Source of the DNA: Escherichia phage REP2
Reading direction: 5' to 3' (one strand)
DNA: 64,000 nucleotides
Sequence record: OQ174501.1
Shown: piece after piece, positions 1 through 64,000 of the stretch
Numbering within the stretch: the first letter of the stretch is position 1
Layout of the letters: every line of letters begins with the position of its first letter
Made by a program: the position numbers and the translations under genes
Notes under the pieces: generated by a model
Databases searched by the model: none
What the model was told of the DNA's origin: nothing
What the model saw: the letters and a program-made list of their open reading frames with translations, nothing else

Positions 1-27
1 AGCCCCGACCGAAAGGTTGGGGCTTTT
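1..27 (+). terminator. Rho-independent terminator hairpin
   Basis: agcccc..ggttggggc stem followed by a T-run; a near-identical copy recurs at 557-585. Confidence 0.55.
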
Positions 28-30
28 TAG

Positions 31-38
31 TATAAATA
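31..38 (+). promoter_or_regulatory. T4-type late promoter (TATAAATA)
   Basis: Exact TATAAATA about 40 nt upstream of the Ip gene start. Confidence 0.5.
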
Positions 39-74
39 AGTATATTAAAACCACGAATTAAAACAGGAAATAAG

Positions 75-548
75 ATGAAATCATATGCTCAATTTTTAAA
101 TGAAGCGGTGTTAAATGAAGCATCTAGCACTGAAATTCAAGCTGTTGCAAAAGCTGCCATTGCCGCGGGTAAATATTCCTATAAAGATGCTTCCGATGAA
201 TCACGATTCCAATTTGCTCGTGATATGAAAGCCGAAGGATTTACAGGGAATGCAGTTAGTATGGCTTGGAAAAGTTTAGTTGCTACTGGAGCTGCTTTTG
301 CAAAGGCTTCGGGTAAACCTGCTCCTAAAGCAGATCCTAAAGCTGCACAAGAAAAAAATATTGTTAAAGGAATTATCTCCAAATATGAAGCTATCCTTAA
401 AGAGCTTTTAGTAATCAAAACTGAAGGCCAAAAGCTAGCTCGTGCTTATAGTTTCAAAGATAACCCACATGCTCACTCTCTTGAGTATGTTGAAGACATC
501 CAAAAAATTATTAAAGACCGCATTTGGTCTGCTAAACAAATCAAATAA
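75..548 (+). CDS. Internal protein (Ip) with capsid-targeting N-terminus
   Basis: N-terminus MKSYAQFLNE|A resembles the T4 Ip capsid-targeting sequence with a gp21-type LxE cleavage site; 157 aa; Lys/Ala-rich. Confidence 0.65.
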   Translation: MKSYAQFLNEAVLNEASSTEIQAVAKAAIAAGKYSYKDASDESRFQFARDMKAEGFTGNAVSMAWKSLVATGAAFAKASGKPAPKADPKAAQEKNIVKGIISKYEAILKELLVIKTEGQKLARAYSFKDNPHAHSLEYVEDIQKIIKDRIWSAKQIK

Positions 549-556
549 CATTCTTA

Positions 557-585
557 GCCCTAGCCGAAAGGTTGGGGCTTTTTGG
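557..585 (+). terminator. Rho-independent terminator hairpin
   Basis: agccctagccgaaaggttggggc + T-run; direct repeat of 1-27. Confidence 0.55.
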
Positions 586-704
586 TATCTAGGCCTTTCC
601 AGGCCTCTCTAGACATCATTTAGTTTCTACCCTTTATAATATATTATCCTATCCTTTAATTGCCCCTCCCTGCCCTAGAATTCCCCAAAACTTTTTAAAT
701 TTTT

Positions 705-752
705 TTCACAAAACTGTTTACATCCCTGTTCTTCCATGGTACTATACAACTA
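705..752 (+). promoter_or_regulatory. T4 early promoter
   Basis: aaaactGTTTACa -35 (716-721) and TACTAT -10 (740-745), about 18-nt spacer; conserved leader ending ggagaatgaaATG. Confidence 0.6.
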
Positions 753-788
753 TCAACTACTGATACAGAAAACAACTTGGAGAATGAA

Positions 789-1052
789 ATGGATAATTAC
801 GGCGAACTGTTCAACTTCTTTATGAAATGTGTTTCAGAAGATTTTGGTCGTACAGTGAATGATATTAAAGTTATCGGTCCTGACCATCCGATGTTTGAAA
901 CTTATGCAGTAATGGGTAATGAAGACGGTCAGTGGTATACTGTAAAGGTTGTGATTAACATGTTCACTGCTGAAGGTTATGTTAAACTGTCTTCTAAAGT
1001 TTACCATGATAACGATGAAATCGCAGAAGAATATTTCAATAATATGAAATAA
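789..1052 (+). CDS. Hypothetical protein
   Basis: ORF with SD ggagaa 5 nt upstream of ATG 789; the ORF track extends it to a TTG at 777. Confidence 0.55.
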   Translation: MDNYGELFNFFMKCVSEDFGRTVNDIKVIGPDHPMFETYAVMGNEDGQWYTVKVVINMFTAEGYVKLSSKVYHDNDEIAEEYFNNMK

Positions 1053-1121
1053 TTGTGTACAAACACCAAGGACGGTGTTATTATAGACTTATCAAAACAA
1101 ATACAGAAAACGGAGAAATAA

Positions 1122-1298
1122 ATGACTACTTTAATTATTTGGTTTGACGAAAATGAAGAAACATACTGCGTGAACATTGGCGAAAGCCCAATGCCAGAAT
1201 TTGAATCTTCAGATAAAAACTCGGTTGTATCTTGGGCTGAAGGTTATAAAGCAGCAAAAGGCGATGTTGAAATAGTTTACAAACTATCCGGAGTATAA
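1122..1298 (+). CDS. Hypothetical small protein (58 aa)
   Basis: ATG preceded by cggagaaataa; fills the gap between flanking ORFs; below the ORF-track size cut-off. Confidence 0.4.
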   Translation: MTTLIIWFDENEETYCVNIGESPMPEFESSDKNSVVSWAEGYKAAKGDVEIVYKLSGV

Positions 1299-1341
1299 TA
1301 CTCTCGTGGATTTTAAATCTTAATTAACCTAAGGAAATACT

Positions 1342-1935
1342 ATGAACACACTGAAGAAAATTGTTGAGTTTATTCGCACTAAACTTGGTTCTGCTATGGC
1401 TAAAAATCTATCTGTTGAAGAGCAGTATACCGCTGCGGCAGCAAAACTACTTGATAAGATTAAAGATCTAAAAACTGCTTCTGTTAAATCTATTAATGAA
1501 GAAAAGCGTATTCGTGAACTTATTGTCGAAAAGAATAAGCAGGCCGAATCAAAAGAGCGTGAAATTCGCAAGCTTCTTTCGGAAGGTCAAGATGTAACAA
1601 TGCATGCTAAACTTGGTTTACTATATCGTCGAACAGCTGAGCAGTTGACTACTAAAGCTGATGGTTATGCTGAAATGCGAATTGAAATCGCCAAGAAAGT
1701 AGTTGAGTTAGATGATGCTCGTCAAGAACTTGCGGTTAAATTGGAATATATCCGTGAAACTCGTGCAGCAAATGCCCTTGGAATTAGTACTGCCGATGAT
1801 GTAGTTGAAATTGCAGCACTGACTAAGGTTGATATTGAAGATACCCTTGCTCGAGTTGAAACCTTTAACGGCAATATTTCTGGGGTTGAAACTACCTCTG
1901 CCGATGTTCAGGAATACATTAATTCTCTGAAATAA
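1342..1935 (+). CDS. Coiled-coil protein, possibly PspA/IM30-like
   Basis: 197 aa, heptad-rich helical sequence; SD aaggaaa upstream. Confidence 0.5.
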
Positions 1936-1976
1936 TGATAAGGGGCTTCGGCCCCTATTACTTGGAGTAAGTAGGA

Positions 1977-2582
1977 ATGAAAATGCAAAGTGATTTCAAT
2001 TCAATGTTTGAAGAGTTCCAAAGACAGGTTGATGTTCCAGACCAATTATTAAATGCTCTTAAACGTATGGCAGAAGGACGTAATTACTATTGGGGTTCTT
2101 CATATGAAACTGATGAAAGTCTTTCTGGATTTTATAAAGGTAAAAAGTCTTTAATACGTCCTGGAATACTTATTAACAGTATTGAATCAATTCATTCATT
2201 AACATGTGATTTTGATGTTGAATTTACTGATTTCATTTCTCCTGAATGGACAGTATGTTATTTAAACGACGATTATGATTATCTTGGCGTTTATAGTTTA
2301 AGTGATGCATGGTTTAAACGTAATTTACAAAAGTCAAATTTATTTTATATTGATACTACGGTAAAATTTCAGGGAAAGAAATATTTCTTTACTCTTATAG
2401 TTGATTCTGAAACAAAGCATGAAAATAAACGTATTCTTAGTAAAAAGAATATCTTAACTATTGTTGATGATCTTTTTGATAAATTCGTAGAAAATCCTAA
2501 TTTTGAAAGCGATTTATTATTAGAAAAATTTGTTAAGGAATGTAGAGAATATGTCAAAGCCATCACTATACCTTCCAAGTAA
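1977..2582 (+). CDS. Hypothetical protein
   Basis: 201 aa; C-terminus FVKECREY shares the junction motif seen in the next three genes. Confidence 0.55.
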   Translation: MKMQSDFNSMFEEFQRQVDVPDQLLNALKRMAEGRNYYWGSSYETDESLSGFYKGKKSLIRPGILINSIESIHSLTCDFDVEFTDFISPEWTVCYLNDDYDYLGVYSLSDAWFKRNLQKSNLFYIDTTVKFQGKKYFFTLIVDSETKHENKRILSKKNILTIVDDLFDKFVENPNFESDLLLEKFVKECREYVKAITIPSK

Positions 2583-2943
2583 ACCGTTGAAGTATGAATT
2601 AAAGCGTCAGATAATTTCTACTGATGTGTTAATAGGTCCTGTGGTAGCCGTATCATTTGTGATTCTGCTGATTGCTGGAATAGTTATAGACGTTATGACT
2701 GATATTGAATCTGGTGCAATATTTGGAGCAACACTAATTCTTCCATTGGTAGTTCCGCTTTTATTAGTACCTATAAATTGGATAGGATATTGGTATCAAG
2801 GAAGACACTATCGTAAACGTGTACGTGAATGGAAAGCTCAGTGTAAAAAGATTAAAAAGGAACACCAGCTTAAACTTGCTGCGCATGAATTTAATGAAAT
2901 TATGAAATTTGTTAAGGAATCACGATGCAAAAGCCAAAACTAA
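2551..2943 (+). CDS. Small membrane protein (2 TM), paralogue family
   Basis: Hydrophobic segments VVAVSFVILLIAGIVI and LILPLVVPLLLVPI; charged C-terminal tail ending KESRCK. Confidence 0.55.
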   Translation: MSKPSLYLPSKPLKYELKRQIISTDVLIGPVVAVSFVILLIAGIVIDVMTDIESGAIFGATLILPLVVPLLLVPINWIGYWYQGRHYRKRVREWKAQCKKIKKEHQLKLAAHEFNEIMKFVKESRCKSQN

Positions 2944-3287
2944 ATAAAGTCAAATATTCTCTTCCTGAGTCATTTTTAATTTTTGCTGTAGCGTTGGCTA
3001 CAGCTCTTGCGGGTAGTCTTTTTGGATTGTTAATTGACTGTCTTATTTTAAACATTGACGGCACAGTAAATATAATAGAAGTTTGGAGTGAACTTCGTTA
3101 TACTATAGCGATTTCATTATTTTCATTCTTTGGTACCATGTTATATTTTCATTATGATAATTTTAAAATAAATTGGCAAAGAAAAAAGGATTACAAAATA
3201 CAATTAAATGAATATAATAACTACATGTCTTATATTGAAAAAGAATCAATGGAAGAGTTTGTGAGTGATTGTAGGAAAATTAAATGA
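2925..3287 (+). CDS. Small membrane protein (2 TM), paralogue family
   Basis: 120 aa; TM segments; C-terminal SDCRKIK. Confidence 0.55.
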   Translation: MQKPKLNKVKYSLPESFLIFAVALATALAGSLFGLLIDCLILNIDGTVNIIEVWSELRYTIAISLFSFFGTMLYFHYDNFKINWQRKKDYKIQLNEYNNYMSYIEKESMEEFVSDCRKIK

Positions 3288-3772
3288 TTTTAAAAACTCG
3301 CTGGTATGATTTAGATGATGGGGACGATGGCATTTCAGTTGATAGAGTTGACTGGAGTGGCTGTTCCGAAGATATGAAAAAATTGTTAATTAGGGAGTTT
3401 AGAATGGGATATCAAGCAGCTAAGCCATCTACTGTAACAGATGATAAATTCGTGTGTATTCAAAATGGTCGTGCTAAGTTAACGAACGCTGATTGGTTCA
3501 CAGATAAGAAGGTTATTCTGTGGTATATTATTAGTTTTCCTGTGACATCATTTGTATTTTGCTTCTTTGGAGAAAGTCCAGTAGGCAGAACGGAAGATTG
3601 GATTCTTTTAATTATACTTGTTAATATTTTTACAGCAGCAGTACTATCAGGAATATGGTGCGTGTTCATTGAAATGCCATGGCGGTTACGTAGGCAGCAA
3701 AAGATTTTTGATGAAAAGAAATATACTCAAAATTTAAATAATTTTATCACTGAATGCAGGAAATTAAAATGA
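3284..3772 (+). CDS. Small membrane protein, paralogue family
   Basis: 162 aa; TM segments; C-terminal TECRKLK; its stop overlaps the nudE start (ATGA). Confidence 0.55.
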   Translation: MILKTRWYDLDDGDDGISVDRVDWSGCSEDMKKLLIREFRMGYQAAKPSTVTDDKFVCIQNGRAKLTNADWFTDKKVILWYIISFPVTSFVFCFFGESPVGRTEDWILLIILVNIFTAAVLSGIWCVFIEMPWRLRRQQKIFDEKKYTQNLNNFITECRKLK

Positions 3773-4208
3773 AAACATTATCAGCTGGTATTATCTTTAT
3801 GACAGAAGATAAAGATTTATTTATGGGACGAGTTACTGGTTCTCGTAAGCCTGGAATGATGGCACATCGCTGGATATTCCAAAGGGGCGTGTAGAAAATT
3901 CTGATTTAAGCGCATTAGATGCAGCACGAAGAGAATGCTCAGAAGAGACTGGTTTTAACAATTATAATCCAGACCTTCTAGAAGACCTAGGTGTATTTAA
4001 ATATTCTAGTAATAAAGACTTACAGTTATTTTATTATACGATTCCAGTAGAGCATGAGATGTTCAGAAATTGCCGTTGTGAGTCTTATTTTGAAAATAAA
4101 GATGGCGTTATGATTCCAGAGATGGATGCTTTTGCTCTTATTCCTCGTACTCAGTGGCAATATGTGATGGGTCCTTCACTTTACCGAATAATGAACAGCC
4201 TCTTTTAA
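3769..4208 (+). pseudogene. nudE: Nudix hydrolase NudE (e.1) with apparent 1-nt deletion frameshift
   Basis: N-terminal 41 codons (MKTLSAGIIFMTED...MMAHRW) stop at 3892-3894; the rest, including the Nudix box GRVENSDLSALDAARRECSEETGF, continues in the -1 frame to 4208. The break is at tgg(g)atattcc. Confidence 0.6.
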
Positions 4209-4778
<570 letters not shown>

Positions 4779-4798
4779 CAGTTACTTGGAGGGATAAA

Positions 4799-5215
4799 AT
4801 GACTCGTATTAATTTGACTTTAGTATCTGAACTTGCTGATCAACATTTAATCGCAGAATACCGTGAATTGCCACGCGTTTTTGGTATAATTCGTAAGCAT
4901 GTGGCAAACGGTAAGCGCGTTAAAGATTTTAAAATATCTTCCGAGTTTATTTTAGGTTCTGGTCATGTTACGTTCTTTTACGATAAGTTAGAATTTTTGC
5001 GAAAGCGTCAATTAGACATTATAACGGAATGCTTAAAACGCGGGTTCAGTATAAAAGATACTGAAGTTCCTGACATCAGCGATATTCCAATAGAATGGAA
5101 AAATGATTATAATCCATGCAAATCAGCTATTAAATTGAGTCAACAACGACTTGATGAAAAAATTTTAATGAAACCACACTGGTATAAGTATTACGGTAAA
5201 AATATTTACATTTAA
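4799..5215 (+). CDS. denV: Endonuclease V (pyrimidine dimer DNA glycosylase)
   Basis: 138 aa; [17 protein letters not shown]...YRELPRVFG matches T4 DenV as I recall it. Confidence 0.93.
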
Positions 5216-5224
5216 AGGAAACAT

Positions 5225-5698
5225 ATGAAAACATATCAAGAATTTATCACTGAAGCAGCTATTAATTCTCAAATTATTGCTGAATCTTTTACCGATCTTT
5301 TGAAATTTAAAAAAGGTCAAAAAATCACTGCTGTATTGGATGATGGTACAGAAGTTGAGATGGATGTACAGGGATATAATTATGCAGTAGATGGAAAACT
5401 GTATAATAAATCTCATGCTAAATTTGATTCATTTGACGACTTTGTTAATACAGTTGAAGATGAAAAAACTCGTAGATCCATTGCAACTGGCGACGCTAAG
5501 GTTCTTATGGCACATGGCCATGAACGCATCCGCGCTAAACAGAATAAAATGGGCGAAGATAATTTTGCATTAGTTGGTTATCAATCTGGTAAACAAACTT
5601 ATGGCTATCAACGTACTGCTACCATGTATAATAAAAATGGTAAAATCGCTTTCGTGAATAGTAAAGGTTCTATTCAGTACGTTAAATCGTTCAAATAA
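5225..5698 (+). CDS. Internal protein (Ip) with capsid-targeting N-terminus
   Basis: MKTYQEFITE|A capsid-targeting sequence; 157 aa. Confidence 0.7.
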   Translation: MKTYQEFITEAAINSQIIAESFTDLLKFKKGQKITAVLDDGTEVEMDVQGYNYAVDGKLYNKSHAKFDSFDDFVNTVEDEKTRRSIATGDAKVLMAHGHERIRAKQNKMGEDNFALVGYQSGKQTYGYQRTATMYNKNGKIAFVNSKGSIQYVKSFK

Positions 5699-5837
5699 TA
5701 TGGGAACAACCTGGACCTCATGATTCTATGAGGGATTCCCGCCAACCTGTAATAAGGTCGAGCCTGAGTGCGGTAATGGGTAAATACAGAAATGGACAAT
5801 TCATGCGCCACGGAATGGCCCAAATTTAGAGAGAATA

Positions 5838-6379
5838 AAATGAGAACATTTTTAACTGGTCCTTATCTATCCCTGATGAATGCTTTTACACACCATTCTG
5901 ACGCTAGAGTAGAAGAAATTTGTAAAAACGAATATATCCCGCCATTTGAAGAATTACTTAAACAGTACTGCACACTTCGACTAGATGGTGGACGTCAATC
6001 TGGTAAATCAACTGCAGTAACTAATTTTGCCGCTAATTGGTTGTATGACGGTGGAACAGTTATTGTTCTTTCTAATACTTCAGCTTACGCTAAAATTTCT
6101 GCAAATAACATTAAAAAGGAATTTTCGCGTTATTCTAATGATGATATACGTTTTCGTTTATTTACTGATTCTGTACGCAGTTTTATTGGTAATAAAGGAA
6201 GTAAGTTCAGAGGTTTATCGCTTTCGCGAATTTTGTATATAATTGACGAGCCTGTCAAATCTCCTGATATGGATAAGATTTATAGTGTCCATATTGACAC
6301 TGTACACTGCTGCTGTAATATTAAATGTTGTATTGGTGGTATTACTCGTCCACAGTTTTTCGTAATCGGAATGCAATGA
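5838..6379 (+). CDS. P-loop (Walker A) protein
   Basis: GGRQSGKST Walker A motif; start placed at the ATG after ggagagaataaa (ORF track starts at 5792); Cys-rich C-terminus. Confidence 0.5.
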
Positions 6380-6705
6380 TGACAGACACACAGCTTTTCG
6401 AATATCTCTATTTTTCGCCAAAAACTATTAAAAATAAATTGGTAAATCATTTTGAAATTTTGGCAAATAACAACATTTTAAGCGAATTTTATCCCAAGCA
6501 ATACAAATTACAAAAAGGCGTATTCAAAGGATGCAGAGTTTTGTGCACGGCTCCTAATGCACGGCTAATGAATAAAATTCCATATTTTACCATGGAATTT
6601 ATTGATGGGCCTTTTAAAGGACTAATCACACAGAGTTTAATGGCATATGATTCTGAGCCATTTTTAATTAAAGAACAATCTTGGATAAATTTATTTTCTA
6701 ATTGA
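6376..6705 (+). CDS. Hypothetical protein
   Basis: ATGA start/stop overlap with the previous gene; 109 aa. Confidence 0.5.
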   Translation: MMTDTQLFEYLYFSPKTIKNKLVNHFEILANNNILSEFYPKQYKLQKGVFKGCRVLCTAPNARLMNKIPYFTMEFIDGPFKGLITQSLMAYDSEPFLIKEQSWINLFSN

Positions 6706-6711
6706 GGTTAT

Positions 6712-7074
6712 ATGAAAGCATATCAAATTCTTGAAGGCACACATAAAGGTACTATTTATTTTGAAGATGGTATTCAAGCACGAATTATTGTCTCTAAAAC
6801 CTTTAAAGAGGACTCTTTTGTAGACCCAGAAATTTTCTATGGTTTGCATGCCCGTGAAATTGAAATTGAGCAACAGCCTACAGTTAAAATTGAAGGTGGT
6901 CAACACCTGAACGTTAACGTTCTGCGTCGTGAAACTCTGGAAGATGCAGTTAAGCATCCGGAAAAATATCCGCAGCTGACCATCCGTGTATCCGGTTATG
7001 CAGTTCGCTTTAACTCTCTGACTCCGGAACAGCAGCGCGACGTTATCGCTCGTACCTTCACCGAGAGTTTGTAA
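6712..7074 (+). CDS. Autonomous glycyl radical cofactor (GrcA/YfiD-like)
   Basis: C-terminal ~60 aa ([59 protein letters not shown]) matches E. coli GrcA with the glycyl-radical RVSGY motif; this half has host-like codon usage (ctg, cgt, ccg). Confidence 0.85.
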
Positions 7075-7295
7075 TGGCAAAGATAATTATTGAAGGTTCT
7101 GAAGATGTGCTAAATGCTTTCGCCGAGTGGTTTAGTAATTCAGGCGAACAGCAATTTAACGAAGCATGGAACATGGGTGATATTAATGGAATTTATCCTA
7201 CGACAGAAATTTCTGTTCAAGGATATGGCATTCATGAACCTATTCGTTTAGTTGAATATGATTTGGGAACAGGTGAGGAAGTAAAATATGATTGA
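7074..7295 (+). CDS. Hypothetical small acidic protein
   Basis: TAATG overlap with the upstream gene; 73 aa. Confidence 0.5.
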   Translation: MAKIIIEGSEDVLNAFAEWFSNSGEQQFNEAWNMGDINGIYPTTEISVQGYGIHEPIRLVEYDLGTGEEVKYD

Positions 7296-7554
7296 AGACA
7301 TTAAAGGTTATAAACCACATACTGACGATAAAATCAGTAAAGTGAATGCTATCAAAGATGCTGAAGTTCGTTTAGGGCTTATCTTTGATGCTTTATATGA
7401 TGAATTCTGGGAAGCATTTGATAGCTGTGAAGATGATGAACTCGCGAAGAATTACGCCGAAAGCCTCGATCAGTTAACTATTGCTAAAACGAAACTCAAA
7501 GAATCCAGTATGTGGGCTTGTCGTGCAGTGTTCCAACCAGAGGAAAAATACTAA
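7288..7554 (+). CDS. Hypothetical small helical protein
   Basis: 88 aa; SD upstream. Confidence 0.5.
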
Positions 7555-7832
7555 TGGCTCAATTAAGCGCAGGGTTTGGTTATGAGTATTATACTGCCCC
7601 TCGTCGTGTATCTGTTGCTCCTAAGAAAATTCAAAGTCTTGATGATTTCCAGGAAGTAGTTCGTAACGCTTTCCAGGACTATGCACGTTATCTTAAAGAA
7701 GATTCACAGGACTGTCTCGAAGAAGATGAAATTGCTTACTATGAGCAGCGTCTTGAACAGCTCAAAAATCTACATGAGGTTCGTGCAGAAGTTTCAAAGT
7801 CTATGAATAAATTGATTAGATTTAAAGAATAA
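7554..7832 (+). CDS. Hypothetical small helical protein (vs.3/vs.4 position)
   Basis: ATG 7554 after SD gagga (ORF track starts at 7512); 92 aa; immediately upstream of regB. Confidence 0.5.
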
Positions 7833-7866
7833 CTGTTTACTTTTCCTCTTGACTGTGGTATAATTT
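7830..7866 (+). promoter_or_regulatory. T4 early promoter (regB)
   Basis: GTTTAC 7835-7840, TATAAT 7859-7864. Confidence 0.65.
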
Positions 7867-7891
7867 TTCTATCAGTTAAGAGGAGAATAAC

Positions 7892-8353
7892 ATGACTATC
7901 AATACAGAAGTTTTTATCCGTCGAAATAAGCTTCGTCGTCACTTTGAGTCGGAGTTTCGTCAAATTAACAATGAGATTCGTGAGGCATCAAAAGCAGCAG
8001 GAGTCTCATCGTTTCATCTAAAATATTCTCAACATCTTCTTGATCGTGCAATTCAACGGGAGATTGATGAGACATATGTTTTTGAATTATTCCATAAAAT
8101 AAAAGACCATGTTTTAGAAGTTAATGAATTCCTGAGTATGCCTCCGCGTCCTGACATTGACGAGGATTTTATTGATGGGGTTGAATATCGTCCTGGACGT
8201 TTAGAAATCACAGATGGAAATCTTTGGCTTGGATTTACAGTTTGTAAACCTAACGCGAAGTTCAAAGACCCGTCACTTCAATGTAGGATGGCAATTATCA
8301 ACAGTCGTCGTTTACCAGGAAAGGCTTCTAAAGCAGTAATTAAAACTCAATGA
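7892..8353 (+). CDS. regB: RegB site-specific endoribonuclease
   Basis: 153 aa; MTINTEVFIRRNKLRRHFESEFRQINNEIREASK matches T4 RegB as I recall it. Confidence 0.93.
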   Translation: MTINTEVFIRRNKLRRHFESEFRQINNEIREASKAAGVSSFHLKYSQHLLDRAIQREIDETYVFELFHKIKDHVLEVNEFLSMPPRPDIDEDFIDGVEYRPGRLEITDGNLWLGFTVCKPNAKFKDPSLQCRMAIINSRRLPGKASKAVIKTQ

Positions 8354-8360
8354 GGTAAGC

Positions 8361-8906
8361 ATGAGAAAAGCACTACTCGCTGGTCTATTGGCCATTTCAA
8401 TGATGGCACATAGCTCCGAGCATACTTTCAGTAATGTCCAACTCGATAACATGCGTTACGCGTATCAATTCGGGGAACAATTTTCTAAGGATGGAAAATA
8501 TAAAACACACAAAAATATCCACAAGAGCGGATTAGGTCATATAATGGCTGCTATTTTATGGCAAGAAAGCTCTGCCGGAGTTAATTTAAAATCTAAACCA
8601 AAGCATCATGCCTATGGAATGTTCCAAAATTATTTGCCTACTATGCGAGCAAGAGTTAAGGAACTTGGTTATAATATGACCGATGCTGAAATAAAAAGAA
8701 TGTTGAATAAACGGTCCAATTCAGCTTCCTGGGCGTACATTGAACTTTCTTATTGGTTAAATATACATAAGGGCGATATAAGAAAGGCGATATCCTCTTA
8801 TAATTCGGGATGGAATGTTAAAGCAGGTTCTAAATATGCTTCTGAAGTCCTAGAAAAGGCTAATTACCTTAAAAATAATAAACTTTTGGAAATAGTAAAT
8901 GACTAA
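8361..8906 (+). CDS. Periplasmic lytic transglycosylase-like protein
   Basis: Signal peptide MRKALLAGLLAISMMAHS; family-1 LT motifs WQESSAG, GMFQ, SYNSGW. Confidence 0.65.
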   Translation: MRKALLAGLLAISMMAHSSEHTFSNVQLDNMRYAYQFGEQFSKDGKYKTHKNIHKSGLGHIMAAILWQESSAGVNLKSKPKHHAYGMFQNYLPTMRARVKELGYNMTDAEIKRMLNKRSNSASWAYIELSYWLNIHKGDIRKAISSYNSGWNVKAGSKYASEVLEKANYLKNNKLLEIVND

Positions 8907-9240
8907 AATTTTGGTTTTATGTATAGGATTAATTTCATTTTCTGTGTTAGCAGATACATCATATACTGAAATTAGAGAGTATGTAAACCGTACTGCCGCG
9001 GATTATTGTGGGAAAAATAAAGCATGCCAAGCTGAATTTGCGCAGAAATTAATATATGCATATAAAGACGGAGAAAGAGATAAATCAAGCAGATATAAAA
9101 ATGATACATTGTTAAAACGATATGCTAAAAAGTGGAATACTTTAGAATGTTCAGTTGCGGAGGAGAAAGATAAAGCCGCTTGTCATTCAATGGTTGACCG
9201 TTTAGTAGATTCTTATAATCGAGGATTGAGTACTAGATGA
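8899..9240 (+). CDS. Secreted Cys-containing small protein
   Basis: Signal peptide MTKILVLCIGLISFSVLA; four Cys; 113 aa. Confidence 0.5.
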   Translation: MTKILVLCIGLISFSVLADTSYTEIREYVNRTAADYCGKNKACQAEFAQKLIYAYKDGERDKSSRYKNDTLLKRYAKKWNTLECSVAEEKDKAACHSMVDRLVDSYNRGLSTR

Positions 9241-9716
9241 TTGTAAAATATATCAAGGGCGATATTGTCGCCCTATTTCTTCAAGGTAATATTATTGCGC
9301 ACGGGTGCAATTGCTTCCACACAATGGGCTCTGGCGTAGCGGGTCAATTAGCAAGAGCCTATCCCAAAATTTTAGAAATAGATAAAACCACTACCGAGTA
9401 CGGTTCTCGTGATAAATTAGGCGATATGTCTATTGTTTTTAAACATAGTCCTACGGGATTTGGTATATGCTATAACCTGTATACACAATACGAACCGGGT
9501 CCTAATCTTGATTATGGTGCTTTAGTAAACTGCATGATAGAATTAAATCTACAGGCAGAAACCCTTTTGTTTAAACCAGTAATTTACATTCCACGCATAG
9601 GTTGCGGTATTGCTGGCGGCGATTGGGATAAGGTTTCTAAATTAATCGACATGTTTACTCCTGATATTGATTTAATAGTGGTGGATTATGAAAGTACATT
9701 ACCCGCATCCGTTTGA
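9237..9716 (+). CDS. Macro-domain protein (ADP-ribose binding/processing)
   Basis: Macro motifs IIAHGCNCFHTMGSGVAGQLARA and IPRIGCGIAGGDW; 159 aa. Confidence 0.7.
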   Translation: MIVKYIKGDIVALFLQGNIIAHGCNCFHTMGSGVAGQLARAYPKILEIDKTTTEYGSRDKLGDMSIVFKHSPTGFGICYNLYTQYEPGPNLDYGALVNCMIELNLQAETLLFKPVIYIPRIGCGIAGGDWDKVSKLIDMFTPDIDLIVVDYESTLPASV

Positions 9717-9900
9717 TCCTAAAAACAAAGTGGAAATTATTCGTCAATGGGAACGCATTTGCCGTACTAAATGCCCAATTAATAGTCCACATGATGTAGA
9801 TAAAGACTATATTGGAACATTCGTTGAATATACCTTTATTGATAGGAAAGGTCGTAAACAACATGTAGAAGAATATTGTTTAAAGGTTACATGGTTATGA
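9688..9900 (+). CDS. Hypothetical protein
   Basis: 70-aa ORF, 3' end overlaps the next gene. Confidence 0.4.
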   Translation: MKVHYPHPFDPKNKVEIIRQWERICRTKCPINSPHDVDKDYIGTFVEYTFIDRKGRKQHVEEYCLKVTWL

Positions 9901-10103
9901 GCCAAACTAGTATTCTTAAAAATGCCCACTGCGAAAAGTGTGAATGGCCAGTTGTTTTTGCTTTATGTAATGATGAAATGGCTTGTGATTTCGATTATTG
10001 GTGCTATTGTTCTAATAAAGGATGCATCAATCATAAAGGTGAAGGATTTTATTCGGGATTTTATCCTTATCCAGATTTCGTTAAAGAAGGTAAACCGAAA
10101 TGA
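9897..10103 (+). CDS. Cys-rich small protein
   Basis: ATGA overlap start; 11 Cys in 68 aa. Confidence 0.45.
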   Translation: MSQTSILKNAHCEKCEWPVVFALCNDEMACDFDYWCYCSNKGCINHKGEGFYSGFYPYPDFVKEGKPK

Positions 10104-10273
10104 ATAGTTCTGAGTTACAATATGAAGTGTTACGTGAACTTGATAATTTAATTGAACTCGCTGTTAATAAAGGTTTTGCCATTGGAATTGGTCAAAAAGA
10201 TACTGGTCATTTAACTATGGAAATATTTAAGCAAAAGCGAATTATTTTAAAACTCCTGGAAATTAATATATGA
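10100..10273 (+). CDS. Hypothetical small protein (57 aa)
   Basis: ATGA overlap with both neighbours. Confidence 0.4.
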   Translation: MNSSELQYEVLRELDNLIELAVNKGFAIGIGQKDTGHLTMEIFKQKRIILKLLEINI

Positions 10274-10455
10274 GTCTGAGTAAAGAACAAAAAGATAAAT
10301 TGTTTGAGCTTATCCATGAACTTCTAGATGAGCATACAGAAGCAAACACCTTTTATGATGAATACGGCCCGCTATCTCCCGAACAGCAAGAAGAATTTGC
10401 TGATCGGTTTGATAAGAAAGAAAACGAATTAATAGCTTATGTGAATATGCTTTAA
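10270..10455 (+). CDS. Hypothetical small acidic protein
   Basis: 61 aa. Confidence 0.5.
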   Translation: MSLSKEQKDKLFELIHELLDEHTEANTFYDEYGPLSPEQQEEFADRFDKKENELIAYVNML

Positions 10456-10464
10456 GAAGGTGAT

Positions 10465-11046
10465 ATGGCGAGTTTAATTTTTACTTACGCAGCAATGAAT
10501 GCTGGAAAATCTGCTTCTCTTTTGACTGCTGCACATAATTATAAAGAACGCGGAATGGGTGTATTAGTTCTTAAGCCTGCTATTGATACTCGCGATTCTG
10601 TCTGTGAAGTCGTTTCTCGCATTGGAATTAAGCAGGAAGCGAATATTATTACGGATGATATGGATATTTTTGAGTTCTATAAATGGGCTGAAGCACAAAA
10701 AGATATTCATTGTGTATTTGTAGATGAAGCTCAGTTTTTAAAAACTGAACAGGTGCATCAATTAAGTCGAATTGTTGATACATATAATGTTCCTGTTATG
10801 GCTTATGGGCTAAGGACTGATTTCGCTGGAAAATTATTTGAAGGTTCTAAAGAACTTTTGGCGATTGCAGATAAACTTATTGAACTAAAGGCAGTTTGTC
10901 ATTGTGGTAAAAAAGCTATTATGACAGCTCGATTAATGGAAGATGGAACACCAGTTAAAGAAGGTAATCAAATCTGTATTGGTGATGAAATTTATGTTTC
11001 TTTGTGTAGAAAACATTGGAACGAATTAACTAAAAAGCTCGGTTAG
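10465..11046 (+). CDS. tk: Thymidine kinase
   Basis: 193 aa; P-loop AAMNAGKS; C-terminal Cys zinc motif CHCGKKA...C typical of TK1-type enzymes. Confidence 0.9.
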   Translation: MASLIFTYAAMNAGKSASLLTAAHNYKERGMGVLVLKPAIDTRDSVCEVVSRIGIKQEANIITDDMDIFEFYKWAEAQKDIHCVFVDEAQFLKTEQVHQLSRIVDTYNVPVMAYGLRTDFAGKLFEGSKELLAIADKLIELKAVCHCGKKAIMTARLMEDGTPVKEGNQICIGDEIYVSLCRKHWNELTKKLG

Positions 11047-11055
11047 TGCAAAAGT

Positions 11056-11063
11056 TATAAATA
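11056..11063 (+). promoter_or_regulatory. T4-type late promoter (TATAAATA)
   Basis: Exact TATAAATA upstream of the rI-region genes. Confidence 0.45.
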
Positions 11064-11088
11064 GGTTTATCTAACTAAAGGGGTATAT

Positions 11089-11301
11089 ATGCTACAATTA
11101 ACTGAAAAGCAACTTCGCAATCTTACTGTTCTTCAATTAGATGAAATTCGTAGGGAAGTTGGAAATATCATTTCAGCTTTGCGTCGAGAAGTATCACTCA
11201 ACCAATCTCCGGCAGACTATACTAGATTGCGAAATTTTGAAAAATACCTTGATAAAGTTAAGGCCGTGCATCGGCATAAAGTAAATACAGGACAAAAATG
11301 A
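11089..11301 (+). CDS. Hypothetical protein (rI.1 position)
   Basis: 70 aa; SD aaagggg. Confidence 0.5.
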
Positions 11302-11313
11302 TAGGAGGCCTTT

Positions 11314-11607
11314 ATGGCCTTAAAAGCAACGGCACTATTTGCCATGCTAGGATTAGCGTTTGCCTTATCTCCACCAATTGAAGCGAATGTCGATCCTCAT
11401 TTTGATAAATTTATGGAATCTGGTATTAGACACGTTTATATGCTTTTTGAAAATAAAAGCGTAGAATCATCTGAACAGTTCTATAGTTTTATGCGAACGA
11501 CTTATAAAAATGACCCGTGCTCTTCCGATTTTGAATGTATAGAGCGAGGCGCGGAGATGGCACAATCATACGCTAGAATTATGAACATTAAATTGGAGAC
11601 TGAATGA
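11314..11607 (+). CDS. rI: Lysis inhibition regulator RI (periplasmic antiholin-type)
   Basis: 97 aa with N-terminal signal/anchor MALKATALFAMLGLAFALS; located next to tk as in T4. Confidence 0.75.
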   Translation: MALKATALFAMLGLAFALSPPIEANVDPHFDKFMESGIRHVYMLFENKSVESSEQFYSFMRTTYKNDPCSSDFECIERGAEMAQSYARIMNIKLETE

Positions 11608-11990
11608 AATTCAGCGACTTTTCACAAAGTGGAAAACCTTCAAAGGCAGATGAATACTTAGGTTTATTAATGGCTGCACAAGCTTATTTTCATTCTGCGC
11701 ATTTTGAAACTAAAAGTTATGCTAGACACAAAGCATACGATTTTATTTTCTCTGAGTTGCCAGATTTGATTGATAAATTTGGTGAGCAATATTTGGGGTA
11801 TTCTGGTAGAAAATACACGCCTTCTATTCCAGATGCCAGTAAACTTCCTACCGACACAATTAAAATGATTGATCGCATACTAGACCAATCTAACAGCATT
11901 TATAAAGAAATGCCTCCAGCCATTCAAAGCACGATAGATGATATTACTGGGATGTTTTACCAGAGTAAATATCTTCTTTCCCTCGAATAA
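11604..11990 (+). CDS. Hypothetical protein (rI.-1 position)
   Basis: 128 aa; ATGA overlap with rI. Confidence 0.55.
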
Positions 11991-11994
11991 CATT

Positions 11995-12017
11995 AGTCTC
12001 CTTCGGGAGACTTTTTT
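11995..12017 (+). terminator. Rho-independent terminator
   Basis: agtctcc-ttcg-ggagact hairpin + T6. Confidence 0.7.
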
Positions 12018-12019
12018 CA

Positions 12020-12062
12020 TTTTACCGGTTTACTTTCCATTTGAGCTGTGATACTATACAAC
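12020..12062 (+). promoter_or_regulatory. T4 early promoter
   Basis: GTTTAC 12028-12033; -10-like gatactat. Confidence 0.5.
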
Positions 12063-12085
12063 TATCGGATAAAGAGGAGAACATC

Positions 12086-12274
12086 ATGAAAATTGAAGCA
12101 CTTAATCAAGAAGGAAATATCTACGTCATCATTAATGGTGATTTTTTCGTCGACATGGATGAAGTTACTAGTGAAGAACTTGTAGAACTTCTTAAGAAAC
12201 GTTATGATATGTGTGATGAAGCTGCAACTCATATGGCGTGTGCAATATTCTCTCTTTCATATGTGGTGGAATAA
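12086..12274 (+). CDS. Hypothetical small protein
   Basis: ATG after SD aaagaggag (ORF track starts at 12041). Confidence 0.5.
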
Positions 12275-12477
12275 TGACTAGAATTGAACAAGCAGATAAA
12301 ATCAAGGAATTAGTGGCTTCAATTCGTAAAGCAGATGAAGAGCTGATTGACTTTGCTTGGTATTCATCGGGTATTTCGAATAAAGGCATTAAAGACTTTG
12401 AAACTAAAGTGGATAATGCTATAGAAGCGTTAGATATGTTTCTTGATGAAATTATTGATCATAATACGAGAGTTTAA
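12274..12477 (+). CDS. Hypothetical small protein
   Basis: TAATG overlap start. Confidence 0.45.
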   Translation: MTRIEQADKIKELVASIRKADEELIDFAWYSSGISNKGIKDFETKVDNAIEALDMFLDEIIDHNTRV

Positions 12478-12479
12478 GT

Positions 12480-12674
12480 ATGCTAACACGTGAACAGTTT
12501 GAAAAAATCATTAAATTAGCACGTGATATTGAAATAGATTCATATCAATTAGCAGTTGAGCATTGTGAAGGATACTCATACGATGGTATAGAAGCAGCTA
12601 AAAAGGATTTGGATAAATCCAAAGCTAAGTTAGTTCAATATCTTGAAATGATTAGGTGGAATAATGAAAACTGA
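12480..12674 (+). CDS. Hypothetical small protein
   Basis: 64 aa. Confidence 0.5.
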   Translation: MLTREQFEKIIKLARDIEIDSYQLAVEHCEGYSYDGIEAAKKDLDKSKAKLVQYLEMIRWNNEN

Positions 12675-12837
12675 AAAGCAGATGTTTTTAATGAAGCTAA
12701 TTGAAGAATATGCTAATGCAGTTTCTGACTATGAGTATTCTGCTAGGGAAAGAGGTACAGCTTTCGCAAAGGAAGAAATGAAAATCATGGTTGATGCTCA
12801 CACAAAGCTTCAGAATTTTATTGAAAACGTCATTTAA
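12664..12837 (+). CDS. Hypothetical small protein (57 aa)
   Basis: Overlapping start; below the ORF-track cut-off. Confidence 0.35.
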   Translation: MKTEKQMFLMKLIEEYANAVSDYEYSARERGTAFAKEEMKIMVDAHTKLQNFIENVI

Positions 12838-12872
12838 TGGTTTACAAGTTGGCAAGGTTATGATATAGTAAT
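12835..12872 (+). promoter_or_regulatory. T4 early promoter with flanking inverted repeat
   Basis: GTTTACA 12840-12846, TATAGT 12864-12869; caagttggcaagg ... cttgtcaactgccaagg arms around the -10. Confidence 0.55.
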
Positions 12873-13004
12873 CTTGTCAACTGCCAAGGAGAAGAGAATG
12901 AAAGTTTTGTTTGTTGTGTATGTGATGATTCAATATAATTATCCAATGTTTACTTATAATCTGGTGAACAACATTATTGATATTATTCAAAGGAGTGTGT
13001 AATT

Positions 13005-13562
13005 GTGGGTGAGTCGAAGAGAATCAATATGAAACGATTAGTATTAGAAGTTAGTCCGCTTTTTGGTGAATTAGCTATAGAAAAAGTAAATAATATGTAT
13101 CGTTTGACACAAGAAGACGATATGCTATATTTTACGCCTAGTGAAATCATTCATTTAACCCAAATTGAATATCCTTATACTGATAAAATAGTAAGCATCA
13201 ATGATGAGCACAAAATTCATTTTTATTCTTCATGCCCAGGATTTAATATTAAAAGTGAGTCAATGTGTTTATCAGTTATCCATTGGGATAGTTTTATAGA
13301 TAAGATTAAATATTTTTATTATTCTAATGAAAGAAAACATAGTTTAAAATGGCTCAAAAATTGCAATGCTATTATTACTAACGCTTGCAATCAGAATGAT
13401 GAAACTGTTTTAAACGTATCAAAATGCTATGAAGATGGTGATGTCTTAACTATTCGTCAAATTGATGATTTTCGATCGTATATTGTCACATTTACCAAAG
13501 ACGAAGCTATTGCGCTAAAGACTTATCTCGATTCTGTCATTCCAACTATGATTTCAAAGTGA
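13005..13562 (+). CDS. Hypothetical protein, paralogue A
   Basis: GTG start 7 nt after aaaggagtg; C-terminus DEAIALKTYLDSVIPTM resembles that of the next gene. Confidence 0.55.
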   Translation: MGESKRINMKRLVLEVSPLFGELAIEKVNNMYRLTQEDDMLYFTPSEIIHLTQIEYPYTDKIVSINDEHKIHFYSSCPGFNIKSESMCLSVIHWDSFIDKIKYFYYSNERKHSLKWLKNCNAIITNACNQNDETVLNVSKCYEDGDVLTIRQIDDFRSYIVTFTKDEAIALKTYLDSVIPTMISK

Positions 13563-13568
13563 GGAAAT

Positions 13569-14090
13569 ATGTTTATTTCAAGTGGAAGTGGTTTAATTCG
13601 TGTTGAATTTAAAAATGACATCTTCCTTATTCAAGGAGATGATATTATTAAAATGAGTTATGATGAAATTAAGAAAATTTGTAATGCTCTTGAAAGTCAT
13701 GGAAAAGTGAACGCTGTTATTGATATTGGTGATTTATGGGTGACACTTTATGAAGTATCCGAAGGATTTAATATTGAAGATGAAAACAACATCTTAGCTA
13801 TTGATAAAAGAAGCGATTTGTTTGATGTGTTAAAAGTTTATGAACAGTCAAACGGTGGAAGAAAAGCTGTATTGATTTATCAAAAACCACATTCATGTGG
13901 AACTGCTTCAATCATTTCAGATATTGAAGATGAAACTGATACTTATATGTGTGTTTTAAAAGCTGGTGGTGACCGTCATCCGGATTTTATTTCTATTCGT
14001 CAAAACAATGGAGAAATTTCATTATCAAAATCAGAAGCTGAAGCTATGATTAAGTATTTAACAACTGTTACACCTTCAATGAAAGGATAA
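13569..14090 (+). CDS. Hypothetical protein, paralogue B
   Basis: C-terminus SEAEAMIKYLTTVTPSM; 173 aa. Confidence 0.55.
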   Translation: MFISSGSGLIRVEFKNDIFLIQGDDIIKMSYDEIKKICNALESHGKVNAVIDIGDLWVTLYEVSEGFNIEDENNILAIDKRSDLFDVLKVYEQSNGGRKAVLIYQKPHSCGTASIISDIEDETDTYMCVLKAGGDRHPDFISIRQNNGEISLSKSEAEAMIKYLTTVTPSMKG

Positions 14091-14092
14091 TT

Positions 14093-14554
14093 ATGATTAT
14101 TAATGAAAACTCTTGGCACTATAAATTATTCAAACTGTTTAACGACGAATGGAAACGACCTAAGACACTGTGTGCATACTTTTGGTCTATTGTTATCCCT
14201 ACATTTTTCGTTTCTTTTTTCGGATGTACTATACTCGCAGGTCTAACTATTATCTGTGCAGAAATCATACAGAAATGGCTTATTTTTGGTAGTTTATGGA
14301 CTCTTCTTCCATCGGCATTTATACTTGCACTTTTGGTTGTTTTACTTATTATCGGTTCATTTGTTATTCCTGCACATTTGCGTGAAAAATATAAAGATTA
14401 TAAATGGAAAAAGGATTATGCTTTACACGTAGAAAATATTGATAGGGCGTATAAAGGTTTACCTCCTATTCAACCAAAGAAATCGGTTATCGTTGAATTT
14501 TTAAAAGCTCGTAAAGCTAAAGTATGTCCTGTTATTGAATATAAGGCTGAATGA
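14093..14554 (+). CDS. Membrane protein (3 predicted TM)
   Basis: Hydrophobic segments; ATGATG overlap with the downstream NTase gene. Confidence 0.55.
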   Translation: MIINENSWHYKLFKLFNDEWKRPKTLCAYFWSIVIPTFFVSFFGCTILAGLTIICAEIIQKWLIFGSLWTLLPSAFILALLVVLLIIGSFVIPAHLREKYKDYKWKKDYALHVENIDRAYKGLPPIQPKKSVIVEFLKARKAKVCPVIEYKAE

Positions 14555-15564
14555 TGAAAACAGTAATGAAAAGCTATTTTGGTAGTCATCTTTATGGAAC
14601 TTCTACCCCAGAATCTGATGTAGATTTTAAAGAAATCTTTGTTCCTCCTGCTCGCGATATTCTTATCGGAAATGTTAAAGAGCATATGAGTAAAAACACT
14701 AACAACACATCATCTAAAAACACTAAAGATGATATTGACCATGAACTATACAGTCTTAAATATTTCTTTAAATTAGCAGCAGATGGTGAAACTGTAGCGT
14801 TAGATATGCTTCACACTCCACCTGAACTAGTGGTTAAATCTGATTTGCCTGATGTGTGGAAGTTTATTCAAGACAACCGTTCTCGTTTTTATACGACTAA
14901 CATGAAATCCTATTTAGGATATGTTCGCAAGCAAGCTTCTAAATACGGTGTCAAGGGTTCTCGTTTGGCTGCATTACGCGATGTATTGAAAGTAGTTAAT
15001 CAAATCCCCGAGCAATGGGTTGATTACCAAGAAGACGGTTCCATTAAGCAGCGTCGTACTAAAGTTGAAGATATTAAGCATCGTCTTCCAGAAAACGAAT
15101 TCTGTGAATGGGTGTTCCATAATCATGAGAAAACAGGTCCACAAACGTTCTACACAGTGTTGGGTCGTAAATATCAGACAACGCTTTCTCTTATTGAGCT
15201 TAAGCAGTCACTGAACAAATTAGATGCTGAATATGGTGAACGTGCTCGTAAGGCCGAAGCCAATGAAGGTATTGACTGGAAAGCTCTGAGTCATGCTTGT
15301 CGTGGTGGACTTCAACTATTGGAAATTTACAAAACTGGTGACTTGGTTTATCCACTCCAAGATGCTCCATTTATTCTCGACGTGAAGTTGGGTAAACATC
15401 CATTTAAAACAGTTCAAGAGTTTTTGGAAGATGTGGTCGATCAAGTAGAAGCAGCATCTACTGAAGCTTCTAAGAATGGTATGCCTAAAACAGTAGATAT
15501 GAGCTTTTGGAATAATTTCCTCGAACAGGTTTATCTTGAAAACCACCGAAGTTATTATAAATGA
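14551..15564 (+). CDS. Pol-beta-superfamily nucleotidyltransferase-like protein
   Basis: FGSHLYGTSTPESDVDF (GS-x11-DxD) and downstream DDIDHE acidic motif; 337 aa. Confidence 0.6.
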   Translation: MMKTVMKSYFGSHLYGTSTPESDVDFKEIFVPPARDILIGNVKEHMSKNTNNTSSKNTKDDIDHELYSLKYFFKLAADGETVALDMLHTPPELVVKSDLPDVWKFIQDNRSRFYTTNMKSYLGYVRKQASKYGVKGSRLAALRDVLKVVNQIPEQWVDYQEDGSIKQRRTKVEDIKHRLPENEFCEWVFHNHEKTGPQTFYTVLGRKYQTTLSLIELKQSLNKLDAEYGERARKAEANEGIDWKALSHACRGGLQLLEIYKTGDLVYPLQDAPFILDVKLGKHPFKTVQEFLEDVVDQVEAASTEASKNGMPKTVDMSFWNNFLEQVYLENHRSYYK

Positions 15565-15566
15565 TA

Positions 15567-15591
15567 GGGAGCCTTCGGGCTCCCTTTTTTT
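15567..15591 (+). terminator. Rho-independent terminator
   Basis: gggagcc-ttcg-ggctccc + T7. Confidence 0.75.
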
Positions 15592-15604
15592 ATTTCAAAA
15601 ATTT

Positions 15605-15652
15605 TTTCACAAAATTGTTTACAAGCATAAAGCTTTATGGTACTATACAACT
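15605..15652 (+). promoter_or_regulatory. T4 early promoter
   Basis: GTTTAC 15617-15622, TACTAT 15641-15646; leader tatacaactatcaact...ggagaataaaATG shared with 705-790 and 43380-43458. Confidence 0.6.
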
Positions 15653-15680
15653 ATCAACTGATACGGATTTGGAGAATAAA

Positions 15681-16649
15681 ATGAAAACTGTAACTATCAA
15701 TAAGGGTATCTACTTCGGTAAAGAAATCTCTGGAACTTTTGAGCTCTTAGGCGAATGGTTCCCAGATAATGCTCCAGTAGATGCACAAGGAGATGGTAAA
15801 GTTTTTGTTGAAATTGACGGTAAACGTCGCGGTGTTTGGGTTTACAAATCAGACATTTCATATGATGGTGTAAAAGTTGAAGAAGTTAAAGAAACGTATG
15901 AAGATATGAAAACCCGCATTAATAAAAGATTTAATGTTATGGGAATGATGACGAATGGTATTATTAACGGAAACATTCGTTCATTAATTATCTCTGGTGC
16001 GGCAGGCATTGGTAAAACGTATTCTTTAGATAAAGCTTTAAATAAAGCAAATGATATTGGATACATTGAATATAAAAGCATTAATGGTAAAATCTCTGGT
16101 ATTGGTCTTTATGAACAGCTTTGGAATAATCGTGAAGAGAATTCTGTCCTTTTGATTGATGATGTGGATGTTTTCTCTGATATGGACATTCTTAATCTTC
16201 TGAAAGCTGCTCTGGACACCGGAGAGACCCGTAAAGTCTGCTGGAGCACTGCGTCTTCTTACTTAGAAGAAAAAGGCATTGAGCGTGAGTTTGAATTTAA
16301 AGGAACGATTGTTTTTATCACAAACGTTGACATTGACCGCGAATTAGACCGTGGTACTAAACTTGCTCCACATTTACAAGCATTAGTGTCCCGCTCGGTT
16401 TATTTGGATTTGGGTGTTCACACTAATGAAGAAATTATGGTCAGGGTTGAAGATGTTATTCTTTCAACTGACATGATGCAAAAGCGCGGTCTTTCTGATG
16501 AAGAAACTTATAAAGCATTATCATGGATGAAAGTTAATGTTAATCGTTTACGCAATGTTTCACTGCGTACTGCTCTTTATCTTGCTGACTTTATTATGAC
16601 CGACAAAAACGGTTGGGAAGAAATTGCTGAGGTTACTCTTCTGAAATAA
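15681..16649 (+). CDS. AAA+ family ATPase
   Basis: Walker A GAAGIGKT, Walker B VLLIDDVD; start at ATG after ggagaataaa (ORF track starts at 15561). Confidence 0.65.
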   Translation: MKTVTINKGIYFGKEISGTFELLGEWFPDNAPVDAQGDGKVFVEIDGKRRGVWVYKSDISYDGVKVEEVKETYEDMKTRINKRFNVMGMMTNGIINGNIRSLIISGAAGIGKTYSLDKALNKANDIGYIEYKSINGKISGIGLYEQLWNNREENSVLLIDDVDVFSDMDILNLLKAALDTGETRKVCWSTASSYLEEKGIEREFEFKGTIVFITNVDIDRELDRGTKLAPHLQALVSRSVYLDLGVHTNEEIMVRVEDVILSTDMMQKRGLSDEETYKALSWMKVNVNRLRNVSLRTALYLADFIMTDKNGWEEIAEVTLLK

Positions 16650-16747
16650 TTCATAAGAGGACTTCTATGACAAAAAGGCAGTTCAGAAATAGATTATATG
16701 GACTGCCATTAAAAAGATGACTAGAATTAAACTGGTAAATGGAGGTA

Positions 16748-17053
16748 ATGATGTTATACTCAAAGGCTCGTGAAATTTACGAAACTAAAATTAAAGAAGC
16801 AGTATTTCAGTTCGCAACAACGATGCGATGGACAAATGATTGGGAGTATTCAAAAAATCATAAGAAGCCCATGGTGACAAGAAAGGCTCATATGTTAGTG
16901 TTAATAGACCGTGAGCAGATTAAAGCCCGAGAAGCCCTCCAGAATCATAAAAAGGCTGCCTTTGAATGGTTTATGGATAACACCGCTCCTGAGACTAAGA
17001 AAGCAGTGAGCGCGTGGTTCAGTGGAAAAAATTGTGAAAGAAGTTTCTTTTAG
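16748..17053 (+). CDS. Hypothetical protein
   Basis: SD tggagg; start ambiguous among 16739, 16748 and 16751. Confidence 0.5.
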   Translation: MMLYSKAREIYETKIKEAVFQFATTMRWTNDWEYSKNHKKPMVTRKAHMLVLIDREQIKAREALQNHKKAAFEWFMDNTAPETKKAVSAWFSGKNCERSFF

Positions 17054-17092
17054 TGGTTTACAAGACCGTTCCTCTGTGGTACTATACAACTA
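17045..17092 (+). promoter_or_regulatory. T4 early promoter with flanking inverted repeat
   Basis: GTTTAC 17056-17061, TACTAT 17080-17085; ccgttcctctg ... cggaggaacag arms. Confidence 0.6.
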
Positions 17093-17113
17093 TCAACTAC
17101 GGAGGAACAGAAA

Positions 17114-17641
17114 ATGAACGCTAAAGATATTTTCAACTTGGTAAATTACAACGATGGTAAATTTAAATCTGAAGCACAAAGCAAGTTCTTTAATGACATC
17201 TCAATCGGAGGTGAAATCACTGTTGATGGAGGACAAATTTACAAATCCCGTTGGAATTGGATCGTTATTATCGATGAGATTGGTATTGTAGAAATTTACA
17301 AGAATACGAATAAAAATCGTACATTACACTGGTCTCGTGATACTAACGAACAGTACAAAAAGGATAAAGCATCTAAATTATCTCGTGTAACTCAAGAAGA
17401 TATTGAGTTCATCAAGAAAGATATTTTGATGTATGATAACTTAATTGCTGAAGAGCAAGTTGTTATTGATAAATTTGACGAGATTAAAGCTTCTCGTGAA
17501 ATTCCTGATTTTATGAAAGAATCAGTAAATGAACGATATACTCTCATTTCAGAGCGTATTGAAACTTACAAAAAGCAAAGAGCTGAACGCCAAAATACTC
17601 TTCGGAAGTTTGAAGAACGGTTAAAGACGGTACTCGCATAA
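17114..17641 (+). CDS. Hypothetical protein
   Basis: 175 aa; SD ggagg. Confidence 0.55.
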   Translation: MNAKDIFNLVNYNDGKFKSEAQSKFFNDISIGGEITVDGGQIYKSRWNWIVIIDEIGIVEIYKNTNKNRTLHWSRDTNEQYKKDKASKLSRVTQEDIEFIKKDILMYDNLIAEEQVVIDKFDEIKASREIPDFMKESVNERYTLISERIETYKKQRAERQNTLRKFEERLKTVLA

Positions 17642-17696
17642 CCGCTTTATACCAAGGATGGTATAATGGTTCTAAGCCCTTTTAATTGAGATTATT

Positions 17697-18101
17697 ATGA
17701 AACAGTTGATAATTAAAAGATTGAATTTATTGATATGTTGTTTATGCGTAGTAATTGCATATGGTTATTACGCAATTAATGATTATATGCATTATAAAGA
17801 TTATGATGTTACTGTAGTTAATACCTTTACAGGAACTCAAGGAAAGGGGTCTAGTTTATCGTTTATTGCTGTATATGAACTTAAAGACGGTTATAGATTT
17901 AGCGAATATATTTCACCAGAGATGTATTCATCAATAGAAAAAGGCGATAATATTACTGTAAGTTTACGTCCTTTCGACGTAAAACAGACATGGTTTGATA
18001 ATATTGTTTGGTTCTTTGGAATGGTATTAGTTCAATCTGTATGCGGTGCTTATATAGTTTTTTCCATCATATTCTGCGTATTTAGTAAAATTGAAAATTG
18101 A
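17697..18101 (+). CDS. Membrane protein
   Basis: N- and C-terminal hydrophobic helices; 134 aa. Confidence 0.5.
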   Translation: MKQLIIKRLNLLICCLCVVIAYGYYAINDYMHYKDYDVTVVNTFTGTQGKGSSLSFIAVYELKDGYRFSEYISPEMYSSIEKGDNITVSLRPFDVKQTWFDNIVWFFGMVLVQSVCGAYIVFSIIFCVFSKIEN

Positions 18102-18112
18102 GTGAGGAAAAT

Positions 18113-19000
18113 ATGTCAGTAGTAATTAATAATGTCAATGCAGTAATTAAATCTTTAGTTAATAAAAAATTGAATGAATGGACTGTACTTCGTCGTGGAG
18201 AGCCAGATAAATTTTTTCATAGATTTAACCCAACTTTAGATTTGAATGTTATTGACAGAGATGTTCATGCAGAAATTTTAGATAAGTTTAAAGTTGATAT
18301 TGGATTTGGATTAGAAAAACATTTACAGCGAACAAACGGGTCTGGAATGGGTTTATCTAATCGCATTATGAAAGCCCTTAATAAAATTGGAGCATTGTCT
18401 CGTATTAATGCAAGTGAAATTCTTCGCAATTATAATAAAGGCTATGATCTTTACGGTCGACTAATGCCGAAATTATCATTTGACCAAATGATCGCAGATT
18501 TGTGGGAAAATCAACGACGATTATTAGCATTAGGCGCTCGATTAGCTAAAGGTCTAGATAAACAAATGATTTTTAAGACCAATAATACAGAAGACCTTAA
18601 ATGCTTTAAATTTAGTATTCGCGGCGATGATTATTATATCAGAGCTCGCTCTACTGATTATGTTAATATGGGGCATCATCTCTGTTTAGCTTTTGAAGTT
18701 TTAAAAGAAGCCGGAACATTAGAATATGTGTCTGGTGCAAAATGCCCTATTGGTTCAAGTTGTATTTTAATTTATCGCCCGGATGAATCCAGTTCAACTA
18801 CATTGCCTACGAAACCTGTACCAGTTCGTAGTAACGAAAAACATTCTGAACAAATTGATTATTTTAATAAACAGATTGAAGAACTGAATATTTCTATTCA
18901 ACAATATGATGATGAAATTTTCAGACTATCTGGACTGAGTAGTAAAGCTAAATCTGAGCGTGAAAAGTTAATTAAAATTGTCGATTTACTTAAATCTTAA
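18113..19000 (+). CDS. Hypothetical protein with C-terminal coiled coil (tandem family, member 1)
   Basis: ATG after gaggaaaat (ORF track starts at 18098); C-terminal heptad-rich tail. Confidence 0.55.
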   Translation: MSVVINNVNAVIKSLVNKKLNEWTVLRRGEPDKFFHRFNPTLDLNVIDRDVHAEILDKFKVDIGFGLEKHLQRTNGSGMGLSNRIMKALNKIGALSRINASEILRNYNKGYDLYGRLMPKLSFDQMIADLWENQRRLLALGARLAKGLDKQMIFKTNNTEDLKCFKFSIRGDDYYIRARSTDYVNMGHHLCLAFEVLKEAGTLEYVSGAKCPIGSSCILIYRPDESSSTTLPTKPVPVRSNEKHSEQIDYFNKQIEELNISIQQYDDEIFRLSGLSSKAKSEREKLIKIVDLLKS

Positions 19001-19008
19001 GGAACACC

Positions 19009-20028
19009 ATGAAAACTCGTTCTCAAATTGAAGATATGGTTCGTAATGCCAGCTATACTCGTGATGTTATGACATTTTTGTGCCAAAATAATTTAGACCC
19101 TGATAAAGTTAATCGTGATATTCACTTTAAGTATATGAATAGCAGTGAATGGTTACGTCATTTTAATGAAGCAGGGTATATTACTCAAATGACTGCTCGT
19201 GAGCAGCTCACCGATTTCTGTAAAACTATTGATTATAAAAATCCTCTATTTGTTCAAGGCGTTGGTCAAAGTAAGGTCGATTTATCATCTGGATTTTTCA
19301 ATCCAAATCATTATCGTATTGAATGGAGATTTATTGCTCTATTCCGTAGACAATTAAAGCAAATTTTGTCTACTGCTAGTCGATTAAAAGGTTCTGATAT
19401 TAACTTAAAGAATCTTAAATTTGATGGTTATACTCTTCAGATGGAAGTAAGACCATTAAAAGAAAATAATAGAACTGCACGAATTAGCTTTAAACCTAAT
19501 ACAAAAAATTCTCTTTCAATTTGTGAATGCCTTAAATCGCAGTTGACAGAAGCATTTAAGTATATGGATGTTGTTGCTGCTGTTCAGTCTAAGATTTCAC
19601 AGCATTTCGAACGATTTAAATTAGACACAACAGCGTATGAACTTGATATGATCGTTTCATTTAAATATGAATTTTTGAGAAAAGATGAAGTCCCGCAAGA
19701 GAAAAAGCAGGAAGTGCAAGATAACTTAAATTTATCCAATTACTTATCAAACGATCCTAAATTTTGGATGTATAGTTCAGGTAATAAAGATGCATGGAAA
19801 TTTAATAAAGTGAATTTTCTTCCTATTGAAAATCCGAGTCTTAAACCTGTTGAAAAATGGCATGCAGATGCGATTGAGAAGTCTATCAAGGCAGTAGATG
19901 ATGAACTCGTTAAAGCAACTAATGAAGTGCTAGAAGCTGAAAAGATGTTGGAAAAAGCTCAAGAAAAAGTCAAAAATCTTACGAAGCAACGTTCTAAACT
20001 GAACAATGCACTAAATGCACTGAACTAG
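19009..20028 (+). CDS. Hypothetical protein with C-terminal coiled coil (member 2)
   Basis: 339 aa; C-terminal ~50 aa coiled coil. Confidence 0.55.
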   Translation: MKTRSQIEDMVRNASYTRDVMTFLCQNNLDPDKVNRDIHFKYMNSSEWLRHFNEAGYITQMTAREQLTDFCKTIDYKNPLFVQGVGQSKVDLSSGFFNPNHYRIEWRFIALFRRQLKQILSTASRLKGSDINLKNLKFDGYTLQMEVRPLKENNRTARISFKPNTKNSLSICECLKSQLTEAFKYMDVVAAVQSKISQHFERFKLDTTAYELDMIVSFKYEFLRKDEVPQEKKQEVQDNLNLSNYLSNDPKFWMYSSGNKDAWKFNKVNFLPIENPSLKPVEKWHADAIEKSIKAVDDELVKATNEVLEAEKMLEKAQEKVKNLTKQRSKLNNALNALN

Positions 20029-20060
20029 TTTACATTGCCACAAGGATGTGGTATAATGTT
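20020..20060 (+). promoter_or_regulatory. T4 early promoter
   Basis: GTTTAC 20028-20033, TATAAT 20052-20057. Confidence 0.6.
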
Positions 20061-20085
20061 CTTACTTTCTACTGAGGAGATTATT

Positions 20086-21087
20086 ATGACTCGTAACGAA
20101 TATATCAAATCATTCAATAGCGTTATTGATGATAAAGCTATACCGATGTTTGGTCAAAATATCGTTCTTTCTATTATCAATCAATGGCTCAATAGTGTTG
20201 ATGCAAGTATTGTTTCTTCTACTAAATTTATTCATGAAATTCGTAAAATTTCTAGCCGTGTAGATAAAGATGTTATCAAGAAAACCTTTAAAGAGTCTCG
20301 TCTTCTTTCATATTTGGTTAATCGGGATATTCTTGGTAATTTTGGGAAAGAAATTAAACGAACCAAAGATGTAGTAGGATATAATTGGTTCGGTGATGTT
20401 AATTCTTATCATCTTAATAATAAAGAAGACCCTGAGAATATTTTTACTCGTCGTTGGATTAGTAATTTCAGACTTTTCAAAGGACAGATTCTAAAATCAG
20501 CTTCTAAATTATGTTATGGCGATTATCGTCAAATTCATCCTTTGGCTTCTGATATGATTATCATAAAAGAATATGAACTTGATAAAAATAAAGTATCTAT
20601 TTTTGTGAATTATGGATTTTTTACACCAAACGCTAACCAAAAGAACATTAATAAATTTTTCTCAATTGCTAGCACTATAACTCGTCAGTTAGAGACTGCA
20701 TTACTTTGTATGGAAACAGTAGAAAATATTCATACATATCCTTTTAAGAATATATGCGGATGGGAAGGATATAAAATTGTAATTAGTCTTCGTGAAGTGA
20801 AATGTGCTTATTCACCTACTGATAAAGAAATTTATCAACAAAAATGTGAGGAAATTGTGAATACTCCTAAAGAAGAAACTACCCTTGAGGAACTAATGGA
20901 TAATCTTGATGATTCGCCTGAACCGGCAGAAATTCGTCCAGAAGTTATTGCACTAGAAAAAGCTTATAAAGAAGTTCTAGAAATTTCTAATAAAGCGCAG
21001 AAAGAATATGAGCAGGCTAAAAGGATTTGGGAAGAATCTGTTAATCGTCTTGATCGTTTGGAACAAGCTTTACAGTTAATTAAGTAA
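20086..21087 (+). CDS. Hypothetical protein with C-terminal coiled coil (member 3)
   Basis: ATG after gaggag (ORF track starts at 20035). Confidence 0.55.
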   Translation: MTRNEYIKSFNSVIDDKAIPMFGQNIVLSIINQWLNSVDASIVSSTKFIHEIRKISSRVDKDVIKKTFKESRLLSYLVNRDILGNFGKEIKRTKDVVGYNWFGDVNSYHLNNKEDPENIFTRRWISNFRLFKGQILKSASKLCYGDYRQIHPLASDMIIIKEYELDKNKVSIFVNYGFFTPNANQKNINKFFSIASTITRQLETALLCMETVENIHTYPFKNICGWEGYKIVISLREVKCAYSPTDKEIYQQKCEEIVNTPKEETTLEELMDNLDDSPEPAEIRPEVIALEKAYKEVLEISNKAQKEYEQAKRIWEESVNRLDRLEQALQLIK

Positions 21088-21139
21088 TTTAAAGCCAAGG
21101 ATGGCTCGGAGTATAAACCATTAACCAAGTGAGAAGAAT

Positions 21140-22063
21140 ATGAAAACTCGTAAACATTATATTGATTATTTTGACAGTCTTATTACTAAACACCGTAATT
21201 ATCAGATCGGACACAGAGCAGTAATCAATAATATTCTTCGTGATTTTTTAGACTATATTGGATGGGAAAACCATATTTGTAAAGATACACAAAATGCGTA
21301 TTCACATTCTCTTGGTTCTTTGCTCGAGTGGTTCAAACGTTCCCGATTACTATCTTCTGTGATAGCTGTTAATAATGTTAAAAAATTTATGTATCCAAGC
21401 TACATTGAGACTAATGTATCAAATGCTAATGTTGTTACATTTAATATTATTAATGACGTGAAAAGAACTTATTTAGAAGAATGGTTTTCTAAAAATAGTA
21501 AAGAAAAATTTGCTAGTGAGTTTTCACACGAATTTAATAATAATGTGAATATGCTTTTTAAGCATTCTCGTAGACTGTTTTGTCATGGCGATGACCGTAC
21601 TATTAATGTAAATGTAAAAGATTGGGTTACGGCTAAATTCATTCCATCGCAGAATGGACCAGTTGAATTGTCAATTATTGTTTGTGCTCCACATGAAATA
21701 TATAAAAATCTTCCATATATGAAACCATGCGAAGCTAATAAACATAATAAAACGATTCGTTCTTTGACTTATAATCTTCGTACGTTATTGTCTAAAATGG
21801 ACGTAGTTGAATCCTTTGATGATAATACGAATTATGGTCTTTCACTGTTTGAAACTAAAATTGTTATTAAGTTAAAGGACCCTAGTAAATTTAAACCTAC
21901 ACCAAAGCCCAATCATGGGAATGATACTATGAAAGAAGAACGCGAATATCTCAGTGCTCGTTTGATTGAAGTTGAAAAACAGATTGAAGAGCATACTAAA
22001 GTTCTTAAGGCTTTAACAGCCAAAGCAAATGGTTTACGTGATGCTATTGAGGTACTGAAATGA
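21140..22063 (+). CDS. Hypothetical protein with C-terminal coiled coil (member 4)
   Basis: 307 aa. Confidence 0.55.
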   Translation: MKTRKHYIDYFDSLITKHRNYQIGHRAVINNILRDFLDYIGWENHICKDTQNAYSHSLGSLLEWFKRSRLLSSVIAVNNVKKFMYPSYIETNVSNANVVTFNIINDVKRTYLEEWFSKNSKEKFASEFSHEFNNNVNMLFKHSRRLFCHGDDRTINVNVKDWVTAKFIPSQNGPVELSIIVCAPHEIYKNLPYMKPCEANKHNKTIRSLTYNLRTLLSKMDVVESFDDNTNYGLSLFETKIVIKLKDPSKFKPTPKPNHGNDTMKEEREYLSARLIEVEKQIEEHTKVLKALTAKANGLRDAIEVLK

Positions 22064-22377
22064 AAAAGCGTTTATTAGAAGATATTGCAGCTTCAAGTAA
22101 TTCCAGTCTAATTAAAATTATTATGGCTGGTGAGGAAGATGATATGGAAATGCGTGGAAAGATTCACGGCTGCGACGATTTAGATTTTAAACCTCCAGCA
22201 TGGGATGCTATTATGGCTATGGTTGAACGACGTGAAAGAGCTTCTAAAAACGTTCCTAATTGCCCTGAGTGTGGAACTGAACAGGTGCAATTGGTCCATT
22301 GGCAGACTAATAATCTTCGTTATAAATGTCGTCATTGTAAACGCCGATTTGACCGAGAAGAAAATGACAAAGCGTAA
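22060..22377 (+). CDS. Zinc-ribbon protein
   Basis: CPECG...CRHC motif; 105 aa. Confidence 0.5.
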
Positions 22378-22606
22378 AGAATATATGGAGGCTGCTGAAA
22401 AGGCAGTCCGTGAATTAGCAATAGCTTATTATAATGAACATGGTAAATTTCCTGATAGATACAGCGTGCTTAAATCAGCTTTAACTCGTTCATATAAAAA
22501 TATGCTATCAGAAGTAAGTGATATTATATACAAACATAAAGAACAAACGGGCCAAAGTCTTGATTACGACGAGACTTTTAAACAAGTACTAGGAATTAAG
22601 GAATAA
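22364..22606 (+). CDS. Hypothetical protein
   Basis: 80 aa; ORF track merges it into a longer overlapping frame from 22205. Confidence 0.45.
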
Positions 22607-22607
22607 T

Positions 22608-22871
22608 ATGTTTAAAGTATATGGTTATGATAGCAACATTCATAAATGTGTGTATTGCGATAATGCAAAACGTCTTTTGACCGTGAAGAAACAGCCGTTT
22701 GAATTTATCAACATTATGCCGGAAAAAGGTGTTTTTGATGATGAGAAAATCGCTGAGCTTCTGACTAAACTAGGTCGTGATACTCAAATCGGCTTGACAA
22801 TGCCCCAGGTATTTGCTCCTGATGGAAGTCATATTGGTGGATTTGACCAACTGCGAGAATATTTTAAATGA
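22608..22871 (+). CDS. nrdC: Thioredoxin/glutaredoxin NrdC
   Basis: 87 aa; CVYC active-site motif; position relative to tk and gene 49. Confidence 0.85.
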   Translation: MFKVYGYDSNIHKCVYCDNAKRLLTVKKQPFEFINIMPEKGVFDDEKIAELLTKLGRDTQIGLTMPQVFAPDGSHIGGFDQLREYFK

Positions 22872-23083
22872 TGCTCGAAGGAACTGACTATATTCACGAT
22901 TACCGCGGAAGCGCGGTATATGTAGGTGATGAAGTTGCAGTTTATTATGGGTATGGAACTTTGATGACAGCCAAGGTTATTCAAATTAAAAATAATCGTG
23001 CTAAACTCGAAGTTTATTATTCTAATGGCGAAAAGTCTATTTCTAAGTGGAAATACGGCGATTGCATGGTCAAACTGGGGTAA
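22868..23083 (+). CDS. Hypothetical small protein
   Basis: 71 aa. Confidence 0.5.
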   Translation: MMLEGTDYIHDYRGSAVYVGDEVAVYYGYGTLMTAKVIQIKNNRAKLEVYYSNGEKSISKWKYGDCMVKLG

Positions 23084-23085
23084 AT

Positions 23086-23256
23086 ATGATTTACGATATT
23101 AATGTAGCAAGAGCTCCGTCAATGGTTACTATTCCTGCTGAAGAACTAGATCGTCTTCAGAAAATTGAAGAACTTCTTTGGGAAATTGAATGTGACCTGC
23201 CATCAGGACTAGAATCCTGGATTGATGATGAAGAACTTAATAAATTGCGAAATTAA
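23086..23256 (+). CDS. Hypothetical small acidic protein
   Basis: 57 aa; ATG after ggggtaaat. Confidence 0.4.
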   Translation: MIYDINVARAPSMVTIPAEELDRLQKIEELLWEIECDLPSGLESWIDDEELNKLRN

Positions 23257-23266
23257 TTGGTGAAAA

Positions 23267-23587
23267 ATGACTATTGAAAATAAATTAGATGTTGATGCAG
23301 TTCTGAGCGAAATCATTGAAGACCATGATGCATTTTCGGAAAACTATGATTTCGATTTTTCCGACTATCTTAAACCTATCGAAATAGAAGACTGGGTGCA
23401 AGATGGTAAATGCCAATATCGTCAGTGTGTTTACTTTAGTCCAAAACATAATGTACATGTAGCGGTAAATGAATCTCGGTCAGGTTCTTATCATTCTGAT
23501 TGGTATTATGCAGTTCCGACTGTTGAACTAGTCGAGCCCCATGAACGTGTAGTAACTCAGACAGTACGAGAATGGATTACGCTATAA
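23267..23587 (+). CDS. Hypothetical protein
   Basis: 106 aa. Confidence 0.5.
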   Translation: MTIENKLDVDAVLSEIIEDHDAFSENYDFDFSDYLKPIEIEDWVQDGKCQYRQCVYFSPKHNVHVAVNESRSGSYHSDWYYAVPTVELVEPHERVVTQTVREWITL

Positions 23588-23710
23588 AACCTTGGTGGGC
23601 GGCTAGATGGGAAACTGTAGAGCCAGAGCCGGAAGAACCGGTTTACACTGATGAAGAAACAATATATAATGAACCAACGATAAATGACTTAATTGATATG
23701 GAGATGGGAC

Positions 23711-24196
23711 ATGATTACAGTAGATAAGTGGTTTAGAATTAATCGTGCTGATACAGGGCTGTGTAATTACTGGCCGGAACTTAGTGCAGGTACTGTCTTT
23801 AAAGTTCGTGAACTTGCAAAAGAATGTGAAGATGATATAGAGCCTGATACTGGAATTATTGAAATTGAACTTTCTGATGGAAAGATTATTAACATCTACG
23901 ATAAGCCAATTACGTATTGGTGCTTGTGGAATACTGAATCAGTAGAAAATGGCGAAATTGAAGAAGTTGTAGATAGAACTAATCAAGTTGTTCAGAAGCC
24001 TAAAGCTGATTTTCAAGGTGAACGTATTTCATACGCATTAGCTAAATTAGCTGCACAAGAAAATAACGATGGCTATGAAGGAAATTTGATGCAAGCTGCG
24101 GCAGAATATATTGAATGGCTTGAAACCCAAATTTCTTTTTCTGACCAAAAGATTCGGCAATATAAGCGATTGAATCAAATGTTTTTCAATACTTGA
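23711..24196 (+). CDS. pin: Pin (inhibitor of host Lon protease), tentative
   Basis: 161 aa from ATG 23711; sits immediately upstream of gene 49 as in T4. Confidence 0.6.
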   Translation: MITVDKWFRINRADTGLCNYWPELSAGTVFKVRELAKECEDDIEPDTGIIEIELSDGKIINIYDKPITYWCLWNTESVENGEIEEVVDRTNQVVQKPKADFQGERISYALAKLAAQENNDGYEGNLMQAAAEYIEWLETQISFSDQKIRQYKRLNQMFFNT

Positions 24197-24238
24197 AAAT
24201 AATAAATACCCTTATCTATTTAAGGTAAGGGTTTTATT

Positions 24239-24712
24239 ATGTTATTGACTGGCAAATTATACAAAGAAGAAAAACAAAAATTTTATAATGCACAAAACGG
24301 TAAATGCTTAATTTGCCAACGAGAACTAAATCCTGATGTTCAAGCTAATCATCTTGATCATGACCATGAATTAAATGGACCAAAAGCAGGAAAGGTACGT
24401 GGATTGCTTTGTAATCTCTGCAATGCCACAGAAGGTCAAATGAAACATAAATTTAATCGTTCTGGCTTAAAGGGGCAAGGTGTTGATTATCTTGAATGGT
24501 TAGAAAATTTACTTACTTATTTAAAATCCGATTACACCCAAAATAATATTCACCCTAACTTTGTTGGAGATAAATCAAAGGAATTTTCTCGTTTAGGAAA
24601 AGAGGAAATGATGGCTGAGATGCTTCAAAGAGGATTTGAATATAATGAATCTGACACTAAAACACAATTAATAGCTTCATTTAAGAAGCAGCTTAGAAAG
24701 AGTTTAAAATGA
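24239..24712 (+). CDS. 49: Endonuclease VII (Holliday junction resolvase)
   Basis: 157 aa; zinc motif CLICQ...CNLCN and HxH; matches T4 gp49 as I recall it. Confidence 0.9.
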   Translation: MLLTGKLYKEEKQKFYNAQNGKCLICQRELNPDVQANHLDHDHELNGPKAGKVRGLLCNLCNATEGQMKHKFNRSGLKGQGVDYLEWLENLLTYLKSDYTQNNIHPNFVGDKSKEFSRLGKEEMMAEMLQRGFEYNESDTKTQLIASFKKQLRKSLK

Positions 24713-26526
24713 CAATTGAAAAAGAAATTGAAGGATTGATTCATAAAACTAATAAAGACCTTTTAAACGAGAATGCTAATAAAGATTCTCGTGTTTTTCC
24801 AACTCAACGGGACCTTATGGCTGGTATTGTGTCTAAACACATTGCCAAAAATATGGTCCCGTCTTTTATTATGAAAGCGCATGAAAGCGGAATTATTCAT
24901 TTCCATGATATTGATTATTCCCCTGCTCTTCCATTTACTAATTGCTGTTTAGTAGATTTAAAAGGAATGCTTGAGAACGGATTTAAGCTTGGTAATGCAC
25001 AGATTGAAACTCCTAAATCAATTGGCGTTGCTACTGCAATTATGGCACAAATTACTGCGCAAGTTGCTTCCCATCAATATGGCGGAACGACTTTTGCTAA
25101 TGTAGATAAAGTACTTTCTCCTTATGTTAAACGCACCTATGCAAAACATATTGAGGATGCAGAAAAATGGCAAATCGCTGATGCGTTAAATTATGCTCAA
25201 TCTAAAACAGAAAAAGATGTATACGATGCATTCCAAGCTTATGAATATGAAGTAAATACTCTCTTTAGTTCAAACGGACAAACACCTTTTGTAACAATTA
25301 CATTTGGTACAGGAACTGACTGGACTGAACGAATGATTCAGAAAGCAATTCTGAAAAATCGTATTAAAGGTCTCGGTCGTGATGGGATAACTCCTATTTT
25401 CCCTAAGCTTGTTATGTTCGTTGAAGAAGGTGTTAATCTTTATAAAGACGATCCGAACTATGATATTAAACTGCTTGCTCTAGAGTGCGCAAGCAAAAGA
25501 ATGTATCCTGATATTATTTCAGCTAAGAACAATAAAGCTATCACTGGCTCATCTATTCCTGTTTCTCCAATGGGTTGTCGTAGTTTCTTGAGCGTATGGA
25601 AAGATTCGACTGGCAATGAAATTCTTGATGGACGTAATAATCTCGGTGTTGTAACACTGAATCTTCCTCGTATCGCATTAGATTCTTATATTGGAACACA
25701 GTTCAATGAACAGAAATTTATCGAATTGTTCAATGAACGAATGGATTTATGTTTTGAAGCTTTGATGTGTAGAATTAGTTCCTTAAAAGGAGTTAAAGCG
25801 ACTGTTGCTCCTATTCTTTACCAAGAAGGTGCATTCGGGGTTCGTCTTAAACCTGATGACGACATAATTGAGTTATTTAAAAACGGTAGAAGTTCAGTGT
25901 CTTTAGGATACATTGGTATTCATGAATTGAATATTCTTGTCGGTCGTGATATTGGACAAGAAATTTTAACTAAAATGAATGCTCGTCTTAAACAGTGGAC
26001 TGAAAGAACTGGGTTTGCTTTTAGTTTATATTCGACTCCTGCTGAAAACCTTTGTTATCGCTTCTGTAAACTCGATACAGAAAAATATGGAAGCGTAAAA
26101 GATGTTACTGATAAAGGCTGGTACACTAACAGTTTCCACGTTTCAGTAGAAGAAAATGTTACTCCGTTTGAAAAGATTTCTCGTGAAGCGCCATATCATT
26201 TCATTGCGACAGGTGGTCACATTTCTTATGTTGAACTTCCTGATATGAAAAATAACTTAAAAGGTCTTGAGGCTGTATGGGATTATGCCGCACAACATTT
26301 AGATTATTTTGGTGTTAATATGCCAGTAGATAAATGTTTTACATGTGGAAGTACCCATGAAATGACTCCTACTGAAAACGGATTTGTTTGTTCTATTTGT
26401 GGAGAAACTGATCCTAAAAAGATGAATACAATAAGAAGAACATGTGGTTATTTGGGAAATCCGAACGAGCGCGGATTTAATCTCGGTAAAAATAAAGAAA
26501 TCATGCATAGGGTTAAACACCAATGA
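24709..26526 (+). CDS. nrdD: Anaerobic ribonucleoside-triphosphate reductase
   Basis: 605 aa; C-terminal glycyl radical motif RRTCGYLG and Cys zinc motif; uninterrupted ORF with no intron. Confidence 0.93.
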   Translation: MTIEKEIEGLIHKTNKDLLNENANKDSRVFPTQRDLMAGIVSKHIAKNMVPSFIMKAHESGIIHFHDIDYSPALPFTNCCLVDLKGMLENGFKLGNAQIETPKSIGVATAIMAQITAQVASHQYGGTTFANVDKVLSPYVKRTYAKHIEDAEKWQIADALNYAQSKTEKDVYDAFQAYEYEVNTLFSSNGQTPFVTITFGTGTDWTERMIQKAILKNRIKGLGRDGITPIFPKLVMFVEEGVNLYKDDPNYDIKLLALECASKRMYPDIISAKNNKAITGSSIPVSPMGCRSFLSVWKDSTGNEILDGRNNLGVVTLNLPRIALDSYIGTQFNEQKFIELFNERMDLCFEALMCRISSLKGVKATVAPILYQEGAFGVRLKPDDDIIELFKNGRSSVSLGYIGIHELNILVGRDIGQEILTKMNARLKQWTERTGFAFSLYSTPAENLCYRFCKLDTEKYGSVKDVTDKGWYTNSFHVSVEENVTPFEKISREAPYHFIATGGHISYVELPDMKNNLKGLEAVWDYAAQHLDYFGVNMPVDKCFTCGSTHEMTPTENGFVCSICGETDPKKMNTIRRTCGYLGNPNERGFNLGKNKEIMHRVKHQ

Positions 26527-26993
26527 ATTACGATAGATTTTATCCCTGTGATTTTGTGAATGGCCCTGGATGCAGGGTCGTTCTTTTCGTTACAGGTTGT
26601 TTGCATAAATGTGAAGGGTGTTATAATAAATCAACATGGAATGCTAGAAATGGTGTTCCATTCACTGGTGAAACACTAGAACAATTAATTGAATGTTTGA
26701 ATAATGATTATATAGAAGGATTGACTATAACCGGAGGTGACCCTCTCTATCCTGATAACAGAGACGTGATTCACTCTGTGGTTCAAACTATTAAAAATCT
26801 TTATCCCAATAAAAGCATTTGGTTGTGGACAGGATATAAGTTTGAAGATATTAAACAACTAGAAATGCTTAAATATGTTGATGTTATTATTGATGGGAAG
26901 TATGAGAAAAATCTTCCGACCAAAAAGCTGTGGCGAGGATCAGATAATCAGCGACTTTGGTCAAATACCGATGGGGTGTGGAAACATGATTAA
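26523..26993 (+). CDS. nrdG: Anaerobic RNR activating enzyme (radical SAM)
   Basis: CLHKCEGC radical-SAM cluster motif; 156 aa. Confidence 0.9.
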   Translation: MNYDRFYPCDFVNGPGCRVVLFVTGCLHKCEGCYNKSTWNARNGVPFTGETLEQLIECLNNDYIEGLTITGGDPLYPDNRDVIHSVVQTIKNLYPNKSIWLWTGYKFEDIKQLEMLKYVDVIIDGKYEKNLPTKKLWRGSDNQRLWSNTDGVWKHD

Positions 26994-27107
26994 ATTGAAT
27001 TACATTATGGATACTATAAATGATATGATTTTCATTTTGGTCCAGAATTTTATTCGCAATATAGTTTAGTGCTTATCAATGCTTGGTTAATCAATTAAGG
27101 GTAAAAT

Positions 27108-27323
27108 ATGTATAAATTTCGTAAAGGTTTAGCTGATTTTCTTACAACTGTAACATTCTTTCTGTTTATGGCAGTTGGAGCTATTTTCCTTATTCCTTTT
27201 ATTGTTGTATTTTTCGTGATTAGCTTAATTTCTCCAGAAAAAGGCTTATCTTCTAGTGAGTTCAATGAGCGTCTGGATAAAATTACTAACAAGCTGAATG
27301 CTGTTCTTGATAAAAAGGCTTAA
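27108..27323 (+). CDS. Small membrane protein
   Basis: TM helix FFLFMAVGAIFLIPFIVVFFVISLI. Confidence 0.5.
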   Translation: MYKFRKGLADFLTTVTFFLFMAVGAIFLIPFIVVFFVISLISPEKGLSSSEFNERLDKITNKLNAVLDKKA

Positions 27324-27325
27324 TT

Positions 27326-27637
27326 ATGATTAGTTTTGAGCGGTATGTAGTAGAGAGTTGGAATGGTTTTGATATGTTCGGTAATGACTATTATTTCTAT
27401 GAATGTAGTCTGAACCCAAGCTTCTGGGCTGGACGTGAACAAGACCTCGAAGAAATCAACGCTCGTGCTGATTTGTTAGGTGAACTGCCTACTACTTATT
27501 TCACCTTTGATGAATCCGGCTTCGTTATCCAGGTTTATTTTCCTGAAGAAAACTCTGGTGAGGATTCTGTTAACCCGCCATACTGGGCTTATCAAGGAAT
27601 TATTTCTCGTGGAACAAAACTCGAACTTAAAGAATAA
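27326..27637 (+). CDS. Hypothetical protein
   Basis: 103 aa. Confidence 0.5.
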   Translation: MISFERYVVESWNGFDMFGNDYYFYECSLNPSFWAGREQDLEEINARADLLGELPTTYFTFDESGFVIQVYFPEENSGEDSVNPPYWAYQGIISRGTKLELKE

Positions 27638-27638
27638 G

Positions 27639-27932
27639 ATTGAAGTCTATGGAATTCCAGATGAAGTAGGTCGTTGTCCTGGATGTCAATCAGTTACAAA
27701 ACTTCTAAAGGAGCTCAATGCTCCTTTTACTTTCTATAAAGTTCTTACAAATAACGGTAAGATTGAGTATGATCGTCCGCTGATTGTATCTCTTGCTAAA
27801 CGCGCTGGATTCACATCTCTTAACATTCGTTATCCAGTCATTTTCATTAATGATTCTAGACAAAAGAACATTAAACACTTCAAAGAAACTCTCATTTCAC
27901 TTGGATATGATAGAGATATCATAGAAGACTAA
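27639..27932 (+). CDS. Glutaredoxin-like protein (nrdH position), start codon uncertain
   Basis: CPGC redox motif in KIEVYGIPDEVGRCPGCQ; no in-frame ATG in the non-overlapping part, so a non-ATG start is implied. Confidence 0.5.
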   Translation: MEVYGIPDEVGRCPGCQSVTKLLKELNAPFTFYKVLTNNGKIEYDRPLIVSLAKRAGFTSLNIRYPVIFINDSRQKNIKHFKETLISLGYDRDIIED

Positions 27933-27933
27933 G

Positions 27934-27956
27934 ACGGGCCCTCTGGGCCTTTCTTT
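27934..27956 (+). terminator. Terminator-like hairpin
   Basis: gggccc-tct-gggcc stem followed by a T-rich run. Confidence 0.5.
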
Positions 27957-28021
27957 CTCACATTCTGTATATTACCATTCTAAGCTATCGTTCCCTTCTT
28001 ATCATTCCCTAAAATAATTTT

Positions 28022-28062
28022 CACAAAGTTGTTTACAAGAAGTTCAAACCGTGGTATTATTA
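28022..28062 (+). promoter_or_regulatory. T4 early promoter
   Basis: GTTTAC 28031-28036, TATTAT 28055-28060. Confidence 0.55.
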
Positions 28063-28090
28063 ACATATGAATTACCTTTGAGGAATTGAT

Positions 28091-28267
28091 ATGGTTGATA
28101 AAGAGATTAAAATTGACCAGTACTATCGTGTTAACGGACATATCGTTATTGTTACAGCAGTCGATGATTTAGATGTTCATTATACTGTGATTAAATGGAA
28201 CAAACATATGATTTGTGATCGTGCTGTATTTAGTTCAGTTGCTAAGGAAATTAAACTCCATGGGTAA
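28091..28267 (+). CDS. Hypothetical small protein (58 aa)
   Basis: ATG after gaggaattgat. Confidence 0.4.
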   Translation: MVDKEIKIDQYYRVNGHIVIVTAVDDLDVHYTVIKWNKHMICDRAVFSSVAKEIKLHG

Positions 28268-28553
28268 AACGTATCGTCGTAAAGACTTAAAAGTGCGTGA
28301 TTATGACTATTTTGGAAAGCGTAAAGCTCCAGACGGTGTAAGTCATAAAGATATGGTTGAAAACATTTTTCGCTCAGATAAATGGCGTAGAATGAAAGGT
28401 ATTGATTCAGAAGTTAAAGATGAGCTAAATCGCCAATTACGTGGTGAAGTAAGAAAGTTGAAAAAATCAGTTTACATTGACGATGATTTTGATTATAATA
28501 CTTCTCAACTAGTTGCTAAGCGTAAATCAAACGAGTGCTATCGTTACAGCTGA
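28260..28553 (+). CDS. Hypothetical basic protein
   Basis: Start at ATG 28260 (ORF track starts at 28215); Lys/Arg-rich. Confidence 0.5.
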   Translation: MGKTYRRKDLKVRDYDYFGKRKAPDGVSHKDMVENIFRSDKWRRMKGIDSEVKDELNRQLRGEVRKLKKSVYIDDDFDYNTSQLVAKRKSNECYRYS

Positions 28554-28560
28554 GGAAAAT

Positions 28561-28695
28561 ATGAATATCAAACGAATGCTTTTTAAGCAAGGGCTATATA
28601 CTTTAAATGTTACTCCAAAAGGCGATACAACTAAGTGGTCAGTAAATGACGGATTAAATTTATTGATGAAAACGGTAACTGGAAAATTTAAATGA
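28561..28695 (+). CDS. Hypothetical small protein (44 aa)
   Basis: ATG after gaggaaaat. Confidence 0.35.
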   Translation: MNIKRMLFKQGLYTLNVTPKGDTTKWSVNDGLNLLMKTVTGKFK

Positions 28696-28892
28696 ATCCT
28701 GAATCTATGTTATCGCAAAAGCTTCGTGAAGAACGCGCCAAATTTTTCCAGAACATGAAACACAATGGTATTGAGGATGAAGTTTTTCTAAATTGGTTCT
28801 GGAATAATAAGTACACAGCATGCGAAGGAGCTTTGTCATTGTCAGTCGCAATGATGTACGAAGGCTGGAAGGGTGCCAAACAGTTTAGCTAA
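28692..28892 (+). CDS. Hypothetical small protein
   Basis: 66 aa. Confidence 0.5.
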   Translation: MNPESMLSQKLREERAKFFQNMKHNGIEDEVFLNWFWNNKYTACEGALSLSVAMMYEGWKGAKQFS

Positions 28893-28910
28893 GGGCTTCG
28901 GCCCTTTTTT
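28892..28910 (+). terminator. Rho-independent terminator
   Basis: gggc-ttcg-gccc + T6. Confidence 0.7.
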
Positions 28911-28945
28911 GGATAATAAAATTTTAATGCAATTGAGGATAATGT

Positions 28946-29272
28946 ATGACTATTCAAATTAAAAACGCCATCAATTCTTACGCATATGATAAAGTAGTTT
29001 CTTTGCTAGAAAAAGGCGATATTGTAACTCCTCAAATTTTGGATAAATGGGAAAAAGAGCTTCATCAAATGATGAAACAGAATGATCAGAAGATTGGACG
29101 CAATACTGTCCGTGAATTGTTGGTTCAATATATCTTGTCGGAATTTGATGTTAAAGCTTTTGGTGTAGAATCTAAAGCTTATCAAAAGCATGAAATTTCC
29201 GATAAAACTATTCGTCGCATGAAAAATCAACGCAAGAAAAAATTTGCAGACCTGAAAATTACTAAGGTATAA
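28946..29272 (+). CDS. Hypothetical protein
   Basis: 108 aa. Confidence 0.5.
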   Translation: MTIQIKNAINSYAYDKVVSLLEKGDIVTPQILDKWEKELHQMMKQNDQKIGRNTVRELLVQYILSEFDVKAFGVESKAYQKHEISDKTIRRMKNQRKKKFADLKITKV

Positions 29273-29274
29273 TT

Positions 29275-29490
29275 ATGAACGAAGCTCTTATTAACGATTT
29301 ACGTCTTGCCGGATATGAAGTAAATACAAATGGCATTGGTTTAACTCAAATTGAAGGAAACGGATTCATCCTTGAGTATGAATTTAGCCAATGGTGGTTA
29401 TACGCTAATTACGGCGAATTGATTGAATACGTTGACCAATTTGATTCACTAGATGCAGCTCTTGAAGCGGCTAAGTTGATGAATGTATGA
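29275..29490 (+). CDS. Hypothetical small acidic protein
   Basis: 71 aa. Confidence 0.5.
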   Translation: MNEALINDLRLAGYEVNTNGIGLTQIEGNGFILEYEFSQWWLYANYGELIEYVDQFDSLDAALEAAKLMNV

Positions 29491-29756
29491 AATTTAGTAA
29501 TATTTCTATTACTATTGAAAATTATGGCATTTTCTATGTTGACCAATACATGAAAATTTCATTTTTCCCAAATAAGACTGGTGTTGGATATTGGGAAAGC
29601 CATGTTTCTGAATTAAATGAAAGTGAATATGTTAGTACACATGAAAAGTTTTTAGACTTTTTATATCATGCTGATCTAACTAGTCATTATATAGATATTC
29701 ATGAATTTAAAAAGATGATGGAAAAAGTATTCCAAGCATACTGTTTACTTAGATAA
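29487..29756 (+). CDS. Hypothetical protein
   Basis: 89 aa. Confidence 0.5.
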   Translation: MKFSNISITIENYGIFYVDQYMKISFFPNKTGVGYWESHVSELNESEYVSTHEKFLDFLYHADLTSHYIDIHEFKKMMEKVFQAYCLLR

Positions 29757-29834
29757 CTGATATCCTCTATGCTTTAAGATAGATCTTCAAATATTATGAT
29801 ATAATAGATCTATGAATTGAGCTAAGAGGTGAAA

Positions 29835-30392
29835 ATGTCAGAAACTAAGCCTAAATATAATTACGTAAACAATAAAGAGCTTTTACAAGCTATTATTGAT
29901 TGGAAAACAGAATTAGCAAATAATAAAGACCCAAATAAAGTAGTTCGTCAGAATGATACTATCGGATTAGCCATTATGCTTATTGCAGAAGGCTTATCTA
30001 AACGTTTCAACTTTTCAGGATACACCCAGTCTTGGAAACAAGAAATGATTGCAGATGGTATAGAAGCTTCTATTAAGGGGCTTCACAATTTTGATGAAAC
30101 GAAATATAAAAACCCACATGCATATATAACTCAAGCTTGTTTTAATGCATTCGTCCAACGTATTAAAAAAGAACGTAAGGAAGTTGCAAAGAAATATAGT
30201 TACTTCGTTCACAATGTCTATGACAGCCGTGACGACGATATGGTTGCGTTAGTAGATGAAACTTTTATTCAAGACATCTATGATAAAATGACGCATTACG
30301 AAGAATCAACTTATAGAACACCGGGGGCTGAAAAGAAAAGTGTTGTAGACGATTCTCCTAGTTTGGATTTTTTATATGAGGCTAACGATTAA
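29835..30392 (+). CDS. 55: Late-transcription sigma factor gp55
   Basis: 185 aa from ATG 29835; [24 protein letters not shown] matches T4 gp55 as I recall it. Confidence 0.9.
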
Positions 30393-30594
30393 CCTCTCCG
30401 GATTCTTGGAAGAAATACCTGAAGTTGAAGCTATTCCCTATTTACTTAAAATGTATCTCAGGGAAGTTTTAGCTCTTGACATTGATATTGATCCAGAAAA
30501 TCCGTATGATACCGCTTTTAAATCTAATGGTGTAGAATTAAACTATCGGTATCATTTAACAGATGATGATTTTTATTTTATATTAGAGAAATAA
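30376..30594 (+). CDS. Hypothetical small acidic protein
   Basis: 72 aa. Confidence 0.45.
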
Positions 30595-30595
30595 T

Positions 30596-30913
30596 ATGAC
30601 TGATAAACCCGAAATTAATGATGAAGTGGAAAAGCTTATTTCTTCTATTGAAGAAAAGAACCGTCTTGAAGCAGAAAGAAAAGCAAATAAGTTATTGTCT
30701 AAAAACAAACGCGAACTGAATCGTCTTTATAAGCACGCTCAGATCGCAGCTGAAAATAATAATTTTGCTCAATACGAATATGCTATCAAGAAAAGTCGGG
30801 ATATTCTAAAACAGCCATATAACGATGAACTCATCAGTATTCTTTGGAAGACTACTAGATCGCAAATTGAGGATATGATTGATGCTTACACACGTAAAAT
30901 TCAAGCGTCTTAA
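30596..30913 (+). CDS. Hypothetical protein
   Basis: 105 aa, helical. Confidence 0.5.
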   Translation: MTDKPEINDEVEKLISSIEEKNRLEAERKANKLLSKNKRELNRLYKHAQIAAENNNFAQYEYAIKKSRDILKQPYNDELISILWKTTRSQIEDMIDAYTRKIQAS

Positions 30914-31085
30914 AATTAATGCAGGATTTACTGAATCTTTGAATGGTCATCTTTGTGTGAAAATTTCTGAAAAAGAATACCATGATAGTTCAATTAAAGA
31001 AGTTAATCCTCCTATTGTAAGAGCAGACCCTAATATGAAAGTGTGGGTTGATTCTTATCAAGTCAAAAAATGGTGGCAGTTATGA
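30879..31085 (+). CDS. Hypothetical small protein
   Basis: 68 aa. Confidence 0.4.
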   Translation: MMLTHVKFKRLKINAGFTESLNGHLCVKISEKEYHDSSIKEVNPPIVRADPNMKVWVDSYQVKKWWQL

Positions 31086-31328
31086 AAGATGAACACCCAG
31101 ACTTCTGAAATAGATTATAATAAAATTCGTTCCTCTAAAGAGGAAATGATGAGACTCTTTAAAGCGTCTCATGATAAAGCTAAAGCAGAAGGAACTATAA
31201 AATATAAGCGCATAAAATTTAAAAGTTCTAATGAGCCTCTGTATGGCGTATTATGTGGATAGGAGCTTCGGCTCCTATATTGCTTTATAAATTTTTGGTA
31301 AAATAAACCAAAACAAAGAGGATATTAA

Positions 31329-32531
31329 ATGAAAGTATGTATTTTTATGGCTCGAGGTCTTGAAGGTTGTGGTGTAACTAAATTTTCTCTTGAGCAACGT
31401 GATTGGTTTATTAAGAATGGTCATGAAGTAACTTTGGTTTATGCTAAAGATAAATCATTTACTCGTAATTGCGCGCATGATTATAAATCATTTTCAATTC
31501 CGGTTTTATTGGCAAAAGAATATGATAAAACACTTAAGCTGGTAAATGATTGTGATATTCTAATTATCAATTCAGTTCCTGCTACTTCGGTTGAAGAAGA
31601 CACTATTAATAACTATAAAAAAATTATTGATAACATTAAACCTTCTGTTCGTGTTGTAGTTTATCAACATGACCATTCTTCTCTTTCTTTGCGCCGAAAT
31701 TTGGGATTAGAAGAAACTGTTCGTCGAGCTGATGTTATTTTTAGCCATTCTGATAATGGTGATTTTAATAAAGTTCTGATGAAAGAATGGTATCCAGAAA
31801 CAGTTTCTCTGTTTGATGATATTGAAGAAGCACCGACCGTATATAACTTTCAGCCTCCGATGGATATTGCGAAGGTTCGATCAACCTACTGGAAAGATGT
31901 TTCTGAAATTAACATGAATATCAACCGTTGGATTGGTCGTACGACTACATGGAAAGGTTTTTATCAGATGTTTGATTTCCATGAAAAACATCTTAAACCT
32001 GCAGGACTAAGTACTATTATGGAAGGTCTGGAACGTTCTCCAGCGTTCATTCCTATTAAAGAAAAAGGAATTCCATACGAGTATTATCGTCTTCATCAAG
32101 TAGACCAAATTAAAATTGCTCCTAATTTGCCAACGCAAATTCTTGACCGTTATGTAAATAGCGAAATGCTTGAACGCATGAGTAAATCCGGATTTGGTTA
32201 TCAGCTGAGTAAGTTGGACAAAAAATATCTACAACGTTCTTTAGAATATACTCATCTCGAGCTTGGTGCATGTGGAACAATTCCGGTATTTTGGAAATCT
32301 ACTGGCGAAAATTTAAAATTCCGTGTTGATAATACTCCTTTGACCTCGCATGATAGCGGTATCATTTGGTTTGATGAAAATGACATGGAATCAACATTTG
32401 AGCGTATTAAAGAACTGTCATCTGACCGAACTCTTTATGACCGTGAACGCGAAAAAGCTTATGAATTTTTGTATCAGCATCAAGATTCAAGCTTCTGCTT
32501 TAAAGAACAGTTTGACATTATTACAAAATAA
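31329..32531 (+). CDS. agt: DNA alpha-glucosyltransferase
   Basis: 400 aa; ICIFMARGLEGCGVTKFSLEQRDWFIKNGHEVTLVYAKDKSF matches T4 alpha-gt as I recall it. Confidence 0.9.
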   Translation: MKVCIFMARGLEGCGVTKFSLEQRDWFIKNGHEVTLVYAKDKSFTRNCAHDYKSFSIPVLLAKEYDKTLKLVNDCDILIINSVPATSVEEDTINNYKKIIDNIKPSVRVVVYQHDHSSLSLRRNLGLEETVRRADVIFSHSDNGDFNKVLMKEWYPETVSLFDDIEEAPTVYNFQPPMDIAKVRSTYWKDVSEINMNINRWIGRTTTWKGFYQMFDFHEKHLKPAGLSTIMEGLERSPAFIPIKEKGIPYEYYRLHQVDQIKIAPNLPTQILDRYVNSEMLERMSKSGFGYQLSKLDKKYLQRSLEYTHLELGACGTIPVFWKSTGENLKFRVDNTPLTSHDSGIIWFDENDMESTFERIKELSSDRTLYDREREKAYEFLYQHQDSSFCFKEQFDIITK

Positions 32532-32547
32532 AGGGCTTCGGCCCTTT
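32532..32547 (+). terminator. UUCG-tetraloop hairpin (weak terminator / RNA stability element)
   Basis: gggc-ttcg-gccc + ttt. Confidence 0.45.
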
Positions 32548-32570
32548 AGCTTTATACGGAGTTTGATATA

Positions 32571-32711
32571 ATGATATTTCTTGGATATGTGATACTTTTT
32601 CTCGCATTTTATCTATTCGCTAGAGCATGTTGGATTGGGTTCTTTAGCACTCCAGATGGATTTATTTCAATAATTTTATTTTGCATTTCAATGACGGTTC
32701 TTGATATATGA
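32571..32711 (+). CDS. Small hydrophobic peptide (46 aa)
   Basis: MIFLGYVILFLAFYLF...; ATGA overlap with the downstream endonuclease gene. Confidence 0.35.
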   Translation: MIFLGYVILFLAFYLFARACWIGFFSTPDGFISIILFCISMTVLDI

Positions 32712-33331
32712 AAAAATATATAACTTATTTAACAATATATAGTGGAGATAAACTTCCTCCTTTTTATATTGGATCTACGTCTTTAGATAGGCATTTAGCT
32801 GGATATCATGGTTCAGTTTTATCTAAAAAGTATAAGAAAATTTATAATAAAGAGCTTTCAGATAATCCTCACTTATTTGATTCATGTATTTTAGCTGAAT
32901 TTGATACGCGTGAAGAAGCTATTAAATGCGAGTTATATTATCAACGATTGCATGATGCAGTTAAAAATCCATTATTCTTTAATATGTCATATGCTGCTCC
33001 AAAAGGTTCATTTGGAAGAGATAATAAAGGACAAAATCATCCATTATATGGTTCTCATAATTGTAAAGGAAATATACATTCACATGATCCATTAACAGGA
33101 AAATCTGCCTTTTTGCCTTATATTCCAGAAGGTTATGTAAAAGGAAGGTCAAATAAATTTAAAGCTTCATCACATAATAAAGGTAAAAAATGGTATAATA
33201 ACGGAGTTAAGCAAATGTTATGTCATGAACCTCCTGGTCCTGAATGGACAAAAGGAAAAATTAAAGAACTGGTTTCAAAAGCAGCTAAATTAGGATGGAA
33301 AAGACACCATGAAAATACTAAACTTGGGTGA
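32708..33331 (+). CDS. GIY-YIG (Seg-like) homing endonuclease
   Basis: N-terminal YITYLTIY...FYIGSTS GIY-YIG-like motifs; NUMOD3-like GQNHPLYGSHN; lies between alpha-gt and 47, the T4 mobB position. Confidence 0.6.
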   Translation: MKKYITYLTIYSGDKLPPFYIGSTSLDRHLAGYHGSVLSKKYKKIYNKELSDNPHLFDSCILAEFDTREEAIKCELYYQRLHDAVKNPLFFNMSYAAPKGSFGRDNKGQNHPLYGSHNCKGNIHSHDPLTGKSAFLPYIPEGYVKGRSNKFKASSHNKGKKWYNNGVKQMLCHEPPGPEWTKGKIKELVSKAAKLGWKRHHENTKLG

Positions 33332-34328
33332 TTGGCATTTAGGCGTTAAAGCTGATGATGAGTGGATTCGCGGTATTCAAATTGATGGAATTAAGCAAGC
33401 GATAGAATATTCTAAGAAAAATGGAATTACTGTATGGATTCAATATGGTGATATTTTTGATGTGCGAAAAGCAATCACACATAAAACTATGGAGTTTGCC
33501 CGTGAAATAGTTCAAATGCTTGATGACGCTGGAATCACATTACATACTATTGTAGGAAATCACGATCTCCACTACAAAAATGTAATGCATCCAAATGCCT
33601 CTACTGAGCTTTTGGCTAAATATCCTAATGTTAAAGTATATGATAAGCCTACTACAGTAGATTTTGACGGATGTTTAATTGATTTAATTCCTTGGATGTG
33701 TGAAGAAAATACTGGTGAAATTCTTGAACACATCAAAACTTCATCTGCTTCTTTTTGTGTTGGTCACTGGGAGCTGAATGGATTTTATTTTTATAAAGGA
33801 ATGAAATCTCATGGTCTTGAACCTGATTTCCTTAAGACTTATAAAGAGGTGTGGTCTGGTCACTTCCATACTATCTCTGAGGCTGCTAACGTCAGATATA
33901 TTGGGACACCATGGACACTAACTGCAGGTGACGAGAATGACCCTCGTGGGTTCTGGATGTTTGATACAGAAACAGAACGAATGGAATTTATTCCAAACAA
34001 TACTACCTGGCATCGTAGAATTCATTATCCATTTAAAGGAAAAATTGACTATAAAGATTTTACAAATTTATCAGTACGTGTTATAGTAACTGAAGTAGAC
34101 AAAAATCTGACGAAGTTCGAATCTGAACTAGAAAAAGTTGTGCATTCATTACGAGTTGTGTCAAAGATTGATAACTCTGTCGAGTCAGATGATAGTGAAG
34201 AAGTTGAAGTTCAATCTCTTCAGACGTTGATGGAAGAATACATTAATGCAATTCCAGACATCACTGATTCTGACCGCGAAGCACTTATTCAATATGCAAA
34301 TCAGTTATATGTAGAGGCAACACAATGA
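33309..34328 (+). CDS. 47: Recombination endonuclease subunit gp47 (Mre11-like)
   Basis: 339 aa; phosphoesterase motifs LGDWH, GDIFD, GNHD. Confidence 0.9.
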   Translation: MKILNLGDWHLGVKADDEWIRGIQIDGIKQAIEYSKKNGITVWIQYGDIFDVRKAITHKTMEFAREIVQMLDDAGITLHTIVGNHDLHYKNVMHPNASTELLAKYPNVKVYDKPTTVDFDGCLIDLIPWMCEENTGEILEHIKTSSASFCVGHWELNGFYFYKGMKSHGLEPDFLKTYKEVWSGHFHTISEAANVRYIGTPWTLTAGDENDPRGFWMFDTETERMEFIPNNTTWHRRIHYPFKGKIDYKDFTNLSVRVIVTEVDKNLTKFESELEKVVHSLRVVSKIDNSVESDDSEEVEVQSLQTLMEEYINAIPDITDSDREALIQYANQLYVEATQ

Positions 34329-34588
34329 CTTTTGATGAATTTAAAAATGTTATGATGAGTCAGCATTTTGAATGCGAAGTAAAAGATGATATTGGGCATA
34401 AAGAAATTATTGAATATTGGTTTGAACCGCTAGAGGTTGAAGATAATTGTATTAAAAAGGTTACAGTCTGCACTGACTGGGCTGTATCTTTTAACTTCAA
34501 CATTTTAGATAATGACACACCTAAATCATTACGAGATATGGCTGTATCTTGTATTAAGGATGCATACTGTGAAGTTTTCGACATTTGA
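34325..34588 (+). CDS. Hypothetical protein (46.2 position)
   Basis: 87 aa. Confidence 0.5.
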   Translation: MTFDEFKNVMMSQHFECEVKDDIGHKEIIEYWFEPLEVEDNCIKKVTVCTDWAVSFNFNILDNDTPKSLRDMAVSCIKDAYCEVFDI

Positions 34589-34775
34589 CATTAATGATGA
34601 ATTCATAGCAAACATTGATTATACCGAAGAAGATTCTAGATATGTTGGAATAATTTATATTACATCAAAAACAGCACAAGGTGTTGTTTGCATGGCTGAA
34701 TTTGATGAATACTTTTTAGATTATGATGATATGATAGAATGGTCTAAAAGATACATTAAAAGGAATCTTTTGTGA
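34569..34775 (+). CDS. Hypothetical protein (46.1 position), start uncertain
   Basis: Putative GTG start after aagga; ORF track starts at 34512. Confidence 0.4.
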   Translation: MKFSTFDINDEFIANIDYTEEDSRYVGIIYITSKTAQGVVCMAEFDEYFLDYDDMIEWSKRYIKRNLL

Positions 34776-36460
34776 AGAATTTTAAACTAAACCGAGTTAG
34801 GTATCAAAATATAATGTCAGTAGGTGGAAATCCTATTGACATTCAATTAGATAAGGTTCAAAAAACTCTTATTACTGGACGAAATGGCGGTGGTAAGTCT
34901 ACTATGTTAGAAGCCATCACATTTGGGCTTTTTGGCAAGCCATTTCGTGATGTAAAGAAAGGTCAATTAATAAACAGCACAAATAAGAAAGAACTTTTAG
35001 TTGAACTGTGGATGGAATATGATGAGAAAAAGTACTATATCAAAAGAGGACAAAAACCAAACGTTTTCGAAATCACCGTTAACGGTACACGTCTTAATGA
35101 ATCTGCCAGCAGTAAAGATTTCCAAGCAGAATTTGAACAGCTTATCGGAATGTCATATGCCAGTTTCAAGCAGATTGTTGTCCTTGGTACAGCAGGGTAT
35201 ACCCCTTTCATGGGTTTGTCGACCCCTGCGCGAAGAAAGCTTGTGGAAGACCTGCTTGAGGTAGGAACATTAGCTGAAATGGATAAGCTTAATAAAGCAC
35301 TAATACGTGAATTAAATTCGCAGAACCAAGTGCTTGATGTTAAAAAAGATAGTATTATCCAACAAATTAAAATATATAATGATAACGTTGAACGCCAGAA
35401 AAAATTAACGGGTGACAACCTTACACGTCTACAAAATATGTATGATGATTTGGCAAAAGAAGCTAGAACGCTAAAATCGGAAATAGAAGAAGCTAACGAA
35501 AGATTAGTTAATATTGTTTTGGATGAAGACCCGACTGATGCATTTAATAAAATCGGTCAAGAAGCAGTTTTAATTAAATCAAAAATTGACTCGTATAATA
35601 AAGTCATTAATATGTATCACGAAGGTGGATTATGTCCAACCTGTTTGTCACAATTAAGTTCCGGTGATAAAGTTGTTTCTAAAATTAAAGATAAAGTTTC
35701 TGAATGTACGCATTCGTTTGAACAGCTTTCAACACACCGTGATAATTTAAAAGTTCTTGTTGATGAATACCGAGATAATATTAAAACTCAGCAGTCGTTG
35801 GCAAATGATATTCGCAATAAAAAGCAATCTCTAATCACGACGGTAGATAAAGCTAAAAAAGTTAAAGCAGCTATAGAAAAAGCATCTTCTGAGTTTATTG
35901 ACCATGCTGATGAAATAGCACTGCTTCAAGAAGAACTTGATAAAATTGTTAAGACAAAAACTAATTTAGTAATGGAAAAATACCACCGAGGAATTTTGAC
36001 TGATATGCTCAAAGATTCTGGTATTAAAGGTGCTATTATTAAAAAGTACATTCCATTATTTAATAAGCAGATTAACCATTATCTTAAAATAATGGAAGCG
36101 GATTATGTGTTTACATTAGATGAAGAATTTAATGAGACAATTAAATCCCGTGGTCGTGAAGATTTTAGTTATGCTTCATTCAGTCAAGGTGAAAAAGCAC
36201 GAATTGATATTGCTCTTTTATTTACTTGGCGTGATATTGCTGAAAAAGTTTCAGGTGTTAAAATAAGTTGTTTATTTCTTGATGAAGTGTATGACGGTGC
36301 ATTTGATGCTGAAGGCATTAAAAATGTAGCTAAAATTTTAGATGGTTTGAAGGATACCAACTTCTTCATAATTTCGCATAAAGACCATGATCCGCAGGAT
36401 TATGGACAGCATATTAAAATGGAAAAAGTTGGTAGATTTAGTGTTGCCACTATTAATTAA
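34772..36460 (+). CDS. 46: Recombination endonuclease subunit gp46 (Rad50/SbcC-like ATPase)
   Basis: 562 aa; Walker A GRNGGGKST, long coiled coil with CPTC zinc hook, C-terminal signature/Walker B LFLDEV; GTG start. Confidence 0.9.
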   Translation: MKNFKLNRVRYQNIMSVGGNPIDIQLDKVQKTLITGRNGGGKSTMLEAITFGLFGKPFRDVKKGQLINSTNKKELLVELWMEYDEKKYYIKRGQKPNVFEITVNGTRLNESASSKDFQAEFEQLIGMSYASFKQIVVLGTAGYTPFMGLSTPARRKLVEDLLEVGTLAEMDKLNKALIRELNSQNQVLDVKKDSIIQQIKIYNDNVERQKKLTGDNLTRLQNMYDDLAKEARTLKSEIEEANERLVNIVLDEDPTDAFNKIGQEAVLIKSKIDSYNKVINMYHEGGLCPTCLSQLSSGDKVVSKIKDKVSECTHSFEQLSTHRDNLKVLVDEYRDNIKTQQSLANDIRNKKQSLITTVDKAKKVKAAIEKASSEFIDHADEIALLQEELDKIVKTKTNLVMEKYHRGILTDMLKDSGIKGAIIKKYIPLFNKQINHYLKIMEADYVFTLDEEFNETIKSRGREDFSYASFSQGEKARIDIALLFTWRDIAEKVSGVKISCLFLDEVYDGAFDAEGIKNVAKILDGLKDTNFFIISHKDHDPQDYGQHIKMEKVGRFSVATIN

Positions 36461-37170
36461 TGTTTGTGCTTACAGTTATCATTATGCCACCTTGATAAAT
36501 TTCCGAAAGTGGTAACTTTACCGCAATGGACGCAAGTACCAGTCTTTTCAGTTTTCTTGCGTCCATTTGGATTTTTCTTGCAGAAATTTCTATGCGCTGC
36601 GATAACGCATTTCTTGCCTATCATTCCGCAGAATTCGCAGGATGTTTCTTCAAGAACGATTGCTTTAAGCCCGTTTGAGATATTATTTCTGTGTTCTTTA
36701 GACATTGGTGGTCTAACTTTAGGATTAGGGTGATTTGGGCAGTTATCAAAATGCCAACGATTCATATTCCCGCTTAATCCAGACTTACCGCAATGAGGAC
36801 AAGTTAGTCTTGCTTTATTAGCTACTGCATCAGACATTTTCTTTCGTGTCTCTTGGGAGAATTCTTTGTTCTTTTCTATTTCCCAGAGTTTACGACGAAT
36901 CCAACCGAAAGTTTTATTGTTGCGTTTAGCGTATTTCGTAGAAACTGTCATCATGTTAGCAGCATAGACTAATTTTGGTTCAGAAGGATAAATTTTTACT
37001 AAAAGTTGATGAGCTACATAGTGCTCTTCTGGTGTTAAATCTACTAAGTTTGAAGCATCATCACTTCCATTTAAACAGCGCGGTATAATGTGATGAGATT
37101 CAGTATAACAATCAAGTTTTCGAGATTTAGCATTAGAGATTAACTTTTCATAAATTAGTTTATAATTCAT
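36457..37170 (-). CDS. HNH homing endonuclease with C-terminal zinc-finger repeats
   Basis: HNH motif ESHHIIPRCLNGSDDASNLVDLTPEEH; three CxxC...H...C repeats; own SD aagga; convergent with gene 46, 4-nt overlap. Confidence 0.8.
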   Translation of the reverse strand: MNYKLIYEKLISNAKSRKLDCYTESHHIIPRCLNGSDDASNLVDLTPEEHYVAHQLLVKIYPSEPKLVYAANMMTVSTKYAKRNNKTFGWIRRKLWEIEKNKEFSQETRKKMSDAVANKARLTCPHCGKSGLSGNMNRWHFDNCPNHPNPKVRPPMSKEHRNNISNGLKAIVLEETSCEFCGMIGKKCVIAAHRNFCKKNPNGRKKTEKTGTCVHCGKVTTFGNLSRWHNDNCKHKH

Positions 37171-37221
37171 AATATATCCTTTTGATACAGCGAGTGATAA
37201 ACATATTTATACGGAGGAACT

Positions 37222-37413
37222 GTGGCAGAATATTCAACTGGACAGCATCTATTAACTATTCCTGAAATAAAACGATATATTCTGAGAAATAATTTTTCTA
37301 ATGAAGAGCATATAGTTACTGAATCTATGCTTAGGAATGCATTTAAAGCAGAATATACAAAAATAATGTCCAATAGAAATGAAGCTTGGACTGTTACTGA
37401 TTATTATGACTAA
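37222..37413 (+). CDS. Hypothetical protein (45.2 position)
   Basis: GTG start after ggagg; 63 aa. Confidence 0.5.
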   Translation: MAEYSTGQHLLTIPEIKRYILRNNFSNEEHIVTESMLRNAFKAEYTKIMSNRNEAWTVTDYYD

Positions 37414-37422
37414 AGGTGTATT

Positions 37423-37812
37423 ATGACTAAAATTACTGTGAATTATACTGTTGATGTAAAAGATATTCAGCCAAAACACGTGCGTTCTGACTCAAATCCG
37501 CAAAACCAAAATAAAATTCGTCGAGCATGGGTTTTGTCTCTTTCTGATAACGCAATGGAAGTTATTCAGAATAAAATTAAATCTGCACCTGCTCGTCATG
37601 CGTATTATGAAGCTATCGATCGTGAAGTAAGTAATAAATGGATTGAACTAATGCGCAAACATACTACAGAATCCCTAAACGCCGGTGCTAAATTTATTAT
37701 GACTTCATGTGGTGAACGCCTTGAAGATGAATATTGCGGTAATGCAGATGAACGTCTAATTGTTGCTGCTCAAATTGTTGCCGAAACAATCGCAGCTGAT
37801 TTTAATCGTTAA
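37423..37812 (+). CDS. rpbA: RNA polymerase binding protein RpbA
   Basis: 129 aa; located between 46 and 45 as in T4. Confidence 0.7.
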
Positions 37813-37867
37813 TTGCTTTATTTAATTAGTTATAAAATTAAATCTCATTTGAATTGAAGGAAATTAC

Positions 37868-38554
37868 ATGAAACTGTCTAAAGATACTACTGCTCTGCTG
37901 AAAAATTTCGCTACTATTAACTCTGGTATTATGCTTAAATCCGGTCAATTTATTATGACTCGTGCGGTTAATGGTACAACTTATGCAGAAGCGAATATTT
38001 CTGACGTTATTGATTTTGATGTAGCAATTTACGATTTGAACGGTTTTCTCGGTATTCTGTCTCTAGTTAATGATGATGCAGAAATTTCCCAGTCAGAAGA
38101 TGGTAATATTAAAATTGCTGATGCTCGTTCAACAATTTTTTGGCCAGCAGCCGATCCGAGTACAGTAGTTGCTCCTAATAAACCAATTCCATTCCCGGTA
38201 GCATCTGTTGTTACTGAAATTAAAGCTGAAGACCTTCAACAACTGTTGCGTGTATCTCGTGGTCTGCAAATTGATACAATTGCTATCACGGTAAAAGAAG
38301 GTAAAATCGTAATTAACGGTTTTAATAAAGTAGAAGATTCTGCTCTGACCCGTGTTAAATATTCTTTGACTCTTGGTGATTATGATGGTGAAAATACATT
38401 TAATTTTATTATCAATATGGCAAATATGAAAATGCAACCAGGAAATTATAAACTTCTGCTCTGGGCAAAAGGTAAACAAGGTGCTGCTAAATTTGAAGGT
38501 GAACACGCGAATTATGTAGTAGCTCTTGAAGCTGATTCTACCCACGATTTTTAA
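37868..38554 (+). CDS. 45: Sliding clamp gp45
   Basis: 228 aa; MKLSKDTTALLKNFATINSGIMLKSGQFIMTRAVNGTTYAEANISD matches T4 gp45 as I recall it. Confidence 0.95.
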   Translation: MKLSKDTTALLKNFATINSGIMLKSGQFIMTRAVNGTTYAEANISDVIDFDVAIYDLNGFLGILSLVNDDAEISQSEDGNIKIADARSTIFWPAADPSTVVAPNKPIPFPVASVVTEIKAEDLQQLLRVSRGLQIDTIAITVKEGKIVINGFNKVEDSALTRVKYSLTLGDYDGENTFNFIINMANMKMQPGNYKLLLWAKGKQGAAKFEGEHANYVVALEADSTHDF

Positions 38555-38557
38555 TAG

Positions 38558-38574
38558 AGGGCTTCGGCCCTTTA
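38558..38574 (+). terminator. UUCG-tetraloop hairpin
   Basis: gggc-ttcg-gccc + ttt. Confidence 0.45.
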
Positions 38575-38605
38575 TAATTTACACTAAAACTTGAATGAGG
38601 AAATT

Positions 38606-39565
38606 ATGATTACCGTAAATGAAAAAGAACACATTCTTGAACAGAAATATCGTCCATCTACTATCGATGAATGTATTCTTCCCGCCTTTGATAAAGAAAC
38701 CTTTAAATCTATTACAAGTAAAGGTAAGATTCCACATATTATTCTTCATTCTCCTTCTCCAGGAACAGGTAAAACAACTGTAGCAAAAGCATTGTGTCAT
38801 GATGTAAATGCTGATATGATGTTTGTGAATGGGTCAGATTGTAAAATTGATTTCGTTCGCGGTCCTTTGACTAATTTTGCCAGCGCAGCTTCATTTGATG
38901 GTCGTCAAAAAGTAATCGTTATTGATGAATTTGACCGTTCAGGGCTAGCAGAGTCTCAGCGACATCTTCGTTCCTTTATGGAAGCTTATAGTTCAAACTG
39001 TAGTATTATTATTACTGCTAACAATATTGATGGTATTATTAAACCACTTCAGTCACGCTGCCGAGTTATTACATTCGGTCAACCGACCGATGAAGATAAA
39101 ATTGAAATGATGAAGCAGATGATTCGTCGATTGACTGAAATCTGCAAGCATGAAGGAATTGCTATAGCTGATATGAAAGTTGTAGCAGCTTTGGTTAAAA
39201 AGAATTTTCCTGATTTTCGTAAAACTATTGGCGAGCTCGATAGTTATTCATCTAAAGGTGTTTTGGATGCTGGTATTTTATCACTGGTTACTAACGATCG
39301 TGGTGCTATTGATGATGTTCTTGAGTCTCTCAAAAATAAAGATGTTAAACAGCTCAGAGCTTTAGCACCAAAATATGCAGCTGATTATTCGTGGTTCGTA
39401 GGTAAACTTGCCGAAGAAATCTATACACGCGTAACTCCGCAAAGTATTATTCGTATGTATGAAATTGTTGGTGAAAATAACCAGTATCATGGAATTGCGG
39501 CTAATACTGAATTACATTTAGCATATCTTTTCATTCAATTGGCATGTGAAATGCAGTGGAAGTGA
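38606..39565 (+). CDS. 44: Clamp loader large subunit gp44
   Basis: 319 aa; Walker A SPGTGKTT; ATG 38606 after gaggaaatt. Confidence 0.93.
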
Positions 39566-39566
39566 T

Positions 39567-40130
39567 ATGAGCTTATTTGAAGATGATATTCAATTAAACG
39601 AGCATCAAGTTGCTTGGTATTCAAAAGATTGGACAGCTGTCCAATCCGCTGCTGATTCTTTTAAAGAAAAAGCTGAAAATGAGTTTTTTGAAATAATTGG
39701 AGCTATTAATAATAAAACTAAATGCTCTATTGCTCAAAAAGATTATTCAAAATTCATGGTTGAAAATGCATTATCACAATTTCCAGAGTGCATGCCAGCT
39801 GTATATGCTATGAATTTAATTGGATCAGGCTTAAGTGATGAAGCCCATTTTAATTATCTAATGGCTGCAGTTCCTCGTGGTAAAAGATATGGTAAATGGG
39901 CAAAACTGGTTGAAGATTCTACCGAAGTATTGATTATTAAGTTACTTGCTAAACAGTATCAAGTTAATACAAATGATGCAATTAACTATAAATCAATTCT
40001 TACTAAAAATGGAAAACTACCTTTAGTATTAAAAGAACTTAAAGGATTAGTCACGGATGATTTTTTGAAAGAAGTGACTAAGAACGTAAAAGAACAGAAA
40101 CAACTCAAAAAACTAGCATTGGAATGGTAA
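39567..40130 (+). CDS. 62: Clamp loader small subunit gp62
   Basis: 187 aa; ATG 39567 directly after the gp44 stop. Confidence 0.85.
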
Positions 40131-40131
40131 A

Positions 40132-40500
40132 ATGATTGAAATTACTATTAAAAAACCTGAAGATTTTCTGAAAGTAAAAGAAACTTTGACTCGTATGGGA
40201 ATTGCTAATAATAAAGATAAAGTTCTGTATCAGTCCTGTCATATTCTTCAGAAAAAAGGACTATACTATATCGTTCATTTTAAAGAAATGCTTCGTATGG
40301 ATGGCCGTCAAGTTGAAATGACAGAAGAAGATGAAGTTCGTCGTGATTCGATTGCATGGCTGTTAGAAGATTGGGGACTGATTGAAATCGTTCCTGGACA
40401 AAGAACTTTTATGAAAGATTTAACTAATAACTTCCGAGTTATTTCTTTTAAACAAAAACATGAATGGAAACTCGTTCCTAAATATACGATTGGTAATTAA
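40132..40500 (+). CDS. regA: Translational repressor RegA
   Basis: 122 aa; conserved position between 62 and 43. Confidence 0.85.
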   Translation: MIEITIKKPEDFLKVKETLTRMGIANNKDKVLYQSCHILQKKGLYYIVHFKEMLRMDGRQVEMTEEDEVRRDSIAWLLEDWGLIEIVPGQRTFMKDLTNNFRVISFKQKHEWKLVPKYTIGN

Positions 40501-40503
40501 GCA

Positions 40504-40524
40504 AGGGGCTTCGGCCCCTTATTT
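40504..40524 (+). terminator. UUCG-tetraloop hairpin
   Basis: ggggc-ttcg-gcccc + ttattt. Confidence 0.5.
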
Positions 40525-40578
40525 GGAGTATAATATATCAAGAGCCTAATAACTCGGGCTATAAACTAAGGAATATCT

Positions 40579-43275
40579 ATGAAAGAATTTTATATCTCTA
40601 TCGAAACAGTCGGAAATAACATTGTTGAACGTTATATTGATGAAAATGGAAAGGAACGTACTCGCGAAGTAGAATATCTTCCAACTATGTTTAGACATTG
40701 TAAGGAAGAGTCAAAGTACAAAGACATCTATGGTAAAAATTGCGCTCCTCAAAAATTTCCATCAATGAAAGATGCTCGAGATTGGATGAAGCGAATGGAA
40801 GACATCGGTCTCGAAGCTCTCGGTATGAACGATTTTAAACTCGCTTATATCAGTGATACGTATGGTTCAGAAATTGTTTATGACCGAAAATTTGTTCGTG
40901 TAGCTAACTGTGACATTGAGGTTACTGGTGATAAATTTCCTGACCCAATGAAAGCTGAATATGAAATTGATGCTATCACTCATTACGATTCAATTGATGA
41001 TCGTTTTTATGTTTTCGACCTTTTGAATTCAATGTACGGTTCAGTATCAAAATGGGATGCAAAGTTAGCTGCTAAGCTTGACTGTGAAGGTGGTGATGAA
41101 GTTCCTCAAGAAATTCTTGACCGAGTAATTTATATGCCATTTGATAATGAGCGTGATATGCTCATGGAATATATTAATCTCTGGGAACAGAAACGACCTG
41201 CTATTTTTACCGGTTGGAATATTGAGGGATTTGACGTTCCGTATATCATGAATCGTGTTAAAATGGTTCTCGGTGAACGTAGTATGAAACGCTTCTCTCC
41301 AATCGGTCGAGTAAAATCTAAACTAATTCAAAATATGTATGGTAGCAAAGAAATTTATTCTATTGATGGCGTATCTATTCTTGATTATTTAGATTTGTAC
41401 AAGAAATTCGCTTTTACTAATTTGCCGTCATTCTCTTTGGAATCAGTTGCTCAACATGAAACCAAAAAAGGTAAATTACCGTATGATGGTCCTATTAATA
41501 AACTTCGTGAGACTAATCATCAACGATACATTAGTTATAACATCATTGACGTAGAATCAGTTCAAGCAATTGATAAAATTCGCGGGTTTATCGATCTAGT
41601 TTTAAGTATGTCTTATTATGCTAAAATGCCTTTTTCCGGTGTAATGAGTCCTATTAAAACCTGGGATGCCATTATTTTTAACTCATTGAAAGGTGAACAT
41701 AAGGTTATTCCTCAACAAGGTTCGCATGTTAAACAGAGTTTTCCGGGTGCATTTGTGTTTGAACCTAAACCAATTGCTCGTCGATATATTATGAGTTTTG
41801 ACTTGACGTCTCTGTATCCGAGCATTATTCGTCAGGTTAACATTAGTCCTGAGACTATTCGTGGTCAGTTTAAAGTTCATCCAATTCATGAATATATCGC
41901 AGGAACAGCTCCTAAACCAAGTGATGAATATTCTTGTTCTCCGAATGGATGGATGTATGATAAGCATCAAGAAGGTATCATTCCAAAGGAAATCGCTAAA
42001 GTATTTTTCCAGCGTAAAGATTGGAAAAAGAAAATGTTCGCTGAAGAAATGAATGCCGAAGCTATTAAAAAGATTATTATGAAAGGCGCAGGGTCTTGTT
42101 CAACTAAACCTGAAGTTGAACGATATGTTAAGTTCAGTGATGATTTCTTAAATGAATTATCGAATTACACTGAATCTGTTCTTAATAGTCTGATCGAAGA
42201 ATGTGAAAAAGCAGCTACACTTGCTAACACAAATCAGCTGAACCGTAAAATTCTTATTAACAGTCTTTATGGTGCTCTTGGTAATATTCATTTCCGTTAC
42301 TATGATTTGCGAAATGCTACTGCTATCACAATTTTCGGCCAAGTTGGTATTCAGTGGATTGCTCGTAAAATTAATGAATATCTGAATAAAGTATGCGGAA
42401 CTAATGGCGAAGATTTCATTGCAGCAGGTGATACTGATTCGGTATATGTTTGTGTAGATAAAGTTATTGAAAAAGTTGGTCTTGACCGATTCAAAGAGCA
42501 GAACGATTTAGTTGAATTCATGAATCAGTTCGGTAAGAAAAAGATGGAACCTATGATTGATGTTGCATATCGTGAGTTATGTGATTATATGAATAACCGC
42601 GAGCATCTGATGCATATGGACCGTGAAGCTATTTCTTGCCCTCCACTTGGTTCAAAGGGCGTTGGTGGATTTTGGAAAGCGAAAAAGCGTTATGCTCTGA
42701 ACGTTTATGATATGGAAGATAAGCGTTTTGCTGAACCACATCTAAAAATCATGGGTATGGAAACTCAGCAGAGTTCAACGCCTAAAGCGGTCCAAGAAGC
42801 TCTCGAAGAAAGTATTCGTCGTATTCTTCAGGAAGGTGAAGAGTCTGTCCAAGAATATTACAAGAACTTCGAGAAAGAATATCGTCAACTTGACTATAAA
42901 GTTATTGCTGAAGTAAAAACTGCGAACGATATAGCGAAATATGATGATAAAGGTTGGCCAGGATTTAAATGTCCGTTCCATATTCGTGGTGTGCTAACTT
43001 ATCGTCGAGCTGTTAGCGGTTTAGGTGTAGCTCCAATTTTGGATGGAAATAAAGTAATGGTTCTTCCATTGCGTGAAGGAAATCCATTTGGTGACAAATG
43101 CATTGCTTGGCCGTCGGGTACAGAACTTCCAAAAGAAATTCGTTCTGACGTACTGTCTTGGATTGACTACTCAACTTTGTTCCAAAAATCGTTTGTTAAA
43201 CCGCTTGCGGGTATGTGTGAATCGGCTGGCATGGACTATGAAGAAAAAGCTTCGTTAGACTTCCTGTTTGGCTGA
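40579..43275 (+). CDS. 43: DNA polymerase gp43 (family B)
   Basis: 898 aa; exonuclease and polymerase motifs (YGDTDS, KILINSLYGALG). Confidence 0.97.
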   Translation: MKEFYISIETVGNNIVERYIDENGKERTREVEYLPTMFRHCKEESKYKDIYGKNCAPQKFPSMKDARDWMKRMEDIGLEALGMNDFKLAYISDTYGSEIVYDRKFVRVANCDIEVTGDKFPDPMKAEYEIDAITHYDSIDDRFYVFDLLNSMYGSVSKWDAKLAAKLDCEGGDEVPQEILDRVIYMPFDNERDMLMEYINLWEQKRPAIFTGWNIEGFDVPYIMNRVKMVLGERSMKRFSPIGRVKSKLIQNMYGSKEIYSIDGVSILDYLDLYKKFAFTNLPSFSLESVAQHETKKGKLPYDGPINKLRETNHQRYISYNIIDVESVQAIDKIRGFIDLVLSMSYYAKMPFSGVMSPIKTWDAIIFNSLKGEHKVIPQQGSHVKQSFPGAFVFEPKPIARRYIMSFDLTSLYPSIIRQVNISPETIRGQFKVHPIHEYIAGTAPKPSDEYSCSPNGWMYDKHQEGIIPKEIAKVFFQRKDWKKKMFAEEMNAEAIKKIIMKGAGSCSTKPEVERYVKFSDDFLNELSNYTESVLNSLIEECEKAATLANTNQLNRKILINSLYGALGNIHFRYYDLRNATAITIFGQVGIQWIARKINEYLNKVCGTNGEDFIAAGDTDSVYVCVDKVIEKVGLDRFKEQNDLVEFMNQFGKKKMEPMIDVAYRELCDYMNNREHLMHMDREAISCPPLGSKGVGGFWKAKKRYALNVYDMEDKRFAEPHLKIMGMETQQSSTPKAVQEALEESIRRILQEGEESVQEYYKNFEKEYRQLDYKVIAEVKTANDIAKYDDKGWPGFKCPFHIRGVLTYRRAVSGLGVAPILDGNKVMVLPLREGNPFGDKCIAWPSGTELPKEIRSDVLSWIDYSTLFQKSFVKPLAGMCESAGMDYEEKASLDFLFG

Positions 43276-43288
43276 TAGAATAAATCTA

Positions 43289-43309
43289 GGGACCTCCGGG
43301 TCCCTTTTT
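43289..43309 (+). terminator. Rho-independent terminator
   Basis: gggacc-tccg-ggtccc + T5. Confidence 0.75.
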
Positions 43310-43379
43310 CATACAAGTAATATAAATCTATACTTATGAAAAACAGATGATTCTGGACCTTTAGAATTCCCTAAAAAAT

Positions 43380-43427
43380 TTTCACAAAACTGTTTACAAG
43401 ACTGTTCTTCCATGGTACTATACAACT
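43380..43427 (+). promoter_or_regulatory. T4 early promoter
   Basis: GTTTAC 43392-43397, TACTAT 43416-43421; shared leader ...ggagaataaaATG. Confidence 0.6.
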
Positions 43428-43455
43428 ATCAACTAATACGGATTTGGAGAATAAA

Positions 43456-43692
43456 ATGAAAATTATTATGGGATGCTTAGCAGTTTGTTTAGTTGCATTA
43501 GCAGCAGTTCCATTTGTTAGTGTTGAAAATGATACTCAACCTGTGATTGAATCTAGCACCGTTATTCACACTAATGGTAAAATATCAGTTAAAATTGATG
43601 ATAATCTTCATGTGAATACAAATGGATCTTTAGGTGTGCAAATGGGTAATACCTGCATAAGCACTACTGGAGTAATTACTACTTGCATTTGA
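43456..43692 (+). CDS. Secreted small protein
   Basis: Signal peptide MKIIMGCLAVCLVALAAVPFVSV; ORF track starts at 43444. Confidence 0.5.
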   Translation: MKIIMGCLAVCLVALAAVPFVSVENDTQPVIESSTVIHTNGKISVKIDDNLHVNTNGSLGVQMGNTCISTTGVITTCI

Positions 43693-43702
43693 GGAAATTA
43701 TT

Positions 43703-44083
43703 ATGAAAATCGCTATTTTGGTTATTGCATTAGGTCTTACTGGTTGTGTAGCTCAAGGACCGGTAGTAAATCAGTCTGATGTAGGAAAAATTGTAAATTG
43801 TTCAAGCAAATTTTATAATCCTAATGTCAAGTGTTATAAAGAAGCTCCAAAACAGACAGTAGAACAAATGCAGGCGAATTTTGACGAAGCTATTCGTCCA
43901 GATGAATCTGCTCAAGCATATCGTAATTCTGATGTAATTACACGCGAAGAAAAAATTGAAAACTACTGCGCCGAAATTTGGGCTAATTGGGCTAATAATT
44001 ACCAATGGCGTACCGGTAAAAATGCTCCGATGGAGTATGTAGTGAATTCTTATAATTCATGTGTAAAAAATTTGACTAAGTGA
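43703..44083 (+). CDS. Lipoprotein
   Basis: Lipobox LTGC after MKIAILVIALG; 126 aa. Confidence 0.6.
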   Translation: MKIAILVIALGLTGCVAQGPVVNQSDVGKIVNCSSKFYNPNVKCYKEAPKQTVEQMQANFDEAIRPDESAQAYRNSDVITREEKIENYCAEIWANWANNYQWRTGKNAPMEYVVNSYNSCVKNLTK

Positions 44084-44090
44084 GGAAAAC

Positions 44091-44342
44091 ATGGAAACTT
44101 TAGTAGCAGGTTCAATTTTTATGGTTTTAGTTTCAGGTGTGTTGGCTATTATTATATACATGCTTCCATGGTTTATCGCCTTGATGCGTGGGTCAAAATC
44201 GACAGTAGGAATCTTTTTCACATCTTTACTGTTTAACTGGTCAATTATTGGTTGGTTTATTACATTTATTTGGTCAATTGCGGGTGAAACTAAAAAGTCT
44301 GCACAACCAAATCAGGTAATTATCATCAGAGAGAAGGAATGA
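44091..44342 (+). CDS. imm: Immunity (superinfection exclusion) membrane protein Imm
   Basis: 83 aa, two TM helices; between 43 and 42. Confidence 0.85.
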   Translation: METLVAGSIFMVLVSGVLAIIIYMLPWFIALMRGSKSTVGIFFTSLLFNWSIIGWFITFIWSIAGETKKSAQPNQVIIIREKE

Positions 44343-44488
44343 AAAGCAAAATTATAGCAGTGTTGCTTTTAATCTTGATGATTATAATAAGTATATACTA
44401 TAGTGTAACGGTTCCTCTTATGATTCCAACTATTATTTTAGGCTGGGGTTTATTACTGTTACAAGTTAAATATGAATGTATCAATTGA
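44339..44488 (+). CDS. Small membrane protein (49 aa)
   Basis: ATGA overlap with imm; strongly hydrophobic. Confidence 0.4.
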   Translation: MKSKIIAVLLLILMIIISIYYSVTVPLMIPTIILGWGLLLLQVKYECIN

Positions 44489-44495
44489 GGTTTAA

Positions 44496-45236
44496 ATGAT
44501 TAGTGACTCTATGACAGTTGAAGAAATCCGTCTTCATTTGGGGCTTGCATTAAAAGAAAAAGATTTCGTAGTTGATAAAACTGGCGTTAAAACTATTGAA
44601 ATTATTGGCGCATCATTTATAGCAGATGAACCGTTTATTTTTGGCGCTCTTAATGATGAATACATTCAGCGTGAACTTGAATGGTATAAATCTAAGAGCT
44701 TGTTCGTTAAAGATATTCCGGGTGAAACACCGAAGATTTGGCAACAAGTAGCATCTTCTAAAGGTGAAATTAACTCGAATTATGGCTGGGCTATCTGGTC
44801 AGAAGATAACTATGCCCAGTATGATATGTGTTTAGCTGAACTTGGTCAAAATCCTGATTCTCGACGTGGTATCATGATTTATACTCGTCCATCCATGCAA
44901 TTTGACTACAATAAAGATGGTATGTCAGATTTCATGTGTACTAATACAGTACAGTACCTGATTCGTGATAAGAAAGTCAATGCGGTTGTTAGCATGAGAA
45001 GCAATGATTGCTGGGCAGGCTATCGTAATGATTATGCTTGGCAAAAATACGTACTAGATAAATTAGTATCTGATTTGAATGCAGGCGACCCATCGCGGCA
45101 ATATAAAGCAGGTTCTATTATATGGAACGTTGGAAGTCTTCATGTGTACGAAAATCAGTTTTATTTAGTTGACCATTGGTGGAACACCGGTGAGACTCAT
45201 ATTGCTAAAAAGGATTATACTGGAAAATGGAAGTAA
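44496..45236 (+). CDS. 42: dCMP hydroxymethylase gp42
   Basis: 246 aa; thymidylate-synthase-like fold; conserved position. Confidence 0.88.
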   Translation: MISDSMTVEEIRLHLGLALKEKDFVVDKTGVKTIEIIGASFIADEPFIFGALNDEYIQRELEWYKSKSLFVKDIPGETPKIWQQVASSKGEINSNYGWAIWSEDNYAQYDMCLAELGQNPDSRRGIMIYTRPSMQFDYNKDGMSDFMCTNTVQYLIRDKKVNAVVSMRSNDCWAGYRNDYAWQKYVLDKLVSDLNAGDPSRQYKAGSIIWNVGSLHVYENQFYLVDHWWNTGETHIAKKDYTGKWK

Positions 45237-45867
45237 ATGTGCCACATGTTTATAAGTATAAACATCCTAAAACTAAAAAGTGGTATATAGGAAGTCATGA
45301 TGGTCACAACCCGAATTATGATGGTTCGGGTGTAGTTTGGCAACATGCTAAAAAGAAATATGGAATAAAATCCTTTAATAAAGAAATATTATATGAAGGA
45401 CCAATGTTTAGACAGGTTGAAGAAATTATTTTAACTTGTTTAGATGCTGCTAATTGTCCGGATTCATATAATTTAAAGAATGAAGCATGGGGAGGAAGTT
45501 TTCCAGGCAAATTAAATGGAATGTACGGTAAAAACTATCTCCAGAAGAAAGATATAAGTGCGGAAATGCCTTTCGTGGAATCAAGCGTCCTGATCATTCT
45601 AAAAGAATGAAAGGCGAAGGTAATCCAATGTATGGTAAAAATGAGCAGGCATATGGAATTATAAATCGAGCCAAGGAAAATTCTGGTAAAACTTATGAAG
45701 AAATTTTTGGCGTAGAAAAAGCTAAAATAATTAAAGAAACGATGTCTAAAAATCGTAAAGGAAAACCTCATAATTTGATAGAAAAAATATGTCCGCATTG
45801 CGGACTAAAAGGACGTGGGCCAAATATGACAAGATACCATTTTGACAAATGTAAGGCACTTAAATGA
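45227..45867 (+). pseudogene. GIY-YIG (Seg-like) homing endonuclease gene split by a frameshift
   Basis: ORF 45227-45610 carries VYKYKHPKTKKWYIGSHDG (GIY-YIG) and NUMOD-like GKLNGMYGKN; the second frame, open from 45559 to 45867, carries GNAFRGIKRPDHSKRMKGEGNPMYGK repeats and the zinc finger CPHCGLKGRGPNMTRYHFDKC. Confidence 0.6.
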
Positions 45868-46706
45868 TTCAATTCGTAATTCCAAGTTATCAGCGTGTAG
45901 GGGCAGTTTCTGCCCTTAATATGTTTCCGACTGATTATGAACCCCATATTGTAGTGCGTGAACACGAAGAAAAAGCTTATTATGATGCTTATGGGTCTAG
46001 AGCTAAAATTATAACTATTCCTGATGATGTAAACGGAATTGCCGGTACTCGTAAAGCAATTACTGATATGTATGCAGGCCAACGAATCTGGATGATTGAC
46101 GATGATACTACTATTCGTATGAGTTCAATGCGAAAAAGAGATGACCGTCGTTGCGTGGATAAAGTCAATCAATTGACTCATGAACAGTTCTATGAATTGA
46201 TTCAATACGTCGAAGATGCCATGGATTGCGGGTATTATCACGGTCATGCTCGCCTACCAATTTTTAAAATTACTTCATCTTGGGGTAATTATCGTGAAAA
46301 TTCATATGGATTCACGAATACATGGTATGACCTTGGAAAACTTACGACAGAACAAATTGGGTATGGAAAAATTGATTTGTGCGAAGATATGTATGCATTT
46401 CTTAATTTAATTAATCAAGGTTATCCGCATTTGGCCTTGTTCAAATATCTGGTTGTATCTGGAAAAGCGCAAGCTCCTGGTGGGTGTAGTTCAATTCGTA
46501 GTAATTCTAAACATAATAGAGCGCTTGAGCAAATCAATAGAGAGTTTCCAGAGCAAGCTCGTTGGAAAACTTCTAATATCGAAAAACGAAAATCGTTGGG
46601 TGAAGAAGACGAGCCATTAAAGGTTCTTCGCATGTGTGTTTCGCGTAAAGAAAAATCAGAAGCATTTCATAAGTTTAATGCTATTCATCCAATAGCAGTT
46701 GATTAA
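45864..46706 (+). CDS. GT-A-type glycosyltransferase (possible T2/T6-type beta-alpha glucosyltransferase)
   Basis: 280 aa; IPSYQR...DDD motif; occupies the T4 beta-gt position between 42 and uvsX but does not match T4 beta-gt. Confidence 0.55.
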   Translation: MIQFVIPSYQRVGAVSALNMFPTDYEPHIVVREHEEKAYYDAYGSRAKIITIPDDVNGIAGTRKAITDMYAGQRIWMIDDDTTIRMSSMRKRDDRRCVDKVNQLTHEQFYELIQYVEDAMDCGYYHGHARLPIFKITSSWGNYRENSYGFTNTWYDLGKLTTEQIGYGKIDLCEDMYAFLNLINQGYPHLALFKYLVVSGKAQAPGGCSSIRSNSKHNRALEQINREFPEQARWKTSNIEKRKSLGEEDEPLKVLRMCVSRKEKSEAFHKFNAIHPIAVD

Positions 46707-46783
46707 TGCCTAAATTTATTGTGTTATAATTACTCTATCTTTAACCAGTGAGGAAAATATAATGATGCCTATGGAAAAAATGA

Positions 46784-47965
46784 ATGTCTATTGCAGATTT
46801 AAAATCCCGTTTGATTAAAGCTTCCACTTCTAAAATGACTGCTGAACTGACTACATCTAAATTCTTTAATGAAAAGGATGTAATTCGTACAAAAATTCCA
46901 ATGCTTAATATTGCTATTTCTGGTGCAATTGATGGCGGTATGCAGTCTGGTTTAACTATTTTCGCAGGGCCTTCTAAACACTTTAAATCAAATATGTCTT
47001 TGACTATGGTTGCGGCATATTTGAACAAATATCCTGACGCGGTTTGTCTATTCTATGATAGCGAATTTGGTATTACTCCAGCTTATTTGCGATCCATGGG
47101 AGTTGACCCGGAACGTGTAATTCATACGCCAATTCAGTCAGTTGAACAACTGAAAATTGATATGGTGAACCAGCTTGAAGCTATTGAGCGTGGTGAAAAG
47201 GTTATTGTATTCATCGACTCAATCGGTAATATGGCTTCTAAGAAAGAAACGGAAGATGCCTTGAATGAAAAATCTGTGGCAGATATGACTCGTGCTAAAT
47301 CACTGAAGTCATTATTCCGTATTGTTACTCCTTACTTTAGCATTAAAAATATTCCATGTGTTGCGGTTAACCATACAATTGAAACAATTGAAATGTTTAG
47401 TAAAACCGTGATGACAGGTGGTACAGGCGTAATGTATTCGGCTGATACTGTATTCATTATCGGTAAGCGTCAGATTAAAGATGGTTCTGATCTTCAGGGG
47501 TATCAATTTGTTCTAAATGTAGAAAAATCTCGTACCGTTAAAGAAAAAAGTAAATTCTTTATTGATGTTAAATTTGACGGTGGTATCGATCCTTATTCTG
47601 GATTGTTAGATATGGCTCTAGAATTAGGATTTGTAGTAAAACCTAAGAATGGTTGGTATGCTCGTGAATTTCTTGACGAAGAAACCGGCGAGATGATTCG
47701 CGAAGAAAAATCTTGGCGTGCAAAAGATACCAACTGCACTACATTCTGGGGTCCTTTATTTAAGCATCAACCATTCCGAGATGCTATTAAACGCGCTTAT
47801 CAGTTAGGTGCTATTGATAGTAATGAAATTGTTGAAGCTGAAGTTGATGAATTGATTAACTCAAAGGTTGAAAAATTTAAATCTCCAGAAAGTAAAAGTA
47901 AACCAGCAGCTGATTTAGAAACTGACCTCGAGCAGTTAAGTGATATGGAAGAATTTAATGAATAA
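46784..47965 (+). CDS. uvsX: Recombinase UvsX (RecA-like)
   Basis: 393 aa; Walker A GPSKHFKS; RecA-like core. Confidence 0.93.
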   Translation: MSIADLKSRLIKASTSKMTAELTTSKFFNEKDVIRTKIPMLNIAISGAIDGGMQSGLTIFAGPSKHFKSNMSLTMVAAYLNKYPDAVCLFYDSEFGITPAYLRSMGVDPERVIHTPIQSVEQLKIDMVNQLEAIERGEKVIVFIDSIGNMASKKETEDALNEKSVADMTRAKSLKSLFRIVTPYFSIKNIPCVAVNHTIETIEMFSKTVMTGGTGVMYSADTVFIIGKRQIKDGSDLQGYQFVLNVEKSRTVKEKSKFFIDVKFDGGIDPYSGLLDMALELGFVVKPKNGWYAREFLDEETGEMIREEKSWRAKDTNCTTFWGPLFKHQPFRDAIKRAYQLGAIDSNEIVEAEVDELINSKVEKFKSPESKSKPAADLETDLEQLSDMEEFNE

Positions 47966-48302
47966 AGATGATTTAGATTTAGATCTAGAAATTATCGATG
48001 AATCCCCCTCTTCGGAGGGGGAAGAAGAAAGAAAAGAACGTCTTTTTAATGAATCTCTTAAGATAATTAAATCTGCCATGGAAAATGTTATCCAGGAGAT
48101 TGTCATTAAACTAGAAGATGGTTCTACACACATTGTGTATGTGACAAAATTAGATTGGGTTGATGGAAAGGTTGTAATGGACTTTGCTGTTCTTGACCAA
48201 GAAAGAAAAGCTGAGTTAGCTCCTCATGTAGAAAAATGTATTACAATGCAACTACAAGATGCATTTAATAAAAGGTCAAAGAAAAAATTTAAATTCTTTT
48301 AA
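47940..48302 (+). CDS. 40: gene 40-position protein (tentative)
   Basis: 120 aa; between uvsX and 41. Confidence 0.55.
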   Translation: MIWKNLMNKDDLDLDLEIIDESPSSEGEEERKERLFNESLKIIKSAMENVIQEIVIKLEDGSTHIVYVTKLDWVDGKVVMDFAVLDQERKAELAPHVEKCITMQLQDAFNKRSKKKFKFF

Positions 48303-48311
48303 GGAGTAAGT

Positions 48312-49739
48312 GTGGTAGAAATTATTCTTTCTCATCTTATATTTGATCAAGCTTATTTTTCAAAAGTTTGGCCATATATGGATTCAGAATATTTTGAAAG
48401 TGGTCCAGCTAAAAATACATTCAAATTAATTAAATCTCATGTTAATGAGTACCATAGCGTTCCATCTATTAATGCGCTAAATGTTGCATTAGAAAATAGT
48501 TCATTTACTGAAACAGAATATTCTGGTGTAAAAACACTTATTTCAAAACTGGCTGATTCTCCAGAAGACCACAGCTGGTTAATAAAAGAAACAGAAAAAT
48601 ATGTTCAGCAAAGGGCGATGTTTAATGCTACGTCTAAAATAATCGAAATTCAAACCAATGCTGAGCTTCCTCCAGAAAAACGAAATAAGAAAATGCCAGA
48701 TGTAGGTGCTATTCCTGACATCATGCGCCAAGCATTATCAATTTCATTTGATAGCTACGTTGGCCATGATTGGATGGATGACTATGAAGCACGTTGGCTA
48801 TCTTATATGAATAAAGCTCGTAAGGTTCCATTTAGACTCAAAATTCTAAATAAAATTACAAAAGGCGGAGCTGAAACAGGAACACTGAACGTTTTAATGG
48901 CTGGCGTTAACGTTGGTAAATCATTAGGACTTTGTTCATTAGCAGCAGATTATTTGCAGCTTGGTCATAACGTTCTTTATATCTCCATGGAAATGGCAGA
49001 AGAAGTCTGTGCTAAACGTATTGATGCTAATATGCTTGATGTTTCTCTTGATGACATTGATGATGGACATATTTCTTACGCTGAGTATAAAGGAAAAATG
49101 GAAAAATGGCGTGAGAAATCTACTCTCGGTCGTTTAATCGTTAAGCAATATCCTACTGGTGGAGCAGACGCTAATACATTTCGATCACTTTTAAATGAAT
49201 TGAAGCTCAAAAAGAATTTTGTTCCAACAATCATTATTGTCGACTATCTAGGTATTTGTAAATCTTGCCGCATCAGAGTTTATTCAGAAAATAGTTACAC
49301 AACTGTTAAAGCTATTGCAGAGGAATTACGTGCTCTGGCTGTTGAAACAGAAACTGTTCTTTGGACTGCAGCACAGGTTGGTAAACAAGCTTGGGACTCT
49401 TCTGATGTTAACATGAGTGATATCGCAGAATCTGCTGGTCTTCCAGCAACAGCTGATTTTATGCTTGCAGTCATTGAAACCGAGGAGCTAGCAGCTGCTG
49501 AACAACAACTCATTAAGCAAATCAAATCACGATATGGTGATAAGAATAAGTGGAATAAGTTTTTGATGGGTGTTCAAAAAGGAAATCAAAAATGGGTAGA
49601 AATTGAACAAGATTCTACTCCAACAGAAGTGAGTGAAGTAGCGGGTTCACAACAGATTCAGGCTGAACAGAATCGCTATCAAAGAAACGAATCAGCTCGA
49701 GCTCAGTTAGATGCTTTGGCAAATGAATTAAAATTTTAG
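48312..49739 (+). CDS. 41: Replicative DNA helicase gp41 (DnaB-like)
   Basis: 475 aa; Walker A GVNVGKS; GTG start; matches T4 gp41 as I recall it. Confidence 0.95.
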   Translation: MVEIILSHLIFDQAYFSKVWPYMDSEYFESGPAKNTFKLIKSHVNEYHSVPSINALNVALENSSFTETEYSGVKTLISKLADSPEDHSWLIKETEKYVQQRAMFNATSKIIEIQTNAELPPEKRNKKMPDVGAIPDIMRQALSISFDSYVGHDWMDDYEARWLSYMNKARKVPFRLKILNKITKGGAETGTLNVLMAGVNVGKSLGLCSLAADYLQLGHNVLYISMEMAEEVCAKRIDANMLDVSLDDIDDGHISYAEYKGKMEKWREKSTLGRLIVKQYPTGGADANTFRSLLNELKLKKNFVPTIIIVDYLGICKSCRIRVYSENSYTTVKAIAEELRALAVETETVLWTAAQVGKQAWDSSDVNMSDIAESAGLPATADFMLAVIETEELAAAEQQLIKQIKSRYGDKNKWNKFLMGVQKGNQKWVEIEQDSTPTEVSEVAGSQQIQAEQNRYQRNESARAQLDALANELKF

Positions 49740-49770
49740 TTTACAAGCTGACAAGACTATGGTATAGTAG
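49730..49770 (+). promoter_or_regulatory. T4 early promoter with flanking inverted repeat
   Basis: GTTTAC 49739-49744, TATAGT 49763-49768; caagact / agtcttg arms. Confidence 0.6.
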
Positions 49771-49797
49771 TCTTGTTGGTTAAATGAGGAGATTGTT

Positions 49798-49980
49798 ATG
49801 GAATTGGTAAAGGTAGTTTTTATGGGGTGGTTTAAGAATGAAAGCATGTTTACTAAAGAAACCACAATGATGAAAGATGACGTTCAATGGGCTACTACTC
49901 AATATGCTGAAGTTAATAAAGCATTAGTTAAAGCTTTCATTGATGACAAGAAAGTATGTGAAGTAGATTGCCGAGGATAA
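49798..49980 (+). CDS. dmd: Dmd antitoxin (inhibitor of host RnlA/LsoA RNases)
   Basis: 60 aa; MELVKVVFMGWFKNESMFTKE...VCEVDCRG matches T4 Dmd as I recall it. Confidence 0.88.
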   Translation: MELVKVVFMGWFKNESMFTKETTMMKDDVQWATTQYAEVNKALVKAFIDDKKVCEVDCRG

Positions 49981-49981
49981 T

Positions 49982-50239
49982 ATGCATATTGTTTTATTTA
50001 AACCTACTCCATATAACGTCAGGAAAAATACGCAATTCAAAGCACTTATTGCAGATACATGGGAATTGGTGCTAGATATTCCAGCAGAAGAAAGTCCTCC
50101 ATTTGGTCGAGTGGAATTTATTAAGTTTGCTGTACGTCCTACGAAGAGGCAGATTCGTCAATGCAAAAGATATTTTCGTAAGATCGTTAAGTTAGAGAAA
50201 CAGTTTGTAACATGTGATTATGCAGAAGTTTTAAAATAA
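49982..50239 (+). CDS. 61.4-position small basic protein (possible TifA-like anti-ToxIN factor)
   Basis: 85 aa, basic C-terminus; position between dmd and sp. Confidence 0.45.
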   Translation: MHIVLFKPTPYNVRKNTQFKALIADTWELVLDIPAEESPPFGRVEFIKFAVRPTKRQIRQCKRYFRKIVKLEKQFVTCDYAEVLK

Positions 50240-50299
50240 CTATTTACTTTTGTTGGAAATTGAGATACTATATAAACATAAACTACTGAGGAGATTATC

Positions 50300-50593
50300 A
50301 TGAAAAAATTTATTTTTGCTACAATTTTTGCTTTAGCTTCTTGTGCTGCTCAGCCTGCTATGGCAGGTTATGATAAAGATTTGTGTGAATGGTCTATGAC
50401 TGCGGATCAGACTGAAGTTGAAACTCAAATTGAAGCAGATATTATGAATATCGTTGAGCGCGATCGCCCTGAAATGAAAGCTGAAGTGCAAAAACAGCTT
50501 AAGTCTGGCGGTATCATGCAGTACAATTATGTTTTGTATTGCGATAAAAACTTCAATAATAAAAATATCGTAACCGAAATCACAGGTGAATAA
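50300..50593 (+). CDS. sp: Spackle (periplasmic lysozyme inhibitor / superinfection exclusion)
   Basis: 97 aa with signal peptide MKKFIFATIFALASCAAQPAMA. Confidence 0.8.
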   Translation: MKKFIFATIFALASCAAQPAMAGYDKDLCEWSMTADQTEVETQIEADIMNIVERDRPEMKAEVQKQLKSGGIMQYNYVLYCDKNFNNKNIVTEITGE

Positions 50594-51230
50594 TATGATT
50601 TATTATATGCACAAAAATCCACCGTTTAAATACGGTAAATTTCCTGATGCACAATGTTATAATATAACGCCGAATGAAAATAATAACGGATATCATATTG
50701 GTGTAATTTTTGTAATTGTTAAAGATAACGAAATCGTTGCCTGGGCAGATTTTAAAGGTACAACATATGATGTTAATCCTGTGCCTTTCACATATTACAA
50801 TATAATGGATTTGGCATATGATTATAATTGGTTTAATCATGACGCGTTGGCTCATATTGAAGGTGTAGGATTTGACATCTCTTATTCTAGCTATTCATTA
50901 TGTCCTATGAGCCGAGCTCACGGTAAAGATGTATCATATCTTTCAATTCGGAAACGTGTAATCTTCAAACGTAGTACAGAGTATGTTGGCGGGCTCTTTG
51001 TTAAAGATAATAAAATAACCCGCATTAGTTATCCTTTAAGTGTAGATCAAAAAGATGTTGATGTTGATTTAGACTTAACTGAAAATAACATTAATCGTAT
51101 TGCTTCTGTGTATTTTGATATCGATGAAAAAATTGTAGTGTGTGGATACGAATTACCAGCAGAAAAACAGTCTAAAGTAAATGTTTCTATTGATGACCAA
51201 ATTTTTAATGCTTTTATGAATAGAGGTTAA
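50586..51230 (+). CDS. 61.2-position protein (AdfA-like anti-DarT candidate)
   Basis: 214 aa; position between sp and 61. Confidence 0.5.
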   Translation: MNNMIYYMHKNPPFKYGKFPDAQCYNITPNENNNGYHIGVIFVIVKDNEIVAWADFKGTTYDVNPVPFTYYNIMDLAYDYNWFNHDALAHIEGVGFDISYSSYSLCPMSRAHGKDVSYLSIRKRVIFKRSTEYVGGLFVKDNKITRISYPLSVDQKDVDVDLDLTENNINRIASVYFDIDEKIVVCGYELPAEKQSKVNVSIDDQIFNAFMNRG

Positions 51231-51231
51231 T

Positions 51232-51396
51232 ATGAAAACATATAAAGAATTTATTAAAGAAGATATGGTTGCTGGAGATTCAGGTGGTAATCTTGAAAAT
51301 ATCTCTACTGGAACAACATCAGGTGCTGTAGTAAATAAAGGTCCTGAACAAATTCCTAAAAAGAAAAAAGAGGAATCTAAAGAAAAAGAAGAGTAA
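51232..51396 (+). CDS. Small protein with Ip-like capsid-targeting N-terminus
   Basis: MKTYKEFIKE|D mirrors the Ip capsid-targeting sequence MKTYQEFITE|A; 54 aa; Lys/Glu-rich tail. Confidence 0.5.
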   Translation: MKTYKEFIKEDMVAGDSGGNLENISTGTTSGAVVNKGPEQIPKKKKEESKEKEE

Positions 51397-51398
51397 AA

Positions 51399-52427
51399 AT
51401 GTCATCAATACCTTGGATTGATAATGAGTTTGCATACCGTGCATTAGCTCATTTACCTAAATTCACACAAGTAAATAATAGTTCAACTTTTAAATTGCGG
51501 TTTAGATGCCCTGTTTGTGGAGATTCAAAAACCGACCAAAATAAAGCTCGTGGATGGTATTATGGTGATAATAATGAAGGAAATATTCATTGTTATAACT
51601 GTAACTATCATGCACCAATCGGAATATATTTAAAGGAGTTTGAACCCGATTTATATCGTGAGTATATCTTTGAAATAAGAAAAGAAAAAGGTAAAAGTCG
51701 TCCAGTAGAAAAACCTAAAGAACTTCCTAAACAACCTGAGAAGAAAATAATTAAATCTCTTCCGTCATGTGTTAGATTAGATAAACTGGCGGAAGACCAT
51801 CCAATTATAAAATACGTAAAAGCTCGTTGTATTCCAAAGGATAAATGGAAATATCTTTGGTTTACAACCGAATGGCCTAAATTAGTTAATAGCATAGCAC
51901 CAGGAACATACAAAAAGGAAATTTCTGAGCCTCGTCTTGTTATTCCAATTTATAATGCTAATGGAAAAGCTGAGTCTTTTCAAGGGCGTGCATTAAAGAA
52001 AGATGCTCCTCAAAAATATATCACCATTAAAGCTTATCCTGAGGCAACAAAAATATATGGAGTCGAACGAGTTAAAGATGGTGATGTATATGTTCTAGAA
52101 GGACCTATAGATTCACTTTTTATTGAAAATGGTATAGCTATTACGGGTGGTCAATTAGACCTAGAAGTTGTTCCATTTAAAGATAGACGAGTGTGGGTTT
52201 TAGATAATGAACCTCGTCACCCTGACACTATCAAGCGAATGACTAAATTAGTTGATGCAGGAGAAAGGGTTATGTTTTGGGATAAATCTCCCTGGAAATC
52301 AAAAGATGTCAATGATATGATTAGAAAGGAAGGTGCAACCCCTGAACAAATTATGGAATATATGAAAAATAATATTGCCCAGGGGTTGATGGCTAAAATG
52401 CGGCTATCTAAATATGCTAAGATTTAA
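51399..52427 (+). CDS. 61: DNA primase gp61
   Basis: 342 aa; zinc-binding CPVCGDS...CYNC, TOPRIM-type core. Confidence 0.93.
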   Translation: MSSIPWIDNEFAYRALAHLPKFTQVNNSSTFKLRFRCPVCGDSKTDQNKARGWYYGDNNEGNIHCYNCNYHAPIGIYLKEFEPDLYREYIFEIRKEKGKSRPVEKPKELPKQPEKKIIKSLPSCVRLDKLAEDHPIIKYVKARCIPKDKWKYLWFTTEWPKLVNSIAPGTYKKEISEPRLVIPIYNANGKAESFQGRALKKDAPQKYITIKAYPEATKIYGVERVKDGDVYVLEGPIDSLFIENGIAITGGQLDLEVVPFKDRRVWVLDNEPRHPDTIKRMTKLVDAGERVMFWDKSPWKSKDVNDMIRKEGATPEQIMEYMKNNIAQGLMAKMRLSKYAKI

Positions 52428-52624
52428 ATTAACCCAACTAAAGCAAATGCTAAATCTACAAATGTATCAAGAGTAACTACTGGAATATTAACACCATGCG
52501 CAATTGCAATTGGTGATAAAATAAAGTTCCAGAGTAAAATTCCTACCATAGCAGAAATAGTAAAAGCTATACGTTTCTTATTACCTTTGATGGCATTAAC
52601 AAGTGCCATTAATTTTTGTACCAT
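52424..52624 (-). CDS. Small membrane protein (66 aa)
   Basis: Minus-strand ORF with AGGAGG 5 nt upstream of its ATG; hydrophobic helices; convergent with gene 61. Confidence 0.5.
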   Translation of the reverse strand: MVQKLMALVNAIKGNKKRIAFTISAMVGILLWNFILSPIAIAHGVNIPVVTLDTFVDLAFALVGLI

Positions 52625-52695
52625 ATGTCCTCCTTATTGCTTTATATATTTATTGTATAATTAATCTACTAACCCATGAATTGAAAGGAAAAATA

Positions 52696-53214
52696 ATGGC
52701 TTACTTTAACGAATGTAGTCAACTGATTGAAGGCGCTGATAAAGCTCAAAATGAATATTGGGATATTCTCGGTGATGAAAAAGACCCGCTACAGGTTATG
52801 CTTGATATGCAGAAATCTTTACAGATTCGTTTAGCTAAAGATAAACCTGAATATAATCGTCATCCTGATGATTTGGCTACTGCCGGTGAAGTTGTTGATT
52901 GGTTGCGTAATCAGAAAGATTATATTGATGATGAATTCCGTGAACTTCTGACTTCTCTTGGTGGTATGAGTAATGGTGAAAAAGACGCATCTGCTGTATG
53001 GAAACCTTGGAAGTCGCAGCATGGTGAACGTCGTGAAACTCTGATTACTGATTTGTCTCCGCAAGACCAACTGGAAATTAAGTTTGAAATGATTGATATT
53101 CTCCATTTCGTTCTGAACATGTTCCAAGGTCTTGGTCTTACAGCAGAAGAAATCTTTAAACTTTATTACCTGAAAAATGCTGAAAATTTCGCACGTCAAG
53201 ACCGAGGTTATTAA
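52696..53214 (+). CDS. 56: dCTPase/dCDPase gp56
   Basis: 172 aa from ATG 52696; MAYFNECSQLIEGADKAQNEYWDILGDEKDPLQVMLD matches T4 gp56 as I recall it. Confidence 0.88.
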   Translation: MAYFNECSQLIEGADKAQNEYWDILGDEKDPLQVMLDMQKSLQIRLAKDKPEYNRHPDDLATAGEVVDWLRNQKDYIDDEFRELLTSLGGMSNGEKDASAVWKPWKSQHGERRETLITDLSPQDQLEIKFEMIDILHFVLNMFQGLGLTAEEIFKLYYLKNAENFARQDRGY

Positions 53215-53244
53215 CAGCTCGTCTTAAAAGCCGCGAGAATTTAT

Positions 53245-53252
53245 TATAAATA
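53245..53252 (+). promoter_or_regulatory. T4-type late promoter (TATAAATA)
   Basis: Exact TATAAATA about 30 nt upstream of soc. Confidence 0.6.
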
Positions 53253-53282
53253 ATCATGTAATTTAAATAAAAGGAGAATTAC

Positions 53283-53540
53283 ATGGCTAGTACTCGCGGT
53301 TATGTTAATATTAAAACATTTGATCAAACAGTTGATGGTGGTACAATTCAGGGTAAAGAAATTTCTGTAGCTTTCCCTCTTTATTCTGATGTTCACAAAA
53401 TTTCTGGTGCTCATTATCAGACATTCCCTTCTGAAAAAGCAGCATATTCTACAGTATATGAAGAAAATCAGCGTACTGAATGGATCACTGCTAATGAAGG
53501 TCTTTGGACTGTTACACCTACACCAGGTGTAGGTGGTTAA
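53283..53540 (+). CDS. soc: Small outer capsid protein Soc
   Basis: MASTRGYVNIKTF...ISVAFPLYSDVHKISGAHYQTFPSEKAAYSTVYEENQRTEW matches T4 Soc as I recall it. Confidence 0.9.
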   Translation: MASTRGYVNIKTFDQTVDGGTIQGKEISVAFPLYSDVHKISGAHYQTFPSEKAAYSTVYEENQRTEWITANEGLWTVTPTPGVGG

Positions 53541-53548
53541 ATAATTTA

Positions 53549-53573
53549 AGGAATCCTTCGGGATTCCTTTTTT
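53549..53573 (+). terminator. Rho-independent terminator
   Basis: aggaatcc-ttcg-ggattcct + T6. Confidence 0.75.
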
Positions 53574-53577
53574 CATT

Positions 53578-53615
53578 TTATGGTTTACATGTCAAAATGA
53601 GTGTGGTATAATAAA
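53578..53615 (+). promoter_or_regulatory. T4 early promoter
   Basis: GTTTAC 53584-53589, TATAAT 53607-53612. Confidence 0.6.
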
Positions 53616-53638
53616 AATATCTTATAGAGGAGAACACT

Positions 53639-53851
53639 ATGTTAAATCGTTGGATTAAACCAAATGAAGACCTTCAGAAGGTTCTTGATAAAGCTATCTC
53701 TGATAAATGGGGTATGAAAAGCTGGGATTGTGATGTCGTCACGCATTCATTCATGATGCATGTGGATGGTTCAGTCGAGTTCAATGCTGAAATGCGATAT
53801 ACTGACTGGGATGGATTTCAAAGAGTCGAATTTCAAAGAGGATTTTTGTGA
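53639..53851 (+). CDS. Hypothetical small protein
   Basis: 70 aa; SD gaggag. Confidence 0.5.
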   Translation: MLNRWIKPNEDLQKVLDKAISDKWGMKSWDCDVVTHSFMMHVDGSVEFNAEMRYTDWDGFQRVEFQRGFL

Positions 53852-54192
53852 TGTTTATCTTTAAATGGTTTAAAAATTTCTTTACGGATTTTTTCTCTAC
53901 GACTCCTGGAGAAGGTGTAGTTCCTATTTCAAATGACTATCTTCCTTTAACTGTAGTTGAGTATGTTTATATGGGAGATGGAACAGTAGAAGCAGTTACT
54001 ATGACTTATGAAGAAGCCCAAGAATATTATAAAAATCCTTGGCGCTGGTCAGTACCTACTACATCATCTAATGCACAGAATACACAGTCTAGTTCTGATT
54101 TATATGATACTAATGTTCCTGTTCATGTATGGACGGGCGATTCATGTGGAAGTTCTTGTGATTCTAGTTGTTCATCTACATCTTGTGATTGA
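53848..54192 (+). CDS. Hypothetical protein with Cys/Ser-rich C-terminal tail
   Basis: C-terminus [18 protein letters not shown]. Confidence 0.5.
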
Positions 54193-54200
54193 GGAAAATT

Positions 54201-54695
54201 ATGGAAGCAATTTTGTTTGAAATGTTTATCAATAGTATTAGTACGGTGTTTGTCAAGGATGTTCCAATTACTGTAGCAGTAATGATTGACAAAAGATATG
54301 ACAATAGCATGTATCTAGTAGAAGATTTTATTTCAATGCCAGTTCCAGAAGATGTTGAAATAAAACTTAAAAAGATCGGAATTATTGAAACTGTACAAAA
54401 TTCTCCGTTTACGTCAATTCAAGCATTTACTAAATCTAACTATATTGATGCTGGTGAAGCATTTTATAACAATAAACCGTTGTCCTTCTATTCATATGAT
54501 TCAGTACATGACTGGAAAATAGATAAGGGAGATAAGGGAAATAAATTCATAATTGCGGAAGAAATTGCGCTATCATATTTTATTACTTCTTTATGGAATA
54601 AATTAACTCCAAATTTGCTAAAAATTCATAAATTTGACGATGCTCCTACTGTTGTTTTAGGTAAAACAAATGAAAGCTCTGAAGAAGATGCTTGA
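54201..54695 (+). CDS. Hypothetical protein (mrh region)
   Basis: ATG after gaggaaaatt (ORF track starts at 54189); 164 aa. Confidence 0.5.
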
Positions 54696-54873
54696 ATGGT
54701 TCAATAGACCAAACTCAATGTATATTGATGATGGTTGGGTTGAACAGGCAAATAAAGAAATGCAGAACGAATCAGAAGAATGGATGAAATCAATGATTAG
54801 TGCTGAGAAAGAAAAGAAATTAGAACGCTCAGCGCTTAAATTAATGAGAGACATCTATGGGGATAAATCGTGA
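54670..54873 (+). CDS. Hypothetical small protein (srh-position candidate)
   Basis: 67 aa. Confidence 0.45.
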
Positions 54874-54881
54874 ACAGAGAT

Positions 54882-55034
54882 ATGATATTAGAAGAGGCTA
54901 AAGCTAAAGCAAATGAAGCAATGGATTTGCTTCTTAAAATTGGCAGTAAAATGATGGAAGAAAATGAGAAATATATCCAGGAAAACAAAATTCCTGACGG
55001 TCCATTAGTAGGCAAGAGGAAATCGCATGATTGA
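54882..55034 (+). CDS. Hypothetical small protein (50 aa)
   Basis: Short ORF filling the gap; alternative GTG start at 54870. Confidence 0.3.
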
Positions 55035-55497
55035 AGTAGCAAAACATTATTCAATAGAATTTATGTCTAAAGAAGGTAAATCAGTAAATGCACTTGATAA
55101 AAAATGCTCATTAATTATTCCTTTAGCAGAAAATCCGGATCTTTTAATTAAAGATATAAAAGAAAGAAAATATCCAGAAAATGTTATTCTAATTATAAAG
55201 CATACTGAAGATATTTTACAGAATACTGATTCACCGTTTTCTTCTTCTGAAGCTTTAACTATTAAAGGCTATAAAAGAGCCCATGAATATGGTCTTTTTG
55301 ACCTGTTTGAAGACGATAAAGTTAAATTAGCGAGTCAACCTTCTAAAAGTAAATCATTCATTATTGAAGATATTAAAGATATAAATGCATTTGTTAAGAT
55401 GGTCTGGGCTCATTTTGATGTTGGACTACGCTGGAGAATGTCTGAAGAAGAAAGAAAGATTATTGAAGCTAATCGTTATTTTGGTTTTTATCGCTAG
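55027..55497 (+). CDS. Hypothetical protein
   Basis: 156 aa. Confidence 0.5.
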
Positions 55498-55505
55498 GAA
55501 TTAAT

Positions 55506-55688
55506 ATGGATTTATTTGAGATGTTAGAAGATAATCATTCTACGAATATCCAGAATGATTCTAGTGATTATAAGAAAGAGTACCGTATAGTATTACAGAA
55601 TTATGGAATTGAAGCCCCAGATGCTCTTCTAGAAGAACTAGCTTCATACCATCTTGACCCTCCGCCTTGGGCTCCCTGGGCAAAATAA
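55506..55688 (+). CDS. Hypothetical small acidic protein
   Basis: 60 aa. Confidence 0.45.
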   Translation: MDLFEMLEDNHSTNIQNDSSDYKKEYRIVLQNYGIEAPDALLEELASYHLDPPPWAPWAK

Positions 55689-55691
55689 TTC

Positions 55692-55732
55692 AAAAAGTTG
55701 TTTACTTTCCTTCCTAACAATGATATGATAGC
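55692..55732 (+). promoter_or_regulatory. T4 early promoter
   Basis: GTTTAC 55700-55705, TATGAT 55724-55729. Confidence 0.5.
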
Positions 55733-55755
55733 TTCTGAAGTATATGGAGGCTATC

Positions 55756-56379
55756 ATGATTATTAATCTCACAGATGTTGAACAGTTATCTATAAAAGCT
55801 GAAAGTGTCGATTTTCAATATGATATGTACAAAAAGGTCTGTGAAAAATTTACTGACTTTGAACAGTCAGTTCTTTGGCAGTGTATGGAAGCCAAAAAGA
55901 ATGAAGCTCTTCATCGGCAGTTGAATAAAATCGTTAAAAAGCATTTAACTAAATCGCCTTATCAGCTATATCGTGGTATATCAAAATCGACAAAAGAACT
56001 CATTAAAGATTTACAAGTTGGAGAAGTGTTTTCAACGAACAGAGTAGATTCATTTACTACTAGTTTGCACATAGCATGTGGTTTTTCTTATGTTGAGTAT
56101 TTCACTGAAATAATATTTCGCTTAAAAACTGATAAAGCTTTTAATTATTCTGACCATATCAGCGATATTATACTTTCTTCTCCTAATACTGAATTTAAGT
56201 ATACATATGAAGATACTGATGGATTAGATTCAGAACGTACTGATAACTTAATGATGATTGTACGTGAACAAGAATGGATGATTCCAATTGGAAAGTATAA
56301 AATAACTTCTATTTCAAAAGAAAAATTACACGATTCATTTGGAACATTTAAAGTGTATGATATTGAGGTAGTTGAATGA
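55756..56379 (+). CDS. modB: ADP-ribosyltransferase ModB
   Basis: 207 aa; ART R-S-E motifs (YRGI, FSTN, EQEWMIP); first of a tandem ART pair upstream of dda. Confidence 0.75.
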   Translation: MIINLTDVEQLSIKAESVDFQYDMYKKVCEKFTDFEQSVLWQCMEAKKNEALHRQLNKIVKKHLTKSPYQLYRGISKSTKELIKDLQVGEVFSTNRVDSFTTSLHIACGFSYVEYFTEIIFRLKTDKAFNYSDHISDIILSSPNTEFKYTYEDTDGLDSERTDNLMMIVREQEWMIPIGKYKITSISKEKLHDSFGTFKVYDIEVVE

Positions 56380-56978
56380 AATACTCAGTAATGCAACTAA
56401 AAGATTTTAAAATAAAATCAATGGATGCATCGGTGCGTGCTTCTATTCGTGAAGAATTACTTTCCGAAGGATTTAATTTATCTGAAATTGAACTTTTAAT
56501 TCATTGTATTACTAATAAACCAGACGATCATTCTTGGTTAAATGAAATAGTCAAATCTCGTTTGGTTCCAAACGATAAACCTCTTTGGAGAGGTGTTCCA
56601 GTTGAGACTAAACAGGTGTTAAATCAAGGAATTGATATTATTACATTTGATAAAGTAGTATCAGCTTCATATGATAAAAATATAGCTCTACATTTTGCTT
56701 CTGGATTAGAATACAACACACAAGTTATTTTTGAATTCAAAGCTCCTATGGTGTTTAATTTCCAGGAGTATGCTATAAAAGCTTTACGTTGTAAAGAATA
56801 TAGTCCGAGTTTTAAGTTTCCGGATAGCCATCGCTATCGTAATATGGAATTAGTTTCAGATGAACAAGAAGTAATGATACCAGCTGGAAGTGTATTTAGA
56901 ATTGCGGATAGATACGAGTATAAAAAGTATTCAACATACACTATCTATACTCTTGATTTTGAAGGATTTAATCTATAA
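56376..56978 (+). CDS. modA: ADP-ribosyltransferase ModA
   Basis: 200 aa; ART motifs (WRGV, VSASYD, EQEVMIP). Confidence 0.75.
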   Translation: MKYSVMQLKDFKIKSMDASVRASIREELLSEGFNLSEIELLIHCITNKPDDHSWLNEIVKSRLVPNDKPLWRGVPVETKQVLNQGIDIITFDKVVSASYDKNIALHFASGLEYNTQVIFEFKAPMVFNFQEYAIKALRCKEYSPSFKFPDSHRYRNMELVSDEQEVMIPAGSVFRIADRYEYKKYSTYTIYTLDFEGFNL

Positions 56979-57027
56979 TGGAAGGACTTAGATTCATTAT
57001 ACCATGAAAGTTTTAAAGCATTTTTCA

Positions 57028-57066
57028 TAAAGTTGTTTACAAGCTGAAGTAAAAATGTTATAGTAT
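57028..57066 (+). promoter_or_regulatory. T4 early promoter
   Basis: GTTTAC 57035-57040, TATAGT 57059-57064. Confidence 0.6.
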
Positions 57067-57094
57067 AAGTAGTTAACCCGTCCGTGAGAAAAAT

Positions 57095-57841
57095 ATGAAA
57101 CTGTCTAAAAATCAAATTCGTAAAATTACACGTCGTCTAGAGCACACTCAGGCATCTGCTAAAAGACGTTCTAAAGATTTTAACTTAGACTTCAATTACA
57201 TTAAGAACATTTTAGATCAGAAAGTTTGCGCTTACTCAGGAGAACCTTTTGATAATCGTATTGAAGGAGAGAAATTATCATTAGAACGTTTTGATAATAA
57301 CGTTGGATACATTAAAGGGAATGTTATTGCAGTAAAGAAAAAGTACAATACATTTCGTTCTGATTATACTTTAGAAGAGTTGATTGAAAAGCGTGATTTA
57401 TTTGCTTTGCGAATTGGTCGTTCATCTGCGAAAAAAGTTTATAAACTAAATTTAGATGAAAAGAAATGGGCTAAAATCAAAAAGACTTATAATCAAATTA
57501 AAGCTATACAGAAAAAACGTGAAAACCGAATTGAGCACATTTCTCAGCTTTCTAAATCAAAACAGACCTCTGACGTTAAGCTAACGATTGTAGCACTCAA
57601 AGCTCGTATTGATGGTTCTCGTATAGCAGAAGGAACTGAAGTTGTTAAATTGAACGTTCTTCTTAAAGGCTCGGATTGGAAAACTGTGAAAAAGTTGTCA
57701 GAAGCAGAAATGCAATATGATATGTGTGATAAAATTATTCAAGGTGTAGAGCGGTATCAAAACTTGTCTTTTATTGATAAACTTAAACTGAAAAGAGGAT
57801 ACCCGCTAAATTGTTCAATTTTTAAACTTATCCGAGGATAA
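57095..57841 (+). CDS. Hypothetical protein (srd position)
   Basis: 248 aa; between modA and dda.1; identity as Srd not verified. Confidence 0.5.
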   Translation: MKLSKNQIRKITRRLEHTQASAKRRSKDFNLDFNYIKNILDQKVCAYSGEPFDNRIEGEKLSLERFDNNVGYIKGNVIAVKKKYNTFRSDYTLEELIEKRDLFALRIGRSSAKKVYKLNLDEKKWAKIKKTYNQIKAIQKKRENRIEHISQLSKSKQTSDVKLTIVALKARIDGSRIAEGTEVVKLNVLLKGSDWKTVKKLSEAEMQYDMCDKIIQGVERYQNLSFIDKLKLKRGYPLNCSIFKLIRG

Positions 57842-57842
57842 T

Positions 57843-58154
57843 ATGGTTTATGTATATGCGATAGTTTACCGAGACAAAGACGGATTTACGGCGCCAGTTC
57901 CACTTGATGAACATCGTCCTGCTGTATTTTTTGAAAGGGAGATTGCTGATAAAGTATTTACTACTCTTAAAGAGCAGTATCGACTAGCTTTAGGTATGGG
58001 AATTCCGAGATTAGTTGAGACTCCACGCAAGTTTTGGTTTAATAAAATAGAAGTTAAACATGTTAAGCCTGATGTAGACACACAAAGATTATATCGGCGA
58101 ATTTTAGATACTGGGCGTATTGTTAGTATACCAATTGCAGGGAATTTACGATGA
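57843..58154 (+). CDS. Hypothetical protein (dda.1 position)
   Basis: 103 aa; overlaps the dda start. Confidence 0.55.
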   Translation: MVYVYAIVYRDKDGFTAPVPLDEHRPAVFFEREIADKVFTTLKEQYRLALGMGIPRLVETPRKFWFNKIEVKHVKPDVDTQRLYRRILDTGRIVSIPIAGNLR

Positions 58155-59470
58155 CATTTGATGATTTGACCGAAGGTCAGAAAAATGCCTTTAACATTGT
58201 TATGAGGGCTATCAAAGAAAAGAAACATCATGTGACTATTAATGGACCTGCCGGTACTGGTAAGACTACTCTTACCAAGTTCATCATTGAAGCCTTAATA
58301 TCTACAGGCGAAACTGGCATTATTTTAGCAGCTCCTACACATGCAGCTAAAAAGATTCTTTCAAAACTATCAGGGAAAGAAGCGAGTACTATTCACAGTA
58401 TTCTTAAAATTAACCCAGTAACATATGAAGAAAACGTTCTTTTTGAACAAAAAGAAGTACCGGATTTAGCTAAATGCAGAGTATTAATCTGCGACGAAGT
58501 GTCAATGTATGATAGAAAGCTATTCAAAATTCTACTTTCAACTATCCCGCCATGGTGTACTATAATTGGAATAGGGGATAATAAGCAAATTAGACCTGTT
58601 GACCCAGGAGAAAACACTGCTTATATCAGTCCATTCTTTACACATAAAGATTTTTATCAGTGTGAACTCACTGAAGTTAAACGCAGTAATGCTCCTATTA
58701 TTGATGTAGCTACTGATGTTCGCAACGGTAAGTGGATTTATGATAAAGTTGTTGACGGCCATGGAGTACGTGGATTTACTGGTGATACCGCTTTACGCGA
58801 TTTTATGGTAAATTATTTTTCAATCGTAAAATCACTAGACGATTTGTTTGAAAATCGCGTAATGGCATTTACAAATAAATCTGTTGATAAGTTAAATAGC
58901 ATTATTCGCAAAAAGATTTTTGAAACTGATAAAGATTTTATCGTTGGTGAAATTATTGTAATGCAGGAACCATTAATTAAAACATATAAAATTGATGGAA
59001 AGCCTGTGTCAGAAATTATTTTTAATAACGGACAATTAGTTCGTATTATAGAAGCAGAGTATACATCAACATTTGTTAAAGCTCGCGGTGTTTCTGGAGA
59101 ATATCTAATTCGTCATTGGGATTTAACAGTAGAAACTTACGGCGATGATGAATATTATCGTGAAAAGATTAAAATAATTTCATCTGATGAAGAGCTGTAT
59201 AAGTTTAACTTATTTTTAGGTAAAACGGCAGAAACTTATAAAAATTGGAATAAAGGTGGAAAAGCTCCGTGGAGTGATTTTTGGGATGCTAAATCACAGT
59301 TTAGTAAAGTGAAAGCACTTCCCGCATCAACATTCCACAAAGCTCAGGGCATGTCTGTAGACCGTGCTTTCATTTATACGCCTTGTATTCATTATGCAGA
59401 CGCTGAACTAGCTCAGCAGCTTCTTTATGTTGGTGTTACTCGTGGTCGTTATGATGTGTTTTATGTGTGA
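58151..59470 (+). CDS. dda: Dda DNA helicase (SF1B)
   Basis: 439 aa; Walker A GPAGTGKTT; matches T4 Dda as I recall it. Confidence 0.93.
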   Translation: MTFDDLTEGQKNAFNIVMRAIKEKKHHVTINGPAGTGKTTLTKFIIEALISTGETGIILAAPTHAAKKILSKLSGKEASTIHSILKINPVTYEENVLFEQKEVPDLAKCRVLICDEVSMYDRKLFKILLSTIPPWCTIIGIGDNKQIRPVDPGENTAYISPFFTHKDFYQCELTEVKRSNAPIIDVATDVRNGKWIYDKVVDGHGVRGFTGDTALRDFMVNYFSIVKSLDDLFENRVMAFTNKSVDKLNSIIRKKIFETDKDFIVGEIIVMQEPLIKTYKIDGKPVSEIIFNNGQLVRIIEAEYTSTFVKARGVSGEYLIRHWDLTVETYGDDEYYREKIKIISSDEELYKFNLFLGKTAETYKNWNKGGKAPWSDFWDAKSQFSKVKALPASTFHKAQGMSVDRAFIYTPCIHYADAELAQQLLYVGVTRGRYDVFYV

Positions 59471-59476
59471 GGATAT

Positions 59477-59737
59477 ATGATTAACATCAATTCAAAATAT
59501 TTAAATCGTCTAATAGATGGTATAAAGAAGCATACTGATAAGCAAGATAACCTCAGTGTTATGGTAACAGGAGCTGAGCTCCTTTATAAACTTAATCTTA
59601 TAAGTGATACTATACTAGCAATTAAACGAATTGAAAAACAATCATATCATAGTAATACAGACACGGTAATTACATTAGATGAAAGTGTCTGTAAGCTGCT
59701 GATTAAATTTGAGGAAGCTATTCGTGGAAATAACTAA
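59477..59737 (+). CDS. Hypothetical small protein
   Basis: 86 aa. Confidence 0.45.
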   Translation: MININSKYLNRLIDGIKKHTDKQDNLSVMVTGAELLYKLNLISDTILAIKRIEKQSYHSNTDTVITLDESVCKLLIKFEEAIRGNN

Positions 59738-59969
59738 AGACCAGTTTTATCTGCTTCAAGATAAAGTGAGCGAAATTTATGAAATTGCTTATAGCAAAAA
59801 TCGTGAAACTGTAAAAATAGAATCTAGTAAGTTGAGGCTTCAATTAGAAGAAATTGAACGAGATTTAATTGCGTTAGAATTCTTTTGTGGTGAAGTGAAA
59901 ACTGTTACAATCAATGATTATATTTTAGGCGAAATTAGCTATCTTTATAAGGCGATTATTAATGATTGA
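59709..59969 (+). CDS. Hypothetical small protein, paralogue of the next ORF
   Basis: 86 aa; shares a ...TINDYILGEI / ...IQDYTVGQI motif with 59962-60204. Confidence 0.45.
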   Translation: MRKLFVEITKDQFYLLQDKVSEIYEIAYSKNRETVKIESSKLRLQLEEIERDLIALEFFCGEVKTVTINDYILGEISYLYKAIIND

Positions 59970-60204
59970 ATTGAGTTGGTACCAGTTTAAATCTCTTATG
60001 ACAAATGTTAAAGCTGTCATTGAAGAAAATCCGGGTCCTGAAAATATTACTATTCGCGAAAAAGCTTCAAAGATAGTATACAGTCTTGAAGAGATACAAA
60101 AAGACATTGAATCTATGGCAAAATTTATTGATGAGCCTATTAATAAAGTTTATATTCAAGACTATACTGTAGGTCAAATTCGCGATTTAGCAAGGAAAAT
60201 TTAA
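59962..60204 (+). CDS. Hypothetical small protein
   Basis: 80 aa. Confidence 0.45.
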   Translation: MIELSWYQFKSLMTNVKAVIEENPGPENITIREKASKIVYSLEEIQKDIESMAKFIDEPINKVYIQDYTVGQIRDLARKI

Positions 60205-60887
60205 TGTTTGATTTTATTATAGATTTTGAAACAATGGGAAGCGGCGAAAAGGCAGCTGTTATTGATTTAGCTGTAATTGCTTTTGACCCTAATCCAGAAG
60301 TCGTTGAAACATTTGATGAATTAGTTTCACGTGGCATTAAAATCAAGTTTGATTTAAAAAGCCAAAAAGGACATCGTCTTTTTACTAAAAGTACTATCGA
60401 ATGGTGGAAGAATCAATCCCCTGAAGCTCGAAAAAATATTGCACCATCAGATGAAGATGTAAGCACCATCGATGGTATTGCAAAATTTAATGATTACATC
60501 AATGCACATAATATCGATCCTTGGAAATCTCAAGGCTGGTGCCGTGGAATGTCGTTTGATTTTCCAATTTTAGTCGATCTCATTCGTGATATTCAACGTC
60601 TTAATGGTGTTTCTGAGAATGAGCTTGACACATTTAAGTTAGAACCGTGTAAATTCTGGAATCAGCGTGATATTCGTACCAGAATTGAAGCACTTCTGCT
60701 TGTTCGTGATATGACCACATGTCCTCTTCCAAAGGGAACTTTAGATGGATTCGTTGCACATGATTCTATTCATGACTGTGCGAAAGACATCCTGATGATG
60801 AAGTATGCTTTGCGATATGCTATGGGTCTTGAAGATGCTCCGTCAGAGGAAGAGTGCGATCCTCTGTCTCTTCCAACAAAACGATAA
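60204..60887 (+). CDS. dexA: Exonuclease A (DnaQ-like 3'-5' exonuclease)
   Basis: 227 aa; N-terminal DFETMG exonuclease motif; position downstream of dda. Confidence 0.85.
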   Translation: MFDFIIDFETMGSGEKAAVIDLAVIAFDPNPEVVETFDELVSRGIKIKFDLKSQKGHRLFTKSTIEWWKNQSPEARKNIAPSDEDVSTIDGIAKFNDYINAHNIDPWKSQGWCRGMSFDFPILVDLIRDIQRLNGVSENELDTFKLEPCKFWNQRDIRTRIEALLLVRDMTTCPLPKGTLDGFVAHDSIHDCAKDILMMKYALRYAMGLEDAPSEEECDPLSLPTKR

Positions 60888-60925
60888 AAAGTTGTTTACT
60901 TCCTCGGTTAGTTGTGGTATTATAA
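60885..60925 (+). promoter_or_regulatory. T4 early promoter
   Basis: GTTTAC 60894-60899, TATTAT 60918-60923. Confidence 0.6.
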
Positions 60926-60950
60926 CACCATAGCTACTGAGGATAATAAA

Positions 60951-61451
60951 ATGAAAATTTATCGTGTTGAATCATCGTTTAGTATTCTTGATTATGAAGA
61001 TGCTATAACAATACGTCGAAATCTTTGTGTTCAAATAACGCCGTACAGGAGTATAATAGATTCATGGAGCGAAGAGTGGCTATTACACGTAGGTTATGAC
61101 AGACCTAATTTTATGCATCATAGCGATAATAATAAAAGAATTCCTTTACCACACGAAGATAAACTATTAGTTAAAAACGCTAATATAGTAATTAATACTA
61201 AGTTCAAGAAAGATTATGTTGGAGTAGAATATCATATTCCCGGATGGTTTATAGCTCTTTATCATTTTGCTTTTGCTAGCGAATATGATATGATGAGATG
61301 GTTCACACGAGAAGAGCGTGAAGAATTATCTTCGAAAGGATTTTATCTTGCTGTATACGAAGTACCAGATGACCAAGTTATCGTTGGCGGGCATCAAGTA
61401 ATGTTCCGCAAATCTCATGCCGAACTAAAAGGCTTTATTACCTTAGATTAA
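60951..61451 (+). CDS. Hypothetical protein
   Basis: 166 aa from the ATG after gaggataataaa (ORF track starts at 60912). Confidence 0.5.
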   Translation: MKIYRVESSFSILDYEDAITIRRNLCVQITPYRSIIDSWSEEWLLHVGYDRPNFMHHSDNNKRIPLPHEDKLLVKNANIVINTKFKKDYVGVEYHIPGWFIALYHFAFASEYDMMRWFTREEREELSSKGFYLAVYEVPDDQVIVGGHQVMFRKSHAELKGFITLD

Positions 61452-61461
61452 AGAGAAAATT

Positions 61462-61965
61462 ATGATTAAAAATAATGCTGTTTATCAATTGAAAAAATTT
61501 GATGAAATTAAGAATTTTCCGGTACTGTCTAATACAGCTCATAATAAGTTTTGTGAACTTCTTGCTTTAACTGGCGGATATCCTTTTACTGTTATTAGTG
61601 TTAATAGCGGAATTCTTATCGGCATGATGTATATTGAAATTAGAAACTATTATGGAATGGTGTCATCGCTTATTATTTATGAAAAAGATTTTAGTCTATT
61701 GACAGAAATTGAAAAAGAAGAACAGGAAAAATCCCATATTGATATGGATTTAGTTTCTATGTATGTGGCACCAGTTGAAAAAATTGAAGACCCGACTGAT
61801 TTGTTGTGTAAGGCAGTTTACATTCGTCGTCCATTCGCGAATCCGGTCGGTGGTTGGGTAACTGACCAGTGGATTGAAGATGGCGTTGAACTTCTGAACG
61901 TAGTTCATGCTGGAGAATACTCTGTAGTTCCTCGTAGCGCAGTGATTAATGTTCGTGTAAGCTAG
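61462..61965 (+). CDS. Hypothetical protein sharing a C-terminal domain with the next gene
   Basis: C-terminal GGWVTDQWIEDGVELLNVVHAGEYSVVP resembles TDQWVEDGVKLYNAVFLGTYKVIP in 62039-62530. Confidence 0.5.
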   Translation: MIKNNAVYQLKKFDEIKNFPVLSNTAHNKFCELLALTGGYPFTVISVNSGILIGMMYIEIRNYYGMVSSLIIYEKDFSLLTEIEKEEQEKSHIDMDLVSMYVAPVEKIEDPTDLLCKAVYIRRPFANPVGGWVTDQWIEDGVELLNVVHAGEYSVVPRSAVINVRVS

Positions 61966-61996
61966 TTTACAAACTCTTGGGACCAGAGTATAATGG
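61958..61996 (+). promoter_or_regulatory. T4 early promoter with flanking inverted repeat
   Basis: GTTTAC 61965-61970, TATAAT 61989-61994; gggacca / tggtcc arms. Confidence 0.6.
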
Positions 61997-62038
61997 TCCT
62001 GTGGAGTATAAAATCTTTTTAACAAGTGAGAGATAATT

Positions 62039-62530
62039 ATGAATATTAATATCGGCGAAATTGCTCGTGTATCTGATAAATCCCGTTCTAAAGCAGCAGG
62101 AAAATTGGTCGAAGTTGTAAGCATTCAGCTTAAACACGGTGTTAAAGATGAAGATTCTGAAGTAAAAGTACGTATCATTGCTAAAGATGGAATGTCTAAG
62201 CCCCAGTTTGGTTATGTTCGATGGAAATTTCTTGAGCCTGCGTTTTTGAAAGCTGTTCCTGCTAAAGGAATTGAAACGATTGATACTTCGCATGTAGGTG
62301 TAGACTTTAAGTGGAAACTTGGTCAAGCTATCAAGTTCATTGCTCCTTATGAGTTTGAATTTATCGAAGGTGGACAACCACTTCCTCGGCGTACTCGCGC
62401 TATGTGTGCATACATTACTGATCAATGGGTAGAAGATGGCGTTAAGTTATACAACGCGGTATTTTTAGGAACATACAAAGTCATTCCTGAAAGTTGGATT
62501 AAACACTATAGCAAAGCTCGCTATGCATAA
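62039..62530 (+). CDS. MotB-position protein (tentative)
   Basis: 163 aa; position downstream of dexA. Confidence 0.45.
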   Translation: MNINIGEIARVSDKSRSKAAGKLVEVVSIQLKHGVKDEDSEVKVRIIAKDGMSKPQFGYVRWKFLEPAFLKAVPAKGIETIDTSHVGVDFKWKLGQAIKFIAPYEFEFIEGGQPLPRRTRAMCAYITDQWVEDGVKLYNAVFLGTYKVIPESWIKHYSKARYA

Positions 62531-62702
62531 AGTTTAAAATTTTTTCATAAAACTATATACATCAGTAGTTGATTATGGTACTATATCAATATCAACTACT
62601 GATATAGAAAATAATTTGGAGAATAAAATGGAAAATTTGCTAAAGGTGCTGCTACTCTTCTGAAACGCATCGCTCCAATGTTCAATTAACGAGGAAATTG
62701 TA

Positions 62703-62918
62703 ATGAAACGTAAAATTGTTCAGAACTGCACTAATGACGAATTTGAAGATGTGTTATTCGATCCAGATTTGGTAGTAGTTCAAAAGGAACACACTGCTAA
62801 GTTTACTCACTTGACTTCGGTTTATGTGTATGAAAAGGTTGGGGATAAACAACCAATTTACGGTGTATTTCGTGAAATCACTGAAGATGGTACAACTTAC
62901 TGGAAGGAAATTTATTAA
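62703..62918 (+). CDS. Hypothetical small protein
   Basis: 71 aa. Confidence 0.5.
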
Positions 62919-63337
62919 TGGCTATTAAATTTGAAGTTAATAAATGGTATCAATTTAAAAATAAACAAGCTCAAGAAAATTTTATTAAAGACCATACTGA
63001 TAACGGAATCTATGCGCGGCGTTTAGGTATGGAACCTTTTAAAGTTATAGATATTGACCATCTTGGTCGTCCTACTAAAATTGTGACATCTACTGGAAGA
63101 TTGGCGTTATCCTCCGGTAAAGATATTTTGGATGAAGATTTTATTTGGCTTTCAACGAGCGAAGCTGAGTTCTTTAATGAAGTGGAAAATCCATATCAGG
63201 CAGCTGAAGAACAAGAGCAGGAAGAGCAAGAACAAATAGAAGATTTCACAGAATTCCCGATCATGAAAGTTACTATTGAAAATAATGAACAAGCATGGTC
63301 CTTGTATCAGATGTTGAAAGCACACTTTAAGGAATAA
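62918..63337 (+). CDS. Hypothetical protein with acidic EQ-rich segment
   Basis: 139 aa. Confidence 0.5.
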
Positions 63338-63339
63338 TT

Positions 63340-63516
63340 ATGCCAATGTATGATTATAAATGCCAATCCGAAGATTGCGGGCATGAATATGAAAAAATTA
63401 AAAAGATTTCTGAACGAGAAAATGATGTTTGCCCTAAATGTCATCGTCTGTCTACTCGTCGGCCTTCTGCTCCTAAGCATGTGAATGGTGGATTTTACGA
63501 CTTACTTAAAGGGTAA
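63340..63516 (+). CDS. Zinc-ribbon small protein (FmdB-like)
   Basis: MPMYDYKCQSEDCGHEY...CPKCH, two CxxC pairs; 58 aa. Confidence 0.5.
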   Translation: MPMYDYKCQSEDCGHEYEKIKKISERENDVCPKCHRLSTRRPSAPKHVNGGFYDLLKG

Positions 63517-63518
63517 TT

Positions 63519-63890
63519 ATGTTTAAAATCGGTAAGAAATATCGCATTCGTGAAGGTGAAGAACAGAAATATCTACTTTCTGCTAGTAATAGGAATAGTT
63601 CTATTAATGCTGTAATATTGACTAGTGAATTTATCGTTGAAGATATGAAAGGTCATAATGTTACAATGATTAGTACAGCATCTGGAAATGATGGAAAAAT
63701 TCTTCACAGTTTTCAGAGTAATGTTCTAATATATGATGAAGAATTTGACCTATTCGAAGAAGTCCCCGAAGGTTTTGATTTTGAATGCACTATCACTATG
63801 AAATCTGGTGACCCTCTTTCATTTACGGTTAAAGATGAAAGAAGTCGCTTGAGAATTATTAGTCTCCTTCAAGCCATTAAATTTGAGTGA
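63519..63890 (+). CDS. Hypothetical protein
   Basis: 123 aa. Confidence 0.5.
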   Translation: MFKIGKKYRIREGEEQKYLLSASNRNSSINAVILTSEFIVEDMKGHNVTMISTASGNDGKILHSFQSNVLIYDEEFDLFEEVPEGFDFECTITMKSGDPLSFTVKDERSRLRIISLLQAIKFE

Positions 63891-63894
63891 AATT

Positions 63895-64000
63895 ATGAAA
63901 TATATTAATCGTTCTATCGCAGCATTAGTATTAGCAGTGTCTTTAGCAGGATGTACTGATACTGATAATGCAACCAAAATTTTGTCATCAAGCGGTTTTA
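63895..64000 (+). CDS. Lipoprotein (partial, runs off the window end)
   Basis: MKYINRSIAALVLAVSLAGC lipobox; truncated by the window edge. Confidence 0.45.
   Translation, partial: MKYINRSIAALVLAVSLAGCTDTDNATKILSSSGF

What the first reader, a model, noticed from the sequence alone, without database searches (positions are those of the whole stretch)
43456..44488. Envelope-targeted cluster around imm
A secreted 78-aa protein, a lipoprotein (lipobox LTGC), Imm and a 49-aa hydrophobic peptide form one unit under an early promoter between 43 and 42. Imm is a known superinfection-exclusion factor; the flanking envelope proteins are plausible additional exclusion or injection-control factors.
Basis: partly seen in the sequence, partly recalled or inferred. 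Interest (0 to 1): 0.35.

Follow-up and report, generated by a model that had tools for sequence, protein, structure and literature searches.

The report
T-even early envelope cassette around imm
This is the known T4-type early gene cluster that holds the superinfection-exclusion gene imm; the new lead is that imm almost always sits next to an outer-membrane lipoprotein gene across T4-like phages, which makes that lipoprotein a testable candidate for a further exclusion factor.

Summary
The window is a Tequatrovirus, 100% identical here to Shigella phage Sf21. Between DNA polymerase gene 43 and dCMP hydroxymethylase gene 42 lie a terminator, an early-type promoter and four tightly packed ORFs:
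- ORF-A, 78 aa, with a signal-peptide-like N-terminus.
- Imm.1, a 126-aa lipoprotein (lipobox LTGC; Pfam DUF5481).
- Imm, 83 aa (PF14373; one residue different from T4 Imm).
- ORF-D, a 49-aa hydrophobic peptide.

All four are conserved coding genes.

- Imm is a proven exclusion factor that binds the tape measure protein.
- The lipoprotein is linked to imm by context only. It lay within 150 bp of imm in all 24 T4-like metagenomic loci. Its record count matches imm almost 1:1 in 657 Tequatrovirus and Mosigvirus genomes. It lies with imm beside spackle in Mosigvirus. In T4 it is an early RNA and early protein.
- Imm works alone from a plasmid, and phage CHI14 keeps the lipoprotein without imm, so the lipoprotein is not an obligate partner.
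- ORF-A is a Tequatrovirus-only accessory gene that T4 lacks.
- ORF-D is not tied to imm.

No exclusion function for the flanking genes was shown. Modest interest.

The parts
43288..43305 (+). Intrinsic terminator after gene 43 (GGGACC-TCCG-GGTCCC, then TTTTT)
   Evidence: 7-bp stem with 5 G-C pairs and a T-run. Conserved in T4.
43393..43421 (+). Early-type promoter: GTTTACA, 17-nt spacer, extended -10 TGgTACTAT
   Evidence: 9 of 12 matches with TG before the -10 hexamer. The sequence is identical in T4. T4 imm.1 is classed as early RNA and early protein in PMC9697503, supplementary files 4 and 6. That GTTTAC is the T4 early -35 consensus is from my own knowledge.
43456..43692 (+). ORF-A: 78-aa small protein with a signal-peptide-like N-terminus, a conserved C-terminus LGVQxGNTCxSTTGVITTCI and two C-terminal Cys. 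Function unknown.
   Evidence: phrog_4189 at E 6e-30, no Pfam hit. Found in 325 phage records, all Tequatrovirus-like. The family is restricted to Tequatrovirus. dN/dS 0.37. Absent from T4 and RB32.
43703..44083 (+). imm.1: 126-aa lipoprotein precursor with lipobox LTGC and Val at +2. After the lipidated Cys comes the conserved tether motif VAQGPVVNQSDVGK, then a helical C-terminal domain with conserved Cys89 and Cys120.
   Evidence: Pfam DUF5481 at 237.6 bits, phrog_1754. About 98% identical to T4 Imm.1. AF2 model: residues 1-38 disordered, helices 53-64, 68-75, 81-104 and 110-125, with the last 45 residues at pLDDT about 90. dN/dS 0.04-0.13. Early RNA and protein in T4.
44091..44342 (+). imm: 83-aa inner-membrane superinfection immunity protein
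   Evidence: PF14373 at 58.2 bits, phrog_1039 'immunity to superinfection'. One residue different from T4 Imm. R33 and W50, the residues whose mutation weakens exclusion, are invariant (bioRxiv 10.64898/2026.03.06.709160).
44339..44488 (+). ORF-D: 49-aa peptide with two hydrophobic segments and the conserved motif PxMIPT...GW...QxKYECIN. Its start overlaps the imm stop (ATGA). It is named 42.1 in RB32 and is not annotated in T4 RefSeq.
   Evidence: phrog_3610 at E 6e-26. 761 phage records match. Homologues occur in Mosig-, Gapriver-, Dhaka-, Winkler-, Kagamiyama- and Kanagawavirus. Intact in T4.

Best explanation
This is the conserved early 'post-gene-43' envelope cassette of T-even phages. 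The transcript of gene 43 ends at a terminator. A sigma-70 early promoter then drives four small envelope proteins within the first minutes of infection and probably reads on into gene 42.

Imm (shown elsewhere): it inserts in the inner membrane and binds the tape measure protein gp29 of a superinfecting T-even phage, so that no DNA channel opens.

Imm.1 (inferred): it is cleaved and lipidated at Cys15 and sorted to the inner leaflet of the outer membrane, because residue +2 is not Asp. It presents a disulfide-stabilised helical domain in the periplasm on a flexible tether. I propose it is a second, periplasmic layer of the same defence against incoming T-even tails, acting beside Imm (inner membrane) and Spackle (periplasm). 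The most likely mode is binding a conserved part of the tail tip or tape measure protein as it crosses the periplasm, much as the lipoprotein Ltp does in Streptococcus phage TP-J34.

ORF-D is a small inner-membrane hairpin peptide. ORF-A is a fast-evolving secreted or membrane-anchored accessory protein. Both are envelope-targeted, but nothing ties them to exclusion.
For: Shown here:
- Gene calls, families and purifying selection.
- Terminator and promoter, both identical in T4.
- Imm is 82/83 identical to T4 Imm, with R33 and W50 kept.

Shown by others:
- Imm binds the gp29 helical bundle domain, and Imm alone lowers T4 plating (bioRxiv 10.64898/2026.03.06.709160).
- T4 imm.1 is an early RNA and an early detected protein, the same class as sp (PMC9697503 supplement).

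Context evidence for the lipoprotein:
- A lipobox ORF lies next to imm in Tequatro-, Mosig-, Gapriver-, Dhaka-, Gelderland-, Karam- and Muldoonvirus and in the Klebsiella T4-likes, upstream in some and downstream in others.
- 24 of 24 T4-like IMG/VR loci have such an ORF, against 3 of 55 loci from small non-T4 phages.
- Only 2 lipobox ORFs with a ribosome-binding site exist in the whole 64-kb window, and they are imm.1 and sp.
- All three divergent DUF5481 cluster representatives outside Tequatro- and Mosigvirus are followed by imm.
- In Mosigvirus the order is lipoprotein-imm-sp, between genes 41 and 61.
- A tether motif directly after the lipid Cys is shared by lipoproteins that otherwise cannot be aligned. 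hhalign gives E 6e-5 over these columns. A regex for the motif hits 33 of 8450 ORFs, all of them imm-adjacent lipoproteins.
- Imm.1 is at least 95% identical across Tequatrovirus, including T2 and T4. From my own knowledge, T-even phages use different receptors. Together these point to a conserved target rather than a receptor.
Against: - No experiment shows any exclusion phenotype for Imm.1, ORF-A or ORF-D. Reviews list only Imm and Sp for T4 (PMC11436027).
- Imm works alone from a plasmid.
- Winklervirus CHI14 keeps the lipoprotein and sp but has no Imm HMM hit in all 171 kb. Kagamiyama- and Kanagawavirus have the same local layout without an adjacent imm.
- The adjacency is largely inherited synteny, so the lineages are not independent samples.
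- The lipoproteins fall into at least two sequence families that profile searches and Foldseek do not join.
- The Imm.1 model has no structural neighbour in PDB or BFVD outside its own family, so no mechanism can be read from the fold.
- Localisation and lipidation are rule-based predictions.
Confidence: 0.4

Rival explanations
1. The flanking genes are unrelated envelope 'morons'. They share a promoter and a permissive slot downstream of gene 43 with imm. Imm.1 has its own function unconnected with superinfection, for example modulating envelope stress, outer-membrane integrity, vesiculation, or host defences that sense envelope damage. It stays near imm only because of inherited synteny.
For: - The lipoprotein persists without imm in CHI14, and with no adjacent imm in EcS1 and PEi20.
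- Imm is sufficient for exclusion on its own.
- The post-43 slot is variable: ORF-A comes and goes, and in other genera it holds an arabinose-5-phosphate isomerase.
- ORF-D stays in the slot whichever gene precedes it.
Against: - In Mosigvirus the lipoprotein lies with imm at a new site that is exactly next to sp, not in the post-43 slot.
- Co-occurrence is nearly 1:1 across 657 genomes.
- Every divergent DUF5481 member found in 1.84 billion representative proteins is next to imm.
Confidence: 0.35
2. Imm.1 is a helper of Imm rather than an independent effector. It docks on the periplasmic N-terminus of Imm, or recruits Imm to sites where outer and inner membrane are bridged, forming a trans-envelope complex that raises the efficiency of the block.
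For: - The genes are tightly adjacent, often 8-60 bp apart and overlapping in PS2.
- The pair lies together at the new site in Mosigvirus.
- A conserved tether motif could be a docking peptide.
- The N-terminus of Imm faces the periplasm, as cited in the preprint.
- The SP18-type lipoprotein is modelled with a 68-residue helix, long enough to span much of the periplasm.
Against: - Imm alone excludes and co-purifies with the tape measure fragment without Imm.1.
- The lipoprotein is kept where imm is absent.
- No co-folding or interaction test could be run here.
Confidence: 0.15
3. Imm.1 blocks a phage receptor in the outer membrane, like T5 Llp (FhuA) or Cor, and so prevents adsorption of further phage.
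For: It is a predicted outer-membrane lipoprotein made early, the same class of protein as Llp (my own knowledge; the abstract of PMC9586334 is listed).
Against: - Imm.1 is at least 95% identical across Tequatrovirus, including T2 and T4. From my own knowledge, T-even phages use different outer-membrane receptors.
- No Pfam or PHROG link to Llp or Cor families.
- T4-infected cells still adsorb superinfecting phage, which is the classical basis of lysis inhibition (my own knowledge).
Confidence: 0.05

Closest known systems
T4 Imm (Pfam PF14373, Imm_superinfect)
   Same: The window's gene at 44091-44342 is this protein. It is 82/83 identical, has the same position and the same early unit, and keeps R33 and W50.
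   Different: Nothing material. The 94-aa N-terminally extended form used for cryo-EM in the 2026 preprint cannot be made here, because an in-frame TGA lies at 44073-44075. This supports the 83-aa form.
T4 Imm.1 (Pfam DUF5481; UniProt P18057)
   Same: The window's lipoprotein is about 98% identical to it.
   Different: T4 has lipobox LAGC and 125 aa. Here it is LTGC and 126 aa. In T4 the gene follows the promoter directly, because ORF-A is deleted. The function of the family is unknown.
Ltp of Streptococcus thermophilus phage TP-J34 (superinfection-exclusion lipoprotein that targets the tape measure protein)
   Same: A phage-encoded, membrane-anchored, largely helical lipoprotein facing the compartment the tail tip must cross. 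Ltp blocks DNA injection by binding the tape measure protein (PMC3952083). The tape measure protein is also what the neighbouring gene product Imm binds in T4.
   Different: No sequence or fold similarity was detected. Ltp is from a temperate Gram-positive phage and is anchored to the cytoplasmic membrane. An exclusion function for Imm.1 is untested.
T4 Spackle (Sp, gene 61.3)
   Same: An early, periplasmic superinfection-exclusion factor. In this window it lies at 50300-50590. In Mosigvirus it directly follows the lipoprotein-imm pair. It falls in the same early RNA and early protein class as imm.1.
   Different: It is a soluble inhibitor of the gp5 lysozyme and is unrelated in sequence to Imm.1.
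HK97 gp15 and the T5 Llp / Cor lipoproteins
   Same: These are other phage exclusion proteins of the envelope. gp15 is an inner-membrane protein acting through the tape measure protein (cited). Llp and Cor are outer-membrane lipoproteins.
   Different: Llp and Cor block receptors. Imm.1 does not vary with receptor type, and no homology was found.

Membership tests
Imm_superinfect / T4 Imm | Pfam PF14373 match above the gathering score | tested here: met
   58.2 bits against a cut-off of 27.9, residues 22-63.
Imm_superinfect / T4 Imm | Orthology to T4 imm: sequence identity and position between genes 43 and 42 | tested here: met
   82/83 identical, same flanks.
Imm_superinfect / T4 Imm | Residues R33 and W50, which are needed for full exclusion | tested here: met
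   Both are invariant in a 9-sequence alignment that includes the window. Their role is taken from the preprint.
Imm_superinfect / T4 Imm | Exclusion of superinfecting T-even phage; binding of gp29 | not testable with these tools
   Requires experiment. Shown for T4 Imm only.
DUF5481 / T4 Imm.1 | Pfam PF17578 match above the gathering score | tested here: met
   237.6 bits against a cut-off of 27, full length of the model.
Bacterial lipoprotein (signal peptidase II substrate) | Basic n-region, uncharged h-region, lipobox [LVI][ASTVI][GAS]C within the first 15-25 residues | tested here: met
   MKIAILVIALGLTGC matches the G+LPP-type pattern. Only one other ORF with a ribosome-binding site in 64 kb matches it.
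Bacterial lipoprotein (signal peptidase II substrate) | Actual lipidation, globomycin sensitivity and outer-membrane localisation | not testable with these tools
   Outer-membrane sorting is inferred from Val at +2 (no Asp), using the Lol +2 rule from my own knowledge.
Ltp-type superinfection-exclusion lipoproteins | Sequence or fold similarity to Ltp | tested here: not met
   Pfam returned only DUF5481 and four chance-level hits for Imm.1 at E up to 1. That Pfam holds an Ltp family is from my own knowledge. No PDB structural match at E below 1.
Ltp-type superinfection-exclusion lipoproteins | Blocks DNA injection by binding the tape measure protein | not testable with these tools
   Functional analogy only.
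Receptor-blocking lipoproteins (T5 Llp, Cor) | Homology to Llp or Cor | tested here: not met
   No family match.
Receptor-blocking lipoproteins (T5 Llp, Cor) | Co-variation with receptor specificity | tested here: not met
   At least 95% identity across Tequatrovirus records, including T2 and T4. That these phages use different receptors is from my own knowledge.
Two-component spanin (inner-membrane protein plus outer-membrane lipoprotein gene pair) | Late expression with the lysis genes | tested here: not met
   imm.1 is early RNA and early protein in T4.
One lipoprotein family shared by all imm-adjacent lipoproteins | Full-length homology detectable by profile or fold | tested here: not met
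   hhalign gives 65% probability over 27 N-terminal columns only. Iterative HMM searches do not cross between the groups. Foldseek does not link them. Only the tether motif and a Cys pair are shared.

The most novel reading that the evidence does not exclude
T4-like phages carry a three-layer superinfection-exclusion system. An outer-membrane-anchored lipoprotein (Imm.1 and its positional equivalents) intercepts the incoming tail tip or tape measure protein in the periplasm. Spackle disarms the tail lysozyme. Imm blocks the inner-membrane channel. The lipoprotein-imm pair behaves as a module that lies beside sp in RB69-like phages. The lipoprotein has diverged, or been replaced, beyond recognition except for a conserved docking peptide next to its lipid anchor.
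Probability: 0.3. Interest if true: 0.6.

Novelty: new member of a known kind. Interest (0 to 1): 0.4.

Why it matters
Superinfection exclusion by T4 is a classical problem, and the Imm mechanism (binding of the tape measure protein) has only just been described. Reviews still list only two T4 factors, Imm and Sp. A third envelope protein is made at the same time and kept next to imm across most Tevenvirinae genera. If it takes part in exclusion, it would do three things:
- complete the picture of how an infected cell closes each envelope layer;
- explain residual exclusion in imm and sp mutants;
- give a new handle on the periplasmic step of myovirus genome delivery.

The test is cheap: one deletion and one expression plasmid in T4. 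If the test is negative, the cluster is simply a set of co-transcribed envelope proteins of unknown role, which is ordinary for T4-like phages.

Tried and rejected
1. Colicin lysis proteins. From memory, the tether motif resembled them (QGGTVSPSS...). No Pfam match to any lysis family appeared in 16 lipoproteins at E up to 1, so I dropped the idea.
2. Joining all imm-adjacent lipoproteins into one family. hhalign aligns only 27 N-terminal columns. Iterative HMM searches from either side do not cross over. Foldseek of both AF2 models finds only close relatives.
3. Reading a function from the Imm.1 fold. No PDB hit has E below 1.
4. Defence and naming libraries. PADLOC and NCBIfam gave nothing meaningful.
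5. The RefSeq label 'iduronate sulfatase' for T4 imm.1. No sulfatase family matches, so I treat it as an annotation error.
6. ORF-D as an Imm partner. This was my first guess from the ATGA overlap. I rejected it because ORF-D is coupled in the same way to arabinose-5-phosphate isomerase where imm lies elsewhere or is absent.
7. Wider homologues of Imm.1. phmmer against 1.84 billion representatives gave only 6 clusters.
8. Papers. Lu and Henning 1989 and Miller 2003 could not be read. Full-text searches for imm.1 and DUF5481 found no functional study.
9. Lipoproteins next to Imm homologues in small non-T4 phages. These are sporadic (3 of 55) and unrelated.
Full report
**What the window is.** The 1220 bases from 43276 to 44495 are 100% identical to Shigella phage Sf21, Escherichia phage REP3 and vB-Eco-KMB40. 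They match 515 phage records, nearly all Tequatrovirus. Alignment with T4 (NC_000866) and the annotation of the identical phage put the region between DNA polymerase gene 43 (40579-43275) and dCMP hydroxymethylase gene 42 (44496-45236), all on the + strand.

**Anatomy.**
- Gene 43 is followed by a strong hairpin plus T-run at 43288-43305.
- A promoter-like site lies at 43393-43421: GTTTACA, a 17-nt spacer and an extended -10, TGgTACTAT. It is base-for-base identical in T4.
- Four ORFs follow with 7-10 nt gaps or an overlap, each with a Shine-Dalgarno sequence:
  - ORF-A, 43456-43692, 78 aa;
  - the lipoprotein, 43703-44083, 126 aa, N-terminus MKIAILVIALGLTGC;
  - imm, 44091-44342, 83 aa;
  - ORF-D, 44339-44488, 49 aa, whose start overlaps the imm stop as ATGA.
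- Gene 42 starts 8 nt later, and no terminator-like site was found after ORF-D. The four genes share a promoter, but the transcript probably continues into gene 42.

**Are the ORFs real?** Yes.
- PHROG matches are E 6e-30, 3e-44, 4e-32 and 6e-26.
- Pfam gives DUF5481 for the lipoprotein (237.6 bits) and Imm_superinfect for Imm (58.2 bits).
- Against diverged Tequatroviruses, dN/dS is 0.04-0.13 for imm.1, 0-0.09 for imm, 0.37 for ORF-A and 0.26-0.5 for ORF-D.
- In T4, imm.1 is classed as early RNA and early protein, the same class as sp (PMC9697503, supplementary files 4 and 6). So the protein is made, and made early.

**Relation to T4.**
- T4 lacks ORF-A. The two sequences align perfectly up to the ORF-A start. 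They resume at the imm.1 start, and both junctions read ATGAAAAT. This is most simply a microhomology deletion that places the ORF-A leader in front of imm.1.
- ORF-A is found in 325 of the 515 records, and only in Tequatrovirus.
- ORF-D is intact in T4 at complement 26227-26376, but it is not annotated in the RefSeq record. RB32 names it 42.1.

**What is known about Imm.** A 2026 preprint (bioRxiv 10.64898/2026.03.06.709160) reports three things:
- Imm co-purifies with a fragment of the tape measure protein gp29 and binds its helical bundle domain.
- The R33A and W50A mutations weaken exclusion.
- Plasmid-borne Imm alone reduces T4 plating.

The Imm in this window differs from T4 Imm at one residue and keeps R33 and W50, which are invariant in nine homologues. 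Neither the preprint nor recent reviews mention the neighbouring genes. No paper in the library mentions imm.1 or DUF5481 in its main text.

**Comparative genomics of the lipoprotein.** This is the main result. Gene orders found:

| Lineage | Gene order |
|---|---|
| Tequatrovirus | 43, [ORF-A], lipoprotein, imm, ORF-D, 42 |
| Gelderlandvirus S16, Karamvirus CkP1, Klebsiella T4-likes | 43, lipoprotein, imm, 42 |
| Muldoonvirus PS2 | 43, three small ORFs, lipoprotein, imm, two ORFs, 42 |
| Gaprivervirus SP18, Dhakavirus | 43, imm, [ORF-D], lipoprotein |
| Mosigvirus MM02 | lipoprotein (DUF5481, 33% identical), imm (63% identical), then a 97-aa ORF, all between helicase gene 41 and primase gene 61 |

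- In Mosigvirus the 97-aa ORF is 70% identical to the window's Spackle at 50300-50590. That window ORF matches PDB 6x6o, 'Protein spackle'. In RB69-like phages the lipoprotein therefore sits in one row with both known exclusion genes.
- In IMG/VR, all 24 loci from T4-like contigs have a same-strand lipobox ORF within 150 bp of imm. Only 3 of 55 loci from small, unrelated phages do, and those lipoproteins are unrelated.
- The background is low. The whole 64-kb window has only two lipobox ORFs with a ribosome-binding site, imm.1 and sp.
- tblastn record counts for imm.1 (501 close plus 155 Mosigvirus-type) nearly equal those for Imm (501 plus 156).
- phmmer against 1.84 billion representative proteins finds only six DUF5481 clusters. 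The three divergent metagenomic ones each sit directly upstream of an Imm_superinfect gene. One of them is a non-lipidated version with an ordinary signal peptide.

**Limits of that evidence.**
- The adjacency is mostly inherited, so the lineages are not independent trials.
- Winklervirus CHI14 has 43, lipoprotein, arabinose-5-phosphate isomerase, ORF-D. It has no Imm HMM hit anywhere in its 171,175 bp, though it keeps sp. Kagamiyamavirus EcS1 and Kanagawavirus PEi20 have the same local layout. The lipoprotein can therefore be kept without imm.
- The lipoproteins are not demonstrably one family. Iterative HMM searches from mature Imm.1 recruit only DUF5481 members. Searches from the SP18 type recruit the Dhaka, Gapriver, Winkler, Kagamiyama and Gelderland types and loci L033-L035, but not DUF5481, the Klebsiella type or the PS2 type. 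hhalign aligns only 27 N-terminal columns (65% probability, E 6e-5). Foldseek does not join the two models.
- What the lipoproteins share is the lipobox, a non-Asp residue at +2, two conserved Cys on the last helices and a near-invariant Arg. They also share a motif directly after the lipidated Cys: T4-type C-VAQGPVVNQSDVGK, Karamvirus C-ATTYGPVVNEHEVGQ, SP18 C-AYQGDVVNANEIGK, Klebsiella type C-QMPQGDIVPASSVGQ. A regex for this motif hits 33 of 8450 six-frame ORFs in all fetched loci, and every hit is an imm-adjacent lipoprotein. The regex was written after seeing the sequences, so its specificity is partly circular.

**Structure.**
- AF2 on a 16-sequence alignment gives Imm.1 a disordered N-terminal 38 residues and four helices. 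The last two (81-104 and 110-125, pLDDT about 90) carry Cys89 and Cys120. Mean pLDDT is 67.5.
- The SP18-type protein is modelled with a short hairpin and a 68-residue helix followed by two more helices. Mean pLDDT is 72.5.
- Neither model has an informative neighbour in BFVD or PDB.

**ORF-D.** It has two hydrophobic segments and the conserved motif PxMIPT...GW...QxK[YF]xC[FI]N. It is always coupled by an overlapping start to the gene before it. That gene is imm in Tequatro-, Gapriver- and Dhakavirus and in one metagenomic contig. It is arabinose-5-phosphate isomerase in Mosig-, Winkler-, Kagamiyama- and Kanagawavirus. ORF-D belongs to the slot, not to imm.

**ORF-A.**
- The N-terminus MKIIMGCLAVCLVALAAVPF has a plausible ALA|A cleavage site.
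- Variants carry 21-nt repeat expansions inside this hydrophobic core. Some of them create a canonical LAAC lipobox, and UniRef names one cluster 'Lipoprotein'.
- The mature part has an invariant C-terminus with two Cys.
- It evolves faster than its neighbours: pS 0.30 and pN 0.11, against 0.09 and 0.007 for imm.1 in the same phage pair.
- T4 lacks it, so it cannot be required for the classical exclusion phenotype.

**Mechanism and confidence.**
- Shown: this is an early cassette of envelope proteins, and Imm blocks the tape measure protein at the inner membrane.
- Inferred, at about 0.4 confidence: Imm.1 is an outer-membrane-anchored periplasmic protein that adds a further layer to the defence against incoming T-even tails. 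The closest functional parallel is Ltp of phage TP-J34, a helical lipoprotein that blocks injection by binding the tape measure protein (PMC3952083). Membership of that family was tested and not met.
- The main rival, at about 0.35, is that the flanking genes are unrelated envelope proteins kept together by synteny.
- Weaker rivals are that Imm.1 is a helper of Imm (0.15) or that it blocks a receptor (0.05).

**Verdict.** What seems unreported is the near-universal pairing of imm with a lipoprotein and their position beside sp in Mosigvirus.

Noticed in passing
L002 2228-2377 (-), which is NC_000866 complement 26227-26376: T4 RefSeq leaves the 49-aa ORF between imm and gene 42 unannotated. It is intact, overlaps the imm stop by ATGA, and is conserved in several genera. 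RB32 calls it 42.1.
   Followed up: yes
window 43440-43710 against L002 (T4): ORF-A is a presence/absence polymorphism. T4 and RB32 lack exactly the stretch between two ATGAAAAT repeats, which are the ORF-A start and the imm.1 start. In T4, imm.1 therefore uses the ORF-A leader and ribosome-binding site. 325 of 515 records carry ORF-A.
   Followed up: yes
window 43456-43520; proteins P0024, P0030, P0031: The hydrophobic core of ORF-A carries 21-nt (7-aa, CLVALAA-like) repeat expansions in some phages. One variant gains a canonical LAAC lipobox and is named 'Lipoprotein' in UniRef.
   Followed up: partly
L003 3495-4530 (Mosigvirus MM02); window 50300-50590: In RB69-like phages the imm.1 homologue, imm and spackle are three consecutive genes between helicase gene 41 and primase gene 61. 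In this window sp lies 6 kb downstream of imm. The Sp signal peptide also contains a lipobox-like LASC.
   Followed up: yes
L011 1977-2171 (Klebsiella siphophage 37P2): An Imm homologue sits on the opposite strand inside the tail module, between the tape measure and chaperone genes and the tail tube gene. This is a suggestive placement, given that T4 Imm binds the tape measure protein.
   Followed up: no
window 44073-44093: An in-frame TGA at 44073-44075 closes the imm reading frame upstream of the ATG at 44091. The 94-aa extended Imm form used for cryo-EM of T4 Imm cannot exist in this phage. A 1-nt indel at the end of imm.1 makes the difference from T4.
   Followed up: partly
window 45227-45867: Two overlapping ORFs (127 and 86 aa) between gene 42 and the glucosyltransferase gene match PHROG homing-endonuclease families (E 4e-20 and 5e-4). 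They look like a split seg-type endonuclease. The otherwise identical phage KMB40 has no insert here.
   Followed up: partly
L002 2637-3014 (T4 imm.1, NP_049661): RefSeq names T4 imm.1 'iduronate sulfatase', and the label has spread to other phage records. No sulfatase family matches the protein. Several records also label imm.1 as 'immunity' without evidence.
   Followed up: yes
L100, L101, L105, L004: In phages that carry an arabinose-5-phosphate isomerase, that gene occupies the position imm holds elsewhere, with ORF-D coupled to its 3' end. CHI14 has no recognisable imm in its whole genome. From my own knowledge, these phages have an arabinosylated-DNA lifestyle.
   Followed up: partly
L014 1209-2046 (Shigella phage CT01): The record shows a rearrangement: a 5' fragment of imm.1, then an internal fragment of ORF-A, then a repeat of the leader and a full imm.1. 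This may be a recombination product or an assembly error.
   Followed up: no

Follow-up and report, generated by a model that had tools for sequence, protein, structure and literature searches.

A one-base loss in an A6 run splits a seg-like GIY-YIG homing endonuclease gene between gene 42 and gt of Escherichia phage REP2

The homing endonuclease gene that lies between gene 42 and gt in a 64,000-nt stretch of DNA from Escherichia phage REP2 (OQ174501.1; the whole stretch is referred to below as the window) is probably a loss-of-function allele of a free-standing, seg-like gene of the GIY-YIG type, in which a run of six A residues has been shortened to five by replication slippage; the probability of this reading is estimated at about 0.8. 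On this reading, the event is an ordinary, recent and recurrent inactivation of a mobile gene. The intact gene encodes a single protein of 213 aa in nearly all of the phages that carry it, and the shortened run separates the nuclease domain of this protein from its putative DNA-binding region.

The coordinates of the locus are given in Table 1. Region 45100-46000 of the window is 100% identical to Escherichia phage REP3 (OQ174502.1, Tequatrovirus), and parts of it are matched by approximately 400 records of T-even phages. According to a later preprint, REP3 is an isolate from river water. In related loci, the product of gene 42 matches the Pfam family Thymidylat_synt. The ORFs bear out the original prediction that the nuclease part and the C-terminal part of the endonuclease gene are in different frames between gene 42 and the glycosyltransferase gene. 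The second of these frames, which had been described as open from 45559 to 45867, does exist and does end there, but it is open from 45532, immediately behind a TAA at 45529-45531. The endonuclease cassette shares its first 10 nt with gene 42 and its last 4 nt with gt, the ATG of gt overlapping the stop codon of the endonuclease gene (ATGA), and a scan of the + strand inside the endonuclease gene for promoters and terminators found nothing above chance. The GenBank annotation of REP3 already shows the split, the gene being entered as two CDSs, a "homing endonuclease" of 127 aa and a "hypothetical protein" of 86 aa.

Table 1. Features of the gene 42/gt locus in the window (positions are those of the whole 64,000-nt stretch)
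Feature	Position	Strand	Description
Gene 42 (dCMP hydroxymethylase)	44496-45236	+	246-aa ORF; upstream of the endonuclease gene
Endonuclease ORF 1	45227-45610	+	127 aa; GIY-YIG nuclease part and out-of-frame tail
Frameshift site	45530-45534	+	A5 tract; A6 in intact alleles; A7 in Yersinia phage PYps5T
C-terminal frame of the endonuclease gene	45532-45867	+	Two NUMOD3-like motifs, helical region, CPHC...HxxxC zinc-ribbon-like end
86-aa ORF, ATG-initiated, inside the C-terminal frame	45607-45867	+	
Second A6 run of the endonuclease gene	45782-45787	+	Intact in the window; A7, frameshifted, in vB_EcoM_Shinka
Beta-glucosyl-HMC-alpha-glucosyltransferase gene (gt)	45864-46706	+	Pfam TAGT; downstream of the endonuclease gene
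uvsX	46784-47965	+	Next after gt in the local order

The window was aligned with four related records to place the frameshift. VEc20 is 99.9% identical to the window in this region, and the only difference that changes the reading frame is the length of the homopolymer at the frameshift site: the run has five residues (A5) in the window, REP3 and BCH953P2, and six (A6) in VEc20 and Shinka. The A6 version is a single 642-nt ORF of 213 aa. The comparison with intact genes of relatives that the original prediction had proposed thus yielded a contiguous ORF, for example in VEc20, and the frameshift noticed from the window alone is accounted for by the loss of one base from an A6 run; the alignment puts the shift at 45530-45534 and not near 45559, where it had been placed. 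The A5 state is derived. Around the junction, the intact protein reads ...NGMYGKKLSPEERYKCG... (also given as ...NGMYGKKLSPEERYKCGNAFRG...). In the 127-aa product of the window, residues 1-102 are native and take in the nuclease domain (GIY-YIG) and the beginning of the first NUMOD3-like motif, and residues 103-127 (NYLQKKDISAEMPFVESSVLIILKE) are read out of frame up to a TGA. The break lies precisely where the tether behind the nuclease domain begins. The exact A5 sequence is found in two of 71 GenBank phage records, the others listed spanning one extra base, and approximately 97% of the records carrying the endonuclease gene have A6 and a contiguous 213-aa gene.

The one-frame state is also that of the wider family. 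A database search retrieved 70 related protein clusters, most of them of 208-230 aa, and in an alignment of 44 clusters the junction motif and both halves of the protein are conserved in one frame; a naturally split homologue was not found among these 44. The family is present in three phage genera and more than 44 protein clusters, always as one contiguous ORF. When genes from Escherichia, Klebsiella and Yersinia phages were compared by the Nei-Gojobori method, dN/dS was 0.12-0.15 overall and at most 0.21 for each half, with synonymous sites near saturation. These ratios indicate that the intact endonuclease gene is under long-term purifying selection, and because the intact gene would have been kept by such selection, the A5 state most likely represents a recent loss.

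The A5 allele is not confined to REP2 and REP3. Ten contigs of the protein collection encode exactly the 127-aa product, and three intact 213-aa variants are encoded on 65, 120 and 30 contigs. Besides REP2 and REP3, carriers of the 127-aa product include a contig in the E. coli assembly GCA_033877295.1, the ENA assembly OZ035785.1 together with its probable read set ERR12949624, and the Logan assemblies of SRR26820293 and SRR35864830, and the allele is spread over five distinct backgrounds that were sampled and submitted separately. Of 6384 positions compared between GCA_033877295.1 and REP3, 48 differ, A5 being common to both; the other A5 backgrounds diverge by 1.7-5.5%, and every one of them has an A6 genome as a closer relative than any other A5 genome. 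An extra segA-like gene is carried by one of the A5 backgrounds. Within the endonuclease gene, A5 is found on four haplotypes, each of which has an A6 counterpart, and therefore the change arose more than once or was moved by recombination; all four combinations of tract length and the SNP at 45655 occur. Exact scans of IMG/VR (no contig with A5, one with A6) and a metagenome scan for A5-A7 (two contigs, both A6) returned too few sequences for allele frequencies.

Changes of length are found in both directions and at both runs, because A7 is present at the frameshift site in PYps5T and at the second A6 run in Shinka. At least four of the 77 gene copies are broken, all of them at A6 runs, which is what replication slippage predicts. 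Runs of six A residues are the classical hotspots of spontaneous frameshifting in T4 rIIB (Streisinger; Pribnow et al.), and the distribution of variants suggests that the A6 tract of the endonuclease gene behaves as a natural frameshift hotspot. The A5 allele has the properties of a pseudogene allele generated by slippage, namely a derived change in a mononucleotide run, presence in distinct genomes, and location in a dispensable gene.

A single-base difference in a homopolymer, the length of which is a classic site of sequencing error, could also have arisen by miscalling or misassembly, the true REP3 genome having A6 and an intact 213-aa gene. Miscalls would be expected to produce A-run variants in both directions (A5 and A7), and REP3 has a second frameshift, from G3 to G2 in nudE, which is private to it (one of 360 records) and represents either a real pseudogene or an imperfect consensus. 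However, the identical A5 allele is shared by five distinct genomes from separate samples and submitters, and in the Logan assemblies it lies on contigs of 28-33 kb, lengths that would need accurate reads. The neighboring essential genes are intact in all six A5 loci, genes 42, gt, uvsX and 40 being full length. Furthermore, tblastn with T4 ORFs detected no frameshift in 43, 44, 62, 45, 46, 47, 41, 61, uvsX or 42, and the window retains 67 A/T runs of at least six residues, none of which breaks the ORF of a replication gene; the differences of frame from T4 are mostly common lineage variants (vs.5, a-gt.2 and vs.8, on tens of contigs). VEc20 was set aside as a reference for the whole window, because it is 96-98% identical outside the seg region and the resulting list of indels is therefore dominated by true divergence. 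Since A5 is common to several genomes and A7 is found at both A6 runs, a one-off sequencing error is unlikely.

The original assignment of the gene to the GIY-YIG homing endonucleases agrees with several comparisons. The intact protein matches PHROG 314, "homing endonuclease" (E=2e-31), and, below the cut-off of the model, TIGR01453, "group I intron endonuclease" (E=3e-5, residues 8-185). BLASTP against T4 SegC, SegB, SegD, SegA and SegE gives E values of 3e-12 to 1e-6, the N-terminal ~100 residues being 31-38% identical. Because the Pfam GIY-YIG model (PF01541) has no match to the protein at E<=1 and the Pfam NUMOD3 match is sub-threshold (E=0.0027), the fold was tested directly. A single-sequence phmmer search of the PDB returned only an ABC-transporter match, which was rejected as spurious, and a profile and a fold search were needed. 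With a profile built from the family and the T4 Seg proteins, the best match in the PDB is the catalytic domain of I-TevI, covered over its whole length (E=0.025). An AlphaFold model based on 44 homologues (mean pLDDT 88) has the same domain as its top Foldseek match (1MK0; probability 1.0, target TM 0.67), with an rmsd of 2.8 Å over 99 columns. The positions Y9, Y20, G22, E65 and N82 are conserved in the 44 homologues, and the protein accordingly has the Tyr...Tyr-x-Gly, Glu and Asn positions conserved in the GIY-YIG fold, all of them within residues 1-102 of the window product.

In the model, an alpha/beta nuclease domain occupies approximately residues 1-90. Two short helices coincide with the NGMxGK / NPMxGK motifs behind it, residues 140-177 form a helical region, and the motif CPHC...HxxxC lies on a beta-beta-alpha element (186-208). 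The NUMOD motifs and the zinc finger that had been proposed for the C-terminal part are each supported in part. The Pfam NUMOD3 match is weak, but the motif is conserved and PF07460 is precomputed on many members of the family; the CPHC...HxxxC motif is conserved and is predicted to form a beta-beta-alpha element, but it has no significant match in the databases. Phage GIY-YIG enzymes need tethered DNA-binding regions of the NUMOD type to reach their long targets (PMC3943268), and the modeled architecture of the intact protein follows this modular plan. Intact relatives have the nuclease domain and the two conserved NUMOD-type motifs in the same polypeptide. In the window allele, residues 1-102 are cut off from the DNA-binding region, and the two are not tethered in one polypeptide.

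It is conceivable that the two fragments function separately, the 86-aa ORF being translated by termination-reinitiation and its product either reassembling with the nuclease or acting alone as a repressor or a protector of the target. [quoted passage not shown] On the other hand, the intact gene already has the ATG at 45607 as an internal Met codon, and a stop codon overlaps it only by chance, as a result of the shift; the ATG is not preceded by a Shine-Dalgarno sequence, and no homologue in the family is naturally split. Moreover, the A5 allele is identical to its A6 twin, and therefore it has acquired no compensatory change. Function in two pieces is accordingly quite unlikely, although reinitiation at 45607 could yield the DNA-binding part as a separate fragment and could allow ribosomes to stay on the mRNA as far as gt.

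Restoration of the full-length endonuclease, perhaps at a low level, by a programmed -1 frameshift or by transcriptional slippage on the A-run can be considered, because ribosomes that shift by -1 on GGU AAA AAC would read precisely the wild-type GKKLSPEE again. Homing endonucleases are normally expressed at a very low level (PMC2988022), and even leaky shifting could therefore matter. However, U AAA AAC is non-canonical with respect to the heptamer X XXY YYZ, and the predicted RNA fold of the 100 nt downstream (z = -1.41) is no better than 18 of 200 shuffled sequences. Five A residues are too few for appreciable slippage by RNA polymerase. In addition, the same sequence with A6 is a plain ORF in approximately 97% of the alleles and in all 44 clusters, and therefore a dedicated signal has not evolved. 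A programmed shift is very unlikely, and recoding in any form is hardly to be expected as the explanation of the split gene, although trace spontaneous shifting may occur in the A5 allele.

The distribution of the gene among T-even phages is that of a mobile, free-standing element that is not fixed. When a synthetic empty site, in which the last 200 nt of gene 42 were joined to the first 200 nt of gt, was used as a query, 473 GenBank phage records covered the 42/gt junction; in 77 of them (16%), the junction was matched as two pieces approximately 627 nt apart, the endonuclease gene being present, and in the remaining 396 it was matched as one contiguous piece, the gene being absent. T2, T6, RB6 and RB18 are among the phages without an endonuclease gene at this junction. 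In the empty site, the stop codon of gene 42 overlaps the ATG of gt (AAATGA) with nothing between them, as in T2, T6 and CJY920, and the cassette has been inserted precisely there. Because the endonuclease gene is absent from 84% of the relatives, it is dispensable. The suggestion that the gene had decayed after fixation does not agree with this distribution; since only 16% of comparable genomes carry it, decay is underway at a time when targets remain abundant.

The 3′ part of gene 42 differs between endonuclease-bearing phages and T2/T6. Beside the insertion, 15 of 50 and 8-10 of 41 positions differ, and a further divergent bin (19 of 50, ~44996-45045) lies upstream, most other bins having 0-7 differences per 50; the strongly diverged parts with respect to seg-less phages are ~44996-45045 and 45146-45236. 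Divergence of this kind is suggestive of the flanks of a putative homing site, and the diverged 3′ part of gene 42 is a likely candidate for the region of the putative endonuclease target. The endonuclease-less phage CJY920 looks like a recombinant in this comparison of sequences.

Homologues with 68-74% nucleotide identity are located directly after gene 42 in Jiaodavirus phages of Klebsiella and in Yersinia phage MHG19, and since this position is the same across genera, the element is tied to gene 42. In MHG19, the gene downstream of the endonuclease homologue is a T4-type beta-gt. Klebsiella phage vB_KpnM_GF appears to keep only the last ~35 codons of the endonuclease gene, a 634-bp deletion having also removed the end of gene 42; this phage was set aside as evidence of decay, because its record is described as a "partial genome".

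The gene resembles the T4 seg genes in several respects. Among the T4 Seg proteins (SegA-SegG), it shares the N-terminal domain with SegC, SegB, SegD, SegA and SegE, in which the residues Y9, Y20, G22 and H24 and the motifs GSG, KYG and YN are common to both sides, and its presence/absence polymorphism among relatives is a further resemblance. Like segC, segF and others in T4, it is a free-standing cassette without a promoter that overlaps the upstream gene, and the T4 seg cassettes are translationally coupled (PMC2988022). The likeness is limited to the nuclease domain, however, and the C-terminal CPHC...HxxxC region is peculiar to the 42/gt gene. In T4 itself, nothing lies between 42 and beta-gt, and segA is located between beta-gt and uvsX. 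Some records label the 42/gt gene as segD or segE. Orthology with these genes was considered and rejected, because the best match is SegC (36% over 117 aa, N-terminal domain only), SegD being 31% identical and SegE 36% identical over 88 aa, and because T4 segD lies between 23 and 24 and segE between inh and uvsW. By these comparisons, the 42/gt endonuclease represents a distinct seg-like family and is not an orthologue of a T4 seg gene; no named seg gene at this junction came up in a search of the literature.

With I-TevI, which is encoded by the td intron of T4, the 42/gt protein shares the catalytic fold and the modular order of nuclease, linker and DNA-binding module. It differs in being free-standing instead of intron-encoded, in having only ~20% identity, and in its DNA-binding region, which has no detectable homology to that of I-TevI. 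Precedents for inactivation are provided by I-TevIII and mobA, which are annotated as defective in the T4 record (PMC2790892, PMC1865063). The lesions in those two genes are deletions or truncations fixed in T4, whereas that of the 42/gt gene is a single-base change, polymorphic (approximately 3-4% of alleles) and potentially revertible. In kind, the mutation is the same as at the A6 hotspots of T4 rIIB, where one A is gained or lost in a six-A run. Laboratory mutant spectra served to define the rII hotspots, whereas the variants of the 42/gt gene come from natural isolates, in which they are tolerated because the gene is dispensable.

These results are best explained by a model in which a promoter-less cassette was inserted exactly at the junction of the gene 42 stop and the gt start in phages of the T2/T6 type. 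The intact endonuclease is probably translated by coupling to gene 42 through the 10-nt overlap, and the 213-aa protein would consist of an N-terminal nuclease, a NUMOD3-like tether and a helical, zinc-ribbon-like DNA-binding region. In a mixed infection, to judge from the characterized Seg enzymes, the intact enzyme would cut a seg-less relative near the 42/gt junction, and repair of the cut would copy the cassette in together with its flanks. In the A5 allele, translation is expected to end after the nuclease domain and 25 junk residues, and a nuclease without its targeting module should have lost site-specific cleavage and homing. The event is probably recent, because the A5 allele shows no further decay, and A5 would have either recurred or been spread by recombination. 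The original view of the gene as a degenerating mobile element is thus retained, given the intact 213-aa form in approximately 97% of records, the derived nature of the loss, its presence in five genomes, and the lack of frameshift signals.

Some caution about the loss of function is warranted, because T4 SegC, a protein of 140 aa, has been reported to be active (PMC2988022, Table), and short Seg proteins can therefore work. SegC keeps approximately 35 residues beyond the point at which the 127-aa product leaves the frame. It is also imaginable that the A6 tract is a reversible on/off switch, that is, a contingency locus, or that the off-state gives a functional 86-aa DNA-binding protein; populations would then carry A5, A6 and A7 on many haplotypes, and variants in the off-state would avoid the cost of the nuclease or a conflict with 42/gt, and would still be able to revert. 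Presence on four haplotypes, changes of length in both directions and the lack of secondary lesions fit a switch, and neutral slippage in a dispensable, AT-rich gene would be expected to produce the same pattern equally well. Such a switch is very doubtful, and inactivation by slippage remains the preferred reading.

With respect to annotation, the two CDSs correspond to one pseudogene, broken at 45530-45534. REP3 is used in biocontainment studies with recoded genomes, and its content of pseudogenes (the endonuclease gene and nudE) is therefore worth recording. The analysis documents an uncharacterized seg-like family that is tied to the 3′ end of gene 42 in three phage genera, and the distinct zinc-ribbon-like DNA-binding end of this family is of possible interest for Tev-type nuclease fusions. 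The locus also illustrates, from phages in the wild, how A6 tracts act as natural hotspots of frameshifting. The wider import of the finding is small: it is one more case of the cycle of invasion, decay and loss through which the homing endonucleases of T-even phages pass.

A second frameshifted gene in the window is the homologue of nudE (the T4 e.1 Nudix hydrolase), in which 46 amino acids are encoded in one frame and the remainder in another, the break being a reduction of G3 to G2 (CATCGCT-GGATATT in the window, CATCGTTGGGATATT in T4). This G2 sequence occurs, among 360 phage records, in REP3 only, so that the break reflects either an error in the consensus or a pseudogene private to REP3. 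Three other ORFs, resembling vs.5, a-gt.2 and vs.8, carry indels of 1 nt or 8 nt that set their frame apart from that of the T4 reference. For vs.5 and a-gt.2, the window has the common form (found on 82 and 76 contigs, respectively), so that it is T4, or the T4 reference sequence, that deviates.

Features discussed in the text, with positions in the window or in relatives' loci (L005; L022, E. coli assembly GCA_041350275.1; L036, Klebsiella phage vB_KpnM_GF)
Feature	Sequence	Position
nudE homologue	window	3754-4208 (break near 3872)
vs.8-like ORF	window	5792-6379
vs.5-like ORF	window	7074-7295
a-gt.2-like ORF	window	31089-31262
Terminator-like hairpin	window	45898-45918
Glucosyltransferase gene/uvsX spacer	window	46707-46783
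Lys-Lys codons, intact endonuclease allele	L022	~3303-3308
Remainder of the endonuclease gene locus (634 bp missing)	L036	1977-2099
Second GIY-YIG gene	L005	4485-5150
Second GIY-YIG gene	L022	4486-5151

A G+C-rich terminator-like hairpin (TAGGGGCAG-TTT-CTGCCCTTA) lies 35 nt within the glucosyltransferase ORF and may serve in regulation or RNA processing. The stem and loop (GGGGCAGTTTCTGCCC) are likewise conserved in T2, T6 and CJY920, all of which lack the endonuclease gene at the 42/glucosyltransferase junction; the sole difference in this region is the base following the 3′ stem arm, which is A in the window and G in those phages.

In one intact allele of the endonuclease gene, that of the E. 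coli assembly, the Lys-Lys pair is encoded by AAG AAA (GGTAAGAAACTATC), which breaks up the slippery A6 run and leaves the protein unchanged. The Jiaodavirus record vB_KpnM_GF lacks, relative to ValerieMcCarty03, 634 bp, which span the 3′-terminal ~110 nt of gene 42 and the greater part of the endonuclease gene. Only the last ~35 codons of the latter (…CPHCGKVGSGPNMTRYHFDKCKDKK) are left, either as a deletion remnant or as a 'partial genome' artefact.

In some relatives, the interval between the glucosyltransferase gene and uvsX contains a second GIY-YIG gene (221 aa), which matches T4 segA in position and SegA in length, and one relative having this gene carries the A5 (broken) allele of the endonuclease gene. 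The window, in contrast, has only a 77-nt spacer in this interval. Therefore, the 42-uvsX stretch is a hotspot for endonuclease cassettes.

Follow-up and report, generated by a model that had tools for sequence, protein, structure and literature searches.

We identified the gene at 45864..46706 (+ strand) in a 64,000-nucleotide stretch of Escherichia phage REP2 (OQ174501.1; hereafter the window) as very probably the ortholog of the beta-alpha-glucosyltransferase of phages T2 and T6 (ba-gt, also called ggt or beta-glucosyl-HMC-alpha-glucosyltransferase; Pfam TAGT). The ORF starts with ATG, comprises 280 codons and opens with MIQFVIPSYQRVGAV. The encoded protein carries IPSYQR at residues 6-11 and DDD at residues 79-81, the latter within IWMIDDDTTI (75-84), so that the 280-aa ORF and both motifs reported in an earlier reading of the letters alone (the sequence-only reading) were found as described. 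That reading had proposed alignment with the T2/T6 enzyme as a check, and the outcome was positive: the syntenic protein of T2 (AP018813), also 280 aa long, was identical to ba-gt at 276/280 residues, as was that of T6 (AP018814) with a one-residue gap, giving 98.6% identity to each. PHROG 842, "beta-glucosyl-HMC-alpha-glucosyltransferase", matched residues 1-275 with an E value of 9e-89, while PF20691 (TAGT, TET-associated glycosyltransferase) was the sole Pfam match, scoring 40 bits over profile positions 2-205 of 205 (gathering threshold, 27.5 bits). NCBIfam returned no model for ba-gt or for the alpha-glucosyltransferase gene (alpha-gt) of the window. The window aligned without gaps, at 99.93% identity and with 45 mismatches, to REP3 (OQ174502.1), a Tequatrovirus from river water in the USA, whose CDS named beta-glucosyl-HMC-alpha-glucosyltransferase was 100% identical to the ba-gt gene. 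Full-length megablast matches at 90% nucleotide identity or more were obtained in 474 phage records, many of which use the same gene name; the organisms are named as phages of Escherichia, Shigella, Yersinia, Salmonella and Citrobacter.

The gene order in the window is imm, 42, a seg-like insert, ba-gt, uvsX, 40 and 41, which agrees with that of T2 and T6. Upstream lies imm (44091-44342, +, PF14373), and downstream uvsX (46784-47965, PF21134 and RecA) is followed by genes 40 and 41. The site between genes 42 and uvsX, as first proposed, was thus right as to its flanks, which were confirmed by Pfam, but ba-gt does not adjoin gene 42 because the seg-like insert intervenes. We also observed a 49-aa hydrophobic ORF between imm and gene 42 (44339-44488, +), which is listed as a hypothetical protein (0045a) in phage ACG-C40 and is unannotated in REP3.

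For analysis of conserved residues, a two-round homologue search yielded 51 relatives of ba-gt, nearly all with PF20691, and an alignment of 49 TAGT sequences including ba-gt was built, reaching down to about 13% identity. R11 (the Arg of IPSYxR), R63, D79, D80 and D81 were invariant in all 49 members and are all kept in ba-gt; I6, P7, R32, Y39, T62 and R212 were conserved in at least 90% of the alignment. The predicted fold of the protein is GT-A, a single Rossmann-like alpha/beta domain with the DXD motif after the central beta strand, and its structural neighbours include RmlT, hyaluronan synthases, TarP, TarS and SpsA. This is consistent with a published AF3 model of the T6 TAGT protein as a GT-A enzyme sister to GT2 (PMC13216743). 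A PDB sequence search with ba-gt gave no solved relative, only matches to unrelated proteins at E>1, and we found no published in vitro kinetics or solved structure for the TAGT family. The donor would be UDP-glucose, the DXD-type DDD motif would bind a divalent metal, and the mechanism is presumably inverting, since the closest structural neighbours include GT2-like GT-A enzymes that invert.

The partners of such an enzyme were also present. An intact a-gt gene for DNA alpha-glucosyltransferase lies at 31329..32531 (+), where the sequence-only reading had placed it, and its 400-aa product was confirmed by PF11440 (E 4e-237), by 365/400 (91%) identity to T4 alpha-gt and by the REP3 annotation "alpha-glucosyltransferase". 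Gene 42, encoding dCMP hydroxymethylase (44496-45236, +, 246 aa; PF00303, Thymidylat_synt, E 1.4e-14), is intact, syntenic with gene 42 of T4, T2 and T6, and annotated as dCMP hydroxymethylase in ACG-C40. A presumed gene 56 (dCTPase/dUTPase) was assigned at 52696..53214 (+) by synteny and record annotation; these coordinates follow the REP3 CDS, and the mechanical ORF list extends it to an upstream GTG at 52603. The ORF is intact and, through the gap-free alignment, equals REP3 99641-100159, "nucleoside triphosphate pyrophosphohydrolase"; T2 has a 519-bp CDS named "dCTP pyrophosphatase" in the same neighbourhood, matched by size and position only. With these three ORFs intact, REP2 has the genes for hmC DNA, alpha-glucosylation and extension of the sugar. 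In the proposed pathway, gene 42 would supply hm-dCMP, the presumed gene 56 product would keep unmodified dCTP out of phage DNA, and alpha-gt would make alpha-glucosyl-hmC, the acceptor for ba-gt. By analogy with T6 and related phages, ba-gt would then act on duplex DNA and attach a further glucose to alpha-glucosyl-5hmC through a beta-1,6 bond, yielding gentiobiosyl-5hmC. The T2/T6-type interpretation of the sequence-only reading was borne out by the near-identity to both proteins at the syntenic position, the PHROG 842 match, the intact alpha-gt and the lack of beta-gt.

Two homopolymers were noted in alpha-gt, A7 at 31617-31623 and A6 at 32220-32225. These are its only runs of 6 nt or longer; the seg-like gene contains one such run and ba-gt none. 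A preprint describes, for T2 agt, a homopolymer contingency locus at which reversible frameshifting turns glucosylation off and on (bioRxiv 10.1101/2025.10.21.683753). By analogy, the alpha-gt runs could act as a contingency locus here, which would also switch off the acceptor of ba-gt.

Published work describes the DNA of related phages. T2 and T6 are without beta-gt, and their ba-gt puts a beta-1,6 glucose on alpha-glucosyl-hmC; T2 DNA contains about 5% gentiobiosyl-hmC and T6 DNA about 72%, and bare hmC accounts for about 25% in each phage (PMC11078745; bioRxiv 10.64898/2026.02.25.707755). In T2, alpha-glucosyl-hmC makes up about 70% (PMC11078745). Deletion of ba-gt from T6 abolished gentiobiosyl-hmC, left about 75% alpha-glucosyl-hmC, and allowed Brig1 to degrade the DNA and the deglucosylase BapA to use it as substrate (PMC11078745; bioRxiv 10.64898/2026.02.25.707755). 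As reported for T6 and related phages, gentiobiosyl-hmC shields DNA in vitro from the alpha-glucosyl-hmC glycosylase Brig1 and from BapA, and it stays a target of GmrSD-type restriction enzymes. Environmental (Durham) Tequatroviruses with alpha-gt and a TAGT gene at the T4 beta-gt position contained hmC, alpha-glucosyl-hmC and alpha-gentiobiosyl-hmC by LC-MS, either at about 1:2:2 or as about 1/3 hmC and 2/3 gentiobiosyl-hmC, with no beta-glucosyl-hmC (PMC13390438). In REP2, the virion DNA would accordingly be expected to hold hmC, alpha-glucosyl-hmC and gentiobiosyl-hmC and to be free of beta-glucosyl-hmC.

With every invariant residue of ba-gt retained, the gentiobiosyl share of REP2 DNA is probably substantial. 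The proportion of diglucosylated hmC is nevertheless not confidently predictable from sequence, nor can its extent be read from the gene being there, as the share is about 5% in T2 and about 72% in T6, whose enzymes are a handful of residues apart. The laboratory alleles depart from the consensus at or beside invariant positions. R11H was found in 8/8 records with the T2 allele (seven of T2, one of SV76), whereas REP2 ba-gt keeps R11. The T6 record AP018814/NC_054907 shows an in-frame loss of one Asp that turns DDD into DD, together with D54G, while REP2 ba-gt has the full DDD. Another T6 record, MH550421, keeps DDD but has a CAG-to-TAG amber at codon 10, beside the invariant R11, and REP2 ba-gt has no such amber. 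On whether the third Asp is dispensable, the T6 records therefore disagree (DD in AP018814; DDD plus amber in MH550421). Since REP2 ba-gt keeps every invariant residue, whereas each sequenced laboratory reference deviates at one or right beside one, the phage may make predominantly gentiobiosyl-hmC. We tentatively raise the possibility, which we hold to be rather doubtful, that REP2 does so like most wild Tequatroviruses and that the gap between T2 and T6 reflects a single hypomorphic R11H substitution and not regulation; R11H as the cause of low gentiobiosylation in T2 is speculation.

Other readings of the gene were weighed against this assignment. Its position, the slot of beta-gt in T4, is the only point in favour of assigning it to the T4 beta-gt family (GT-B, PF09198) as a divergent form that had escaped recognition. 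The best BLASTP segment between T4 beta-gt and ba-gt covered 10 residues at E 0.28, in line with the original remark that the two do not resemble each other, and a significant alignment was looked for in vain. The Pfam scan gave TAGT only, and the predicted GT-A fold, with its single Rossmann-like domain and DXD motif, differs from a two-domain GT-B enzyme. A diverged T4 beta-gt was refuted on these three grounds, and we give it practically no chance. A beta-gt hidden elsewhere was rejected as well: a tblastn search with the T4 beta-gt protein gave no match at E<=10 in the 64-kb window and only chance matches (E>=3.6) in the whole reassembled REP3 genome. It is also very improbable that ba-gt differs in specificity from the T2/T6 enzymes, using another sugar donor or glycosylating hmC directly in place of beta-gt. 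Phage genomes do combine TAGT homologues with alpha-gt or with beta-gt, or have them alone, so specificity varies in the family (PMC13216743). However, the 98.6% identity with unchanged invariant positions, the T6 deletion genetics that tie this orthologous group to second-glucose activity (PMC11078745) and the lack of beta-glucosyl-hmC by LC-MS in related phages (PMC13390438) all argue against it.

A T2/T6 ortholog that is weakly active or poorly expressed deserves more weight, although we consider it unlikely; REP2 DNA would then be essentially alpha-monoglucosylated, as in T2. This reading draws on T2 itself, which has an intact 280-aa ortholog and makes only about 5% gentiobiosyl-hmC (PMC11078745), on the position of ba-gt behind a frameshifted seg gene, where the stop/start overlap could change translational coupling, and on the lack of an above-chance sigma-70-like promoter near the gene. 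Against it, ba-gt keeps the full DDD and R11, which is His in T2 alone, the same overlapping stop/start junction exists in phages whose seg insert is intact, and the measured environmental Tequatroviruses with alpha-gt and TAGT contain 40% to two-thirds gentiobiosyl-hmC (PMC13390438). The scan for sigma-70 promoters and terminators around ba-gt gave counts at chance level and was uninformative on expression; as their stop and start codons overlap, gene 42, the seg insert and ba-gt presumably share a transcript.

The insert between gene 42 and ba-gt (630 bp; gene at 45227-45867, +) is a frameshifted seg-like homing-endonuclease gene of the GIY-YIG type. It matched PHROG 314 and 655 (homing endonuclease) and showed 42% identity to T4 SegA over 81 aa. 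Relative to ACG-C40, where the gene is intact, encodes 213 aa and is annotated "similar to T4 segC", a 1-bp deletion (A6 to A5, at about 45530) breaks the frame and leaves two ORFs, of 127 and 86 aa, the second of which overlaps the ba-gt start codon (ATGA). REP3 lacks the same A. The insert was detected in 77 phage records, and among the matches listed all but REP3 align over 628 versus 627 bases. Decay of the homing endonuclease to a pseudogene, phase variation at the tract or a sequencing error in the homopolymer could each account for the frameshift; the seg-like gene adjoins ba-gt and is no functional part of the glucosylation pathway. Directly downstream of alpha-gt we observed a further homing-endonuclease ORF of 207 aa (32708-33331, +; PHROG 10820, "HNH endonuclease", and 314, with a weak Pfam GIY-YIG match), so that both glucosyltransferase genes are flanked by homing-endonuclease genes. 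In T4 the small gene 47.1 takes this place, and mobB lies on the other side of a-gt. All 45 mismatches between the window and REP3 fall in two patches, 19737-20646 and 34465-34888, and the other ~62.7 kb are identical, which looks like mosaic recombination between sibling T-even phages; the window thus derives from a close relative of REP3 and not from that record.

The combination of alpha-gt and ba-gt is the majority, usual state in T4-like coliphages, because 474 records carry ba-gt while the T4 pair of alpha-gt and beta-gt was reported in only 6/753 GT-encoding phages, alpha-gt or beta-gt with TAGT being the norm (PMC13216743). The interpretation first made from the sequence is thus correct but ordinary. 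Knowledge of the gene, of its product and of where it lies dates from the early 1990s, genetic and LC-MS studies returned to them in 2024-2026, and no new biology is involved. The glucosyltransferase pair still matters, as it determines the chemical state of all cytosines of the phage genome and thereby which host defences can act: McrBC targets bare hmC, Brig1 and BapA target alpha-glucosyl-hmC, GmrSD/BrxU/TgvAB target glucosylated forms and Brig3 targets the unglucosylated fraction. Restriction enzymes and CRISPR nucleases are influenced by this chemistry too. For host-range and therapy work, the practical prediction from these genes is that REP2 DNA would present alpha-glucosyl- and gentiobiosyl-hmC with some bare hmC and no beta-glucosyl-hmC.

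In T2 and T6, ba-gt likewise lies between gene 42 and uvsX and is accompanied by alpha-gt and gene 42 without beta-gt; there gene 42 and ba-gt abut, whereas in the REP2 window the frameshifted seg-like gene separates them. T4 beta-gt occupies the equivalent genomic slot, and the two enzymes alike glucosylate phage hmC-DNA, with UDP-glucose known as the donor of beta-gt and presumed for ba-gt. T4 beta-gt (GT-B, PF09198) is nevertheless unrelated to ba-gt in sequence and fold, and converts bare hmC into beta-glucosyl-hmC, while the acceptor of ba-gt is instead alpha-glucosyl-hmC. The GT2-like inverting GT-A enzymes BcsA, TarP, TarS, SpsA and RmlT share only 8-16% sequence identity with ba-gt and act on lipid, polysaccharide or teichoic acid, in contrast to a sugar on a base in duplex DNA. 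Within PF20691, many TAGT members have a link to TET/JBP-type oxygenases or are found in the absence of alpha-gt or beta-gt, with no substrate assigned (PMC13216743), whereas REP2 ba-gt belongs to the T-even subgroup, the product of which is genetically defined.

Follow-up and report, generated by a model that had tools for sequence, protein, structure and literature searches.

A dmd-tifA-sp-adfA-61.1 block resembling the proposed T4 anti-TA island, with a Mosigvirus-type adfA allele, in Escherichia phage REP3

An 'anti-TA island' has already been proposed at this position in phage T4, in work that stated 61.4 to be TifA and 61.2 to be AdfA (Srikant 2022, eLife, PMC9391042). The same study renamed 61.4 tifA, cited the inhibition of the RnlA and LsoA toxins by direct binding of T4 Dmd, described an early promoter as the driver of dmd-61.4 and stated that a further promoter lies downstream of tifA (Srikant et al., PMC9391042). 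Binding of ToxN and RNA, as well as a block of ToxN toxicity, has been shown for the TifA proteins of T4, T2, T6 and RB69; a PT motif, a basic helix and residue 41 have been described, and F41S/H changes are reported to improve ToxN inhibition (PMC10853763). Without amplification of tifA, wild-type T4 is subject to restriction by toxIN, the F41 allele being non-protective at single copy (PMC9391042, PMC10853763). For AdfA, the native Arg164 allele of RB69 is credited to LeRoux et al. 2022, as cited in PMC11825919. That allele neither associates with nor neutralizes DarT1, whereas the R164H change lets RB69 AdfA bind and neutralize the toxin; RB69 carrying the Arg allele is strongly blocked by DarTG1, and R164H escape mutants arise rapidly (PMC11825919). 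The main counter-defence against DarTG1 is AdfN (PMC11825919, PMC11257639). Spackle inhibits the gp5 lysozyme and mediates superinfection exclusion (PMC7677548). In T4, dmd, 61.4, sp and 61.2 are early as both RNA and protein, whilst 61.1 is early as RNA and its protein went undetected in proteomics (PMC9697503 supplement). No published function for gp61.1 was found in the literature searched.

We examined the corresponding locus (49798-51396) in a window comprising the whole 64,000-nucleotide stretch of DNA analysed. At this locus the window is a 100 % match to Escherichia phage REP3 (OQ174502.1; Tequatrovirus), in which five identical CDS are annotated, and the ORF list places five same-strand ORFs between helicase gene 41 and primase gene 61 (Table 1). 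Four of the encoded proteins are members of Pfam families: Dmd (PF17587, 1.8e-45, 153.5 bits against a cut-off of 27, full length 1-60), TifA (DUF7279, 2.3e-20, 72.7 bits against a cut-off of 24.5), Spackle (T4_Spackle, PF25676, 3e-45, 153.2 bits against 27) and AdfA (PF23813, 1.5e-124, 413.7 bits against 27, residues 1-211 of 211), placing the reality of these ORFs far beyond chance. All five proteins were matched in PHROGs (phrog_2375 at 2.4e-38 for TifA and phrog_1823 at 1.5e-32 for gp61.1), and NCBIfam returned no match for any of them. Identity to the T4 counterparts was 98 % for Dmd, 99 % for TifA, 94 % for Spackle, 71 % for AdfA and 94 % for gp61.1. Pfam, PHROGs and the REP3 annotation agree with an earlier sequence-only reading that had recognized five small, tightly packed genes here. 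Stop-to-start spacing was just 1-2 nt within dmd-tifA and within sp-adfA-61.1-61, indicating two translationally packed blocks, the second of which runs into primase gene 61. The window has one copy of the locus, and tandem amplification of dmd-tifA, as seen in T4 escaping ToxIN, was absent. Minus-strand ORFs inside the island, for example at 50580-50855, were rejected as genes: they lie within conserved plus-strand genes, and none has a family match of its own.

Table 1. Features of the island and its flanks, in window coordinates
Feature	Coordinates	Strand	Description and basis
Gene 41, replicative helicase (left flank)	48312..49739	+	ORF list, REP3 annotation, 91-100 % nt identity to T4
Early promoter 5' of dmd	49740..49768	+	TTTACA - 17 nt - TATAGT, TG-extended; top-scoring promoter-like site in scan
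dmd (61.5), RnlA/LsoA endoribonuclease antitoxin	49798..49980	+	60 aa; Pfam Dmd, T4 identity, PDB match
tifA (61.4), basic RNA-binding ToxN inhibitor, T4-type F41 allele	49982..50239	+	85 aa; homology to T4 gp61.4
Putative second early-promoter-like element, 60-nt tifA-sp gap	~50243..50271	+	TTTACT - 17 nt - TACTAT
sp (spackle, 61.3), periplasmic gp5 tail lysozyme inhibitor	50300..50593	+	97 aa; Pfam, T4 identity, PDB
Mosigvirus-type DNA patch in T4-type backbone	50520..51190	+	~650 bp, approximate boundaries; windowed identity, megablast
adfA (61.2), anti-DarT factor A, RB69/Mosigvirus-type allele, T4-type C-terminal tail	50595..51230	+	211 aa; Pfam AdfA
Arg168 codon CGT of REP3 AdfA (RB69 Arg164, His in T4)	51096..51098	+	Alignment, numbering check
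61.1	51232..51396	+	54 aa: capsid-targeting-like leader 1-10, gp23-like core 11-42, Lys/Glu-rich tail
Gene 61, primase (right flank)	51399..52427	+	ORF list, REP3 annotation, junction sequence; 2-nt gap after 61.1

The locus very probably represents the dmd-tifA-sp-adfA-61.1 accessory block of a T4-type phage, proposed in T4 as the anti-TA island, with two early promoters and with functions in REP3 expected to be those of the T4 and RB69 homologs. In other words, this is the anti-TA island already published for T4, found in a close relative of that phage, and in itself it adds nothing new. Anti-toxin activity has been demonstrated for the families of three of the five genes (dmd, tifA and adfA), and for these the description of the locus as an anti-defence island holds. 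It does not extend to sp, a superinfection-exclusion gene, or to 61.1. Neither of these is a known anti-defence gene, and 61.1 is far wider in its conservation (1199 records among phages vs 641 for tifA and 486 for adfA), such that applying the label to the whole block is an overstatement. By analogy with the homologs, Dmd, TifA and AdfA would act as stoichiometric protein inhibitors of abortive-infection toxins, with Dmd binding the RNases RnlA and LsoA, TifA, together with RNA, binding the RNase ToxN, and AdfA binding the DNA ADP-ribosyltransferase DarT1. Spackle would be exported to the periplasm, there blocking the gp5 lysozyme of superinfecting phages.

The dmd promoter is identical to that of T4, and only one of 79 positions in the 41-dmd intergenic region differs between the two phages, lying outside the hexamers. 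A single early promoter had been proposed for the whole block; the promoter before dmd bears this out in part, but the picture is incomplete given a second early-promoter-like element before sp. T4 and RB51 share this element, with the sequence GTTTAC; in REP3 its first G is replaced by A. A GTTTAC-type element likewise precedes sp in RB69. As it scores under the threshold of the sigma-70 consensus scan, the element is proposed rather than demonstrated. From these sequence features we infer two promoters, before dmd and before sp, with the sp unit extending into gene 61; early transcription would then initiate at both, the second unit continuing into the primase gene. The late promoter TATAAATA was found nowhere in the island, its nearest copy lying at 53245, before soc.

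Dmd is identical to T4 Dmd at 59 of 60 residues, the sole difference being I22T, and matches 'Antitoxin Dmd' in the PDB (5hy3_B, 9.6e-37). The original dmd call is confirmed, and we infer that REP3 Dmd behaves as in T4. Spackle is identical to its T4 counterpart at 91 of 97 residues, including all of residues 1-52 and hence the N-terminal signal peptide, and matches 'Protein spackle' in PDB entries 6x6o, 6xc0, 6xc1 and 7cn6 (2.8e-60). The gene call for sp therefore stands, whereas its inclusion among anti-defence genes does not, the protein acting in superinfection exclusion instead (PMC7677548).

The products of 61.4 and 61.2 had been named TifA and AdfA from position only, with a lack of similarity to the T4 products given as the point that would count against them. 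Similarity is clear in both cases (84/85 and 71 %), and the literature supports both names (PMC9391042). TifA belongs to the T4 gp61.4 family, from which it differs only by I83V, and displays the RNA-binding element expected of it, with a P53-T54 cap followed by the basic C-terminal helix KRQIRQCKRYFRKIVK and an excess of basic residues (K+R 17 vs D+E 9). No match to TifA was found among PDB sequences. Loop residue 41, which bears on potency and not on family membership, is F as in wild-type T4 rather than the Ser or His of strong inhibitors. If REP3 TifA behaves as that of T4, a single copy of the F41 allele probably gives too little protection against E. coli ToxIN.

In the case of adfA, the 214-aa ORF of the earlier description is a real gene, but its GTG start at 50586 is most likely replaced by the ATG at 50595, giving 211 aa; an AGGTGA Shine-Dalgarno sequence lies 5 nt upstream and the position matches the GenBank CDS start. 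The full-length Pfam match secures family membership. The protein is 93 % identical to RB69 AdfA, with residues 5-188 matching RB69 residues 1-184 at 178 of 184 positions. This relationship is reflected in the DNA. In 100-nt windows, identity to RB69 was 88-100 % in a patch covering most of the gene vs 56-86 % in the flanks, and identity to T4 was 48-91 % in the patch vs 91-100 % in the flanks. A megablast search with 50700-51150 returned only REP3 and 215Ecol030PP at 99 % or above, followed by approximately 137 records at 95-99 %, of which the one checked (AV114) was a Mosigvirus. Searches for more distant relatives were uninformative: a HMMER scan of 1.84 billion representatives yielded one full-length cluster plus fragments, and a word-indexed search yielded 16 clusters, all Tevenvirinae-type, leaving no deeper family from which to learn. 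No match was found among PDB sequences. An AlphaFold2 model built from a 16-sequence alignment was of moderate quality only (mean pLDDT 67.8, pTM 0.54), and a Foldseek search of the PDB with it gave nothing below E 0.08, with TM at most 0.23.

At the position corresponding to RB69 residue 164, REP3 AdfA carries Arg rather than His. A single G-to-A change, CGT to CAT, would turn this residue into His. Taken together with the patch, this suggests that REP3 AdfA was imported from a Mosigvirus-type phage and probably does not neutralize the tested E. coli DarT1. REP3 AdfN (gp30.3), encoded elsewhere in the genome, is intact and identical to that of T4 at 150 of 152 residues, and resistance to DarTG1 would rest on this protein rather than on AdfA. 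The presence of 'adfA' in an annotation is accordingly no predictor of DarTG1 resistance.

REP3 AdfA may instead be tuned to another DarT. Six substitutions relative to RB69 residues 1-184, together with the T4-type tail, mean that its DarT specificity could also differ from that of the RB69 protein. It is quite possible, if somewhat short of probable, that Arg164-type AdfA is fully active against a DarT homolog other than the assayed E. coli DarT1, making the acquisition from Mosigvirus adaptive. Such alleles are common (258 member sequences in cluster P0001, alongside the approximately 137 phage records noted above), the REP3 ORF is intact and conserved, and the patch has been retained in two isolates (USA and Poland) after its transfer between genera. 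That inactive AdfA variants may neutralize other DarT homologs has also been raised by the authors of the experimental studies (PMC11825919, PMC11257639). Set against this, the Arg allele is not known to target any DarT, and RB69 bearing it is both strongly blocked by DarTG1 and quick to yield R164H escape mutants. More generally, adfA moves between genera as a cassette, here from Mosigvirus to Tequatrovirus, and the residue that determines specificity may be His, Arg or Asn, which supports the notion of AdfA alleles matched to different DarT toxins.

The final gene, 61.1, encodes a protein identical to T4 gp61.1 at 51 of 54 residues. The capsid-targeting sequence (CTS) reported for it earlier is present as a CTS-like N-terminus: the leader MKTYKEFIKE agrees with the published CTS, MKTYQEFIAE, at eight of ten positions and ends in I-K-E at residues 8-10. 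Fusion to the published sequence reportedly takes any protein into the capsid. Beyond the leader, gp61.1 resembles the major capsid protein. Whilst Pfam gave no match to gp61.1 or its homologs even at E = 10, a family profile searched against all PDB sequences retrieved only T4 gp23 (E 1.7e-5), aligning residues 3-39 with gp23 58-94. The relationship was recovered by hhalign (probability 93 %) and by BLASTP (43 % identity over 37 residues, E 1e-8), and none of 2000 shuffles reached the observed score. Eleven positions are invariant across gp23 and the 61.1 proteins of three genera. No nucleotide similarity between 61.1 and gene 23 was found, indicating that the duplication is old rather than recent. 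Covariation of 61.1 with its cognate gp23 across T4, RB69 and CC31 was uninformative, as both segments are nearly invariant in these phages. Some databases label gp61.1 homologs 'Major capsid domain-containing protein', a label with which Pfam disagrees and the PDB profile search agrees.

Several roles could be considered for this peptide. We tentatively propose, as a rather unlikely but specific possibility, that gp61.1 is more than a filler ORF and mimics the gp23 propeptide/N-arm junction in a conserved manner, having gained an internal-protein CTS leader in T4-type phages; it would enter the prohead, be cut by gp21 after Glu10 and serve as a modulator of head maturation or as a small injected effector, hitherto unrecognized, whose gene adjoins those of the anti-toxins. 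A related and similarly doubtful reading is that of a head-internal peptide, carried by the CTS into the prohead core and cut after Glu10 by gp21 to leave a 44-residue peptide in the head; it might be injected, and would then be a possible fourth counter-defence or assembly factor. The leader favours this reading at both levels, since its DNA is also identical at 29 of 33 nt to the beginning of the internal-protein gene that the phage itself carries at 5225. So does Glu10, whose exact counterpart in the alignment is gp23 Glu65, the P1 position at which gp23 is cut during maturation, as placed by the mature chain in 5vf3 that starts three residues before GGDHGY; P1 Glu is invariant and P3 hydrophobic in 17 of 17 homologs, indel-bearing ones included. 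The expression evidence runs the other way, with no late promoter in the island and, in T4, early RNA and undetected protein (PMC9697503 supplement). The cut peptide would be slightly acidic (K+R 7, D+E 9), unlike the basic internal proteins, and long-form homologs of approximately 155 aa have no N-terminal CTS, their Glu-Asp junction being internal.

It is improbable that gp61.1 instead has a cytoplasmic role, mimicking the gp23 N-terminal region as a decoy or competitor whose target is either a host factor or a defence sensor of nascent major capsid protein, of the EF-Tu/Lit or capsid-sensing type. The similarity to gp23 58-94 is significant and specific, the gene is transcribed early and adjoins three anti-toxin genes, and, in Gol-Lit, binding to EF-Tu has been reported for the first quarter of gp23 (PMC3014915). 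Against this reading, the very broad spread of the gene over Straboviridae genera suits housekeeping more than an arms race. Moreover, the Gol region, which we take to lie just downstream of gp23 residue 93, may have no overlap with the gp61.1-like segment.

The idea that 61.1 serves chiefly to couple translation to primase gene 61 as a leader ORF, its peptide being functionless, is likewise very unlikely: the ORF stops 2 nt short of the start codon of gene 61, always lies directly upstream of 61 and has a product undetected in T4 proteomics (PMC9697503 supplement), but 19 amino-acid positions are invariant among homologs only 59-75 % identical overall and the core is retained in short and long forms and in many genera, pointing to selection on the peptide sequence itself. 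With conservation wider than that of its anti-toxin neighbours, a statistically solid resemblance to gp23 and a CTS leader, gp61.1 offers a lead on a T4 gene without an assigned function.

Compared with the T4 anti-TA island (PMC9391042), the REP3 island has the same gene order, flanking genes and dmd promoter. It differs in its RB69-type adfA, just 71 % identical to that of T4, with Arg in place of His at 164 and a product of 211 aa vs 208 aa in T4, and in the G-to-A change at the first base of GTTTAC before sp. RB69 (Mosigvirus) shares with REP3 the AdfA core, including Arg164 and with nucleotide identity of up to 100 %. The REP3 protein departs from it in its T4-type tail, which lacks the five-residue insertion of RB69, and in the substitutions A5P, N14D, T80A, A109V, N119I and S147D (RB69 numbering). 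In RB69 the island contains imm, imm.1 and four further ORFs as well, whereas the context in REP3 is T4-like. Islands of the RB32/RB51 type carry an extra 357-bp gene (RB32ORF033c) between adfA and 61.1, absent in REP3 and T4. This gene encodes a diverged paralogue of the C-terminal half of AdfA that finishes with the same SIDDQIFNAFMNRG; elsewhere these islands display approximately 94 % nucleotide identity to REP3. [quoted passage not shown] Similarly, gp61.1 has no HK97-fold body and its gene no nucleotide similarity to gene 23, but its likeness to gp23 residues 58-94 covers the end of the propeptide and the N-terminal arm of gp23*, in register with the Glu65 cleavage site.

The stretch between the helicase and primase genes (41 and 61) was found to be filled at 49798–51396 by five plus-strand ORFs with next to no spacing. 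Stop-to-start distances were 1–2 nt within dmd-tifA and within sp-adfA-61.1-61. The region 49700–51450 is 100 % identical to that of Escherichia phage REP3 (OQ174502.1), a Tequatrovirus from river water in the USA whose GenBank CDS are the same five, and we therefore refer to REP3 below; at least 80 % nucleotide identity to the region was observed in approximately 660 phage records. The first four ORFs matched the Pfam families Dmd (1.8e-45), DUF7279 (61.4/TifA; 2.3e-20), T4_Spackle (3e-45) and AdfA (1.5e-124), whilst the 54-aa ORF matched a phage protein family (see table); as sequence matches, all five are far beyond chance. The sequence-only reading had called dmd and sp directly, and both calls hold, with 59/60 residues identical to T4 Dmd and 91/97 to T4 Spackle. 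The functions at 61.4 and 61.2 had been assigned from position, and alignment to the T4 products was set beforehand as the check that might overturn them. It revealed clear similarity to both (84/85 identical for gp61.4 and 71 % for gp61.2), so neither assignment was refuted. Position 61.4 is indeed tifA (ToxN inhibitory factor A), as renamed by Srikant et al. (PMC9391042), and 61.2 is AdfA; the functions assigned from position match published ones, so that an already published system had been correctly recognized. One start was misplaced: adfA most likely begins not at GTG 50586 but at ATG 50595, the GenBank start, 5 nt downstream of the Shine-Dalgarno sequence AGGTGA, giving 211 aa.

Features of the gene 41–61 interval and of regions discussed with it (window positions unless a locus is named)
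Feature	Position	Strand	Remarks
Lysozyme e	4245–4739		
denV-like ORF	4799–5215		
Internal virion protein	5225–5698		DUF7412 (Pfam); phrog_3155; canonical leader MKTYQEFITE
Gene 41, replicative helicase	48312–49739		left flank
dmd promoter	49740–49768	+	TTTACA-17-TATAGT, TG upstream; top match of promoter scan
61.1, 54 aa	51232–51396	+	phrog_1823, 1.5e-32; 51/54 identical to T4 gp61.1
Gene 61, primase	51399–52427		right flank
66-aa hydrophobic ORF	52424–52624	−	phrog_2024; homolog of RB69ORF029w; two hydrophobic stretches
Terminator-like hairpin	52587–52612		
Extra 118-aa gene, RB32/RB51-type	1830–2186 of L006 (RB51 locus)		absent from window

A single early promoter had been proposed for the whole block, yet a second element, TTTACT-17-TACTAT, lies in the 60-nt gap before sp. 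The dmd promoter matches that of T4, where an early promoter drives the dmd-61.4 pair, and the paper by Srikant et al. (PMC9391042) refers to a promoter lying downstream of tifA. The element before sp is conserved in T4 and RB51, reading GTTTAC, and RB69 likewise has a GTTTAC-type element there, whereas in REP3 A replaces G at the first base. Because of this change and a score below the sigma-70 scan threshold, we infer, rather than assert, a second promoter at this site. A scan of the island identified no terminator-like sites. In T4 omics data, dmd, 61.4, sp and 61.2 are classed as early by transcript as well as by protein (PMC9697503 supplement).

The description of the block as an anti-defence island stands for dmd, tifA and adfA, but not for Spackle, which inhibits the tail lysozyme gp5 in the periplasm, mediates superinfection exclusion (PMC7677548; structures 6x6o, 6xc0, 6xc1 and 7cn6) and is not an anti-defence protein. 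By transfer from T4, Dmd (PDB counterpart 5hy3, 'Antitoxin Dmd') would bind and inhibit the RNases RnlA and LsoA, as published (PMC9391042), and TifA, by transfer from T4/RB69, would bind ToxN jointly with RNA. The nucleic-acid-binding element of TifA is a conserved Pro-Thr-capped basic helix, and loop residue 41 tunes potency (PMC10853763); wild-type T4, which has F41, overcomes restriction by E. coli toxIN only when dmd-tifA is amplified or Ser/His replaces F41 (PMC9391042, PMC10853763). REP3 TifA retains P53-T54, the basic helix and F41, and the locus is in single copy, from which we predict ToxIN sensitivity like that of T4.

The adfA gene departs from this T4-like picture. REP3 AdfA is 93 % identical to RB69 AdfA versus 71 % to T4 AdfA, and its residues 5–188 match RB69 1–184 at 178 of 184 positions; only the last ~20 residues are T4-like, without the 5-residue insertion of RB69. 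Across ~50520–51190, DNA identity to T4 falls from 91–100 % in the backbone to 48–91 %, and identity to RB69 is 88–100 % versus 56–86 % in the flanks. In megablast searches the core (50700–51150) reached at least 99 % only in REP3 and 215Ecol030PP (Tequatrovirus, Poland), with ~137 further records at 95–99 %, the single one checked (AV114) being a Mosigvirus. The identity switch and these matches argue that a Mosigvirus-type adfA cassette replaced the T4-type one. Its boundaries are likely the sp 3′ end and the conserved tail SIDDQIFNAFMNRG, which adfA shares with RB32ORF033c, an extra half-size AdfA paralogue. Cluster representatives also include recombinants in which an RB69-type N-terminal half is joined to a C-terminal half of T4 type.

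By transfer from T4 and RB69, AdfA would neutralize DarT1 through direct association, for which His is required at residue 164 (RB69 numbering); in RB69 the native allele, with Arg, provides neither association nor phage rescue (PMC11825919, PMC11257639). RB69 Arg164 corresponds to REP3 Arg168 (codon CGT, 51096–51098), and by the published criterion this allele should not neutralize the tested DarT1. His, Arg and Asn all occur at this position among cluster representatives, and one G-to-A transition would convert the REP3 allele to the His state. For AdfA, no solved relatives or fold match to the model were found in PDB, and no remote homologs among 1.84 billion representatives; the AlphaFold model was moderate (pLDDT 67.8). 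The main DarTG1 counter-defence reported in T-even phages is AdfN, a NADAR-type DNA ADP-ribosylglycohydrolase (PMC11825919, PMC11257639). An intact adfN (gp30.3; 150/152 residues identical to T4 AdfN) is present outside the window at 43011–43469 of the REP3 record (5012–5470 of L011, the REP3 locus), and its product is likely the real DarTG1 counter-defence of REP3.

The capsid-targeting sequence (CTS) noted in the 54-aa protein is real at sequence level: the gp61.1 leader MKTYKEFIKE is identical to the published CTS, MKTYQEFIAE (PMC8442874), at 8/10 positions. Elsewhere in the window, the motif was found across six frames in a single ORF, that of an internal virion protein, which served as the in-genome CTS reference; the starts of the two genes share 29/33 nt. 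The internal protein gene adjoins lysozyme e and a denV-like ORF. Residues 2–38 of gp61.1 align without gaps to residues 57–93 of T4 gp23, the major capsid protein (BLASTP; 43 % identity, E 1e-8), with a local score reached by 0/2000 shuffles (z-score ~11). A 17-member family alignment matched gp23 at 93 % probability (hhalign), and its profile retrieved only T4 gp23 chains from all PDB sequences (E 1.7e-5). Glu10 falls on gp23 Glu65, after which the gp21 protease cuts, a site visible in the mature gp23 chain starting 3 residues before GGDHGY; P1 is Glu and P3 hydrophobic in 17/17 homologs. Judged by alignment, the gp61.1 core is paralogous to gp23 residues 58–94, the gp21 cleavage junction and N-arm. 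In Mosigvirus and Karamvirus a long form (~155 aa; phrog_2086) carries the core C-terminally with the junction internal, whereas in T4-type phages the 10-residue leader replaces its N-terminal ~100 residues.

The leader and the Glu10 alignment would suit a capsid-targeted, gp21-processed gp23 mimic, but we consider this doubtful: the island has no late promoter, the predicted product is mildly acidic, and in T4 61.1 RNA is early and the protein undetected (PMC9697503 supplement). Less probable still, and about equally so, are a cytoplasmic decoy and a mere coupling ORF. A literature search for gp61.1 function found no paper. Among phage records from many host genera, 61.1 occurs in 1199 versus 641 for tifA and 486 for adfA, and a general role therefore fits better than an arms-race role.

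Differences from T4 were also observed nearby. Between primase 61, whose end it overlaps by 4 nt, and dCTPase 56 lies a 66-aa minus-strand ORF where T4 has dam methyltransferase; no Dam homolog was found in the 64-kb window. A terminator-like hairpin is also present (see table). Next to uvsX (46784–47965 and upstream) the window lacks segA, which in T4 encodes a homing endonuclease, with only a weak seg-like match at 45278–45478 (44 % over 71 aa). Upstream of uvsX, the REP3 record annotates a beta-glucosyl-HMC-alpha-glucosyltransferase, which would suggest DNA glucosylation of the T2/T6 rather than the T4 type.

RB32/RB51-type relatives carry RB32ORF033c between adfA and 61.1, which REP3 and T4 do not. 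This 118-aa product is a diverged AdfA C-terminal half with the last 14 residues identical. These sequences point to a separable C-domain module in AdfA and to the conserved tail as a recombination anchor. In Mosigvirus (RB69 locus L003, 2256–8430; AV114 locus L008) the 41–61 interval also has the superinfection-immunity genes imm and imm.1 adjoining sp, as well as several ORFs of unknown function, and tifA is not among the annotated genes of AV114. This makes the interval a variable hotspot of accessory genes in which anti-toxin and exclusion functions are mixed. In sum, the island is confirmed and its interpretation supported, and this analysis adds the transferred Arg164-type adfA cassette, its main new detail, and the anatomy of gp61.1 to an already known island nearly identical to that of T4.
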